Origin: the human T2T-CHM13v2.0 reference genome, Homo sapiens
Direction: 5' to 3' (one strand)
Length of the DNA: 64,000 nucleotides
NCBI RefSeq assembly: GCF_009914755.1
Contig: NC_060936.1
Numbering within the stretch: the first letter of the stretch is position 1; each line of letters opens with the position of its first letter. The notes under the pieces were generated by a model that saw only the letters and a list, made by a program, of their open reading frames with translations, was not told the DNA's origin and made no database searches. The translations under genes were made by a program, and so were the position numbers. Below are positions 1 to 64,000 of this stretch, in pieces.

Positions 1-310
1 TCGCTGGTGATATTTAAGCTCATTTCTATATATTTCTATACGAGTGGTACTCTGCAACTTGATTAGAATGTGTCTAGAAGTATATATCTTTTGCATTTCT
101 CATGCTTGTTATTCACTGATTTTCTTGAATTTGAGAATATTTGTCTGTTAAAATGCTGGATTATTCTCAGCCATCCCTTTGAATTTTGCATTTCTTCACT
201 CCTTATCTTCTCTCTCGTATTAGTATTGCTGTGTTGCAATATAGGTAATTCTTTCAAGTACATCATCCGATGAACTAATTCTTATATCAGCTATATCTAA
301 TATACTATAG

Positions 311-541
311 TAGATTGAGATCCCAAATCCAAAAATCTAAAATCTGGAGTGCTCCAAAATAAAAACTTTTTGAGCACCAACATGCTGCTCAAAGGAAATA
401 CTGAAGGATATTGAATTTCAGATTGTCAGATTTGGGATGCTTAACTAGTAACTATAATGAAAACATTCCCAAATCCAAAGAACTCTGAAATCCAAAACGC
501 TTCTTATCACAAGCATTTCAGATAAGGGTTACTGAAGATGT
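311..541. mobile_element. Tigger4a/MER46A-type non-autonomous TcMar-Tigger DNA transposon
   Basis: ~230 bp resembling the recalled consensus (ATCCCAAATCCAAAAATCTAAAATC...GCTCCAAAAT...TTTTTGAGCACCAACATG...AAGCATTTCAGATAAGGG); degenerate TIRs. Confidence 0.75.
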
Positions 542-999
542 ATTTATACTTTCTTTTCATTATCTTATTTTAATTGTATTTTTTAAATTTTCATACACTA
601 TAAATATTTCTTTTTCAAGTGTTCATGGTAATTTTTGAAAGCCTCTCATTCACTTTTCATACTGTTTATATTCTCCTGAATTTAATCAAATATTTCAACT
701 ATATGTATTTTGTATCCTACATATCTTAATCCCAATATCCCAAACGTTGAAAGTCTAATTCCTTGTATTATTTCTGCTGCCTCCTAGTAATGATGAATAT
801 TTGTCTTCATATGGATTTATTATTTTGAGCTCATTATTTTACATCTTTGCCTGTGAAAATTATGTAAGGTCTGGTTTAGAGAACATTCTTTCAGAGATTT
901 TTACTCTTGTAGCTCCTAATATCCAAACTCTTGAATGCATTCATTTATATCCACATCAACTCTGTGTTCAAATTCTATTGCTTTTGTCTTCAAAATATT

Positions 1000-1350
1000 T
1001 CCAAACTTCAAGCACTTCTCACTATCTTCACCATTACCTCCCTGGGTCAAGCTTTCATCACCACTCACCAGGATTATTGCAGTAGCCTTTTAAGTATCTT
1101 CCTATTTCAGCCCTTACTCCACTTCCATCTCTTCTTCATATTACTCTGTCAAAACTTCGTGAGAGCACTCCATTTCTCAAATTCTGCCTTTTTAATGAGG
1201 CCATCTGAGCAACTCAATGCTCAAAACTCTTTTATTACACAGTTTCTTGATCTTACCCTACTATTTTTTTTTTCCTTTATGGCATGTTTCATCATTTAAC
1301 ATATTACATATCTTATTTGTTTTGGTTACTGACTCTTTCCCCTCACTAGA
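1000..1350 (+). mobile_element. L2 fragment
   Basis: L2-like pyrimidine-rich segment CCAGGATTATTGCAGTAGCCTTTTAAG...CACTAGAAATG; boundaries approximate. Confidence 0.5.
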
Positions 1351-1430
1351 AATGGAGCCATGGAGAAATTTTGATGTGTGTGTACATGTGTATGTTATAG
1401 ATAAATATTTGGAAGTCTCTCCTGTGCTGC

Positions 1431-1727
1431 TATTTATTTATTTATTTAAGGCAGAGTCTTGCTGTGTCACCCAGGGTGGATTGCAGTGGCATGATATTGA
1501 CTCACTGCAACCTCCGCCTCCCTGGCTTGAGATTCTTGTGCCTCAGCCTCCCAAATACCTGGGATTACAGGCATGCACCACCACGCCCAACTAATTTTTG
1601 TATTTTTACTAGAGACAGGGTTTCACCATGTTAGCCCGGCTGATCTCAAACTCCTGACCTCAAGTGATCCACCCACTTAGGCCCCCCCAAAGTGCTGGGT
1701 TTACAGGCGTGAGTCACCACACAGGCC
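1431..1727 (-). mobile_element. Alu (old AluS/AluJ type)
   Basis: Reverse-complement dimeric Alu with a (TTTA)n tail at 1431-1447, ending ...CACCACACAGGCC. Confidence 0.95.
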
Positions 1728-2489
1728 TATTGTGTTATTATTTTAGATCTGTGCTAAAGAAAGTTTTTTCCAGTGATTTGTCTGTGCTTACTGTTGACAA
1801 ATTTCCAAATATATTATTAGTCCAGGAAAACCTTAAATCAAATTTACTTATTGAACTTCTTGGATCACCTTCATTATGTGACTTTGTCCTGAAAATTACA
1901 AGTGGGCTCATTTGTTATCATAAAAACTTGGGGACATTTTTCCCTTTGTTCTATACCAAGGTAACTTTCCCCGTAACCCTCTCCATGTTGGGTTTCTGTA
2001 GTTTGACTTTGTGGTCACTTTGATGCTGAGGGTATCCAAGTCCAAGCTTTATTGAAGAAAATACTCACATTAGATTCCTCACTCTGATTACACAATGGGC
2101 TTGTCATGTGTTCCTTTATCCAAATATTCTTTTAAACTACAGCTCAAGTTTTCCAGATTTCTAAAAGACCTTGGGAAGAAGCAGCTTCTGTTCTCAGTTT
2201 ACTTTTCAGTGTATCCAGCTTTTGTTCATGTTCAGCCTGATAATTCTAGTTTACAGTTTTATTTAATTCTGTGAAGCACCAGGTGTTTGCAGTGAAAAAA
2301 TTATTCAAATACATGGCCAGCCATGTGGCAGAACATAGAAATATTCTTTCACAATAATAAACACTTAAAAACACCTGACTTGAAAGCAGTCCTGACATTG
2401 GAGGCAACTGTGAATGGATGGTCTGTAATAACGTCCTGTTGCGCATTTGACAAAAACTGATATGCAAATAAAGCCTGTAGTCATTACCC

Positions 2490-3090
2490 TTTCATTCATC
2501 CAAAAATACTGAGTTTCTCTCATGCGTTGGGATACAGATGAAAATAAAATAGACAATTCCCTGGCATTTATAAGCTTACTCTGTAATTTGGCAAGCAGGC
2601 AATAAACAAGATACTTAATAAATATAATATCAGGTAGTGATAGCCAACATAAAGAAAGAACTGGCAAAGAAAAGCAGTGAAACAACTTAGAGAGATATGG
2701 AAGGTGGGAGATTTCTATTTGAAGTAGGTTGGTCAGGAAAGCTTAGTGTGAAACAGAAGACAGTAAATAAAATAGGTGAAGAACCAAGTCGAATGGCAAG
2801 GAGGGTAAGAATGCACATCATGAAGGGCCTCGTATGATGTAGTAAAGAGTTTGAAATTTATTCAAATACTGTATTTTTTTAAGTAGAGAAGCAATGAGAT
2901 ATGATTAGAATTTTGACAAACTACTATGGAATTTGTGTGGAGAATAATTTTTAGGAGGAAAGATATGGGAAGAAGGGTTGCTAGTGAGGGAGGAAGATGT
3001 TGCAGAAGACCCAGTGAGAGAGGATGGTGGCTTTCACCATCCTGCAGTAGAGATAGTAAGAAACAGTTGCTTCAGGAAACAAATTTTTTA
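2490..3090 (-). mobile_element. L2 3' portion
   Basis: Starts TTCATTCATCCAAAAATACTGAG (reverse of the L2 tail), followed by the typical purine-rich L2 antisense body. Confidence 0.6.
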
Positions 3091-3191
3091 AAGAGTCTTC
3101 ATTTGTAAAGGAAAACAAAAAATAGTCATATCATTTTTGAAAAAATACTGCATTTGAAAAAAGAGACCATTTTTAATAATCAGAGAAAATA

Positions 3192-3345
3192 TATTCTTAT
3201 GAATTTTAGTCATAAGAATAAATTCATAAGAATGGACATGGAAATCATTCTGGAAATTCCATTCAAAAGAATAAATGGAAATCATTCTGGAAATTCCATT
3301 CATAAGAATAAATTCATAAGAATGGACATGGAAATCATTCTGGAA
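3192..3345. repeat. Local mosaic of direct and inverted micro-duplications
   Basis: Perfect 46-bp direct repeat at 3210-3255 and 3300-3345; ATGGAAATCATTCTGGAA x3; 3193-3206 inverted at 3220-3233. Confidence 0.9.
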
Positions 3346-4379
3346 CATGATTCAAGAGGATAGTGAATCTGAAGTAATGAAGAAGGCAGTCAAAACAAGT
3401 GTGGTGTAAAATCTGAAAAGACTGCATACAATTAAAAACAATTTATTTGAATTCAAACTTTCAGTAAGAGAAGAAAAATCAGAAAAGCAACTTTGTGTGA
3501 AAGAGAGGCTTGATAAATTTCCCCAAACTTACAGGGAAAGTTATGAAAATTAAAATGAGAAAAAATATAAGCACTATGAAAACAAATTCAGGAATAAAAT
3601 ATACTTGTTACATAAATTTTAGAATTAGAGAAGAAATATAACAGATGCCACAAGTAATTTAAAGCACAGATAAAAACAATGGAATGAGTAGACATTGACT
3701 TGCACAAATGTAAGTAGATTTCTACATACAGTTAAGAAAAAATAGGCACCTTCAAAGAAATTAAATTTTAAATGGCCTCAGATTTCTTTTTCCACAAGAA
3801 TAAATACCAAAGAGCAACAAATGAAACATCTTCAGGTATTTGGGAATGTCTTTATCCATTTTGTAGTCAGAAAACATTTTAAAAGGGAATGTGAGATGAC
3901 AGAGAAGGCTAACAGCTAGCAGGATTAAACAACATGGAGGCATAACAAAGGTGTAGCAATACAAAACAAATTGCTCTAATAATTTACTATGAAGATAATA
4001 AGGACTAAATTATATAAGCAGTAGATATGGGAAGGAGAAAACAGATTTGAGAATCACTGTACATCATGAAGTACTGTCATACGGCATAATGGTTTTCGCA
4101 TAAATTGTGAATTGCGAGTCACCAAACTCAGCCTCAACATACTCGTATGTTAAATGGGACAAGCAAACTCATAGGATTATGATAAAGTAATGCTGTGATT
4201 TATCTACATATCTATCTCCTCTTCTTTTAAGGAAATCAAATATGAAAGGAAGCACTGTTAATTTTCAAGCCATATTCCAATATGTGGTAGTATTTTTGTC
4301 TTGCATGTATTGCTGAGGCTAAATCTCAAACATTTGGCAACTTCTTTTATTTGGAAAGTGAAGTAAAGGAAAGTACAAA

Positions 4380-5320
4380 ATTATTCCAAGATTCCAGATC
4401 TAGATTACTAGAACAATGAATCAAAATGTCTCTGAAAGATGGAGCTTCTCAAGTATTCTCCAAATAGAATTTGGTTTCTCTTAAATTCAGGTCTACTTCA
4501 AGGCATTACTAGTAGAAATTTGGATACATAAAAGAGATGCTGTATCCAAGGAGAAAAATAATTAAACTTTGGATATATTAAAAGATAAAGTGCTTTGTGA
4601 TAGAACATTTATCAGTGACAGAAATACTGATGTCAAGCAAGCACCTACAAATTTAAATGAGGAGCTTGAGAGAGGTTGAATTCATTGTTGCATTGCCATA
4701 GAATTATTATCTTTAATTTTTTTTTTTTTTTGCTGTTTGTACATTTTGCTTTAGGAAGACATTGCAAAGTGGGAGTAGAAAATCAAGAACTAATATTTAG
4801 ATCTAGTATCAAGTGGGTTAGTAAAATATTATCAAGGAAAAGACAATGAAGCAGAGAGACTAGAGTACAACCAAAATATTATAGTAGATAGAGTGAGGCA
4901 GCAGAGTTGCAAGTGGATGCTCAACAAAGGCAAAATTAGGAGAAAGTTAAGGAGAAAGAGAATTTTTAAAATAAATTTAAAAACTTCACACCTTTCTAAT
5001 TTTAGAAGAAAGAATCCATTGGCAACCTTCAAGGAAACAATGTAATTAGAGTGGTTATGATAGAAGCGAGCTGGCAGAAGGTTAAGGCAGTAAGGGGAGT
5101 GAAGATGAAGCAAAGCTATAAGTGGAGAAATCTGGAAGGGGTGCACTAGGGAGGGGCAGTATAAGGAGAGAATAATAAAATTTGAGTGATGATCAAGGTC
5201 AAATGAGCAACTTTTGACTTTTCTATTGTTAACATAGTAGAGGCAATTGTGGACTTAAAAGACTTAAAAAGGGAGAATTAGTATGCCAGTCTTGAGATGA
5301 TGGATGTAAGAGATCACTTT
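4380..5320 (-). mobile_element. Old L2 fragments
   Basis: Degenerate purine-rich L2-antisense motifs; boundaries approximate. Confidence 0.4.
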
Positions 5321-5565
5321 CTTGATAGATCTTAGTTATTTCTTTACTTTCCATTCTCTCTCAATTTATTGTGACTTCCAAGAAGGCAGATGTGAATACC
5401 TTTTCAGGTTTGTGTTTTCAGGGCCTATGAAAGTACCTGGCATTTAGTGGGAATACCAAAAACATCTGCTGAAGTGAATTAAATTTAACTGTGAGGGTTC
5501 ATGCTCAGGAAGTTGGTTTTATGTTAAGAAATATACAAGAAAAATTAGATAATGGGGTGGGAAAG

Positions 5566-7924
5566 TGTATTAGTCCATTTTCACACTGTTATAAAAAACT
5601 GCCTGAGACTGGGTAATTTATGAAGAAAATAGATTTAATTGACTCACAGTTCCACATGACTAGGGAGGCCTTAGGAAACTGATAATCTTGATGGAAGGCA
5701 AAGGGGAACTAATACCTTCTTCACAAGGTGACAGGAGAGAGAAAGAAGACAAAGGGGAGAAGTTTCACTTTTAAACCTTGATCTTGTGAGAACTCACTCA
5801 TTATCACTAGAACAGCATGGGGCAAACTGCCCCCATGATCCCACCAGGTCCTTCCCATGAGGTCCTTCCCTTGACATACGGGGATTACAATTTGAGATGA
5901 GATTTGAGTGGGGACACAGAGCCAAACCATATCATTCTGCCCCTGGCCTCTCCCAAATATCATGTTCTTCTCACACTGCATAATACAATTATCCTTTATC
6001 AACAGTCCCCCAAAGTCTTAACTCATTCCAGCATTAACCCAAAAGTTCAAGTCCAAAGTCTTATCTAAGACAAGGGAAGTCCCTTCCACCCAGGATCCTG
6101 TAAAATCAAGACCAAGTTAGTTACTTCCAAGATACAATGAGGCTACAGGCAATGGGTAAATATTCCTGTTCCAAATGGGAGAAATTGGCAAAAACAAAGG
6201 GACCATAGGTCCCATGCAAGTCCAAAACCTGGCAGGGCATTCATCAAATCTTAAAGCCCCAAAATAATCCCTTTTGATTCCATGCCTTACCTCCAGGGCA
6301 TGCTGATGCAAGGGGTGGGCCCTCAAGGCCTTGGGCAGCTCTGCCCCTGCGGCTCTGCAAGGTACAGCTCCCACAGCTGCTTTCATGGGCTAGCGTTAAG
6401 TGCCTGTGGCTTTTCTAGATGCATGGTGCAAGCTCTTGGTGGATCTAGCATTCTGGGGACTGAAGGACAATGGCACTCTTTTCACAGGTTCACCAGGCAG
6501 TGCCCCAGTTGTGACTCTGTGTGTGGGCTCCAACCCCACATTTCCTCTTTGTATTGCCCCAGTTACGGTTCTCTATGACGGCTACACCCCTGCAGACTTC
6601 TGCTTGGGCATCCAGGCATTTCCATACGTCCTCTGAAATCTAGGTGGAAACTCACAAAGCTCAGCTCTTGTCTTCTGCACACGTGCAGGCCCAACACCAC
6701 ATGGAAGCTGCCAAGGCTTGGGAGTTGCACACTCTACAGCAATGCCCTGAGCTGTACATTGACCCCTTTTAGCCACAACTGCAGCTGGAGTGGCTGGGAC
6801 ACAAAGAACTAGGTCCTGAGGCTGTACAGAGCAGCAGGGCCCTGGGCCCAGCCCACGAAACTATTTTTCCCTCCTAGGCCTCTGGGTCTGTGATGCAAGG
6901 GGCTGCCTTGTAAATCTCTGACATGCTCTAGCAACATTTTTCTCATTGTCTTGGCTATTAACATTCAGTTCTTCATTTCTTTTGCTAATTTCTGCAGCCA
7001 GCTTTAATGTCTCCCCAGAAAATGGGTTTTCTTTTCAACCACATGGTCGAGTTGCAAATTTTCCAAACTTTAATGCTCCGCTTCCCTTTTAAACATAAGT
7101 TCTAATTTTGAATCATCTCTTGGTGAATGCTCATGATGGAACACTTTCAGAATCAGCCAGGTCACATCTTGAATGCTTTGCTGCTTAGAAATTTCTACCA
7201 CCAGATATCATAAATCATCTTCCTCAAGTTCAGTGTTCTACAGATCTCTAAGGCTGGGGCAAATTGCCACCAGTCCTTTTACTAAACATAACAGGAGTAA
7301 CCTTTGATCCAGTTCCCAATAAGTTCCTCATCTTCATGTGAGACCACTTTAGCCTGGATATCATTTTCCATATCACTATCAGCATGTTGGTCAAAACCAT
7401 CCAACAGGTCTCTAGGATGTTCCAAACTTTCCCATGTCTTCTTTTCTTCTGAGCCCTCCAAACTGTTCCAATCTCTGCTAGTTACCCAGTTTCAAAGTCA
7501 CCTCCACATTTTTGGGTTATCTTTATAACAGTGCCCCACTATCTTGGTAACAATTCTCTGTATTAGTCCATTTTCATATAGCTATAAAGATACTACCTGA
7601 GACTGGTAATCTATAAAGTAAAAAGGTTTAATTGACTCATAGCTCTACATGGCTAGGGAGGCCTCAGGAAACTTACAATCATGGTGGAAGGTAAAGGAGA
7701 AGCAAGTACGTTCTTCACAGGGTGGCAGGAGAGAGAGCGAGCAAAGCAGGGAAGTGCCATTTTTAAATCATCAGCTCTCATGATAATCCACTCACTGTCA
7801 TGAGAACAGCATGGGGGAAACTGCCTCCATGATCCAATCACATCCCACCAGGTCCTTCCCTTGACAGGTGAGGATTACAATTTGAGATGAGATTTGGGTG
7901 AGGATGCAGAGTCAAACAATATCA
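5566..7924 (-). mobile_element. Complete THE1D MaLR provirus (LTR 5566-5934, internal 5935-7558, LTR 7559-7924)
   Basis: Two ~367-bp LTRs, both TGTATTAGTCCATTTTCA...ATATCA, flank a 1.6-kb THE1-int; 5-bp TSD GAAAG/GAAGG. Confidence 0.92.
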
Positions 7925-8301
7925 GAAGGGGTCAAAAAAAAAAAAAAGGCAGGAGTCAGAGCTGACATAGTCCTGAGATGTTGAGCCAAGTGTTTACAGA
8001 TCAGCATGTAGTTGTGCTATAAGTGTCAGAATTTAAGGTTAAAGATGAAGTAAAGACCAATGTTCAAATCAAGAATCTGGACAATAGGCAGGAAGAGTCA
8101 AAAAATCAGTAGATTATTCTAGCATTCTCCATCCAGTAAGTCTTTACACCCTTCTTCTGCACTAGGGCCAATCCCTATGCAGGAACAGACACAACTTAAA
8201 ATAAGAATAAGAAGATGATGTAGTTCTCAGGAAACTGAATTCAAGGAGAGAAAGAAAGACCAAAACAAAATAATGTAAATTAGAAAAAAAATTTAGGAAG
8301 G

Positions 8302-8980
<679 letters not shown>

Positions 8981-9277
8981 GAAATTGAATTATGTATGGT
9001 AGTCAGATCCAAAAAAATCAGTAAGAAATAGAAAACAAATATAAATGAATCACCAGAGGGAAGTTTCTTCTCCCTAAAGCTATAGAAAAAAGATGAGAGG
9101 TTGGATCCAGAAATAAAGTTGTCTAGTTGAAAATGAGGAAAAAGTCTCATTTCATGTCAGTGTACCTAAATCTTCTTGAGGATGTGACATGTTGGGTCGA
9201 CAGGTCAAAGGAGAATGACAAATTGAAGATGTCAAAGAAGAGTTGTTCTTGAGGGAGATTCATAATCTAAACAGTAA

Positions 9278-9280
<3 letters not shown>

Positions 9281-9316
<36 letters not shown>
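9281..9316. repeat. (CA)18 microsatellite
   Basis: Uninterrupted CA run read directly. Confidence 0.97.
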
Positions 9317-9317
<1 letters not shown>

Positions 9318-9343
9318 CTCCTGAGAACATGTGCCCAAGGTGG

Positions 9344-9805
9344 TGATGGCGCAGGAGGCAGGCAAATGCCTAGGCAGATAGGGGTGAAACCCCACCCCAA
9401 GCCAAAGACAGTTTAAAGCCTGAAAGCCAAGCTACAAGTCAAATCCATGGACAGGGTTGAGAACCCGTCTCCCTGTTTGGCGCACTTTCCTCTAATTGAT
9501 CCCTACCCTTGACAGATTTGACATATACCTACCTTTTCCTAATGGGTTTTATATACTGTTGTACCCCCCTTTGAGTGATGTCTTCTCATTAACCTTTCTG
9601 CATACTCACAAACCCATCAGCATGCACTTCCCATTCTGAGTCCATAAAATGCCACAGACCCAGCCACAGGGAGAGAGAACCCACCCAACAGCAGGAATGT
9701 GGAACCACCGTATGGTATCCCCTCTCCACTGAGAGCTGCTCCATTACTCAAAAAATTCTTCTCTGCCCATCCTCACACTTCAATTTTCAGTGTATCCTCA
9801 TTCTT
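9344..9805 (+). mobile_element. ERV1 (MER4-group) LTR, apparently 3'-truncated; subfamily not assigned
   Basis: TGATGGCGCAGGAGGCAGGCAAATGCCTAGGCAGATAGG start; CCCATCAGCATGCAC and CCATAAAA promoter block typical of MER4-group LTRs. Confidence 0.65.
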
Positions 9806-10279
9806 TAACTATTAATCTCTTTAACTATATGGACCAGTGGGTTTTATGTTTCACTAAGTATCCATTACACAATGTGAGATAAACAAAAATGTAGTATCGT
9901 TTTTTTGCTGTTACTTTGTAAGTGTTTTTTCACTAGAATAACTGACTGCCTTGTCATGAGCTTCCTTTCCTGTATCACAAAAATTATCTACTGCATAAAA
10001 ACTTCTAAGGTTTATGTCAAAATGTAATTTAAAATCATATTTTTTCTACTTACTTTATTTGAAATCAAATTGTTTATTTTTCCTTTGCTTTTCTACTATC
10101 AAAAATACTTTCTCTACTATTATTTTAATGGTTCATTTCTACATTGACTTGCCTTGTTTTTTCCAACTTCATTTTAGTAATTTACTGAACTTTCATGGAA
10201 CAAAATGTGAGTTATATTCTCTAGGCCTAAGAACATATACCATTAATGCCTAAATGTGCTACACAATCAAGTTCTTAAG

Positions 10280-11698
10280 AGAGTTGAATTCAAGACATTA
10301 AAAGCACAGTATCTGCCTCATACCAATGTTTTATGAATCTCTAGGGCTAGTTAGAGTAACCACTGATCAAGAAAGTTCAACAAATGCAAAACAACATAAA
10401 ATATAAATTAATATTTTAAAAATCTAGGTACATTACCAAACTATTTAAAACCAAGGATAAAAAGAAAATATTTAATCATCAAGGAAAATAATACATTATA
10501 TAAAGAACAGCAACAATACATATGAGAACTGATTTCTCATTTGAAAAATTGAATGCCAAATATGATGAAATAATGTTTAAAATTATAAAAGAAAAACTGT
10601 ATACATAAAAGCTAATCAAATCTCTTTCCTTTACATGCCACAAAAGAAATGCAAAAAGAAGTTCTTCAAACTGAAAGAAAATGTACCAGATAGAAATTAA
10701 AATATATAGACAAAAATCGAGAGAACTGGTAATGGTATAAAAGGTATCCATGAACATAAATAAAAGTAAATGTTTTTCTCTCTATTAAGAAGCATTTAAA
10801 GGTCAACTCACAACTTAAGTAAAAATATTAACAATGCATTTTGTGGTTTAGTATATGTTAATAAAATATGTGTTAACAACATATATATGATAAAGAATGA
10901 GGATAAATGGGTGAATAAAATAAAACTCTTGCAGGGTTGTTACATTTGAAGTCCTTTAAAAAAAAATTAAAGGTAGATTCTGATAAGTTAGGGCTGTACT
11001 TTTAATATTCAGAACAAGCATGATACAAGGTATAGCTAAAAGTCAACAGAGGATTTGGAATGGAATACTAACATTGATTTCATTTACCAAAAAGAAGACA
11101 GGAAACAAGAAACAAAGAAGCCAGGAACATTAGGAGCAAATGGAAAACAAATAGAGCAAGATAGTAGACTTAAAGTAACACCACTAACAAATAGATTAAA
11201 TGTAACCACACAAAAGGATCCATTAAAAAAGCAGAGATTGTTGGAACTTAACTACATACTGTTTATAAGAAATATACTTTAAATTTACGGACACCAAGAA
11301 GTAGAAAGAAACACGGGAAATTGATACATCTGGAAAACAAAAAGCATAAGGAAGACTGTGTGGCTATGTTAATATGAAAGTTGACTTCAAAAAGTTATCA
11401 TGAACAGTAAAAATAAGAACATTTAATAATGTTCATCAAGAAGAAATAACAATCCTAAGTAACTCTTATAAAAAGGCTTCAAAATACATAAAGCAGAAAT
11501 GGTTATAACTAAAGGGAAAAGAATAGATGAATCCACAATTTTGTTGGAAATTTAAATATCTCTTTCTCATTAATTAGTAACACAAATAGGAGAAGAAAAA
11601 TCAGTAAGAATATAGATGATTGACATTTATAGACTATTATAACCATATTGCAGAATACACATTGTTATTGAGTGCAAAGGAAGCATTTGCCAAGTTAC
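10280..11698 (+). mobile_element. Old L1M fragment (ORF1 3' end, inter-ORF region, ORF2 endonuclease start)
   Basis: A-rich sense L1 motifs such as CTGATTTCTCA, AAAAAGCAGAGATTG and GCAGAATACACATT. Confidence 0.7.
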
Positions 11699-11699
11699 A

Positions 11700-11765
11700 C
11701 AGTAGTCCCACCTTATCCACAATTGTAATTTCTGTGGTTTCAGTTACTTGTGGTCAACCATGGCT
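11700..11765. mobile_element. Tigger3/MER8-type terminal fragment
   Basis: CAGTAGTCCCACCTTATCCAC...GGTTTCAGTTACTTGTGGTCAACCATGG TIR end only. Confidence 0.65.
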
Positions 11766-12789
11766 TACATAGGGTTCCAGACCTCATAAACCAGTCTAGT
11801 GGGAGAGACAGATATTGATAGCATAATAAGTCCTATATACATTGAATAATAAAAGAGAATACTATCAAAACTTTTTTTTTACTGTTCTTATTTTAACCCA
11901 ACAAAAATTTTCCTCTTTGATTTTATAAAAAGCTGATAAAAATAATATGTATTCTTGACTACAGGGTTAATCTTATATACAGCATATATAATATGCAATA
12001 ATGAAATCAATTTATATATATAAAAGCCAAGATAAAGTTAAAATAATTGTGTATAATGACATATGTAATAGCCTAATTAACTTATACATATATTTGTAAT
12101 ATGTAGGATGGTAATTTTTACATAAAGCTATATGTGTACTATATATGTGATTTAATAGATAAAAAATTTATATATATGTGATTTATGTATTTATATGTAG
12201 ACATATATAATATTACTTTAGCCTAAACTGTGAGATTTATGAGCATGATTAGCTTTATCTGTGTATAAACACTTCCGGTATAAACATCTATTTCTACCTT
12301 TTCCCCAAATTGAAATATTTAATACCCAAAGTGCAACAATTGTCTGAATCTTAATCAGATTATTCTATCCAGGATCTTAAGGCATTGCTTCCTGTTTCTT
12401 TTGTCACTATGACCCAATTGAATTGCTACTTTTATTGTCATTTATTGTAGAACCACCTGTTCAAGCATATGTTGCTGACATTCAGAACGTGCCCATTTTC
12501 ACACATTTTCACCCATTGTCAACACCAAGGTGTCAACCACGTGTGCAGACGTGTAAATAAATGTAAATGTTTGGCATAACAAGCCTGCCTGGAAGCACCC
12601 AAACCCCCCTTATATATTTTGCAGCTACCTCTTTTATACTATGACCTAATACATTTCTGCCTTTTTTTCCCTTTAATTCTTTTAAAACATGGGCACATTA
12701 ATGGTGCTATTCTTTCTTACTTGCTGACTTTATTGTACTTCTTATGTCATCTTCTTTTCAGTTATTCATAATGTTGACTTTTGCAGATA

Positions 12790-12950
12790 TTTGTGATCTT
12801 GGGAAGTCACTTCACCTCTCTGAGTCCCAGATTCCTCAGCCTGTAATATGAAGATGAAGATATTTACTCTGGAGGGATTATGTAAGAATTCAATGCAATA
12901 ATGTGTGTAACGAACTTAGCACAGTGGTCAACATCAAGGTCCATGGTAAT
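12790..12950 (+). mobile_element. MIR
   Basis: MIR core TGTGATCTTGGGAAGTCACTTCACCTCTCTGAG...CTGTAATATGAAGATGA...CTTAGCACAGTG. Confidence 0.8.
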
Positions 12951-13249
12951 CACTAATCTGGTTTCATATTTCAAAGAGTAGCTTCTTCAAGTCTTCCAAA
13001 TTGTGTCCCTCCTTTCTTTGCCACTCCAGGTAACTGCTTATGGCATTTCAACTGTTCTTCATTATATATTATTTTAATCATCTGACAAGTTTTGTCCTTT
13101 ACCTTTGAAGTCTTCAGCATTTCTTTCTGGGAAGGTGTCCTGAATAAATATTGATGCAACAAAAATACCATTCTGACCCTGATTATTTTCTTCTTGGGTA
13201 TAAATTAGTGTTTCTTTAATTTGTTTACTTTGCACCTGGACCGATTACC

Positions 13250-13420
13250 TTGTTTTGCTATAGTAAGGGCTAAATAAGGTGAGGACCAGAAGTTCATTCC
13301 CTGTTTAGGTCAGTCAGGGTTACACTGAAGACATATTTCTTTCATGCTTACAGATGTACCCCTAATCCTGACCATCTGCTTAGCAAATGAGCAGAAGGGC
13401 ACAGTAGGTAACAGTGGACT
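13250..13420 (+). mobile_element. tRNA-derived ancient SINE (MamSINE1-like)
   Basis: Decayed tRNA head (AGTTCATTCCCTG) followed by ACAGATGTACCCCTAATCCTGACCATCTG...GCAAATG, resembling the recalled MamSINE1 consensus. Confidence 0.45.
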
Positions 13421-15105
13421 GTAGTATAAAACACAATCCCAGAGCTAAGCGCTGTATCCCACTAATCACAACATCATCATATTTAAAGACGAGAGCACAG
13501 CTGAGCAGATGTCTTGGGTGTGATCCAGGAACAATGCCAATGGGAGCGAGTAGAATGAGAAAAATGAAAGCTTTAGATGAAATGGCATCCAACCGGGATC
13601 CTGAACATGCTGATTTAGATGTTCCTTTTATTCTAAATTATTTTAAAGAACTAAAAAACTAAGCAAATTTTAGCTTTAATGACTTTTCAGTTGATCCTCT
13701 GTAAGAGGTTCAAGTGAATATCTATTTGATATTTTTATACTCAAAATGAAAAACCAATTTCATATATATTTGGCAACAGTTAAGTTTCCCATTAAAATAA
13801 GGATGGTGTGCTCTTGGTTTCTATTTGTCATGATTGTTCTATCTTGGTATTTTTTTCTTTAACCTGAAGATCTTAAATAAAATTTTCATTCAATTAAATA
13901 ATTTGAATTATAGCCATGAAAGGGATAGTATTTGGCAAACAGCTTAAGAGACGTCCTGCCTCTCATCACCTTCTGGATTTTAATTAGGCAAATATATATT
14001 AGGTTCTGTGTCAGAGCACTCTGCCCAAAAGATAAAGCTGCACCATTAAAATCAAAAGGAACAAACGTCAGAACACTGAGACACTGGGGTTTCTAATAAG
14101 AAAAACTTCATTAAGGGAATGGTGCTTTTTACCTCATTCTATTTTTATTCCCTGTCACAGGAAATGATGAGAATCTCAGTTTTTTCAAAGACAGAAAACA
14201 AAGGTGTTCACAAATGAATGGCATTTATGTATATGACACTTTATCTTCAGTGGACAGTTTGATCAAGTTACCAGCTTATGGTCTTTGAAATACTAATGAG
14301 ATTTTTCCATACAGAGGCAAGCAGTCTTTTTATTTTTTCCCTATGAACAACAAAAAAAGTTTCATTTATCAAAGTATTTGCCCCATGTGCTTACCTTTTT
14401 GAGTTTGTTTTGGTTTTCATTACAAATATGGCATATACCACTTTTAGCATTCAACAATTAAATCAATGGTTGGGAACCTTTTGGGAAGGACATGCCAAGT
14501 CTTCCTTTATCCTCTCTGATGTAAGAGTTTGTGAGCCATCAGTGTAGCTTATGATTAGGATGTCTATTTATAAAATGTAAATATTTCATATAAGCAGATA
14601 TGATTTAATATGTTTATGAAGGTTTTTTTAATTAAATGGGAATACAGACAGTGCATATGATCCTTGACTTTGCTTTTCTTTGTAAAAATTTCAGGAGAAA
14701 AATCACCTCTTGTGGGGGTCCTGATAAGTCATATTTTTTACTCTGTTATTCCTGGGGCAGCTGTTGGGAACAGAAGATTTTAAGAGGGAGCATCGTTCTG
14801 GTTTGCTGGAAGCAGGGACTGTTTTATTTCATTTTTGCAACCTGTGTACTAGGTATATAAGGGATATTCGATGATGGCTGTTTAAATAAATACAACTAGC
14901 TTGGAAATATATTTTCCAGATATGGTTGTATTAAGGTATAGTTGCACTGAATTATAGTTTTCTCCCAATTTGCTGTGTATCTTTGCAACCCCTCTTCCAT
15001 AGAAATATAACTGAAGCCAACTATCATGTCTACATTTCACAAAACAGCCTTAATCCAACCCAATATCTGATAAACTGCCAAAGCCCATGGATATGTCTCT
15101 AATTA

Positions 15106-15449
<344 letters not shown>

Positions 15450-16921
15450 TCACCCTGAAAATATACCATAACTCTCAAATGTCTAGTACTTAGAAAATTC
15501 CAAACATATAATAAGTACTCAATAAAGATGACTTAAAAGAGACATATCTATTCTTTGAGATATACTAAATTTTATTTATTCATCGAAACTGATAAGTAAA
15601 AAAAGTTTTCATGGCTTCAGTCCCAATGGCAGGAAAACTGCAACCCTTAAAAATCTTGAGTATTATTGTTTCCGCTACACATTCCTATTGATTTTATTTT
15701 ATCTTGTTTTTTATTCTTTTCATATTCATATTACTTCAAAAACAATTGTAAGAAGATTATTTTATACTTTGTATATTGTATATACATTTTGTAACATACC
15801 TCATATCCTATGGGGGATAAAGATGCCATAAATATGTCTGTAGAATTTATTTTTTTTTGCTACTCTTCTACATAGTACAGTGCCTAGCCCATAAGTGTTC
15901 AATAAATGATTTGTAATAGAACTGAACTAATTGAGCAACTACCATGGATGATGGAAATGCTCATTTGGAGGCTACAATAAATAAATGAGGGTCAGAGTTT
16001 GGAAACACTTGCATTAGGTATGATCCAATAGTGAAAACAGACAGGTAGGAGTAACTTCATTAGTTGTACCATCTCATTTTGAACTGATATGAGGGAAATA
16101 ATATATGAAGTTAGCCATATCTTGCTTCAGAAGCAAAGGAAAGTTTTAATTTAAAAGTCCACTTTTGTTTAGGAGACAAAAGTAAGTTAATTAATTCATG
16201 AATTCTAGAGGAACAAATTAAGCATTTGAACAAGTTAAGCATCTGTGATATTATAAAATATTCTGGCAAAATTTTTGTTTGGCTGTGAGCTTTTGTATAC
16301 TGAAATATGATGTGTATTTTATATATAACAGTTTAATTTTGTGTCATAAATTCTAATTATATCAGGCATGACCCATTAATAAAAACAAAATTTTAAAAGG
16401 GGGAATCTTTCAGCTTTGAAACCATCTCACAGGATCTATAGCTATGTCAAGGAAGGTTCCAAGTCAATACTGTATAAGATTTTCTTGTGTAATTCTTTAT
16501 ATGTTCCAATTTTCTATTGATAATTTCAGGAAAAAAGTCTTTAAACTAAAAATATATAGCCTTTCTACAATATAACTATGTCTAGAATATAAACCAGATA
16601 AATTCTTAATTATTTCCAAATATTTATAAATAAATTGATATATGTGGTCATCCTACTTAATTTAAGGTTAATATTTTGAGGCACAGTCAAAGAAGGTAGG
16701 AAAGTCTTAGTTTGTCAGAATCCCAGGATTCACTTGATAAACATCAGAACTATTTCACTTAGTGGTACAAAGCCATTATAAAGGCAAAATAAAGAGTCCA
16801 CTTGAGACTCTTTCAACTTTTACAAAGTAATTAAGTAGTTTCTAAAGCTTTATTTTATCTCCCAGTCTCTTAGCAGGAACAGAATTAGGATTAGTGCCCA
16901 TCATCTTCTTCCTATGGAGAA

Positions 16922-17040
16922 TGATTGTTCAAATGGTTAGAGTGTGATGCTACTGAGGACCCTATCACTGGTTTGAGTATTCCTTGAGTTAGCTGGATTT
17001 GCTCCAAAATAACTAGTCACAGTTGGTCCCCATCTAGAAA
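16922..17040 (+). mobile_element. tRNA-derived ancient SINE (MamSINE1-like), second copy
   Basis: TTCAAATGGTTAGAGTGTGATGCTACTGAGG (A-box-like), GGTTTGAGT (B-box-like), then AGTTAGCT...GTCACAG. Confidence 0.45.
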
Positions 17041-17439
17041 CATAGATTCCTGTCGTAAAAGCCTTAGAATCATATAACAAAACTTAAAATAATATTACTT
17101 TATGCTGTAATAAACAATTGCCATCAAATGATTCACTTCATCACATAAAATTTTTATGTATTTTGCAGATGACATTAAGGCTTGCAGGTTAAGTAAACTG
17201 ACAGATGTTACAAGCTAGTGTCACAACCAGGATTTCCACCAAGTCTGTAAAATCCAAAGGCTATGAAATTAAGCTTTATGCCAGTGTTTCTCCTACTTAA
17301 AAGTTTGCAGATACATTCTCAGGGGTTTGAGAATTCTATTTAAGTAAACAATGCATGGCTGGCGTTAGTTCAGCATTTTCTCATGAAAGAAGCAATAATT
17401 GGCCCATATCTAACATTGTATTAAAGAATTATTTTGCCT

Positions 17440-19470
17440 CCATTTTTTTAGTATTCATTGATCAGAATGTCCAGTCACTCTGATAGGCACTGGGGACAGA
17501 CCAGAAATTAAGCACACAAAAATACTTGTCTCATGCAGTATGCATTTCAGTGATGTAAGACAGACAATAAACTATAAATAAATAAAAATGCATATAATAT
17601 AGTGATGTTATTAGAAAATAAAACAGGGCATTGGGGAAACAAAGAGATCCAAGGGGTTATGGGGTTACATTTTAAAATAGAGTTGTTAATAAAGACCTCA
17701 TTAAGGGGGTGATATGTAATCCAAAAACTGAGTGGGATAATCTAGTGGAGCACGTCTTGAGGTTATCTGGAAATCCAGATTAGGGGCAGTCCTAGTAGAG
17801 AGCGTGAGGCTTCAAGTTGTTGGCTGAAATAGAGGATTAGCAAATAATTTATTGTACAGGTGCAAAATGAGCAAGGTTAAAGTAGTAGGAGAGAGAAGGA
17901 ATGCGGATAGTTTAAGAAGGAATGGGAGCACTTGGAAGGTTTTGAGTAGAGCATTAAAATCATGTGGGATATTTGGAAAAAATTACTCTGACCGCACTTT
18001 CAAAAAAAGAGAGTAAATGTACAAAATAAGAAGCAGTGAGTCAGTCAGGATGCTATAGCAAATGTCCAAGAAAGAGAGGTTTGGCGGCTTGTTGCCATCA
18101 CATGGGAGGTGTTGGTGACTTAGAAGAGAATGAGAATGATGAGATGGTGGCTAGAATCTGGATATATTTTAAGGGTAGAGCAAAGAGGATTTTTGGTAGT
18201 GAGCGGTGAAGCCAGCTGGGCTTCTGGGTCAGGTGGGGACTTGGAGAACTTTTCTGTCTAGCTAAAGGATTGTAAATGCACCATTCGCACTCTGTAAAAA
18301 TGCACCAATCAGCGCTCTGTGTCTAGCTAAAGGATTGTGAATGCACCAATCAGTGCTCTGTAAAATGGACCAATCAGTGCTCTGTAAAAAGGACCAATCA
18401 GCACTCTGTAAAATGGACCAATCAGCAGAATGTGGTTGGGGCCAAATAAGGGAATAAAAGCTGCCCACCAAGCCAGCAGCGGCAACCTGCTCAGGTCTGC
18501 TTCCACCCTGTGGAAGCTTTGTTCTTTCCCTCTTCACAATAAATGTTGCTGCTCATTCTTTGGGTCTGCACTAACTTTATGAGCTGTAACACTCACTGTG
18601 AAGGTCTGTGGCTTCACTCCTGAAGTAAGCAAGACCACAAACCCACCGAAAGGAAGAAACTCTGGACACATCTGAACATCTGAAGGAACAAACTCTGGCC
18701 ACACCATCTTTAAGAACTGTAACACTCACTGCGAGGGTCCATGGCTTCATTCTTGAAGTCAGTGAGACCAAGAACCCACCAGAAGAAACCAATTCCAGAC
18801 ACAGTAGGAGGGTGTGTATTGAATGCATGGCTAAAGATGTCTCCAAGTTTTAACGCCTAAGAACTTAAGAGTAAGTTACAATTTATGAGATGAGGAAATC
18901 TTTGTGAAAATAGAGTTTGGGAAAGGAAGAAAGAAATTTACAGATTTAAAGATGTTTTTGTTTGTCATTGATATGTTAAGTTTGGAATGCCTATTAGTCA
19001 TCCAAGTGGAATTATTAGTGAAGTTCAATATACGAGCCTGAAAGAGATGTGGGCTGGAGATGTAACTTTGGAAGCTAATAGCATAAATATGGATATATGG
19101 GCATGAATATGCAAGAAAGAGAATGATACACTGAATAATGAGTATAGATAGGAATGAGTTAGGAGCACTTAGCCATACACCTCTAATTTTAGAGGTCAGG
19201 GAAATTAGAAGAAATCAGCAAAGGAAAGGAAAGAAAAGGAAAATGAAGAAGCAACAAGAGAAATGGAAGAAAAGCTAGAAAGTATTGTATACTGAAAGCC
19301 AAACAACGTTTCAATGGTAATCAAATGTGTCTGACGCTGCTGGTTGTTAAATATGAGGAAGACTAACAACTAAGCCTTGGATTAGCAACTTGGGGTCACC
19401 AGTCATCTCACTAAGCAGTTTGAATCAAGAGGTGGCCTCCAAGCCTAACAGGAAGACATTATAGAGAGCA
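17440..19470 (-). mobile_element. L2a, split by LTR12
   Basis: L2 antisense motifs (AGGCACTGGGGA, AGACAGACAATAAAC, TCTGGATATATTTTAAGGGTAGAG, GTCATCCAAGTGGA) continue on both sides of the LTR12. Confidence 0.75.
18200..18803 (+). mobile_element. LTR12 (ERV9) solo LTR, short LTR12/LTR12F type
   Basis: TG...CA ends, five ACCAATCAG repeats, repeated CTGTAACACTCAC blocks, perfect 4-bp TSD GTAG. Confidence 0.93.
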
Positions 19471-20014
19471 ATATTTTATTTCTTAATTAAGTTAATAAAA
19501 TGAGAATGTGATTTGTTATCGCGGCAGTATTGTGTGTGGTGTATTTTTATTTGCTTCAAGGAACAATTTTTCATTATGTAGCAACTTTAAAATTTTGCAG
19601 TTACATTTTAGGGCACACTATTTGATTGATGGACCCATCTAAATAGTAATTATTAGATTTAAAAATTATTCATTACACAAAAGAAACACTAAAGCAGTGG
19701 TCATTTTACTTTTATAGATTTGTTCATTTTTAATTTGTAAATCCATTTAGTTTCATTGTTTTTATTAAATTTGTAAGCATAAGGAGTTTATAGCTAGTAG
19801 GTTTGATCATATTTATTTGAAATCACAACAAAAGAAAGTTAAATCAACATGATGGAGTATCAGAAAATTGTTTTTCCTAAGAAGAAAGCTGGACGTTGTT
19901 CAATAATAACAAACTACACCATACTACACTGTATCCTAGCAGGCATCAATCAAGGTTGGAAGGAAAGGAAACTATTATTATCGTCAACTATAAAATATCA
20001 TAGGTTTATGTGAG

Positions 20015-20641
20015 TGAAGGGTAGCAGAATACGCCACCCCAATATACACCGCTTTGGCATAGGTATATTTTGAGCTAAATGTAATTTAAAAACTGAAACA
20101 AAAACAAAACACCAGATGTAGAAAGGACACTCTGACACTCTGTTTCTCTTCCTAAAAGCAGAAGATGGAAGATGTCTTAGGTATATCAGGAAAAAAAGTA
20201 AAATTCTTGTTACCGGGGACACGAAGTTGAGATCAAGAGAATCCTGTACAAACAGACCTCCTCAAAAGAATTCATATTTTTTAAGTTGTTTCTTATTTGC
20301 ATAAACTTATGGAGTACAAGTGTAATTTCATTACATGGATAGATTGCACAGTGATGGCCAGGGCTTCTTTTATTGCATTAGCCTGTCCAAATAGTTCAGT
20401 TACTTTTTTACAATTGTCTGTCTTTGTTCGAACTAAACATTCAGGTTCGAGAAAAACATTCATGTTTTTTGTCACTTCGTTTTGGGTCATTATTTCCATA
20501 TGAGGATTCCTGTGCCTCATCAAGCTTACATTGAATATATTTGTTTGCTTTTTTCCTGCTAAGCTGTTTTACGTTACTTTAATTCTTAGGCTCTGACAAA
20601 AATGCATAAGAAGGTAGAAGTAAAATTTAGCCTCCCTGACA
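20015..20641 (+). mobile_element. MER34-family ERV1 LTR with a short L1MA 3' fragment (~20275-20370, minus strand) inside
   Basis: TGAAGGGTAGCAGAATACGCCACCCCAA...CTTTGGCATA...TTTTGAGCT start and CCTCCCTGACA end; flanks TGAG/TGAA. Confidence 0.75.
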
Positions 20642-21345
20642 TGAATAACAAGTTTATAGAACATTGTTTGACATATAAGTGTAATTTAAGTGTTTGCTAT
20701 TGTTATTACTGAAAATATGGGAGATACTGAGTATTTGGAAAACTGCAAAAATTATTTTGCATTTAATTGTATAATAATATAATCCTAGTTCCATAAGAAA
20801 CTTTCACTTCTTATGATTTTGTATACCATCCTCAGTTAGAAACAAAGTAAAAAATTAGATACTGAAAAAAAATTGTGAAATATAACAGATCCTGAAATTA
20901 TTTTACAAAGACGATGTATAGTATTCTAAGTTTGGGGCTCTTGGCATCTTAATTTTGATTTTAATTTTAGCTATTAAGGTTAATAATTGCATCACAAGTT
21001 TTTAAGGTTGTCTTAGTGGTTTGTGCCTCATATTTCATGCCATTATATGAAAATATCATGTTTGTGTGCCTTCAACTGAAAGAAGTTGGCATCTATTAAC
21101 AAAATATATATATATGAGATTCATCTTTTCTTTTTATTGTTATTATTCTTTAAGTTATGGGGTACAGGTGCACAACATGCAGGTTTGTTACATAGGTATA
21201 CATGTGCCATGTTGTTTTGCTGCACCCATCGACTCGTCATTTACATTAGGTATTTCTCCTAATGCTATCCCTCCCCCAGCCCCCCACCCCCTGACAGGCT
21301 CTAGTGTGTGATGTTCCCTGCCCTGTGTCCATGTGTTCTCATTGT

Positions 21346-24300
21346 TTAACTCACACTTATGAGTGAGAACATGCAGTGTTTGGTTTTCTCTTCTTGTGTT
21401 ACTTTGATGAGAATGATGCTTTCCAGTTTCATCCTTGTCCCTGCAAAGGACATGAACTCATCCTTTTATATGGCTGCATAGTGTTCCATGGTGTATATGT
21501 GCCACATTTTCTTTATCCAGTCTATCATTAATGGACATTTGGGTTGGTTCCAAGTCTTTGCTATTGTGAACAGTGCTGCAATAAACATACATGTGCATGT
21601 GTCTTTATAGTAGAATGATTTATAAACCTTTGGGTATATACCCAGGAATGGGATTGCTGGGTCAAATGGTATTTCTGGTTCTAGATCCTTGAGGAATTGC
21701 CCCACTGTCTTCTATAATGGTTGAACTAATTTACACTCCCACCAACAGTGTGAAAGCATTCCTATGTCTCCTCAGCCTTTCCAGCATCTGTTGTTTCCTG
21801 ACTTTTTAATGATTGCCATTCTAACTGGTGTGAGATGGTATCTCATAGTGGTTTTGATTTGCATTTCTCTAATGACCAGTGATGATGAGCATTTTTCCAT
21901 AAGTTTGTTGGCGGTATAAATGTCTTCTTTTGAGAAGTGTCTGTTCATATAATTCGCCCATTTTTTGGTGGGGTTGTTTTTTTCTTGTAAATTTGTTTAA
22001 GTTCTTTATAGAATCTGGATGTTAGCCCTTTGTCAGATGGATAGATGCATAGATTGCAAAAATTTTCTCCCATTCTGTAGGTTGCCTCTGATGATAGGTT
22101 CACTCTGATGATAGTTTCTTTTGCTGTGCAGAAGCTCTTTAGTTTAATTAGATCCCATTTGTCAATTTTGGCTTTTGTTGCTATTGCTTTCGGTGTTTTA
22201 GTCATGAAGTCTTTGTCCATGCATATGTCCTGAATGTTATTGCCTAGATTTTCTTCCAGAGTTTTTATTGTTTTAGGTCTTACATTTAAGTCTTTAATAC
22301 ATCTTGAGTTAATTTTTGTATAAAGTGTAAGGAAGAGATGCAGTTTCAGCTTTGTGCACATGGCTAGACAGTTTTCCCAGCACCATTTATTAAATAGGGA
22401 ATGATTTCCCCATTGCTTGTTTGTGTCAGGTTTATCAAAGATCAGTTGGTTGTAGATATGTGGTGTTATTTCTAAGCCTATGTTCTCTTCCATTGGTCTA
22501 TATATCTGTTTTTGTACCAGTACCATGCTGTTTTGGTTACTGTAGCCTTGGAGTATAGTTTGAAGTCAGGTAGCGTGATGCCTCCAGCTTTGTTCCTTTT
22601 GCTTAGGATTGTCTTGGATATGTGGGCTCTTTTTTGATTCCATATTTAATTGAAAGTAATTTTTTCTAATTCTGTGAAGAAAGTCAGTGGTGGCTTGATG
22701 GGGATAGCATTGAATCTACAAATTACTTTGGGCAGTATGGCCATTTTCATGATATTGATTCTTTCTATCCATGAGCATGGAATTTTCTTCCATTTGTTTG
22801 TGTCCTCTTTTATTTCCTTAAGCAGTGGTTTGTAGTTTGCCTTGAAGAGGTCCTTCACATCCCTTGTAAGTTGGATTCCTAGGTATTTTATTCTCTTTGT
22901 AGCAATTGTGAATGGAAGTTCACTCATGATTTGGCTCTCTGTTTGTCTGTTATTGGTGTACAGGAATGCTTGTGATTTTTGCACATTGATTTTGTATCCT
23001 GAGACTTTGCTAAAGTTGCTTATCAGTTGAAGGAGATTGGGGCTGAGATGATGGGGTTTTCTAAATATACAATTATGTCATCTGCCAACAGAGACAATTT
23101 CCTCTTTTCCTAATTGAATACCTTTATTTCTTTCTCTTGACTGATTGTCCTGGCCAGAACTTTTAATACTACGTTGAATAGGAGTGGGGAGAGAGGGCAT
23201 CCTTGTCTTGTGCAGGTTTTCAAAGGGAATGCTTCCAGTTTCTGCCCATTCAGTATAATATTGGCTGTGGGTTTGTCATAAATAGCTCTTATTATTTTGA
23301 AATACATTCCATCAATACCTAGTTTATTGAGAGCTTTTAGCATGAAAGGCTGTTGAATTTTGTCAAAGGCCTTTTCTGCATCTATTGAGATAATACTGTG
23401 GTTTTTGTCATTGGTTCTGTTTATGTGATGGATTATGTTTCTTGATTTGTGTACGTTGAACCAGCCTTGCATCCCAGGGATGAAGCCAATTTGATCGTGG
23501 TGGATAAGCTTTTTGATATGCTGCTGGATTCAGTTTGCCAGTATTTTATTGAGGATTTTCACATCGATATTCATCAGTGATATTGGCCTAAAATGTTCTT
23601 TATTCGTTGTGTCTCTGCCAGGTTGTGGTAGCAGGATGATGCTGGTCTCATAAAATAGTTAGGGAGGATTCCCTGTTTTTCTATTCATTGGAATAGTTTC
23701 AGAAGGAATGGTACGAGCTCCTCTTTGTACCTCTGGTAGAATTTGGCTGTGAATCCATCTGATCCTGGGCTTTTTTTGGTTAGTAAGTTATTAATTACTG
23801 CCTCAATTTCAGAACCTGTTATTGGTCTATTCAGAGATTCCACTTCTTCTTGGTTTAGTCTTGGGCGGGTGTATGTGTCCAGGAATTTATCCATTTCTTC
23901 TAGATTTCCTAGTTTATTTGCATAGAGGTGTTTATAGTATTCTCTGATGGTAGTTTGTATTTCTGTGGGATCGGTGGTGATATCGCCTTTATCATTTTTT
24001 ATTGCATCTATTTCATTCTTCTCTCTTTTCTTCTCTATTAGTCTGGCTAGCCATCTATCTATTTTTTTTTTTTTTGATCTTTTCAAAAAACCAGCTCCTG
24101 GATTCATTGATTTGACGGGTTTTTTGTTTCTCTATCTCCTTCAGTTCTGCTCTGATCTTAGTTCTATTTCGTGTCTTCTGCTAGCTTTTGAATTCGTTTG
24201 CACTTGCTTCTCTAGTTCCTTTAATTGTGATGTTAGGGTGTCGATTTTAGATCTTTCCTGCTTTTCTCTTGTGGCCATTTAATGCTATAAATTTCCACCT

Positions 24301-25180
24301 ACACACTGCTTCAAATGTGTCCCAGAAATTCTGATACGTTGTGTCTTTGTTCTCATTGGTTTCAAAGAACATCTTTATTTCTGCCTTCATTTCGTTATTT
24401 ATCCCATAGTCATTCTGAAGCAGTTGTTCAGTTTCCATGTAGTTGTGTGGTTTTGAGTGAGTTTCTTAATTCTGAGTTCTAATTTGATTGCACTGTGGTC
24501 TGAGAGAAAATTTGTTGTGATTTCTGTTCTTCTACATTTGCTGAGGAGTATTTTACTTCCAATTGTGTGGTCAACTTCAGATAAGTTGCAATGTGGTGCT
24601 GAGAAGAATGTACATTCTGTTGATTTGGGGTGGAAAGTTCTGTAGATGTCTCTTAGGTCTGCTTGGTCCAGAGCTGAGTTCAAGTCCTGCATACCCTTGT
24701 TAATTTTCTGTTTTGTTGATCTAATATTGACAGTGGGGTGTTTAAGTCTCCCATTATTATTTTGTGGGAGTCCAAGTCTCTTTGTAGGTCTCTAAGAACT
24801 TGCTTTATGAATCTGGGTGTTCCTGTATTGGGTGCATATATATTTAGGATAGTTAGCTCTTCTTGTTGCATTGATCCCTTTACCAGTATGTAATGGCCTT
24901 CTTTGTCGTTTTTGATCTTTGATGGTTTAAAGTCCGTTTTATCAGAGACTAGGATTGCAACCCCTGCTTTTTTTTGCTTTTCATTTTCATGGTAAATATT
25001 TCTCCATCCCTTTATTTTGAGCCTATGTGTGTCTTTGCACATGAGACTGATCTCCTGAGTACAACACACCGATGGGTCTTGATTCTTTATCCAATTTGCC
25101 AGTCTGTGTCTTTTAATTGGGGCATTTAGCCCATTTACATTTAAGGTTAATATTGTTATGTGTGGATTTCATCCTGTCAT
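21346..25180 (-). pseudogene. Disrupted L1 ORF2 (endonuclease / reverse transcriptase)
   Basis: ORF-track pieces carry EN (NIYAPN, GDLNTPL, SDHSAI) and RT ([22 protein letters not shown]) motifs, split by many frameshifts and stops. Confidence 0.9.
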
Positions 25181-25243
25181 TATGATGCTAGCTGCTTATT
25201 TTGCTCGTTAGTTGATGCAGTTTCTTCATAGCTTCAGTGGTCT

Positions 25244-26267
25244 TTACAATTTGGCATATTTTTGCCGTGGCTGGTACTGGTTGTTTCTTTCAATGTTTAG
25301 TGCTTCCTTCCGGAGTTGTTGTAAGGCAGGCATGGTGGTGACAAAATCTGTCAGCATTTGCTTGTCTGTAAAGGTTTTTATTTCTCCTTCACTTATAAAG
25401 CTTAATTTAGCTGGATATGAAACTCTGGGTTGAAAATTCTTTTCTTTAAGAATGTTGAATATTGGCCCCACTCTCTTCTGGCTTGTAGAATGTCTGATGA
25501 GAGATCTGCTGTTAGTCTGATGGGCTTCCCTTCATTGGTAACCTGACCTTTCTCTCTGGCTGCCCTTAACATTTTTTCCTTCATTTCAACCTTGGTGAAT
25601 CTGACGATTATGTGTCCTGGGGTTGCTCTTCTGGAGGAATATCTTTGTGTTGTTCTCTGTATTTCCTAAATTTGAATTTTGGCCTGCCTTGCTAGGTTGG
25701 GGAAGTTCTCCTGGATAATACCCTGAAGCGTGTTTTCCAACATGGTTCCATTCTCCCCATCACTTTCAGGTATACCAATCAAACATAGATTTGGTCTTTT
25801 CACATAGCCCCATATTTCTTGGAGGCTTTGTTCGTTTCTTTTCACTCTTTTTTCTCTAATCTTGTCTTCTTGCTTTATTTCATTAAGTTGATCTTCAATC
25901 ACTGATATCCTTTCTTTTGCTTGATGGATTTGGCTATTGAAACTTGTTTATGCTTCACAAAGATGTCATGCTGTTTTTTCAGCTCCATCGGGTCATTTTT
26001 GTTCTTCCCTACACTGGTTATTCTAGTTAGTAATTTGTCTAACTTTTTTTCAAGGTTCTTAGCTTCTTTGCATTGGGTTAGAACATGATCCTTTAGCTCA
26101 GAGGAGTTTGTTATTACCCACCTTCTGAAGCCTATTTCTGTCAATTCGTCAAACTCATTCTCCATCAAGTTTTGCTCCCTTGCTGGCGAGGAGTTGTGAT
26201 ACTTTGGAGGAAAAGAAGCATTCTGGTTTTTGGAATTTTCAGCTTTTCTGCGCTGGTTTCTACCCAT
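25244..26267 (-). pseudogene. Disrupted L1 ORF1
   Basis: At least four ORF1 fragments in different frames (25899-26267, 25666-25902, 25402-25584, 25244-25471). Confidence 0.9.
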
Positions 26268-27493
26268 CCTTGTGGTTTTATCTACCTTTGGTCTTTGATG
26301 TTGGTGACCTACAGAAGGGGTTTTGGTGTGGACGTGCTTTTTGTTGATGTTGATGCTATTCCTTTCTGTTTGTTAGTTTTCCTTCTAACAGTAAGGCCCC
26401 TCAGCTGCAGGTCTGTTGGAATTTGCTGGAGGTCCACTCCCGACCCTGTTTGCCTGGGTATCACCAGCGGAGGCTGCAGAACAGAAAGTATTGCTGCCTG
26501 ATCCTTCCTCTGGAAGCTTCGTCCCAGAGGGAACCACCAGATGCCAGCCAGAGCTCTCCTGTATGAGGTGTCTGTTGGCACCTACTAGGAGGTGTGTCCC
26601 AGTCAGGCTACACGGGGGTTAGGAACCCACTTGAGGAGGCAGTCTGTCCATTATCAGAGCTCGAAATCTGTGCTGGGGGAGCCACTGCTCTCTTCAGAGC
26701 TGCCAGGCAGGGACGTTTAAGTCTGCTGATGCTGTGCCCACAGCTGCCCCTTCCCCCAGGTGATCTGTCCCAGGGAGATGGGGGTTTTATCTATAAGTCC
26801 CTGACTGGGGCTTCTGCCTTTTGTTTAGAGATGCCCTACCCACAGAAGTGGAATCTAGAGAGGCAGTTGGACTTGCTGAGCTGTGGTGGCCTCTGCCCAG
26901 TTAGAGCTTCCCGGAGGCTTTGTTTACACTGTTAGCGTAAAACTGCCTACTCAAGCTTCAGCAATGGTGGATGCCCCTCCCCGCAACAAGCTCTAGCATC
27001 CCAGGTTGATCTCAGACTGCTGTGCTAGCAGCGAGAATTTCAAGCCAATGGATCTTAGCTTGCTGGGCTCCATGGGCATGGGAACTGCCGAACCAAGCAC
27101 CAGAGGGAATCTCCTGGTCTGCTCATTGCGAAGACCATGAGAAAAGCACAGTATCTGGGCAGGAGTGTACAGTTCCTCCAAGTACAGTCTCTCATGGCTT
27201 CCCTTGGCTAAGAAAGGGAAATCTCCCAACCCCTTATGCTTCCTGGATGAGGTGACACCCTGCCCTGCTTTGGCTTGCCGTCTGTGAGCTGCACCCACTG
27301 TCCAATCATTCCCAATGAGATGAACCAGGCACCTCAGTTGGAAATGCAGAAATTACCTGCCTTCTGCATCAATCTCACCAGGAGCTGCAGACCGAGCTGT
27401 TCCTATTTGGCCATCTTGCTGGAAATCCCTGAGATTTATATAATTTATATGTACATATATAATGCATGTATATGTATTATATATGTCATATGC

Positions 27494-27848
27494 TGATATG
27501 GTTTTGCTGTGTCCCCACTCAAAGCTCAACCTGAATTGTATCTCTCAGCATACCCACATTTTGTGGGAGGGACCCATGGGAAGGTAGTTGAATCATGGGG
27601 GCCAGTCTTTCCCATGCTATTCTCACGATAGTAAAAAGGTCTCACAAGATCTGATGGGTTTATCAGTGGTTTCCACTTTTGCTTCTTCCTAATTTTTCTC
27701 TTGCTGCTTCCATGTAAGAAGTGCCTTTCACCTCCCACCATGATTCTGAAGCCTCCCCAGCCATGTGAAACTGTAAGTCCAATTAAACCTCTTTTTCTTC
27801 CCAGTCTTGGTTATGTCTTTATCAGCAGCATGAAAATGGAGTAATACA
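27494..27848 (+). mobile_element. THE1A solo LTR
   Basis: TGATATGG...TAATACA; THE1A-type GGTTTATCAGTGGTTTCCACTTTTGCTTCTTCC; TSD TATGC/TATAC. Confidence 0.88.
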
Positions 27849-28823
27849 TATACTATATAAAATATTACATGTTATATAGTGTGTGTGTATATACACATAT
27901 ATACAAATTCACACAAATACATATTTTTGTGTGGTGTGGAAGAACATGATCTGTAGTATAGATATAGTGTATGTTTATATTTTTGTAATACATATATAAT
28001 TTATGTATAAAATACTTAGCTTTTACCACCATATAAGGTAAAAATCTTTTAATGTAATTTCTTTGTGCAAATAAATGGTAAATGTAAAATCTGTAATTTT
28101 AGAAAACAAATAATAGGGACTCCATTATTGATTTCTAATTTTTATCACAATTATATGTTCAATAGTTACCTTAGAAAGTAAGGTAAAGTGTTCAGATCTT
28201 ATAATCTAAAATATATTTTCATTACCAAGTCTGGGTATTTACATGGGAATCCGTTTTTCTCCCTCAACAGGCAGATTTTCCTGAATCCATCTTTAAAGTC
28301 TTCTACATATTTAAGGACAATATAGTTAGAGGTCTTTGAAACAATTTAAGCTTAAATTTTCTGTCTCTATGCTCTCTGTATTTCATGGACTGCTTGAGGC
28401 CAATTCCATGTGAAAGACTCCCAACTGTTGTTACTTTGTTGGAAGAAACAAGGGGAAAAAGAATGTCTTAAATTAATTTTTTAGACCATACTTGGTGCAG
28501 ATTTTCTTTCTTTTCATGACCTCTTCTGTTTTTTGGTATTATTGAGGTTCTTTAAACAAGGCCTTGAGCTATTCATTGCTAGTGATTCACTACCAAAAGA
28601 CTTTTTGTTAAAGAATTTCATTGTGGTTCTAGGAAAAGAAAACTATGAAACTCACAATTCTCTATTGAAATGTATCACTGAAAAACCAACAAATGCAGGT
28701 TTTCAGCATTAAAAATAATTTAGGTAAGAAAACAAAATTGTATAAATAACTTTATTGGAAGAATTTTTAGAATCCAAGTTATCATGCTTTTAGATAAAAA
28801 TACATTTTATTTCTATTGCTTCC

Positions 28824-29225
28824 TAACAAAGACTCTCCTTGACCTAACTTCAGTCATGCTTTGCTAAGGCCTCAGCCTTCAATGTCTGTCCTTGTTGGGC
28901 ATCCATCACCCAGCTTTAGGAAAAACTTTGCTAAATCAGTTTAGCAAGAACTGTTATTTCATCACTCTGGCCTGCCTTCAGTAAGAATTCTGTTAAGTCA
29001 GTTTAAACAGAAACCCTCTTACCCAAGACATTTCCTCTTATAATTCCATCCACCAACTCCCCTACCCTAATCTCCTCTGTGGCTACAAATTGCCACTTTT
29101 CCTTGTTGTATTCTGAATTGAGGCCAGTTCTATATTGAGATTTCTTTTTTTCCTATTACAATAGTTCCTAAATAAAACCTGGTTTACCACATTAACTACT
29201 ATCCATATCTGGTTTTTCTTTGACA
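28824..29225 (+). mobile_element. MER31-like ERV1 LTR
   Basis: ACAAAGACTCTCCTTGACCTAACTTCAGTCA start, repeated CAGTTTAGCAAGAA, AATAAA, end TTTCTTTGACA. Confidence 0.7.
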
Positions 29226-32200
29226 ATTCCTATTCAATCTTTAGGATTTTCCCTATACAAACTTGGTTTCATACACATTGGGTTATTTTAATCTGTAATT
29301 CCTTTAAATACAATATTAAACACTTCCAAATCTTCACTTTGTTGGTTTTTTAAGTGCAAAACATATTCTTATTCAACACAATTGTATATATTTTCTTTAT
29401 TATATTCTCTTGTATTTAGAAAAATTCAAACGAGCACATATATTCATATTTATAGCCTATTTTACATTCTATTTCATTCTGTCTTGATATTTGAGCTGAG
29501 CTCTGGCAAAAGAATGGGGTAGTTTTTGCCTCACATGTTTTGTACATGTGTCCTGCTTTACTCTTGTAAATATAGCTGAAATGTGCAGTCAATGTTTTAG
29601 CCCTTTGGGCACCCATCAGGCACCAATTGTTTACAGAAGTGAACTGGGTAGCAAGAATTTAAACTGCCTTGAAATCATTAGATGATTAGCTTTCCCTTGA
29701 GTTTCATGTCTCCCTGAAAAGTCTTACTGGAGAACCCATTATATTCTCTTCCCCTGGTACTGATCAAGGAAAACAAAAATAGAAGCATTATTGAGTGCAA
29801 TGTTGATTTTGAGACTAGGCATTGTTTAAAAAGAGAATGCTAGGAAACTGCTATAAAGTACAAACATTTATCCAAGCGTAATAGACAATGCCAATTGTTT
29901 TGCCTCAAAGTCCAGAGTCTTTTAAAAAGCCTTTTTTTCCAGTGAACAAATCTCAAGAGAAATTGCTGAGATTATTTCTCTAAATGATAAGCATGTGGAT
30001 GTTGCCCACTTTATGAAGCAAATAAAACTGCATATGAATTAAAGCTAATTTAAGCTTTTTAACAATAAGACTACATGATCAATTTAAAAAATGATCAGGT
30101 GCATATAACCAGTCAAAACTGCAAATAGGATCAACAACTCTCAGTTTTTTAAAAAAAATTATATATATATATATATATAAAAGATGGACACTTATTATTT
30201 ATTGCAACATTCTCTGAATGCATATGCCATGTGATTATTGGATGTAGACTATGAGAAGAGAATTTTTAAGTAAAAGTAGGTAAAGTAAGCACCTCTGTCT
30301 TTTCCTTTGAATATATGTGAGATGCTTGAATTCAAAGGAAACACAGGCCAATTACTCACTATAATGTAAGGCTTGCATTTGAACTTTTGGGGATTTGAAA
30401 GCTTATATAGGAATACCAGTAAGTGTGGCTATTTTTCTTTTGTACAACTGGTGTTCAAACAGGAACATTAATATATTTCCCCCAAAATAGCCCATGTAAA
30501 AGGACTACTACTCACATCAGTGTCACTTCTAACACTGCTGTCTGTTAGTGCCATCATTTTAAACAAACAAAAAAACTGCCTCAACCACTCCAAGTCAGAA
30601 AATATACAGAAAGAAATATATATTTATAGTCCAAGAAATGAGAATGTGCTGCTTTTGTCTGATTTTTAGGGCAGAATAATGAAGGTCAGTAGTTGTTAAT
30701 AAATATGATGATTTACACAAATGCTACAAATCACATAGATGCCCCTAGAAAAGGGCCTTTTACAGGCCTCATAAGTCATCTAAATATTTAAAATCTCTCA
30801 GTGTGATAAAAGGCTTATTTCTAAATGCAGTCTATGATCATTCAGGATATTAAGCCTAATTCTACTGGCTCTCTCTTCAGTACAGAATGAAAACCAATGG
30901 CCCACATAGAGTCATCATTTAATACATTTTAGCCAAAAAAAATGTTTGTTCTCATGATGGCTGTATTGGGATTATTGTCATATTTGTTAAGCATCTACTT
31001 ATGTGGTGGCTGTAAAAAAAACTCTTCTTTGGGATCAAATTTTAAATTGTGAAAACATTTGATTTAGTGACACCTTCATCCTAATTTAAAGAAGATGTGG
31101 ATTTCAGGTAGAATTTAAAGAGGCCTAAATGTAAGTGTGTGTATACATATCAGTTGTCATTACATAGCTATACATTCAGTTTTCAAAAGCCTGGTCACCT
31201 GGCCAACAACACCAGGTGTATGGACTTGTTTCTTTCAATCTAGTAAGTAGAGAGGAAGCACAAATCCTGGACCAGTATATAGGAAAATGGGAATAAAGTA
31301 GGAAAGGAAATACCTGCATGAACTGGTTCAACTTTATTAGGTGATCATTTCTCTTTTTTCAGCAGAAAGTTATTTATGGTTAACTTCCAACAGATCTCAC
31401 ATCCACTATTTTCTCTCTCCCTGAAACATTTTAGGGTAGCATGCCAGTTGAGGTAGTTCCATAGCTTTTTACAGACTTTGAGCACATCCCTCCTATCCTC
31501 AGGTCTCTTTTACAAGGTAAATGCTTGTCCCAATTCCTTTTGCATTTTAAGAAATATGCTTAAATGACCAATGAACTTTAGCCAAAAGCCATAGCTTTTA
31601 CAGATTGTTAATCACCAGATTAACTGAAAGCTCCCCATAAATTCCTGTTTCTGAAATGGGAACTTGCAATTAAATTAACTAATTTGTTTATAACTTTATT
31701 TGCTTCCAGAGTAACAGAATGTGATTTTGCTGAGGGCACTCATACTAGCAGAGACATAATTTACAAAGTAATATTTTTGAGATCTATTAGACTGAAATGG
31801 AATACTCAGAACAGCAACGAATTGTGGCTTAGTGGACATTACAGCCTGACTGGCTGTTTCTGTGTTTCACATGCTTCCTTCCAACCATCCTCAAAATATA
31901 ACTAAAACTATTTGGTTACAATTTAAAAATGATGAACGATATTAAATTGAGTGGTGGGTTTGCTAACTGGGCTTTGAGAAATCCTAAGGTTTCTGAAGAA
32001 ACCCTAAGTTCCAGCTTGGAGACAAGGAATAAATTCAAGAGACAAGTAGGCAGGCCCCATTTCAAATCAAGCAACTCCACTCTCTTCTTTTGCACATTGA
32101 ACTACAACTGCTTCAAATATTTGTCTCATTGACCTTGAAGTTAAAGAAAAAAAATTACTCGATGGCATAAACCAATTGTCTAGAATACACTTAAAAAAAT

Positions 32201-32754
32201 GTTCATTAATACTATTGGATGTTTAAATTAGTTGGCATTCTTAGTTCTAAAATCTTGTTTGTCTTACTTTGTATATCTTTGATCTTCTTGCTTGTACAAG
32301 AGCCAAATCATGTCTTCTGAAATTTTAAATAATTTTTAAATAATCAATTTACAATGAACCCTTGGAGGGTAAATGAAACCATTTTGCCTAATTCCAAGAA
32401 CTGTTTCAAACCCCAGAAGGTGGAAGACTTAATTGCAGTGTATTTTTGAGAGAAAGTTAGTCCATTAGCATTTGTTTATTTTTAACTAACATTAAGTTGG
32501 AAGTATGCTAATGTAATGTTTTATTGTTAAAAGAAGTTATGCAGAAAAAAAGCTGAATTGGAGAAAGTCATAAAACTGAATGACCTAATAAATTTTACCA
32601 AGGAAACAAATTTTATATTCTCTATAGGCAAAAATTTATTCTAAACACAATAACAAAAGCAGAACCTTGTTTCATAGTCACTTAATTTTTAATTTTCACT
32701 TCTGTTCATAGAGAAATTTTGTTGATCTGTATTTGAGAGAATTCCTTTAGTAGT

Positions 32755-33130
32755 TTTTATGGTTTGGCTGTTTCTCCACCCAAATCTCATCTTCAGTCAT
32801 AATCTCCATAATCCCTACGTGACTAGGGAAAGGTTTGGAGGGAAGTGATTGGATTATGAGGAGAGTTTCTGCCATGCTGTTCTCCTGATAGTGAGTGAAT
32901 TCTCACAAGATCTGATGGTTTTATGAATGATAGTTTTTCTTGTGCTCTCACACACTCACTTCTCTCACCTACTGCCATGTAAGACATGCCTCTTTCCCTT
33001 CCACCATGATTGTAAGTTTCCTGAGGCCTTTCCAGCCATGCGGAACTGTGAGTCAATTAAATCTCTTTTCTTTATAAATTACCCAGTCTCAGAAAGTATC
33101 TTTATAGTAGTATGATTATGGACTAATACA
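32755..33130 (+). mobile_element. THE1C/THE1D solo LTR
   Basis: ATGGTTTGGCTG...CCAAATCTCATC...GGACTAATACA; perfect 5-bp TSD GTAGT. Confidence 0.9.
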
Positions 33131-36100
33131 GTAGTCCTGAACTTTGATAAATTTGTGTTTCCAAAACTGGTGATGGGGAAGAAAGAAACTCGGTAGTCTT
33201 TTTAGGCCTGCCAACTTACAAAAACTTGCCAACAGAAGCATCAAAATTTTTCCTGACATGTCAAGTTCCAGTCTAGCAAAGGTTTTCACTACTTACAGAA
33301 GTGGCAAATTTAGGAAATCTGGAAAATGAAGAAAGGCATAAAGAAAGTAAAAATCCACAAATTCACTACTTGCCAACATTTTGGTTTATTTCACTTTTCC
33401 AAGTCATTTTACTATGCACATGTGTTGAGATGCATGTGTGGACATAAGCTTAACTTGATTTTATTTTTAGTAAATTACTCCTAATGAAGACATGCTGGGA
33501 AAACCTATTAATTCAAAAATTATTAGTAGTAATATTACCATTTTGAATTGTTCCACACTTCGTAAGACATTAAAAATTCATTCCTAAAAAATAAAATGCT
33601 TCTCAAAGTAGAAATGCTATAAATAGTACAGGATTTCGCCACAAAAAAGATTTGCTAAGTGGCTTGAAAGCTGGTGCTTACAGATGAAATTAACACATAT
33701 TCTTTAGAACTGTAGCTGCTGCTTTAATATCCCGATGAACTTTTTCACTTTGTGATCATCACAGTAATCATCAGAATGTTTGACACAACCATAAGATGCA
33801 TTGTATCTTGTAGAGAATTAGGGTACATGTTTAACTCTTTAGGGAACATTTAAGTATCACCTAGGGAGGCAGAAAGGAAGACAGAAATTAAATGAATAAA
33901 TCACTCAAGGTCACAGAGCAAAGTTGAGTCAGGAACTCACATATATTTTCACACAAAAAATGTATGTACTTTATACTTTTCCTTAGTACCTAACTTTTAC
34001 AGAAAAAAAAATGCCTCCCACTAGAAGGTTGATCTGTTTCCATACTAAATCAAATTGAATTAATTTAACTTAACGTCACTTCAAAATATACCTTTCTTGA
34101 GTTTGTGTATTTCATCAGGAAAAGCAAACCAAACTAACTTTCCCATTATCTTTGTAATGGACTTTAATTACTTTATAGTCATTTAAGTGGTATTATATGA
34201 CTATGAAAACAAAATGGCATTTCTTTATTTTTATTTAGTTTATATTACCAGCACAGATATCAAATAGACAGAAGCGTCAAAGGAAGCATTTAATTTATCT
34301 CCAGTGTACCAAACCAAAAAAGAATACTTTTGCAAGACAATATTTCTGTCAAAAAATGGCTGTACACTGGTGGTTATTCTGATTCATTTTTGATTTGTCT
34401 GATGAATCTTGTTTGATAGTACTCTGTTCTCAGACTAAATTAGAAAAGTGTATTATTTCCTATTCATTACTTAGATTAAATACAATCTAACACCATTGTG
34501 CCTTTTGTTCTTCCCTTCCAGGTGTAGATTTCAACTGAAACAATTTTAAACTAGAACAAGATTACATTATTGATAGAATTTGAAAAGACAAAATTAACTT
34601 TTCTATGATTGACATGATTTTTAAAGAAAATACCCTCCAAAAAGACCTATTAAAAAAGAAATGAAAACTTAAAAAAAAAACAAAACCTGAACAGGAATTA
34701 GGGAGCTCTTATTTATGAACATAAGAATAACTTTTGGTTTCAAAAAACCAAGAATATAGTATTTCCAGAACCATCTCCCTTCCTCCAATTTATATCTTTT
34801 CCTTTAGCTTTCCAAATTCCTATAAGGCAATGCCTCTTTCCTATATATTTTGCCTTCTGGTTGGAACTACCACATACTCTGTTTTGTTTTTACTAAGGGG
34901 TAGAATTATGACTCAATGGAAGCCCATCAGACACGTTCTTCTAAGTCTTGTCTTCAGCAGAGCAACAAAGACGGTAAGAATTAGAGCTGATTCCTCAAAT
35001 AGGAGTGGCTCTAGGAAACTGTCTCTTATTTCCTGCTACCTGGATCCTTAGACCTGTCTTGTTGCATATTATTTATGACACTCATTTTCCCATCCATTAA
35101 ATTTTCCCAGGCTGCCCAAGCCACCATCTGCTCTTCCAATGAATCTTCCCTTTGTGCCTCAGTAACCCAGAGTCATTCTTTGGTTCATCATAAAGAATAC
35201 TAACTAACAGAAGCAAGGACTATATTATTAGATGAATAAGATATTTAAGATAAAGTGTTAAATATTGTCACCAAAGAAAATTATCTAAAAACAATATCAT
35301 GATTAGAATTTTACATAAAAACATCTGTAGTACCTCAAGGATAAATTGCACCTCATCTTGAAGAAAAAATATATTTTTCCCCAAGAAACGGTGTATTACA
35401 ACCATCTTCATGTAAATAGTCTCAAATGTTCCTGCTTTTTGAGATAAAAATGAAAAAAAATATGTTTCATTCCTCTTAATCATGCCTTTAAAGTAGACAG
35501 GCTGCTACAATTAGCACCTATACTCATGCTATTAAGACTTGAATTCAGTGTTTGCTGCCCTTTTTCTTCTCAAAACAAAACAGTAAATAAATAAAAACAT
35601 AAGCTATAGAAGAAGGCACATACAGTAGATTTTAAGGATTTTTAAATTGGAAAGCAGTTGCCATCTGACTTCTTACAGCCTTTTAGCTTTAATACCTTCA
35701 GAGAAGTCAAAAACAAAATTTTCGTTGGATGGGTAGAGGTATCACTGAACGGAACTTCCACTATGAAAATCATGTTAGCAGCACTGGCACATTTTAAGTG
35801 ATGTGACAAATAATGAAATAATTAAATTTTATTAGTTCACTATTTTCTGGCAAAATCAACACTCAACAGTGGGTTGAGACTGCGAAGAATGAAACTTCTA
35901 TTTTAGTAGGAACTGGTAAGGGTTTTTTTTTTTCTGATTTTTTTCAACTTCTGTCCCTTGTCACTGCTACATTTTCCTCATTTCCCACACTTGCCTCCAA
36001 CAATTGCTCAGAAAAATGAGGAAATTAACCTGTAGCATGTTCTCTGTGTTATTCTGAGGGTGGGAGAAAGCAATGTGCAAAATCTGTCAAATGAAATATG

Positions 36101-36551
36101 GATACCCAAATATGACTAATTAGGAAAAGTTTCTTGAAGATGTATTAAGCTTGGGTTCATTCACAGTTCCATTTTCTAAAAGTCAACAGTTTTATAACTG
36201 CTTGCCACTATGGAGAATAGTTCGTTGATAAAATGCATTAATTTTCATTGTATTGCTAAGCTATTAGGGTTTTTTTTTTTCCCTGTGTGGTTGTTCTATA
36301 ACTGAAAAAATCAATTTTTAATTAATATACAAATTATAATACACAATTTAACATGTAACATAGGATAATTTTATGAGTGCCTGAAGTTATTTAGATCATC
36401 TCATACTTTTAAGTTAACGAATGGACTTTATATCTATAATAAAAGCTTTTACTTGTAACAATGAGAACAGTTTATTACCTCTAACTTTTTTAAGCCTTCT
36501 CATTGCCCCTTTATATGAGTTTTAAAAACTGGAGAAAGTTTATGTCTATAC

Positions 36552-37097
36552 TGTGATTGTTAACATTGAGTATCAACTTGACTGGATTGAAGGATGCAAA
36601 GTATTGTTCCTGGGTGTGTCTGTGAGAGTATTTCCAAAGGAGATTAACATTTGAGTCAATGGACTAGGAGAGGCAGACCCACCCTCAATCTAGGTGGGCA
36701 CTATCTAATCAACTGCCAGCATAGCTAGGATAAAAACAGGCAGAGGAACATGGAAGGACTAAACTGGCTAAGTCTTTTGGCTTCCAACTTTCTCCTGTGC
36801 TGGATGCTTCCTGCCCTCAAACATCGGACTCCAAGTTCTTCAGCTTTTGGACCCTAGGACTTACACCAGTGGTTTGCCAGGGGCTCTCAGGCCTTCCGCC
36901 ACAGACTGAAGGCTGCAGTATCACGCCTTACCTACTTTTCAGGTTGTGGGACTCGGACTGGTTTCCTGGTTCCTTAGCTTGCAGAGGCCTACTGTGGGAC
37001 TTCACCTTGTGATTGTGTGAGTCAATTATCCTAATAAACTCCCTTGCATATACACATCTATCCTACTAGCTCTAACTCTCTAGAGAACCCTAATACA
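36552..37097 (+). mobile_element. MLT2A2 (HERV-L) solo LTR
   Basis: TGTGATTGTTAACATTGAG...GAAGGATGCAAAGTATTG...CTAGAGAACCCTAATACA, 546 bp; perfect TSD TATAC. Confidence 0.88.
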
Positions 37098-37869
37098 TAT
37101 ACACATACAGTATTAAAAATTAAAATACAGAAACTGAATTGATATCTGTTTAAGTTATAATGATTTATGATCCAATTTTACATTAATTTTAGTTTCATCA
37201 CTGCAATATGTTATGCCCTGTGTTCAGCATAGAGGTCACAGTTAAGATCTATTTCCTGCCTTTGAGAAGAACAAGATCCAGTGAAAAAAATGTACTAGTC
37301 TTTGTGATTCTCATAATTTCTCCCCACTTCACAATGCTAGAGAGTAATCCCATTAAATAATCTTAATATTTGGATGCTCCATGATTTGTTGTAAACAGTT
37401 ATATATCTCCTGAAGCCCTCTCACTCTGAGTACATAAGATATTCTTACACACTTCAGAGAATCAGAGGCCATAGGAAGATGAGGTCCATACTCCCATCCT
37501 TTCAATGTACATATTTTCATCAACATATATTATTCTCCTTTTAGCACACGTGCTTAAAGATAGGTTTCTTCTTCTTTCCCTAAGATTTCATTTCATAAGT
37601 ATAATATTTTCTCTATTATTTTTAATCTCACTTTCATAAGCTAAAGTTTTCTAGCCTTTAGCTTATATTGTTCAAATATCTCCTTTGTTTACAGGTGCTT
37701 AACTCTCAGTGTGCTATTTTAGATTTCTCCTGCCCCTTACTCAACCAGTAAGAAGGAGGAATTCTGGTATAGGCAAGAATAAATTGGTATCTTCCTGTAC
37801 ACCCAATTTGGCTATGATGTTAGGGTATCTTCTTATGAATGCAAGATTTGAAAATTTGCTCTTTCATGA

Positions 37870-38229
<360 letters not shown>

Positions 38230-38360
38230 TATTTTTTCTCATTATCTTCTTCCTCACCCTCTTCTCCTCTTCCCCTTTGTCTCTTCCACTCCCTACTTTT
38301 TCAATACTCCTCCTCCTCTTCCTCCTTCTGCTTCTTCTTCTTCCCCTCTTTCTCTTATTT
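38230..38360. repeat. CT-rich low-complexity tract between two Alus
   Basis: Polypyrimidine CTT/CTC repeats read directly. Confidence 0.8.
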
Positions 38361-38369
38361 AAAATCCAT

Positions 38370-38703
<334 letters not shown>

Positions 38704-39446
38704 TAGAAAAACTGGATCCAGATTTCAGTCTTGGCCTCCTTTATTATTAGCAATTTATCCCCTCCATGAAATGAAATCAATTCATGATTGATTAATCAAT
38801 TAGAAAATAATCTCTTCCTCTTTATTTCAATTTCCTTCCAAGTTACAATTTTTTTTTACTGTTTTGAAACAAACCTTCTGAAGCATTGATGTCCATTTTG
38901 CATTTGCTATAGTCTTTCTCAGCATCAATTAAATTCTCAAGCCATTAAACCCTAAATTTTATTTTGACCATAATACAAAAATATTGTATTAAGGTTAACA
39001 ATGACCTTGATTTTTCTGCATTTGTACTCTCATTTTTTTCACCTACCAATCTCACCATTGCACTTTGCTCTGTCTACACCAGTTTCTCTTTTTTCTTATA
39101 ACCCTCTTTTATAGTACTTTCCTTTACTCTGCAACATTCTTCCTCAGAATTATTTGCTTGTGCTTCATTTTGAGATTAGCTATTAATGTTTTCCTTCTCT
39201 TTTCAGTTAAAATGATGTTTTTGATCACTCCATCTTATTCCATGACTTGAAATATGTTAGTGATTCTGTGTGTTTATTTCCAGTGATCTTTCTCTTGAAT
39301 ATTAGAATGATATTTCTAATTGTCATGTTGACATCTACACCCGAATACCCGACAAGCCCCTGGAAAATGAACATGTCCAAATTGCACTTAATATCTTTCT
39401 TGCCTCACTCATCCCACTTATGTACTATATTTAATTAAGGTTACTA

Positions 39447-39650
39447 ACAGATGCAGTGGTACATGCCTGAATCCCAGCACTTTGGGAGTCTGAGGCGGGT
39501 GCATCACCTGAGGTCATTCGAGACCAGCGTGGCTACTAAAAATACTAGCTGGGCATATTGGCAGTTGCTTGTAATCCCAGCTATTCGGGAAGCTGAGGCA
39601 GGAGAATCACTTGAACCCAGGAGGCAGAGGTTGTAATGATCTGAGATCGG
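39447..39650 (+). mobile_element. Internally deleted, 3'-truncated AluS remnant
   Basis: Alu collinear sequence with three short internal gaps, no 3' end and no poly(A). Confidence 0.85.
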
Positions 39651-39952
39651 GGGTATTACCATTTACATTGACTCCAAAACCAGAATCCATAACTCCTCTT
39701 TCTAGCTCCTCCTCACACCAGTCTCATCGGATTCTGTCAGTGCCTCTTTTGAAGTATTTCTAAGTACAATCCTTTCTCCCTATCACTGTTTTACCACTAC
39801 TACCACCATCATTACTCCTTCATGGATGATAATATTATGTCTAAGTCAGTAAATCACTCTTATTTTCTTTCTCTCCTGTCAACTGCACCCTCATCCCCAT
39901 TTCTATTTCTATCTTGATGCTTCCAGATAATCATTTGAAAAAAACTAATTTA

Positions 39953-40470
39953 GCAATTTTATGTCTAGAAAATTCTGTCCTACTAAAATGATGAGAACAA
40001 ATTTTAAAAAAAAGGCAGAAAGAGCAACAGTTAACTTTTCTTTCTATCTCCAAACCTTACCCACTTACCCCCTACAGCCTATTTTGTATACCCTTAGCTC
40101 TAGATTAGAACAGATACTAGATTTTTCAAGTCTTCCAAATTTTCTCTGGAGTAGGGCATCATTAAATTGTGTGATTTCAAAGAGGATCATCGTAGACAAA
40201 ACAAGGCTTAATGCATACTAAGCTGTGAACACAACTAGTAAGTATGTTCCTTAGTTTTAATGTATTTCTATTGCATCTTAGAAGGAATTCTTCTAAAATT
40301 ACAGGTAATTGCATGGAATAAAGCAAATATGAAACCTTAAAAGACTTTCTGAAGGGATACTGCACAAAGATAATATAGTGTTCAAAAATGTTTAAAAGTT
40401 ATACTTTTGAAAGTGCACTGGTATTTACAAATTCTCTTAGGGCAGAAATTGGCAGAAAATATGATTTTGT
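39953..40470 (+). repeat. Long inverted repeat, left arm (518 bp)
   Basis: Reverse complement of 41891-42409; ~20 differences by manual alignment; 40141-40334 identical. Confidence 0.97.
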
Positions 40471-41339
40471 CTGAAGACAAAATAAATTGTCTTTTTTTTT
40501 CGCTAGAGTCCTTATTGCCTATAAGATTAAATTAAAGCTCTTTATCAAATATTAATGCTTAGATCACTTTTCATGGTTAAAATTTCTCATAACTTAGTAG
40601 TAACATTAACATTTAAGTCTAGAAGTGATAATATCTCTGGGAAAAAAACTTTTATTTTCCCATTTAGTCTAAGTCTGGGAAAAGGAAGAAGCTACGAAGT
40701 GCTTCCATAGGCATACAAGATTTGGACAGCTTAAAGAAATCTGTAGACTACCATACTTACCTCCATCTTTCAGGAAGTTTTATAGTCAGGTCTTGCCTTT
40801 ACTCCTGTTATGGACTCCTTTAATACTGGTTTGAAATTTTTGTAAGACTTTGCAATTAAACATAGTAATCACTCTCAATGGACAGCATATGTGTTTATCA
40901 TCCCAGTAACTCCAGACTCCTGTTTTCTCTCTGGCTCCTAGAGTGATGTTGGCTGTCATAATCTTCCGAGAGCATACAATTATGTGATTGAATTCATTAC
41001 TCTGAACCATTCAGAAGTCTGCTATTGATGACTGTTCCTGATTTACCTAGCTTAAATTTGTAGCAATATTGACTAAGGTTTGTATCTTTCATGCGAAACT
41101 TCAGTCAAGAGTGTTCTACTGGGTCTTCTACAACTACTTTCCAACCTAAATCTTTACTTTCAACCCTATCCTCTTATCACAAGTCAAACTTCTAATCACA
41201 TTAATCTTCAAAATGCACCTCTAATTATCCTTGTTATGAAGAATTTCTCTTCAGCAGAGTTACTGGACTTTTCTGTTTCTTCAGCATTCTGTTTATGGTG
41301 TTTAGCATCTCTAGTAGGGCAGCTGGGACATTGTATTTT

Positions 41340-41515
41340 AATTAGCAGCTCACATGTCATTCTCCTAGCCTAGACATTGAGTGCCTGAAGAGTAACACTG
41401 TGCCCTTTACATCTCTTTATCTCAAGCACATAAAATAGCCCCTACAACACGAGTATTTCATATTTGCTTAGTGGGGAATAAAAGGGATTGTATTACTGAA
41501 TACCTGAATGAATAA
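41340..41515 (+). mobile_element. L2 3' end within the IR spacer
   Basis: CTAGACATTGAGTGCCTGAAG...ATATTTGCT...TGAATGAAT tail. Confidence 0.5.
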
Positions 41516-41599
41516 AAATGACCTTGTATGGTATGTTTACTATTATTCCACTTTGGAGCTAAGCACATCATCTTTTTATAGATGGCTTTGCCATATTTT

Positions 41600-41762
41600 A
41601 AGTCCTTTCAAAAGTACTTGATATTCATAACCTCACTGTGAAGCAGACAGAGCTGATATCATTGTCTCATTTTAGAGATGAGGGCATTGGTGTTTAGAGC
41701 AAAAGAGACTAAATAAACTAAGATAAAAAACTACGCTAGAACCCAGATCTCCTGACTTCATG
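41600..41762 (-). mobile_element. MIR within the IR spacer
   Basis: CATTTTAGAGATGAGGG...CTAGAACCCAGATCTCCTGACT. Confidence 0.65.
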
Positions 41763-41890
41763 AATAGTAAAATATAAAGTGACATTCTAGTTTATGTTAT
41801 CTATTACATATAGACAAGGGGAAATTGAGTTGTCTACTACCAAATAAGGTGAACTATCTATTTTGAATTCTCAGTAGAGAAAGAAGAAAT

Positions 41891-42409
41891 ACAAAATCAT
41901 AATTTCTGCCAATTTCTGCCCTGAGAGAATTTGTAAATACCAGTGCACTTTCAAAAGTACAACTTTTAAACATTTTTGAACACTGTATTATCTTTGCACA
42001 GTATCCCTTCAGAAAGTCTTTTAAGATTTCATATTTGCTTTATTCCATGCAATTACCTGTAATTTTAGAAGAATTCCTTCTAAGATGCAATAGAAATACA
42101 TTAAAACTAAGGAACATACTTACTAGTTGTGTTCACAGCTTAGTATGCATTAAGCCTTGTTTTGTCTACGATGATCCTCTTTGAAATCACACAATTTAAT
42201 GATGCCCTACTCCAGAGAAAGTTTGGAAGACTTGAAAAATCTAGTATCTGTTCTAATCTAGAGCTAAGGGTATACAAAATGGGCTGTAGGGGGTAAGTGG
42301 GTAAGGTTTGGAGATAGAAAGAGAAGTTAACTATTGCTCTTTGTCTCTCTCTTTTTAAAATTTATTCTCATCATTTTAGTAGGACAGAATTTTCCAGACA
42401 TAAAGTTGC
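41891..42409 (-). repeat. Long inverted repeat, right arm (519 bp)
   Basis: Reverse complement of 39953-40470. Confidence 0.97.
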
Positions 42410-42838
42410 GTGGAAAGGTGCACTACAAAGACAATTGAAAGTTTTTTTAGAATATTAACGATCTTGGATCCTGCACCATTCCAGTTGTATCATAATACAG
42501 TGGGGAATAATAACAAGTAAACTGTAATACTATAAAAGTCAAGTTAGGAAGAATTTAAACATAAGATATTTCCTTCTGGTGCTTTATGACTTCCCACTTA
42601 AGTTACTTTCTAATCTGTGGCATGTTGTACTGCTCATTCAAAGGCAATCCATTAATCAACAAAAACCAGTGTGTTCTCCAGAAATCTGTGGCTCTCATTG
42701 TTTGCCCAGAGTACACTGTTATCTTGTCTAAACAAAGTAGTTTCCTGTAAATAACCATACTTTTCCTTCCTTTTTGAAATATACCTGTTCCACATCCCAT
42801 TTCAAGGAATATAATTTTTGTTATGGCACGTATCTAAT

Positions 42839-43173
42839 TGTCTTAGTCATTTTCTATTGTTATAAAAAATACCACAGACTGAGTAATCTATAAAGAAAAT
42901 AAGTTTATTTAGTTCACAGTTCTGAAGGTACTCTCAAGAACATGGCACTGGCATCTGGTGAGGGCCTTCTTGCTGCAGCATGACATGGCAGAAGGCATTA
43001 TATGGCAAGAGAACAAAAGTAAGAGAACCACAGAGAGCTCTCTTTTATAACAAAGTTACTCCAGCAATAACAAACAAACTCTCATGATAGTTAGTGGCAT
43101 TAATTCATTCATGAGGGCAGAGGGATTAAATTCCAGCACAAGAACTTTCGGAGGACACACTTAAACTGTAACA
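42839..43173 (-). mobile_element. MST-family (MSTD-like) MaLR solo LTR
   Basis: TGTCTTAGTC...ATACCACAGACTG...GCATCTGGTGAGGGCCTTCTTGCTG...ATTCATGAGGGCAGAG...AACA. Confidence 0.75.
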
Positions 43174-43564
43174 CTAGCTGATAAAGGTGTTTGCTATTAT
43201 TTTAATGGCTAACAATTCTTACGACAGAAAGAAATCAAAATTTCATTTTTAATTCATATTTCTCCTGGAAAACAATTCTTAAGTAAAATAGATTTCCTTG
43301 TTAATTATTTTTTTAGCTTTATTTATTTATAAACTAACAGTCTTCTATTTTAATGATCAGTTTTATGAATTTTGGTGATTATACACAGTTGTATAACCAC
43401 TACCACAATCAAAATATAGAACAGTTTTATTCCCTTTCAGATGTTTTCTTCCCTTTTTATTGTCTTTCCTCAACCATTGTCTTTAGATATATAATACTGA
43501 TCTGATTTCTGCCATTATAGTTTTGTCTTTGCTAGTATTTTATATAAATGTAATCAAACAGTAT

Positions 43565-44063
43565 ATAGTAAACTGTCCTTATATATGGGTGTGTGTGTGA
43601 GGGATACAATCCAAGACCTCCAGTGAATGCCTAAAACCATGGCTGTTAACAAACATATATATATATATATGTTTGTGTGTATACACACATGTATATATAC
43701 CCTAAATGTGTGCGTGTGTATATATATATACACACACACTATATATATATACACAAACACATAAATACACACACTAAGTGTATATATATACCTAGTATAT
43801 TTATATATGTAAACATATATAGTACAGTATATGTATAGTGTGTGTATGATTTATATATTATAAACTATATATAGTTTATAACAGGTCTAATAAGAGATTA
43901 ATAAAAATAACTAATAATAAAGTGGAATAATTATAACAATATAGTATAATAAAATTATGTGAATGTGGTATCTCTGTCTTGCTCTCTCAAAATATCATAT
44001 CATACTTAAGTGCAGGTAACTGAAACTGCAGAAAACAAAACCATGGATAAGGGGGACAAACGT
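43565..44063. mobile_element. Tigger3/MER7-type DNA transposon with internal (TA/CA)n expansion
   Basis: GGGATACAATCCAAGACCTCCAGTGAATGCCTAAAACC at the left end and GGTAACTGAAACTGCAG...GGATAAGGGGGAC at the right end. Confidence 0.75.
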
Positions 44064-44156
44064 ATATTCTGTTTTTAACTTATTTTACTTAAAATAATGC
44101 TTTTGAGATTTATGTATATGGATAAATGTATTAGTAATTTTTCCCCTTTTCATTAC

Positions 44157-44705
44157 TGTAATATAAAATAAACCAATTTGGACCATGTGTTTTGGCCCGT
44201 AGGTTGTTTGTTTCTTCAGGGCACTCTGAGATCCATTAGCACAAAAGCCTACTGACACCACATTCGAATTTTTACACATGTAATTGTTTTTTAAAACAGC
44301 CAAACAAGCAGAGTTTTTAGTCATTTAGGGTCTGCTTGCTTTGCATATTCTGCAAAACTACACTCAACATCTGTTGGTCATTGATAACCTAGAACCGTTT
44401 GGTTATAAGACCCCAAATGACCATTGCCATTCAGAGGTCATTGGTAACTTACTAAGAGACTCCCCTGCTGCTGAATGACAATACCTAGACATGTAAGCTC
44501 TCGCTCTGATTCCCCTTTGCCCCCAGAGTTCTCTGTCTACATGGTGTCCCTCACCTTAAGCCTCTGGACAGTTTCATGATATAAGAGACCGCCCCTCTCT
44601 TGCAGTTCTGTCCAAACATCAACCAATAAAGCTTGTTCTGTTTTACTGACTTATTGATCATATGTATTTTCTTGATCACTTCCCAAATCCTGTAGAACCC
44701 CTACA
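44157..44705 (+). mobile_element. ERV1-type solo LTR, subfamily not assigned
   Basis: TG...CA ends, TATAAG and AATAAAG signals, flanks ATTAC/ATTAT; interrupts the L1M. Confidence 0.55.
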
Positions 44706-44828
44706 ATTATAAGATAGTATTCTGTATCATAGATATTAGCACATTTTCTTTATTAATTAAGTGATGGACATCTGTTTCCAGTTTTTGTCTTTTATCCATA
44801 ATGCTGCTTTAACATTTACATACCAGTC

Positions 44829-45193
<365 letters not shown>

Positions 45194-46494
45194 TCATATG
45201 GAAAATATGTTTAGCTTTAAAAGAAAATAACCAAATTGTTCCCCAAAGTGGCTATACCACTTTGTATTTCATTAAGAATGCATGAGCTTTACGTGTTCCA
45301 CATTATCTTCAGCAAATGCCATTGTCAGTTGTTTCTGTTTTTGTTTTAACTTTAGCAAGACTTGTGGGTGGATAATGGGATCTCATTGTGGTTTCTCTTT
45401 GCATTCTCTGAAGATTGTGATGGGAGTATCTGTTCATGAGCTCATTGGCCATGCAGATATCTTTATATATATATATATATATATATAGTTTTTTATATAT
45501 ATAGTTTATATATATATAGTTTAAGTTCTGGGATATCTTCTTTTTAAAGTGCTTGTTCAAACAATTTGCTTTTTCAAAAATGGATTGTTAGTTTTATTAA
45601 TGAGTCATGTGAGTATTTTTTATTCTGGATGAAAAACATTTGTTAAATATATATTTTACATTATTTTCTCTCAATCTCTGACATGCCTTTTCATTCTCTC
45701 AACTGTATCTTTAGAAAAGCACATAAAGTTCATTCTAGTAAATGTTATCTCTTATAGTTTGTACCTTTTTGGTCTTTGTAAAGAAATTTGTACCTTACCA
45801 AATAGCACAAAGCTTTCTACCTTTTTTTTTTTTTTTTTAGAAATTTAAGAGTTTTGGCTCTTACATTAAGTCTGTAGTCTATTTCATGTTAATTTATGGG
45901 GGTAGTATGAAATATGGATCTAGGCTCATTTATTTTTCCATACAGTTATCTAATTGGTCTAGCCCTATTTTTTGAAAAGACTATCTTTTCCCTGTTAAAT
46001 TATCTTGGCACATATTCCAAAAATCAATTTACTGCTTAAACATGAATCTATAATTTGTAATTTTTAAATGCTTGTTTTCTGACCCTAGCAATCCATCCTC
46101 TACACTGCTGCCCTATTGACACATATAAAATAAAAATATTGTCATCCCACTCTCCTACTTAGAATATTTTAGTAATTTCATACTCCCAACAGAATAAATT
46201 CAAGGCACACTCACATTGTCCAAAATACCCTTCACAATTTTGGATAGTAGAGGGGGGCCTATTGAAAAGAAAGGTATACAATGTGCAAGGACACAAAAGG
46301 TGTGTTTTTTACCCAAAATTTATCCAAAAGTATGGTAAATTTTTGAGATTCCCAAGACTTTTGTATTGCTGCAATATAGGAAATTAGGTGACATATATTC
46401 ATCTAATCAATAAATTTTTTTTATTTTTTTTTCTTTTCCCAGTGTCTTCTTTCTATTCATCTTTATATCTTAGCTTCATGGTCTAGTTCAGTGC

Positions 46495-47112
46495 AACTAC
46501 ACGTATCATTCTCTGGCGGGCATCTTCAGCATCACATGGTAGTTTGTGTCAAGAGACAAAATTACAATAAATTTAGTTTAAAGATCTTAATTGTCTTTTA
46601 TTTGCAACTCTAGAATCATGCAGCAACTCATTCTGTAAGGCAGAATGTGTATTCAAATGAGCCGATCTGGGGAGGTTGGTTTTATAGACAGAAAAGGGCA
46701 GAGGAAAGCAGAAACAGAAAACAAAATGTCATTTAAAAGTTACTTTTCTTGTACAACTCAAAGCAGAGGGGATTTGGGGATTTCTTTATCCAGTTTTCAC
46801 TGGCCTGTTTCGATATTTGACTGTTTCTCTCTCTTGATTTTTTGGAAGGTCAAATAATTTAGTTTCTGCTTGGTGGCCTGGAACTTCAGAATGAGTGATT
46901 CCATTTTGGTTTGGTTTGTTGGGCCTAGTGCAGGAGCTCAGTCCAGACCAATGACCTCCTATACATTTTGTTTAACATTTGTTAGTGATGCAACATCTCA
47001 GGCCCCACCCAAGAATAACCGAATCAGAATCTCTGAGGGAGACATGAAGAATCAGTGTTGTAATAAGCCGTTCTAACTTATTAATATGCATGCTTATTGT
47101 TTGGTATGACCT
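46495..47112. mobile_element. MER5A (hAT-Charlie) split by a MER57 LTR
   Basis: CAGCATCACATGG | TTTGTTAGTGATGCA...CTCAGGCCCCACCC...GAATCAGAATCTCTG. Confidence 0.65.
46547..46977 (-). mobile_element. MER57-family ERV1 solo LTR
   Basis: Reverse start TGTTAAACAAAATGTATAGGAGGTCATTGGTCTGGACTGAGCTCCTGCACTAGGCCC; perfect TSD TTTG. Confidence 0.75.
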
Positions 47113-47569
47113 GTATGTTCTGTTCCTTTAGCATTTCTTTTATAATGTTAAGATTTCTTACGCATGGTCGCCCATGTTTAAATGTCTTAAAATATTAAAT
47201 ATTTTGATTACAAGAAAACATATTCAGAGACATTTGAAATTCTTGAAAGTAGTTACTAATTATCTGTCAACTGTCAGTACTAAGTATGCTAAATAAACAG
47301 ATATGGTTTTCACTCGAGTGACGCTTTACTGTTCATTTCCTGAAGTTTAAAAACATACCACGTGAATTCTTAAGATAAAATCAGGAAAAAGAGAAAAAAT
47401 TCTGGGAGATGTATTTTGAAAGTTCATATCAAACCGTAACAATCCTCTTTTTAATGAAATATGACAACAATCATAAAAATTTTATCCTTTAATATGTTAA
47501 TGTTGTAAATTACATTAATATATTTTCTAGTGTTGAATGGTTCTTAGTTGAAATCTTCTTGGCTACCAT

Positions 47570-49280
47570 GTATTTTTAATTTTTCTGTTATTCTGTTAAA
47601 TTTTATTAATTTAATTCATGAAAAGCTCGTGATTAGGTAATATATTTATGTGATTCAAAAACAAAACTATTTTTAAAATATATTCTGAGAAACATCACTC
47701 CATCTCTGTCCATTCACTTCATTCCACAATTTTTATTAGTTTCTCATTTATTCTTTCACATTTTATGTAAATAAAAGCAAATATGTTTCTACTTAGCACC
47801 TTCCTAATCTTATAAAATGTGGCATAATATGTCCATGATTATGCATCTTGTTTTTTCTTTCTCTTAACAAAAATATTCCCCAAGTCTCTCCATACCTGGA
47901 TTTAGAAAATATTTTAACTGTGTACTTCTTTACTAAATAAAAGACAATTTATTTTGCCGGACTCTTATTGCTGGATACTTAAATTGTTTCCAATCATTTG
48001 TTATCCTGAAGCATGCCACACTTACCAACTTCGTGTGTGTGTGTGTAATGTATATAACATATATGTTACCTATATATAACATATATAACATATATTACAT
48101 ATATAATATATATAACATATATTACATATATAACATATATAACATATATTACATATATAACATATATAACATATATTACATATATAACATATATTACATA
48201 TATAACATATATTACATATATTACATATATTACATATATAGCATATATTACATATATAACATATATAATATATATAGCATATATTACATATATAACATAT
48301 ATAATATATATAGCATATATTACATATATAACATATATAATATATATAGCATATATTACATATATAACATATATAATATATATAGCATATATTACATATA
48401 TAACATATATAATATATATAGCATATATTACATATATAACATATATAATATATATAGCATATATTACATATATAACATATATAATATATATAGCATATAT
48501 TACATATATAACATATATAATATATATAGCATATATTACATATATAACATATATAATATATATAGCATATATTACATATATAACATATATAATATATATA
48601 GCATATATTACATATATAACATATATTATATATAGGATATATTACATATATAACATATATAATATATATAGCATATATTACATATATAACATATATAGCA
48701 TATATTACATATATTACATATATAACATATATAGCATATATTACATATATAACATATATAATATATATAGCATATATTACATATATAACATATATTATAT
48801 GTATATAACATACATAACATATATTATATATTACATGTATATAACATATATGTTATATATTACATGTATATAACATATATAATATATATTATATATTACA
48901 TATACATGTAATATATGTGTATATATGTAATATATGTATATATATGTAATATATATATGTGTATATATATATGACCCAATTTTTTAAATTCCACGATTGG
49001 AATTTCCAGGTCAAAGGGTAAATGCATCTGCAATTTTGGTGAATATTTTCAGATATCTACCTTCTTCAACGGAACTGTTTCATTGTGTATGAGCTGGCCT
49101 CATAGATACAGCAGTTTTCAATTTTTTGGATAGTTTGTTAGTTTTAGAATAAATGTGTTCCTTTTTATATATGTGCAATTTGATATATTTTCATACATTT
49201 GTCCAATCAACTATCTGTTCACATTCTTTGACTATTTTTCCAATGGGTTATTTGTCTTTCACTGTTGATTTCTAGAAGTC
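47570..49280 (-). mobile_element. Old L1ME-like 3' fragment split by the TA-rich minisatellite
   Basis: TTGCTGGATACTTAAATTGTTTCCAA before the array and GGAATTTCCAGGTCAAAGGGTAAATGCAT after it. Confidence 0.55.
48034..48972. repeat. TA-rich minisatellite: 9-bp monomers with 27- and 36-bp higher-order units
   Basis: Monomers ATATATAAC, ATATATTAC, ATATATAAT and ATATATAGC; ten perfect 36-mers over ~48234-48593. Confidence 0.97.
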
Positions 49281-49299
49281 GTGTTTTGTTTTGTTTTTT

Positions 49300-49680
49300 T
49301 TACTAAAAGAGAGACAAATCCCAAGTTTGTTCTGAACAACTAGATAGAGAAAATTTGGAAAAGGTGGAGGTTTGTGGAGAAGGCAAGTAGAAATTAAGAG
49401 TTTGATTTTTGACATGTTAAATTTGAGATATCTGTGAGACATTAAAAGTAGATGTAAATTAGGCCGTTGGATGTTCCAATTTGGAACTCGAAGGAGAAAA
49501 GTGGGCTGCTGATATAAATTTGGTATTCATTAGCATATAGATGGTAATGAAAGTTCTGGGAATGGAGGAGCTCATCTAGGACAAAAAGGTAAAAGAGAGT
49601 GGAAAAAGAGACCAGAACTGTTCCTTAAGACACTTAAATATTTACAGTGGGCAGAGCAGCACTTCACTAAGAGGTCAGAG
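49300..49680 (-). mobile_element. L2 fragment
   Basis: GACATGTTAAATTTGAGAT...ATAAATTTGG...AGCATATAGATGGTA. Confidence 0.7.
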
Positions 49681-51396
49681 ATACTGATTTCCCCAGGTAC
49701 TGGATTAGCCAGGCTGAGCCTATACCAGCTGGATCCCCTGGGCCAGCTGCCTCTGAGAAATGGAGACTCTATTAATGACTCCGCCAATGGAAGTTAGAGC
49801 AGTGGGCTCTGATGGTATACCCTACAATCTATATAAATGGGGAGCATGAGGAAGACATGTTCACTTGCTAATCCTCTACACAGGCTGAATGCAGTTAAGG
49901 AGATGCCTGACCACCCAGACGCTCTATTTGAGCAGCTAGCTATGGTTTACAACATGGTTCATTTTGAGCAAAATATCATGCTCCAGATCCCAAGAAAACA
50001 AACTGACTTTGACCAGCTTCTTGTTAACTCTCCATCATTTACATGTATATTTATATATAAATATGCTTTTCTCCAGTATTTTAAAGAACGAGAATTATTT
50101 AATAGAGCATATAGTGAAGTTAATGTTACAAATATTCAGGAAATGAACTGATATCATGAAATATATATGTGAAAGTTTTAACTGTTATTTTCATTGTTGA
50201 AACTAAATGTGAGTTTTTTTTTCTTTTTGGTTATCTGTGTTTTTGTTTTGGTTCTTCTAATAATCAACACATATGTACTACACATGTAAAATAAGTTACT
50301 TTATGTATTTAAGCTAGCAAAAGGGAGAACTAGGAGCAATGCTCATTCTCTGTGAATTTATTTTTAAAATAAAAACATATAAACAGTTTTAAAATTGATA
50401 AATTAGATGTAACTACATTATTGGCCTAATTATTATCTCTTCATTGTATTAGTAAGTTTTGCTATTGAAGTCTTTCAAAAATATTTTCTATTGAAATAAA
50501 ATTCTCATTTGTAATTTGATTCAGTAGAAAGAGCCTGTAGTTTTTATTTCATTTTTCATTATGGGCAATGACATTTAGATCCATTTGTCATTTAAATGCA
50601 AAAGTTTTCACACAGAATTACCTCAGTTAAAGTGCAGTTTTAATTAATTCAATTGCATCAGCTACCTCTTGCCCACATCACCTTACCCTGCTAGGAGGTG
50701 CTATTACAGAAATGCAAACAATATTGCAAAACAAGATCAGAAAGTGATTTGCTGGGGGCAAGGTGAGGAACGTACTTGGGATTTGGGGATGAGAAGAGCC
50801 TTTCCTTGTGGTTACCTAGAGTAGCAAAGATTAAAATGTGTTGCCTTGGGCAGCCTGTGGCTCTTTCTTCTTAAAATCTAACTTTTCAAAGGCTTTGGCA
50901 TCTCATTACCACACATATGTGTAGTTCTCCAATTGCCTCCCTTTTGGAATATCTCATTACCTCACTTCGTTTATATATCTAACAAAATCCCCTTTAGTTA
51001 TGTACATCTCATTACTCTCTGGCCAAGGTTGACCTTGACACCTCTGGACCTTATTTGTCTTGCAATATGTAGCTGTTAATGATTCATTTCCATCTGTGTC
51101 ATTTATTAAAACATTTAAAGGCATAACTACATAAGAAATCTGCCTTCATTTTATAGGTTTGCCCTTTCAAATTTAAGAATGAAAAGCATATTTATTTCAC
51201 TCGAGTAGTTTGTCTACAATTTGAGTGAGTTACCACCATGTGATGTTTAACCAGATACAATATCAGTAACTTTTGCTGAACCATTCTCTGACGCATTTAA
51301 TAAAATACATTGATGGTGTAGTTAGTAAAGTGAATAGGATAGATCCAGGCTACTAATAATTCATAAAATAATTATGATATTAAAATACATGCCTTG

Positions 51397-51699
<303 letters not shown>

Positions 51700-54600
51700 C
51701 TAGATGCCTTATAATTGCTGATGAGTGGGTAATATAGTCAATTAAAGGGTAATGAAAGCAATGCACTAATGGAGGATTTTTATATGCCATATTATCCCAT
51801 AACACCAGCATAATACATTTGTAGCCCAACTTCTCCAAATACCACAAACATCCCTTCTTCAGATACAAAACTGGAACACACTGTTCTGTAACTTTAAATC
51901 TAATTTACAATTAGAGATAAAATACAATATTAAAAGCAGATATAAAATTATTTTTTCAGGTTCCTTTATTCCAATAATGTGTCTTAAAAGATTAAAATTA
52001 TATCAACTATATCAATGGGTCGCAACTTTATTTCTCCTTAAAATACAATTTTTAACGTTGTAACATATAAGCATTCCCTAAAACATCCTTTGAGAGATTT
52101 TGGGTGCCTCCTTTCAGAAAATCACTTATGTAGCTAAAACAGGAGTAGCTTAATTTGGACCATATATGACCTACTGATTGGAAGTTTCATTCAAATGTAC
52201 TAGATAGATGGCTCATTAATCTCTGAACTAGGTAAATGCTACTGCCACAGCACCATCTCCAACCCAATTCCAGGAAATGTATATTAATGTCTACTGAAAT
52301 TCAATAGGAGGAATTCCTACCTAATTAAGGCATCAGTCTGATATTAGTGATCCCATTTGGAAAGCCCTGAATGTTCAAGGATATTCAGAGATTTAGGGAG
52401 TTCCATGGATGTTTTAGACCTCTCTCATCCACCATTTCTCCAACCTAAGCTCCTTGGTAATTGTGTAACAGAAAGTAAGGGAATTTTCTCGTCTTTTATC
52501 AATTTCAAACCTTGCGTCCACCACAAATACTACTTACAGCTGCATCAATAATGGGTTTTGCTGCCCCTCAGCTTTAAACCATCAAAATAGATTTTCCCAA
52601 ACAATGGGAAAGGCTGTTTATGACAATATCACCCAGGCTCTTCCTCCTTAAATGCCTATATCTGCCTTTGTATGTAATTAGTCCTGGGTAAGGTAAATTA
52701 ATCCATATGGCATTGAGTGTTACTGACAATCAACACTATGATGATCCAAGGCTACGGTAGGCAGAGTCTTCTGTGCCACAAGAACAGAGTAAGATCCAAA
52801 GTCTTTCAGATGTAGACCCAAAGTAGAAAGAGAGCAAAGCGTTGTTCTATTAGCTGGCAGGCTGGCAATAACACTACTTTGGCAGGACACGGGGCTGTGT
52901 TCTAAAACCAAAACATAGACTACAGTGAGAATTGATGGCCCTAAATCAGACCAGTGAGTTTCAACCTTCTGAAAGGAATGGACCTTGTCTAGTTTACTGC
53001 TGTGTACATAGTTCCGAAACTACTATATTTGCTTGAGTAGGGTGTTAAATGATATTTATTAATTGATGGTATACAAACATGTATGATGTACATTCCCTGG
53101 GCAAAGACATCCCAGTAGAATGAACTTCTGCTACATTTATTCATAATTTCTGAATATCCCAGGGCAAACTAAGAATATATCTACATTTTAAAACCTTCTT
53201 CTTACAGCTCTATCATACTCTTATGGAAATGAATATTTTCATCAAAGTGATGCAATTACTCTCTGTTATCAACCTCTCATTTACTTCTGTAAAAATATCG
53301 GTCCCTGTTCATTAAAGACTGTTCCTTCTCTACAAATCCAGGCACTTAAAACAATCTTCTTGGTTTGTGTTTGATTTGGAAAACAGCTTTGAGAATGTTT
53401 CACGTCTAACTATACCACTAGATACCCACAGATCGATGGCCAGAGAGAATGTTTCAGCTAATAACCAGAACATGTGAATAACTAAGAACTCTTCAACTTA
53501 ATTTTATAGACTGTACATGGTGTGATGTTGGATTTGATACTAAATAAATCTCATCATAATAATACCAGATAGAAATTATTTTCAATGTTATTATATATCT
53601 AATTAATCATTTACTTTTTATATCATTTATATCCAAACTTACAATGAGAAAGAAATTAGAAATTATAATGACTTGTCAATGCTCTGTTGGTGGCCTTAAT
53701 AAAAATTATTTAATTCATAGTTTGGGTTTATTATTAATACTCAAAAATTAAAAAAAACAAATTAAAAAATAAGTGCCATCTCCCTTGGTGTATAACTTCT
53801 ACTTAGTTTACACGTTACTACTTCATGGATTCTTTCCCTGAGTGTCTACAGTATTAGAAAAGTGACTTTTTAATGCATCTCCATATTGCTAGTAACCTTT
53901 TCTACTGAAAAATAAAGAAGCAGTGGGCTTTAAAAGATATTTTACCTAAGGCTAGCATAATTTGAAGCATGAAATCCATTTTTATTTTTTATCATTTTGA
54001 CAAGTGAACTTTAGGAGGGCAAAAACAATTTTTAACAAGTAGAGAAACTGCTTAGATAGCATTAGAAGAAAAATTATGCTGTGCTATTTTGTTTATTCTT
54101 CAATATTTCATGTGTCACTGTCATTAAGCTTGACAGACTTGAAGCAAGCAGTATTTTTAAAGGGTACATTTTACTGCTTCCTAAACAAAAAAAATCAGTT
54201 TTTGGACAGCACTATTTATTTTCAAAGTAAAGGACAGTTATATATAACAGACTGAGTAACTTAACAAAATATTCTGATTTATTTGTTTCTTGATACAAAG
54301 GTTTAATTTTTGAAGCTTGAATGATGAGAAGTTATTAATTCTAGCCATTATAATGTATTTATTTGCTTATTGAAATGTAATATAAAATTTCACCATCACT
54401 CCCTGCCCTTAAAAGAATGCCTGGTTTCTTTAATGCAATATTTCAAAACTAATGAGTCTTATTTTTGGCAAGACACATCTGCATTTATTCTGAATAAAAG
54501 CTTCAAATGATATTTTTAAAGAATGATTTAAAATTCTTGTACTTTATATATGTTGTCAGCCTTGATCACGTAAAAAAGTAAATTTATATTCATAGCTAAA

Positions 54601-55636
54601 TCAAAGACAGTGCCCATATTATTTTTTGCTGCTTTTAATATTAATCCTGCTTTTGTATTCTCAGTGAATAACCATGTGTCTTTCCATATAGTTTAAATTG
54701 AAATTAAATATTTTGCAATTAAAACCAATTATTATTTATTTCAATTTTTATGAACACCAGAATATATAGAATGATAATAAACATAATATAGTACTTTGGG
54801 TCATTTCTAAATTCACTGGATTATGCTATATGGAAATCATGTTAATGAGTGTGAAAAAAATAAATCTTTTAGTGGAATTTGGTAGATACAGTATAGTGTT
54901 CTGTTCTCATCATAATTATAATCAATATCTATATGTATATCTACCAATCAACAAATGTATCAAGATCCAGAAAATTTCATATTCTGTGCAATATATGCTA
55001 TTTATATTTGCATATATCAATATATTTGAAAAACCTTTAATTAGACTGACAAAGAAAAAATAGTAGACACAAACTATCAATAGCAGAAGTGGAAGAGGGC
55101 TATCAGTGCAGACCCTACAGACATTTAATAAAAAAAAAAGAATAATATGAAAAATATAAACACATAAATACAAGTTATATGTAATGAACCAATTACTTGA
55201 AAGTCCCAAATTATGAAAATTGACTTACAAAGAAATAGATAAGGTCAATTGTTGTATAATAATTATAGGAATTTAAATTATAGTTCAAAACATTCTGAAA
55301 ATGACAGTTTCTAGCACCAAGTTGTTTCACGGGAACATTTAAATAAGAAATAAACCTACATTTAAATAAGAAATATTATCGATGCTATACAATCTCTTCC
55401 AGATAGTAGAATTAGAGTGAATATTCATAATTCATTTTATGAGGCTATTAGCACCCAGATAGCACAAGAAAAGAGAACTCTAGCCAAATATTTCTTTTGA
55501 ATCTATATGCAAATTATTCTCAACCTAACACTAGTACATAAAATCTAAAAATATATATAAGAAATAATATACCATGCCCATGTGCAATTTATCCAGGAAA
55601 AACAAGACTAGCTCTGTATTAAAAAAAACTCAATTA

Positions 55637-55975
<339 letters not shown>

Positions 55976-56172
55976 TCATATCAATTGATGCAGAAAAAGC
56001 ATTTGACAAAATTCAACATCTATTCACCAAAACAAAACAAACAAAACAAAAAGGAACTCAACAAACTAGAAATAAAGAGGAACTTCTTTAGCTGATAGGC
56101 ATCTAAAATGAAACAATAGGTAACATCACATCTTATGATGAAAGTCTAAATGGTTTCTTCCTAAGATTTTGA

Positions 56173-56788
56173 TGTGGTAGATAGAAATCTAAAATGGCCT
56201 TTGAGATTCCTGTTCCCTGCTGTACACACCTTAAATATTCTACTGCCATGGAGGGTGGGTGAGAACAGACAATATAATGGCACATCACTCCTGTGATTAC
56301 ATTACTATTAGTTAACTGAGTTTATCAAAAGGGAGATTATCTTAGCAAGGCCTGACCAAATCAGGAGCCCTTTAAATGAAGGTGGAGAGTCAGAGAGTTG
56401 TTTTCCTTGCCTTGAAGAAGTAAACTGGCATTTTGAGACAGCAAGGATGGAAGGGGCCATGTGGCAAGAATTTGAGGACAGGTTCTAGAAGGTGAGAGCA
56501 ATCTTAAGCAGACAGCTAACAAGAACCAGGGACTTCAATCACACAACCTCAAGAGACAAAATTCTGGCAACAGCCATATGTGAGTTTGAAAGAGAACACT
56601 GCACCTGAAATGAGATTCTAGCCCCAGTCAAATCTATAATTTCAGCATAGTCATATCCTGAGCAGGGGAACCAGCTAAGCCATATTCAGACTCCTGGCCC
56701 ATGGAAGCTTTGTGATTAAAAATATCTGTGTTGCTTGAAGCTTCCAAGGCATTGATAATTACTTATATGGCAAGAAAACTTAAACACA
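56173..56788 (+). mobile_element. MLT1E-type MaLR LTR
   Basis: TGTGGTAGATAGAAATCTAAAATGGCC...GGGAGATTATC...GCCATGTGGCAAG...ACA. Confidence 0.8.
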
Positions 56789-56925
56789 GTGGGGAAAATA
56801 AGGCAAGGATGTTCATTCCCCCAACTTCTATTCAAGGTCAAGCTGGAAGTCCTAGCCAAAGCACTAAGGCAAGAAAGATAAAAATAATTCTGATTGAAAA
56901 TTTGAAATAAAATTGATCCTAAATA

Positions 56926-57227
<302 letters not shown>

Positions 57228-57302
57228 CTATTTATAGACCAGGATTGCCTATGTAGAAAATCCCAAATAATCTTTCAAACAAACCCATAAACTCACTCCT
57301 AG

Positions 57303-57953
57303 TGAGAGATTAAGGCAGCTGGGCTTCTGTGTCAGGTGGGGACTTGGAGAACTTTTGTGTCTAGCTAAAGGATTGTAAATGCACCAATCAGCACTCTGTG
57401 TCTAGCTAAAGGATGTAAATGCATCAATCAGCACTCTGTAAAATGGACCAATCAGCAGTCTGTAAAATGGACCAATCAGCAGGATGTGGGCGGGGTCAAA
57501 TAAGAGAATAAAAGCTGGCCACCCAAGCCAGCAGCTGCAACCTGCTGGGGTCCCCTTCTGTGCTGTGAAGCTTTGCTCTTTAGCTCTTTGCAATAAATCT
57601 TGCTGTTGCTCACTCTTTGGGTCTATGCCTCCTTTATGAGCTGTAACATTCACCGTGAAGGTCTGCAGCTTCACTCCTGAAGTCAGCAAGACGACGAACC
57701 CATCGGGAGGAATGAACAACTCCAGACGCACCGCCTTTATGAACTGTAACACTCACCACGAAGGTCTGCAGCTTCACTCCTGAAGCCAATGAGACCAAGA
57801 ACCCACAAGAAGGAAGAAACTCCGGACACGTCCAAATATCAGAAGGAACAAACTCTGGACACACCATCTTTAAGAACTATAACACTCACTGCAAGGGTCC
57901 GCAGCTTCATTCTTGAAGTCAGCGAGACCAAGAACCCACCAATTCCAGACACA
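57303..57953 (+). mobile_element. LTR12 (ERV9) solo LTR
   Basis: TG...CA ends, three intact ACCAATCAG, repeated GCTTCACTCCTGAAG blocks, perfect TSD CTAG. Confidence 0.93.
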
Positions 57954-59839
57954 CTAGAACTAGTAAAACTGAGGTTAACACCATAGGTTAAAAGTTAACA
58001 TACAAAATAAGTTTCTTTATGCTAACAATATACAACTGGAAAGCAACTTAAAAATACAATACCATTTATAATAGCTTACATAAAATGAAATACTTGAGTA
58101 TAATTCTAAAAATATGTACAAGATTTGTACACTGAAAACTAAAATGCTGATGACATGAAACAAACAAGAACCAAAGAAATCGTTAGATTTATTATGTTCA
58201 TGAATTACAAAGATAGATATTGTTAAGTTGGCAATTCTTCCATAATTGATCTATAGATTTAATGCCATTACAATCAAAATTCCAGCAGGATTTTAGTAGA
58301 TATAAATAAGCTGATTCTAAAATGTATATAGAAAGTCAATGAAATATTAAAAACCAAACGGTTGTATAAAAAGTATATGTAAAAAAGTATAAAGTTAGAG
58401 GACTCACACTAGATGGTTTTTGAGACAGTAATCAATACAGTGTGGTATGGGTGAAAGGATAGGTATATAGATCAATGGGCCACAATAGAAAACAGACTCT
58501 GAAAATAAACACTAATATGGCCCATTGATTTTGACAAATATGCAAAAATTAGTCTCCAACAGATGGTGCTGAAACCATTGGCAAACCATATATAGGCAAA
58601 AACAAATGAACCTCAAGCTTCACATCTTATTTCGAAAGTTAACTCAAAATGAATCATAGATCTTAAGGTACAATAGTAAATCATAAGAAATTATTGGAAG
58701 AAATCTTTGAGACCTGGGGTTAAGCAGAGTTCTCAGATACTACACGACATTGAAAACATGACGCATGAAACAAAACATTGATAAATTGTATGTTGAGAAT
58801 GAAATAACAAGATACAAATGGGGAAAATATATACAAATTACTTACCTGAAAAAGTCTTCTATACAGAATTTATAAAGTACTGTCAAAATTCAACAGTCAA
58901 AAAAAAAACCAACAACAAATTTTAAAAGATGGCAAGGAGGCATCAAATGAAAAGATGTTGAACATAATTAACCATTAGCAAAATACAAATTTAAACCACA
59001 ATGAGACACCACTAAACTATTATTAGCAAGGAACATGCACACACATATGCAAATATTAGCAAGTGTTGGCAAGGATATGGAGCAGAAGCTGGAACTCGGA
59101 TATATTTCTGTTGGGAATGAAAGTGAAAAATGCCACAATCACCCTGTAAAGCAGTTTGGAGCTTTCTTGTAAAGTAAAATCTACTTTTATAAATAACACA
59201 GCAACTCCACTCTGGGGTACTTACTATAAAAATATGAAAAAATCTTCAAAAAAACCCTGTATACGAATGTTTATGTCAGCTCTATTTACATTTACCCAAA
59301 ACTTGACACAACCTAAATGTTCTTTAATGAATGAATAGATCAACTATGGCATAATCCTGCAATAGAATACTACTCGGCAATGAAGAGGAACAAATGATTG
59401 AACATGCACAATGTGGAAGAATTTCAAGTGAATCATAACAAAAGAAGCCTGTCCCCAAAATTAACATACAGTAAAACTTTATTTATATAACATTCAGGTA
59501 AGGGTAAAACTATGAAGATGGAGAACAAATCATTGGCAGCCAAGAGTGATAGGGGAAAGTAGTAACTCAAGGGGGCAACATGATGGATTTTTTTGGAGTA
59601 ATGAGACAATTTTGTATCCTTATTTTGGTAGTAGTTGCATGAAGCTATGCATGTGTTAAGACTCATAGAATTTTATATCAAAGGAAAAAGTCAATTTTTT
59701 TGACTTTAACTTTTAACTATAAATGACAGTTTTAGAAATGTAATAAGTAGACACTACACTGTCAAGATAATGAAATTTTCCTTACTTGTATGGTACCTGT
59801 TCAAGTGTTCAAATAAAAGCACTGTTTCTGCTTTTATTA

Positions 59840-59940
59840 CTACTTTTAACTGTCACATAATAATTGTACATATTTATGGCATACAGTAGGATAGTTCAAT
59901 ATATGTGTATAATCTAATAATCAAATCAGGGTAAATGGCC
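59840..59940 (-). mobile_element. L1MA 3'-end fragment
   Basis: ATAATTGTACATATTTATGG...ATCAAATCAGGGTAA. Confidence 0.65.
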
Positions 59941-60694
59941 CCATTTTGGAAACATTCCATTTAAATAAAACACCAACACCTAATCCTTTGAATATCTTTG
60001 ACTAAGTAATATAATTAAAATAGATTCTTTATGGACAAGAAGAAAAGTGTGTCCAGACTGATGCCTACTGTTACATCTCACTTCTTTGTTCTAAGAAAAC
60101 AAAATCAAATCTAACAGGTAATAATTTTGAAGGAATCACTAATTCAAATGACTTCAAAACTGATTGTGTAATAGGAAATAAAAATTTATACCCATAGCAT
60201 AGTATATGAAAATGTATTCAGGCAGTCTCTTCTTTTTTGCCATATGAGAAATAAAACCATTAAATGTGACATATGGAATTAAAGCTATATTAAAATGCAA
60301 ATATCCATCTTATAAATTATTTCCCATAGAAAGGTGTAATATTTGATGTCTACAGTCTTGACAGGTAAGATCAACAAAATGCCATGAAACAAAAATAATA
60401 AGCCAATTTGTTGAAGCTAATAAAATTTTGAACCAACATGCACAAAATGAGCGTAAACATATTCTCAGTTTTGATTTCACAAAGGCTCAGATGTACTCTA
60501 GTCTAAATAAATCTGCACTTTAAAGAAACTTAGAAAACTAACATGGTATGTATAACAAAATGGGTAAAATTTTAATAAAATATCTATTATTTTATACCAT
60601 CTGAGAACTTGGCACAATTCTTGGGGCACAGTTTGGTGGCTCAACTTCCTTTATAGTAAAAAGCCAGAAAGTTTGACGTAAAAAATCCATATAT

Positions 60695-61755
60695 ATGATA
60701 AAAAGTAAAACAGGTTTACCATATGAACCAACAAGTGCACTTCTTGATATTGACCCAACAGAGTTAAAAACTTAAGTCCACACAAACACTTGCACACAGA
60801 TCAGTTTTATTCATAATTTCCAAAACTTGGATATCACCAAAGATCTCCTTCAGGTGGTGAATGGATAAATAAACTGTGGTACATCCAAATGATGAAATAT
60901 TATTAGGTGATGCTGGGCACAGTGGCTCACGCCTGTAATCCCAGCATATTGGGAGGCTGAGGCAGGGAATCACTTGAGGTCAGGAGTTTGAGACCAGCCT
61001 GGCCAATATGGCGAAACCTTGTCTCTACAAAAAATACAAAATTAGCCAGGCATGGTGGTGGGCACCTATAATCCCAGCTACTCAGGAGGCTGAGGCAGAA
61101 GAATTACGTGAATCCAGGAGGTGGAGGTTGCAGTGAGCCGAGCCAAGATCATGCCACTGCACTCCAGCCTGGGCAACAGAGGGAAACTCTGTCTCAAAAA
61201 AAAAAAAAAAAAAAAAAAAGAAATATTATTAGGTGATAAAAAGAAATGATGTATAAAGCCACAAATACACATGGAGGAAACTTAAATGCATATTGGTGAC
61301 AGAAGTCAATATGAAAAGACTAATACTGTATGATTTCAACTACGTGACAGTCTAGAAAAAGCAAAACTATTGAGACAGTGAAAATATTAGTGGTTACCAG
61401 GGGTTGCGTGGGGCGGGGAATGAATAAGGATAAATGAATTAGCAGAGCATAGTGGATATTTAGGGCTGTGAAAATACTCTAAATGAAACTATCATGTTGG
61501 ACACCTGTCATCATACATATGTCCAAATCCATAGACTGTAAAACACCAAGTATAAACCCCAATATGAACTATGAACTTTGTTAACAATGACATGTCAATG
61601 TTTGTTCATTGACTCTAACAGATGTACCACTCTGGTGGGGGATGTGGATAATTGGGGACGCTAGGCATGTGGCGGGGAGAGAGTATATGGGGTATCTTTG
61701 AAACTTCCTGTCCTTTGCTGTGAACCTACACTGCTCTAAAAAATTAAGTCTAAAA
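60695..61755 (+). mobile_element. L1MC1/2-like 3' end, interrupted by an Alu
   Basis: GAATGGATAAATAAACTGTGGTACATCC, GTCCAAATCCATAGA, ATGTACCACTCTGGTGGGGGATGT, CTGTGAACCTA. Confidence 0.8.
60912..61219 (+). mobile_element. AluS (Sx/Sz-type)
   Basis: Full Alu with poly(A); perfect 18-bp TSD GAAATATTATTAGGTGAT (60894-60911 / 61220-61237). Confidence 0.95.
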
Positions 61756-62274
61756 CAAGTAAAACAGAGAAATAATAAAAAAGTCTAAGACAAAAATCTT
61801 GTTTTAAACATTTTAATTTGTACCAAACTCTTGCCTATTATAGAAAAATTAGAAAATACAGAAAAAATAAATCAAACACACTGTCACATATCTTTTATGT
61901 GATATACTCTCACTCTAATTCAGTAATATTTTTAAGTAAATATGTGCTCACTCTATGCTTTTTCTTCTTCATTTAATTTTCTAAAGACCTAGGCCAATGT
62001 TATTATTAGTAATAAAAATCATCATTATCTTTTTGGTTATTCAATTTCCAACTTTCTGTTTTCATTTATAGATATTTTGTTATTTAAACAAATGTGGAAG
62101 CCATGGCTAACAAGGAGAATTATGTGATGCTTTCCTTTCAGGAGTAGTTAATTTTGGCAGTCAGTTTAGCAGGAAGCAACATTCCCATTTCCAGCCCACG
62201 ATTCAGAGAACCAAAAGGTTCTCTTTCAAATATGTGTAGTTTTGATTATAATTTCCAAAAATTTAGAGCCTCAT

Positions 62275-62693
62275 TGTGATACAAATAAAGTGAGCATATG
62301 TCAAAGATTTACTTAATTCATTAATGAAGGAACAGCGACTTGGTAAGGCAGGTCCAAAGTGAATTGGAGAGAGCACAAGTAATTATGGCAGAAAAACAGG
62401 ACGCTACAATTAGATTGCTAATATAGAATCAAAGCTGGTTAATGTCCTATAGGACATTAAAGCCACAATTTTGCTGATATCATTTGAATCTCCACCAAAT
62501 AAAATTCATTTGCAAAGCTACGAGAGAGGAGTCATCATTACTATAGGACAAGTATTATTTGCATACTTTTTGCTTATCTACAAATTAACATCTTTACTTT
62601 AGAGCTGTAAAATATATTAATAAGTAGTAAATGGGAAATTAAACAAAGGCACACTCACCTAGAGACATAAAGTGTCACTGCATGACCCTGACA
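62275..62693 (-). mobile_element. Possible ancient LTR, family uncertain
   Basis: TG...CA bounded; TTTACTTAATTCATTAATGA resembles old ERV1-type LTR ends; weak recall only. Confidence 0.3.
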
Positions 62694-64000
62694 GAATAAA
62701 CAGTGATCCTCCTTGCCTATTTCTAAGTTTTAGATGTATTTTCCTAACGATTTTATATTTACAAGTTAAGGGATGAAGAGGTTCATGTGATTACAGATCT
62801 ATTTTTAAATGCTACTGATAATTACGAATATGCAAAGTATTTGTAGCAAGTATGAATCTGCTGCATAGATTCTGAGGTTAAAAAATAAAAGTCATTTTCC
62901 TTAAGCAAATTAACTCTGGAATAGTCTCTGTTCACCAGCTGGTTGTGAAATTTAATCGTTATCATTTTTGCCACCACTTATCTCCTATTACCCCTTGGGC
63001 ACGACGAGATGGTCCATTCAAAAACCCTTTCTTCAGTCTTTCCATACCATGTCCATAGTTTTTATCCAAAGTTTCTAATGTATAGCATCTAACATCTGGT
63101 TCACATTTAGTCATCACTGTCTGAGAGGTACTACATTTGGCTGGGGCTTAAATTCCCATTATTGGTGTAATTGGCAGCAATATGTATTCTTTCAGCCTCT
63201 GGAGAAATTCTTCCCTATAGAACCATTCCTCATAGGGCCACCATCTTTGACTCATTTTCCTCTTGCTTATCTGTGGCAATTGCAGCCCCTTTCTTGATAA
63301 GACACAACAAAACCCAAACCAAAACAAACAAACATTCCAAAATAAGACTTTTAGGATGTTTTCTTCATACCATATTGTTAATCTCAGGGTATGTGTGTGT
63401 TTGGACGATGTAGGAGGATTCGTAATAACACCAGGAGCAGGTATACTGAGAAGTGAAAGAAGGTTAAGCTTCAGAACTTCACTTTTCTGAGTCCCTTCCA
63501 AATCCCTGGAAAGACTTGAGAAATTTGTCCATGTGGCAGTCATATGTTTCTGCAAAATTTACAAAACTAAAGAAATTTAATCACATTTGGTTAAACTACT
63601 ATCCTTTCCTCTATGAACTTCTAGGTAGATTCTCTTCACATATGTGGGGGTGTGAAGGTTGCAGGGGTTGACAGAGGGACATTAGAGTAGATGATAGTAT
63701 TTTAGAAATTTGGTAAAGGAGTTAAGTTTGGTGGAATGGATATATTTATTGGCTTGCAGTACTGCCAGATATATTGCTAGCATGGTTACACAGGCTAGGG
63801 AGCGGGATAGTTGCGAAGCTAAAAGCTTTCTAAATTACTACTAATAAGAGTAAATTGTGACCAACTTCGCTAGATGACAATTGAATTACCATTTTCTTTC
63901 TGTAAATGATATTGTAGAGTCATTTTTATATAAAAAGGATCAAATAGTATACAAGAAAAGCGTAAAGGAACAAATAACATTATGGAGATGGGTTAGGTAG

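What the first reader, a model, noticed from the sequence alone, without database searches (positions are those of the whole stretch)
39953..42409. ~518-bp, ~96%-identical inverted duplication around a 1.42-kb spacer
Seen: 39953-40470 is the reverse complement of 41891-42409, with ~20 differences by manual alignment and sharp boundaries. The arms match no young repeat I recognise, so independent transposon insertions cannot explain this identity. Established: inverted repeats of this geometry drive NAHR inversions of the spacer and hairpin formation at replication forks, and they give long dsRNA when transcribed. Inference: this is a small flip-able cassette, i.e. a candidate recurrent inversion polymorphism. 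Its arms are longer than typical short-read inserts, so it would be easy to miss.
Basis: partly seen in the sequence, partly recalled or inferred. Interest (0 to 1): 0.85.

Follow-up and report, generated by a model that had tools for sequence, protein, structure and literature searches.

The report
Small old inverted duplication, unique sequence
Two 518-base copies of a unique, non-coding sequence face each other across 1.4 kb in a gene-poor part of human chromosome 12; the duplication is real and probably tens of millions of years old, but nothing here shows that the middle piece flips between people.

Summary
Window 39953-40470 is the reverse complement of 41891-42409. The arms are 518 and 519 nt, with 18 substitutions and one 1-base indel (about 96.5% identity). 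The spacer is 1420 bp and the arm ends are sharp. In the whole T2T genome the arm matches only these two places and the spacer only itself, so this is not an interspersed repeat family. There is no target-site duplication, Pfam domain or Rfam family.

I read it as an old local inverted duplication of unique sequence, about 15-30 My old on assumed rates. It lies in a 44-kb intron of the predicted lncRNA LOC105369895. All differences sit in the outer and inner thirds of the arms. A 194-bp core is identical (P = 0.002-0.02), which suggests arm-to-arm gene conversion.

The "flip-able cassette / recurrent inversion polymorphism" reading is untested. No second haplotype or primate genome was available. 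The arms are at the short end of the inverted repeats reported to mediate human inversions. The hairpin-at-forks claim is weak with a 1.42-kb spacer. The dsRNA potential is real in silico only. The finding is ordinary to mildly interesting.

The parts
39953..40470 (+). Left arm of the inverted duplication (518 nt, 32% G+C, 1 CpG)
   Evidence: Genome search: 100% self match plus one 96% match on the opposite strand.
40471..41890 (.). Spacer, 1420 nt of single-copy sequence (34% G+C). This is the segment that would invert if the arms recombined.
   Evidence: 1 candidate of the first look, 1 scored, self only. Longest ORF 97 aa, and 0 Pfam families for the 4 ORFs tested.
41891..42409 (-). Right arm (519 nt), the reverse complement of the left arm
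40141..40334 (+). 194-bp core of the left arm that is identical to the right arm; candidate gene-conversion tract and the longest uninterrupted homology
   Evidence: identical runs; P = 0.0022 for a run >= 194 with 19 differences. (P = 0.019 with clustered differences collapsed to 14 events; 0.096 with 10).
42027..42220 (-). The matching 194-bp identical core in the right arm. Coordinates were derived by me from the alignment columns and checked against the sequence.
40464..40483 (.). Perfect 9-bp stem / 2-nt loop palindrome straddling the left-arm/spacer junction (40470|40471); a possible trace of the template switch or break that made the duplication, or chance
   Evidence: it is the only such palindrome in 39000-43500, and 47 occur in the 64-kb window. 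My arithmetic gives roughly 0.06 that one straddles any of the four junctions.

Best explanation
This is an old, local, one-off inverted duplication of about 518 bp of unique non-coding sequence. It is a miniature inverted segmental duplication, below the usual 1-kb size bar.

Origin (inferred): a single rearrangement in the primate lineage. One route is a replication template switch or templated insertion that copied one arm in reverse orientation 1.42 kb away. The other is an inversion of the 1.4-kb segment with a staggered break that duplicated one breakpoint. I cannot tell the two routes apart.

Shown: the structure, the uniqueness of arms and spacer, the sharp ends, and the absence of a target-site duplication, coding capacity or known RNA family.

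Inferred history: the two copies have since diverged by about 5% in their outer and inner thirds. A 194-bp identical core suggests at least one arm-to-arm gene-conversion event. That would mean the arms do meet by homologous recombination in the germ line.

Inferred consequences: the same kind of encounter, resolved as a crossover, would invert the spacer. The locus is therefore a possible low-rate NAHR inversion substrate. It has no demonstrated function and most likely evolves neutrally inside a long intron of a predicted lncRNA.
For: - Geometry and identity.
- Uniqueness: the arm gave 2 of 2 scored candidates and the spacer 1 of 1. A 5-kb query (8191 first-look candidates, 40 scored, 60 matches) found repeats only at 39452-39649 and 42830-43183, both outside the structure.
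- Sharp ends.
- No function signal: no ORF above 97 aa and no Pfam hit. No Rfam family reached its gathering score; the best in-structure hits are 27.4 and 21.4 bits against cut-offs of 46 and 58. No annotated functional element lies nearer than an enhancer at window 81205, outside the window.
- Position: the structure sits in the 33861-78194 intron of LOC105369895.
- Difference pattern: 11 substitutions plus the indel fall in alignment columns 1-189, none in columns 190-383, and 7 in columns 384-519.
- Age: K2P 3.6% overall gives 15-18 My, and about 5.7% at the ends gives 24-28 My, at 1.0-1.2e-9 per site per year (arithmetic; the rates are recalled).
- Origin models in print: inverted duplications of non-repetitive sequence at inversion ends, explained by staggered breaks (abstract of PMC1885836). 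Complex inversions attributed to FoSTeS/MMBIR (passages of PMC6748972 and of the HGSVC preprint).
Against: - No outgroup genome or second human haplotype was available. The age, the direction of the duplication (which arm is the copy), whether the spacer is inverted relative to the ancestor, and the gene-conversion reading are all inferences from one sequence.
- The clustering statistic weakens if nearby differences are treated as single events: P = 0.019 with 14 events and 0.096 with 10. Uneven mutation could also produce it; 5 of the 19 differences sit in 9 columns of a low-complexity A/G run.
- The genome search does not see ancient repeats. A stretch of the spacer that looked MIR-like to me by eye gave only its self match. 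The arms could therefore still contain very old repeat fragments, although that would not change the two-copy result.
- Neutrality is assumed, not tested.
Confidence: 0.75

Rival explanations
1. One reading: the locus is an active flip-flop cassette. NAHR between the arms inverts the 1.42-kb spacer recurrently, so both orientations segregate in humans and short-read studies have overlooked them.
For: - Inverted arms above 90% identity at both ends of a short segment are the architecture of NAHR inversions.
- The 194-bp identical core is compatible with past recombination between the arms.
- Short-read data detect IR-mediated inversions poorly.
Against: - No orientation data of any kind could be obtained.
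- No paper was found naming the locus, its lncRNA or my estimated coordinates.
- The arms are shorter than the smallest NAHR repeat (654 bp) in PMC6748972.
- Repeat length is the main predictor of recurrence, and most recurrent cases have repeats of at least 10 kb.
- The longest uninterrupted identity is only 194 bp. That is near the lower limit for efficient mammalian homologous recombination as I recall it.
- No match to the recalled 13-mer hotspot motif lies inside the structure; the single window match is at 11708.
Confidence: 0.12
2. Functional hairpin-RNA locus: the intron of LOC105369895 is transcribed, the arms pair into a ~510-bp dsRNA, and this acts as an ADAR-editing substrate, a small-RNA source or an innate-immune ligand.
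For: - The full 2457-nt fold has an MFE of -1163 kcal/mol on the lncRNA strand with 509 arm-arm pairs, against -538 to -563 in 5 controls with one arm shuffled.
- It would meet the '>300 bp and >96% paired' class, of which 2,018 are predicted genome-wide, mostly between inverted LINEs (passage of PMC11838218).
- Expressed, structurally stable inverted duplicates have been proposed to be functional (abstract of PMC5398296).
Against: - The gene model is a Gnomon prediction with no paper hit, and I saw no expression, editing or small-RNA data.
- The structure is intronic, so it would be removed by splicing and stay nuclear. The same preprint argues that such dsRNAs rarely reach the cytoplasm.
- No Rfam family matches.
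- The differences between the arms are not obviously compensatory, and no conservation data were available.
Confidence: 0.05
3. A very low-copy DNA transposon or other mobile element with ~518-bp terminal inverted repeats and a 1.4-kb internal region.
For: Sharp outer ends and long terminal inverted repeats around a short unique core are the shape of some non-autonomous DNA transposons.
Against: - The arm matches only these two places and the spacer only one place in the genome.
- No direct repeat flanks the outer ends by eye.
- No transposase or any other Pfam domain was found in the 4 ORFs tested.
- The L1 twin-priming route, which explains about 85% of inversions under 2 kb (abstract seen), requires L1 sequence. 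That would give many genome hits.
Confidence: 0.03
4. Assembly artefact of the reference, such as a chimeric long read folded back on itself.
For: Fold-back artefacts do produce inverted duplications.
Against: - Artefacts give identical arms with little or no spacer. Here the arms differ at 19 positions, mostly transitions, and are separated by 1420 bp of unique sequence.
- The ends are clean, and the sequence lies in ordinary euchromatin.
Confidence: 0.01

Closest known systems
Inverted repeats flanking NAHR-mediated human polymorphic inversions (InvFEST 'HsInv' set; PMC3961182, PMC6748972; HGSVC inversion preprint 10.1101/2021.12.20.472354)
   Same: Two inverted copies above 90% identical bracket a short unique segment. 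The arms exceed the 200-bp criterion used in the preprint.
   Different: - The arms (518 bp) are shorter than the 654 bp-24.2 kb range of PMC6748972.
- They are unique sequence rather than an annotated segmental duplication, L1 pair or Alu pair.
- No second orientation is documented.
Inverted duplications generated together with an inversion by staggered breaks (Drosophila; PMC1885836, abstract read)
   Same: Non-repetitive sequence is duplicated in inverted orientation at the two ends of a segment, with sharp ends and no transposon.
   Different: That model was established by outgroup comparison in flies for large inversions. Here the segment is 1.4 kb, the genome is human, and the ancestral state is unknown.
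Long, highly paired intramolecular dsRNA loci (dsRNAscan, PMC11838218; the earlier study by Barak et al. 2020 was seen only as a reference entry)
   Same: The predicted duplex is over 300 bp and over 96% paired. The loop length is of the same order as the ~2-kb medians reported.
   Different: Most members of that class are inverted LINE pairs and 88% are intergenic. This one is non-repetitive at my tool's sensitivity and lies in a predicted lncRNA intron. I could not see whether it is in their table, which is a supplement.
Genome-wide 'inverted duplicates' catalogue by Inverted Repeats Finder (PMC5398296)
   Same: It has the same formal definition: two reverse-complementary arms plus a spacer.
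   Different: That catalogue capped spacers at 1,000 nt, so this 1,420-nt spacer falls outside it. Most of its 4.3 million human entries are far shorter.

Membership tests
Segmental duplication (definition recalled: >=1 kb and >=90% identity) | Identity of at least 90% between copies | tested here: met
   96.5% identity
Segmental duplication (definition recalled: >=1 kb and >=90% identity) | Length of at least 1 kb | tested here: not met
   518/519 nt, with no extension beyond the ends
NAHR-mediated polymorphic inversion | Highly identical inverted repeats at both breakpoints | tested here: met
   The arms meet the >=200-bp criterion but fall below the 654-bp minimum of the set.
NAHR-mediated polymorphic inversion | Both orientations of the intervening segment observed among haplotypes or species | not testable with these tools
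   Only the reference haplotype is readable. Reads, other assemblies and supplements are closed. No paper hits.
Interspersed repeat / DNA transposon with terminal inverted repeats | Multiple dispersed copies in the genome | tested here: not met
   Arm: 2 matches. Spacer: 1 match.
Interspersed repeat / DNA transposon with terminal inverted repeats | Target-site duplication at the outer ends | tested here: not met
   The flanks read share no direct repeat. This was judged by eye only.
Interspersed repeat / DNA transposon with terminal inverted repeats | Transposase-like coding remnant | tested here: not met
   0 Pfam families at E <= 0.1 for 4 of the 6 ORFs of at least 50 aa. The two shortest ORFs (50 and 51 aa) were not scanned.
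L1 twin-priming inversion | The inverted segment consists of L1 sequence | tested here: not met
   Arms and spacer are single- or two-copy in the genome.
Long, highly paired dsRNA (>300 bp, >96% paired) | Predicted duplex length and pairing | tested here: met
   509 arm-arm pairs on the minus strand and 506 on the plus strand
Long, highly paired dsRNA (>300 bp, >96% paired) | Both arms present in one real transcript | not testable with these tools
   Only a Gnomon lncRNA model spans the structure. No expression data were available.
Fragile palindrome / cruciform-forming inverted repeat | Arms adjacent or separated by a very short spacer | tested here: not met
   The spacer is 1420 bp. For the spacer dependence.

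The most novel reading that the evidence does not exclude
The locus is an uncatalogued, recurrently flipping 1.4-kb cassette. Its 518-bp unique-sequence arms would be among the shortest repeats known to mediate NAHR inversion in humans. The 194-bp identical core would be the footprint of ongoing arm-to-arm exchange. When the host lncRNA intron is transcribed, it would yield one of the rare non-repeat, near-perfect ~500-bp dsRNA hairpins.
Probability: 0.1. Interest if true: 0.5.

Novelty: new member of a known kind. Interest (0 to 1): 0.25.

Why it matters
If the spacer proved to flip, the locus would help define the lower limit of repeat length and uninterrupted identity for germ-line NAHR inversion in humans. 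It is a clean case for that purpose: unique sequence, no genes, short enough for one long read or one PCR. It would also be a natural test of how gene conversion and inversion are coupled.

As it stands it is one more small, old inverted duplication in a gene desert between ATP2B1 and CCER1/EPYC, with no annotated functional element nearby. Its practical importance is modest. It is a place where short reads can mis-map between arms, and a candidate long intronic dsRNA.

Tried and rejected
- **Hidden longer homology beyond the arms.** An older, larger duplication with a converted core was rejected; flank alignments do no better than shuffles.
- **Repeat family.** Rejected at the sensitivity of the genome search. 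A local sensitive blastn of 39700-42700 against the rest of the window gave only 2 short marginal hits (36 and 61 nt, E = 0.011 and 0.004).
- **Coding or RNA-family content.** None found.
- **Hotspot motif.** No match inside the structure.
- **MIR-like stretch of the spacer seen by eye (about 41650-41770).** I tried to confirm it and thereby find an old repeat crossing a junction, which would have shown which junctions are ancestral. Genome and local searches gave only the self match or noise, so the origin models could not be separated.
- **Literature search for the locus.** 'HsInv' + chr12 + inverted repeats gave 0 papers. LOC105369895 gave 0 papers. Six coordinate strings (T2T, plus my hg38 and hg19 estimates) gave 0 papers. 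The hg38/hg19 coordinates were estimated from recalled gene positions and may be off, so that blank means little.
- **Closed supplements.** Inversion call sets and the dsRNA table sit in supplementary files that were closed: Supplementary Data 1 of PMC6748972, Table S1 of PMC3961182, the tables of the HGSVC preprint, and Table S5 of PMC11838218. Any of them may list this locus.
- **Masked-repeat list.** The list in /data shows nothing of at least 100 bp between 38676 and 43645. It also omits an Alu-like piece at 39452-39649, so I did not rely on it.

Full report
**Observation.** The repeat finder returned two colinear pieces: 39999-40470 / 41891-42362 (472 nt, 96%) and 39953-40010 / 42352-42409 (58 nt, 95%). 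A one-base indel offsets them, and 1420 nt lie between the arms. A global alignment of 39953-40470 with the reverse complement of 41891-42409 gives 518 vs 519 nt. There are 18 substitutions (15 transitions, 3 transversions) and one single-base indel, with p-distance 3.47% and K2P 3.6%. The arms end abruptly. Extending the comparison 100-700 bp inward and 100-1000 bp outward gave scores no better than shuffles in 5 of 6 tests. The sixth (outer 100 bp; 16 of 500 shuffles reached the score) is a short A-rich match that is not in register with the arms.

**What it is not.**
- It is not an interspersed repeat. Against the whole T2T-CHM13 genome the arm has exactly two matches, itself and its partner (2 first-look candidates, 2 scored). 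The spacer has one.
- A 5-kb query around the locus (8191 candidates, 40 scored, 60 matches) found interspersed repeats only at 39452-39649 (Alu-like) and 42830-43183. Both lie outside the structure.
- This search does not see very old repeats. A stretch of the spacer that looked MIR-like to me, from memory, gave only its self match. The statement is therefore 'no young or middle-aged repeat family'.
- I saw no direct repeat at the outer ends (by eye).
- The six ORFs of at least 50 aa are at most 97 aa long. The four longest have no Pfam match at E <= 0.1.
- No Rfam family reaches its gathering score.
- These results reject a transposon with long terminal inverted repeats. They also reject an L1 twin-priming inversion, which accounts for about 85% of human inversions under 2 kb according to the HGSVC preprint abstract.
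- An assembly fold-back artefact would not give 19 differences and a 1.4-kb unique spacer.

**Setting.** The window is chr12:90,706,001-90,770,000. The structure lies at chr12:90,745,953-90,748,409, in the gene-poor interval between ATP2B1 and CCER1/EPYC. It sits inside the window 33861-78194 intron of the Gnomon-predicted lncRNA LOC105369895, on the minus strand. No enhancer, silencer or other annotated element lies in the window. The nearest is an enhancer at window coordinate 81205. No paper in the searchable library names the lncRNA.

**Age and history (inference).** The differences are not spread evenly. Eleven substitutions and the indel lie in alignment columns 1-189, none in columns 190-383, and seven in columns 384-519. 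That leaves an identical core of 194 bp (40141-40334 and 42027-42220).
- A run this long arises in 0.2% of random placements of 19 differences.
- It arises in 1.9% of placements if clustered differences are collapsed to 14 events, and in 9.6% with 10 events.
- I read this as probable arm-to-arm gene conversion. Uneven mutation in the low-complexity A/G run near the outer end contributes to the clustering.
- With recalled substitution rates of 1.0-1.2e-9 per site per year, the overall distance gives 15-18 My and the unconverted ends give 24-28 My. With the slower pedigree rate the figures double.
- The duplication is therefore old, probably predating the great-ape radiation. Its long survival argues against strong intrinsic instability.

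**Origin (inference, unresolved).** Two single-event routes fit a unique-sequence inverted duplication with sharp ends.
- The first is a replication template switch or templated insertion that placed a reverse copy 1.42 kb away. This is the FoSTeS/MMBIR type of event invoked for complex human inversions in passages of PMC6748972 and the HGSVC preprint.
- The second is an inversion of the 1.4-kb segment with one staggered break. That duplicates the breakpoint sequence in inverted orientation, as proposed for 17 of 29 Drosophila inversions (abstract of PMC1885836).
- A perfect 9-bp-stem palindrome straddles the left-arm/spacer junction (40464-40483). It is the only one in 39000-43500, and 47 occur in the whole window. 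By my arithmetic the chance that one straddles any of the four junctions is about 0.06, so it is a hint of a stall or switch site and no more.
- The two routes predict different junction continuities in a species that lacks one arm. I could not test this, because no primate genome is reachable here.

**The inversion claim.** By architecture the locus is a possible NAHR substrate. [quoted passage not shown] The same work finds that repeat length is the main driver of recurrence. It also finds that 23 of 32 recurrent inversions have repeats of at least 10 kb. The 24 NAHR inversions of PMC6748972 have repeats of 654 bp to 24.2 kb. Arms of 518 bp with at most 194 bp of uninterrupted identity are at the bottom of that range. 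The recalled 13-mer hotspot motif has no match in the structure. The probable conversion tract is the one positive sign that the arms interact. I found no record of an inversion here. However, the relevant call sets are in supplements that were closed, and my hg38/hg19 coordinates were estimates. The claim is therefore untested. I put a common or recurrent polymorphism at about 0.1.

**The hairpin and dsRNA claims.**
- In double-stranded DNA, cruciform-driven fragility falls steeply with spacer length. Going from 12 to 20 bp gives about a 40-fold drop for Alu inverted repeats in yeast. Widely spaced repeats become dangerous mainly within long single-stranded regions (Introduction of PMC10164571). 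With 1420 bp between the arms, the fork-hairpin claim is weak under normal replication.
- As RNA, the 2457-nt segment folds with 506 (plus strand) or 509 (minus strand) arm-arm pairs. The MFE is -1156 / -1163 kcal/mol, against -538 to -563 in five controls with one arm shuffled.
- That places it among the 'long, highly paired' predicted dsRNAs (>300 bp, >96% paired). A recent preprint counts 2,018 of these in the genome, mostly between inverted LINEs and 88% intergenic (PMC11838218).
- Whether the intron is transcribed is unknown. As an intronic structure it would be expected to stay nuclear.
- The IRF-based catalogue of PMC5398296 capped spacers at 1,000 nt and so would not include this locus.

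**Verdict.** The 'not a transposon' inference is supported. The inversion-polymorphism inference is plausible but unsupported and marginal by class. The fork-hairpin inference is weak. The dsRNA potential is real only in silico. The structure is a new member of a well-known kind (small inverted duplications). It is of modest interest unless population or primate data show flipping.

Noticed in passing
window 48072-48904: An AT-rich tandem array of about 830 bp with a 9-bp unit (92.6 copies, 82% matches) and a 72-bp higher-order period (11.7 copies, 91% matches). It also scores as a weak inverted repeat with itself (48051-48307 / 48603-48859, 70%).
   Followed up: partly
window 39452-39649: An Alu-like fragment of about 200 bp, with many genome hits at 77-78% identity and a sub-threshold Rfam mir-1268 hit at 39546-39597. 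It is absent from the list of masked repeats of at least 100 bp in /data, so that list is incomplete.
   Followed up: partly
window 42830-43183: An interspersed repeat of about 340 bp with dozens of genome copies at 70-81% identity, 420 bp to the right of the right arm. Its family was not identified because no repeat library was on hand.
   Followed up: no
window about 41650-41770: A stretch of the spacer that by eye resembles the core of the ancient MIR SINE. This is recalled and not confirmed: the genome search gave the self match only and the local blastn gave only a marginal 61-nt hit.
   Followed up: partly
window 39953-40470 vs 41891-42409: The substitutions between the arms are 15 transitions to 3 transversions, with only one CpG per arm. 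The ratio is higher than the roughly 2:1 I recall as the genome average. With 18 sites it is not clearly significant.
   Followed up: no
window 37940-38143 with 44919-45122, 51486-51688, 55745-55911, 57053-57220 and 8618-8774: Several inverted Alu-type pairs (157-204 nt, 79-89% complementary) surround the locus at distances of 6.8-29 kb. This is ordinary for human DNA. It means the same lncRNA intron has other, weaker dsRNA-forming pairs.
   Followed up: no
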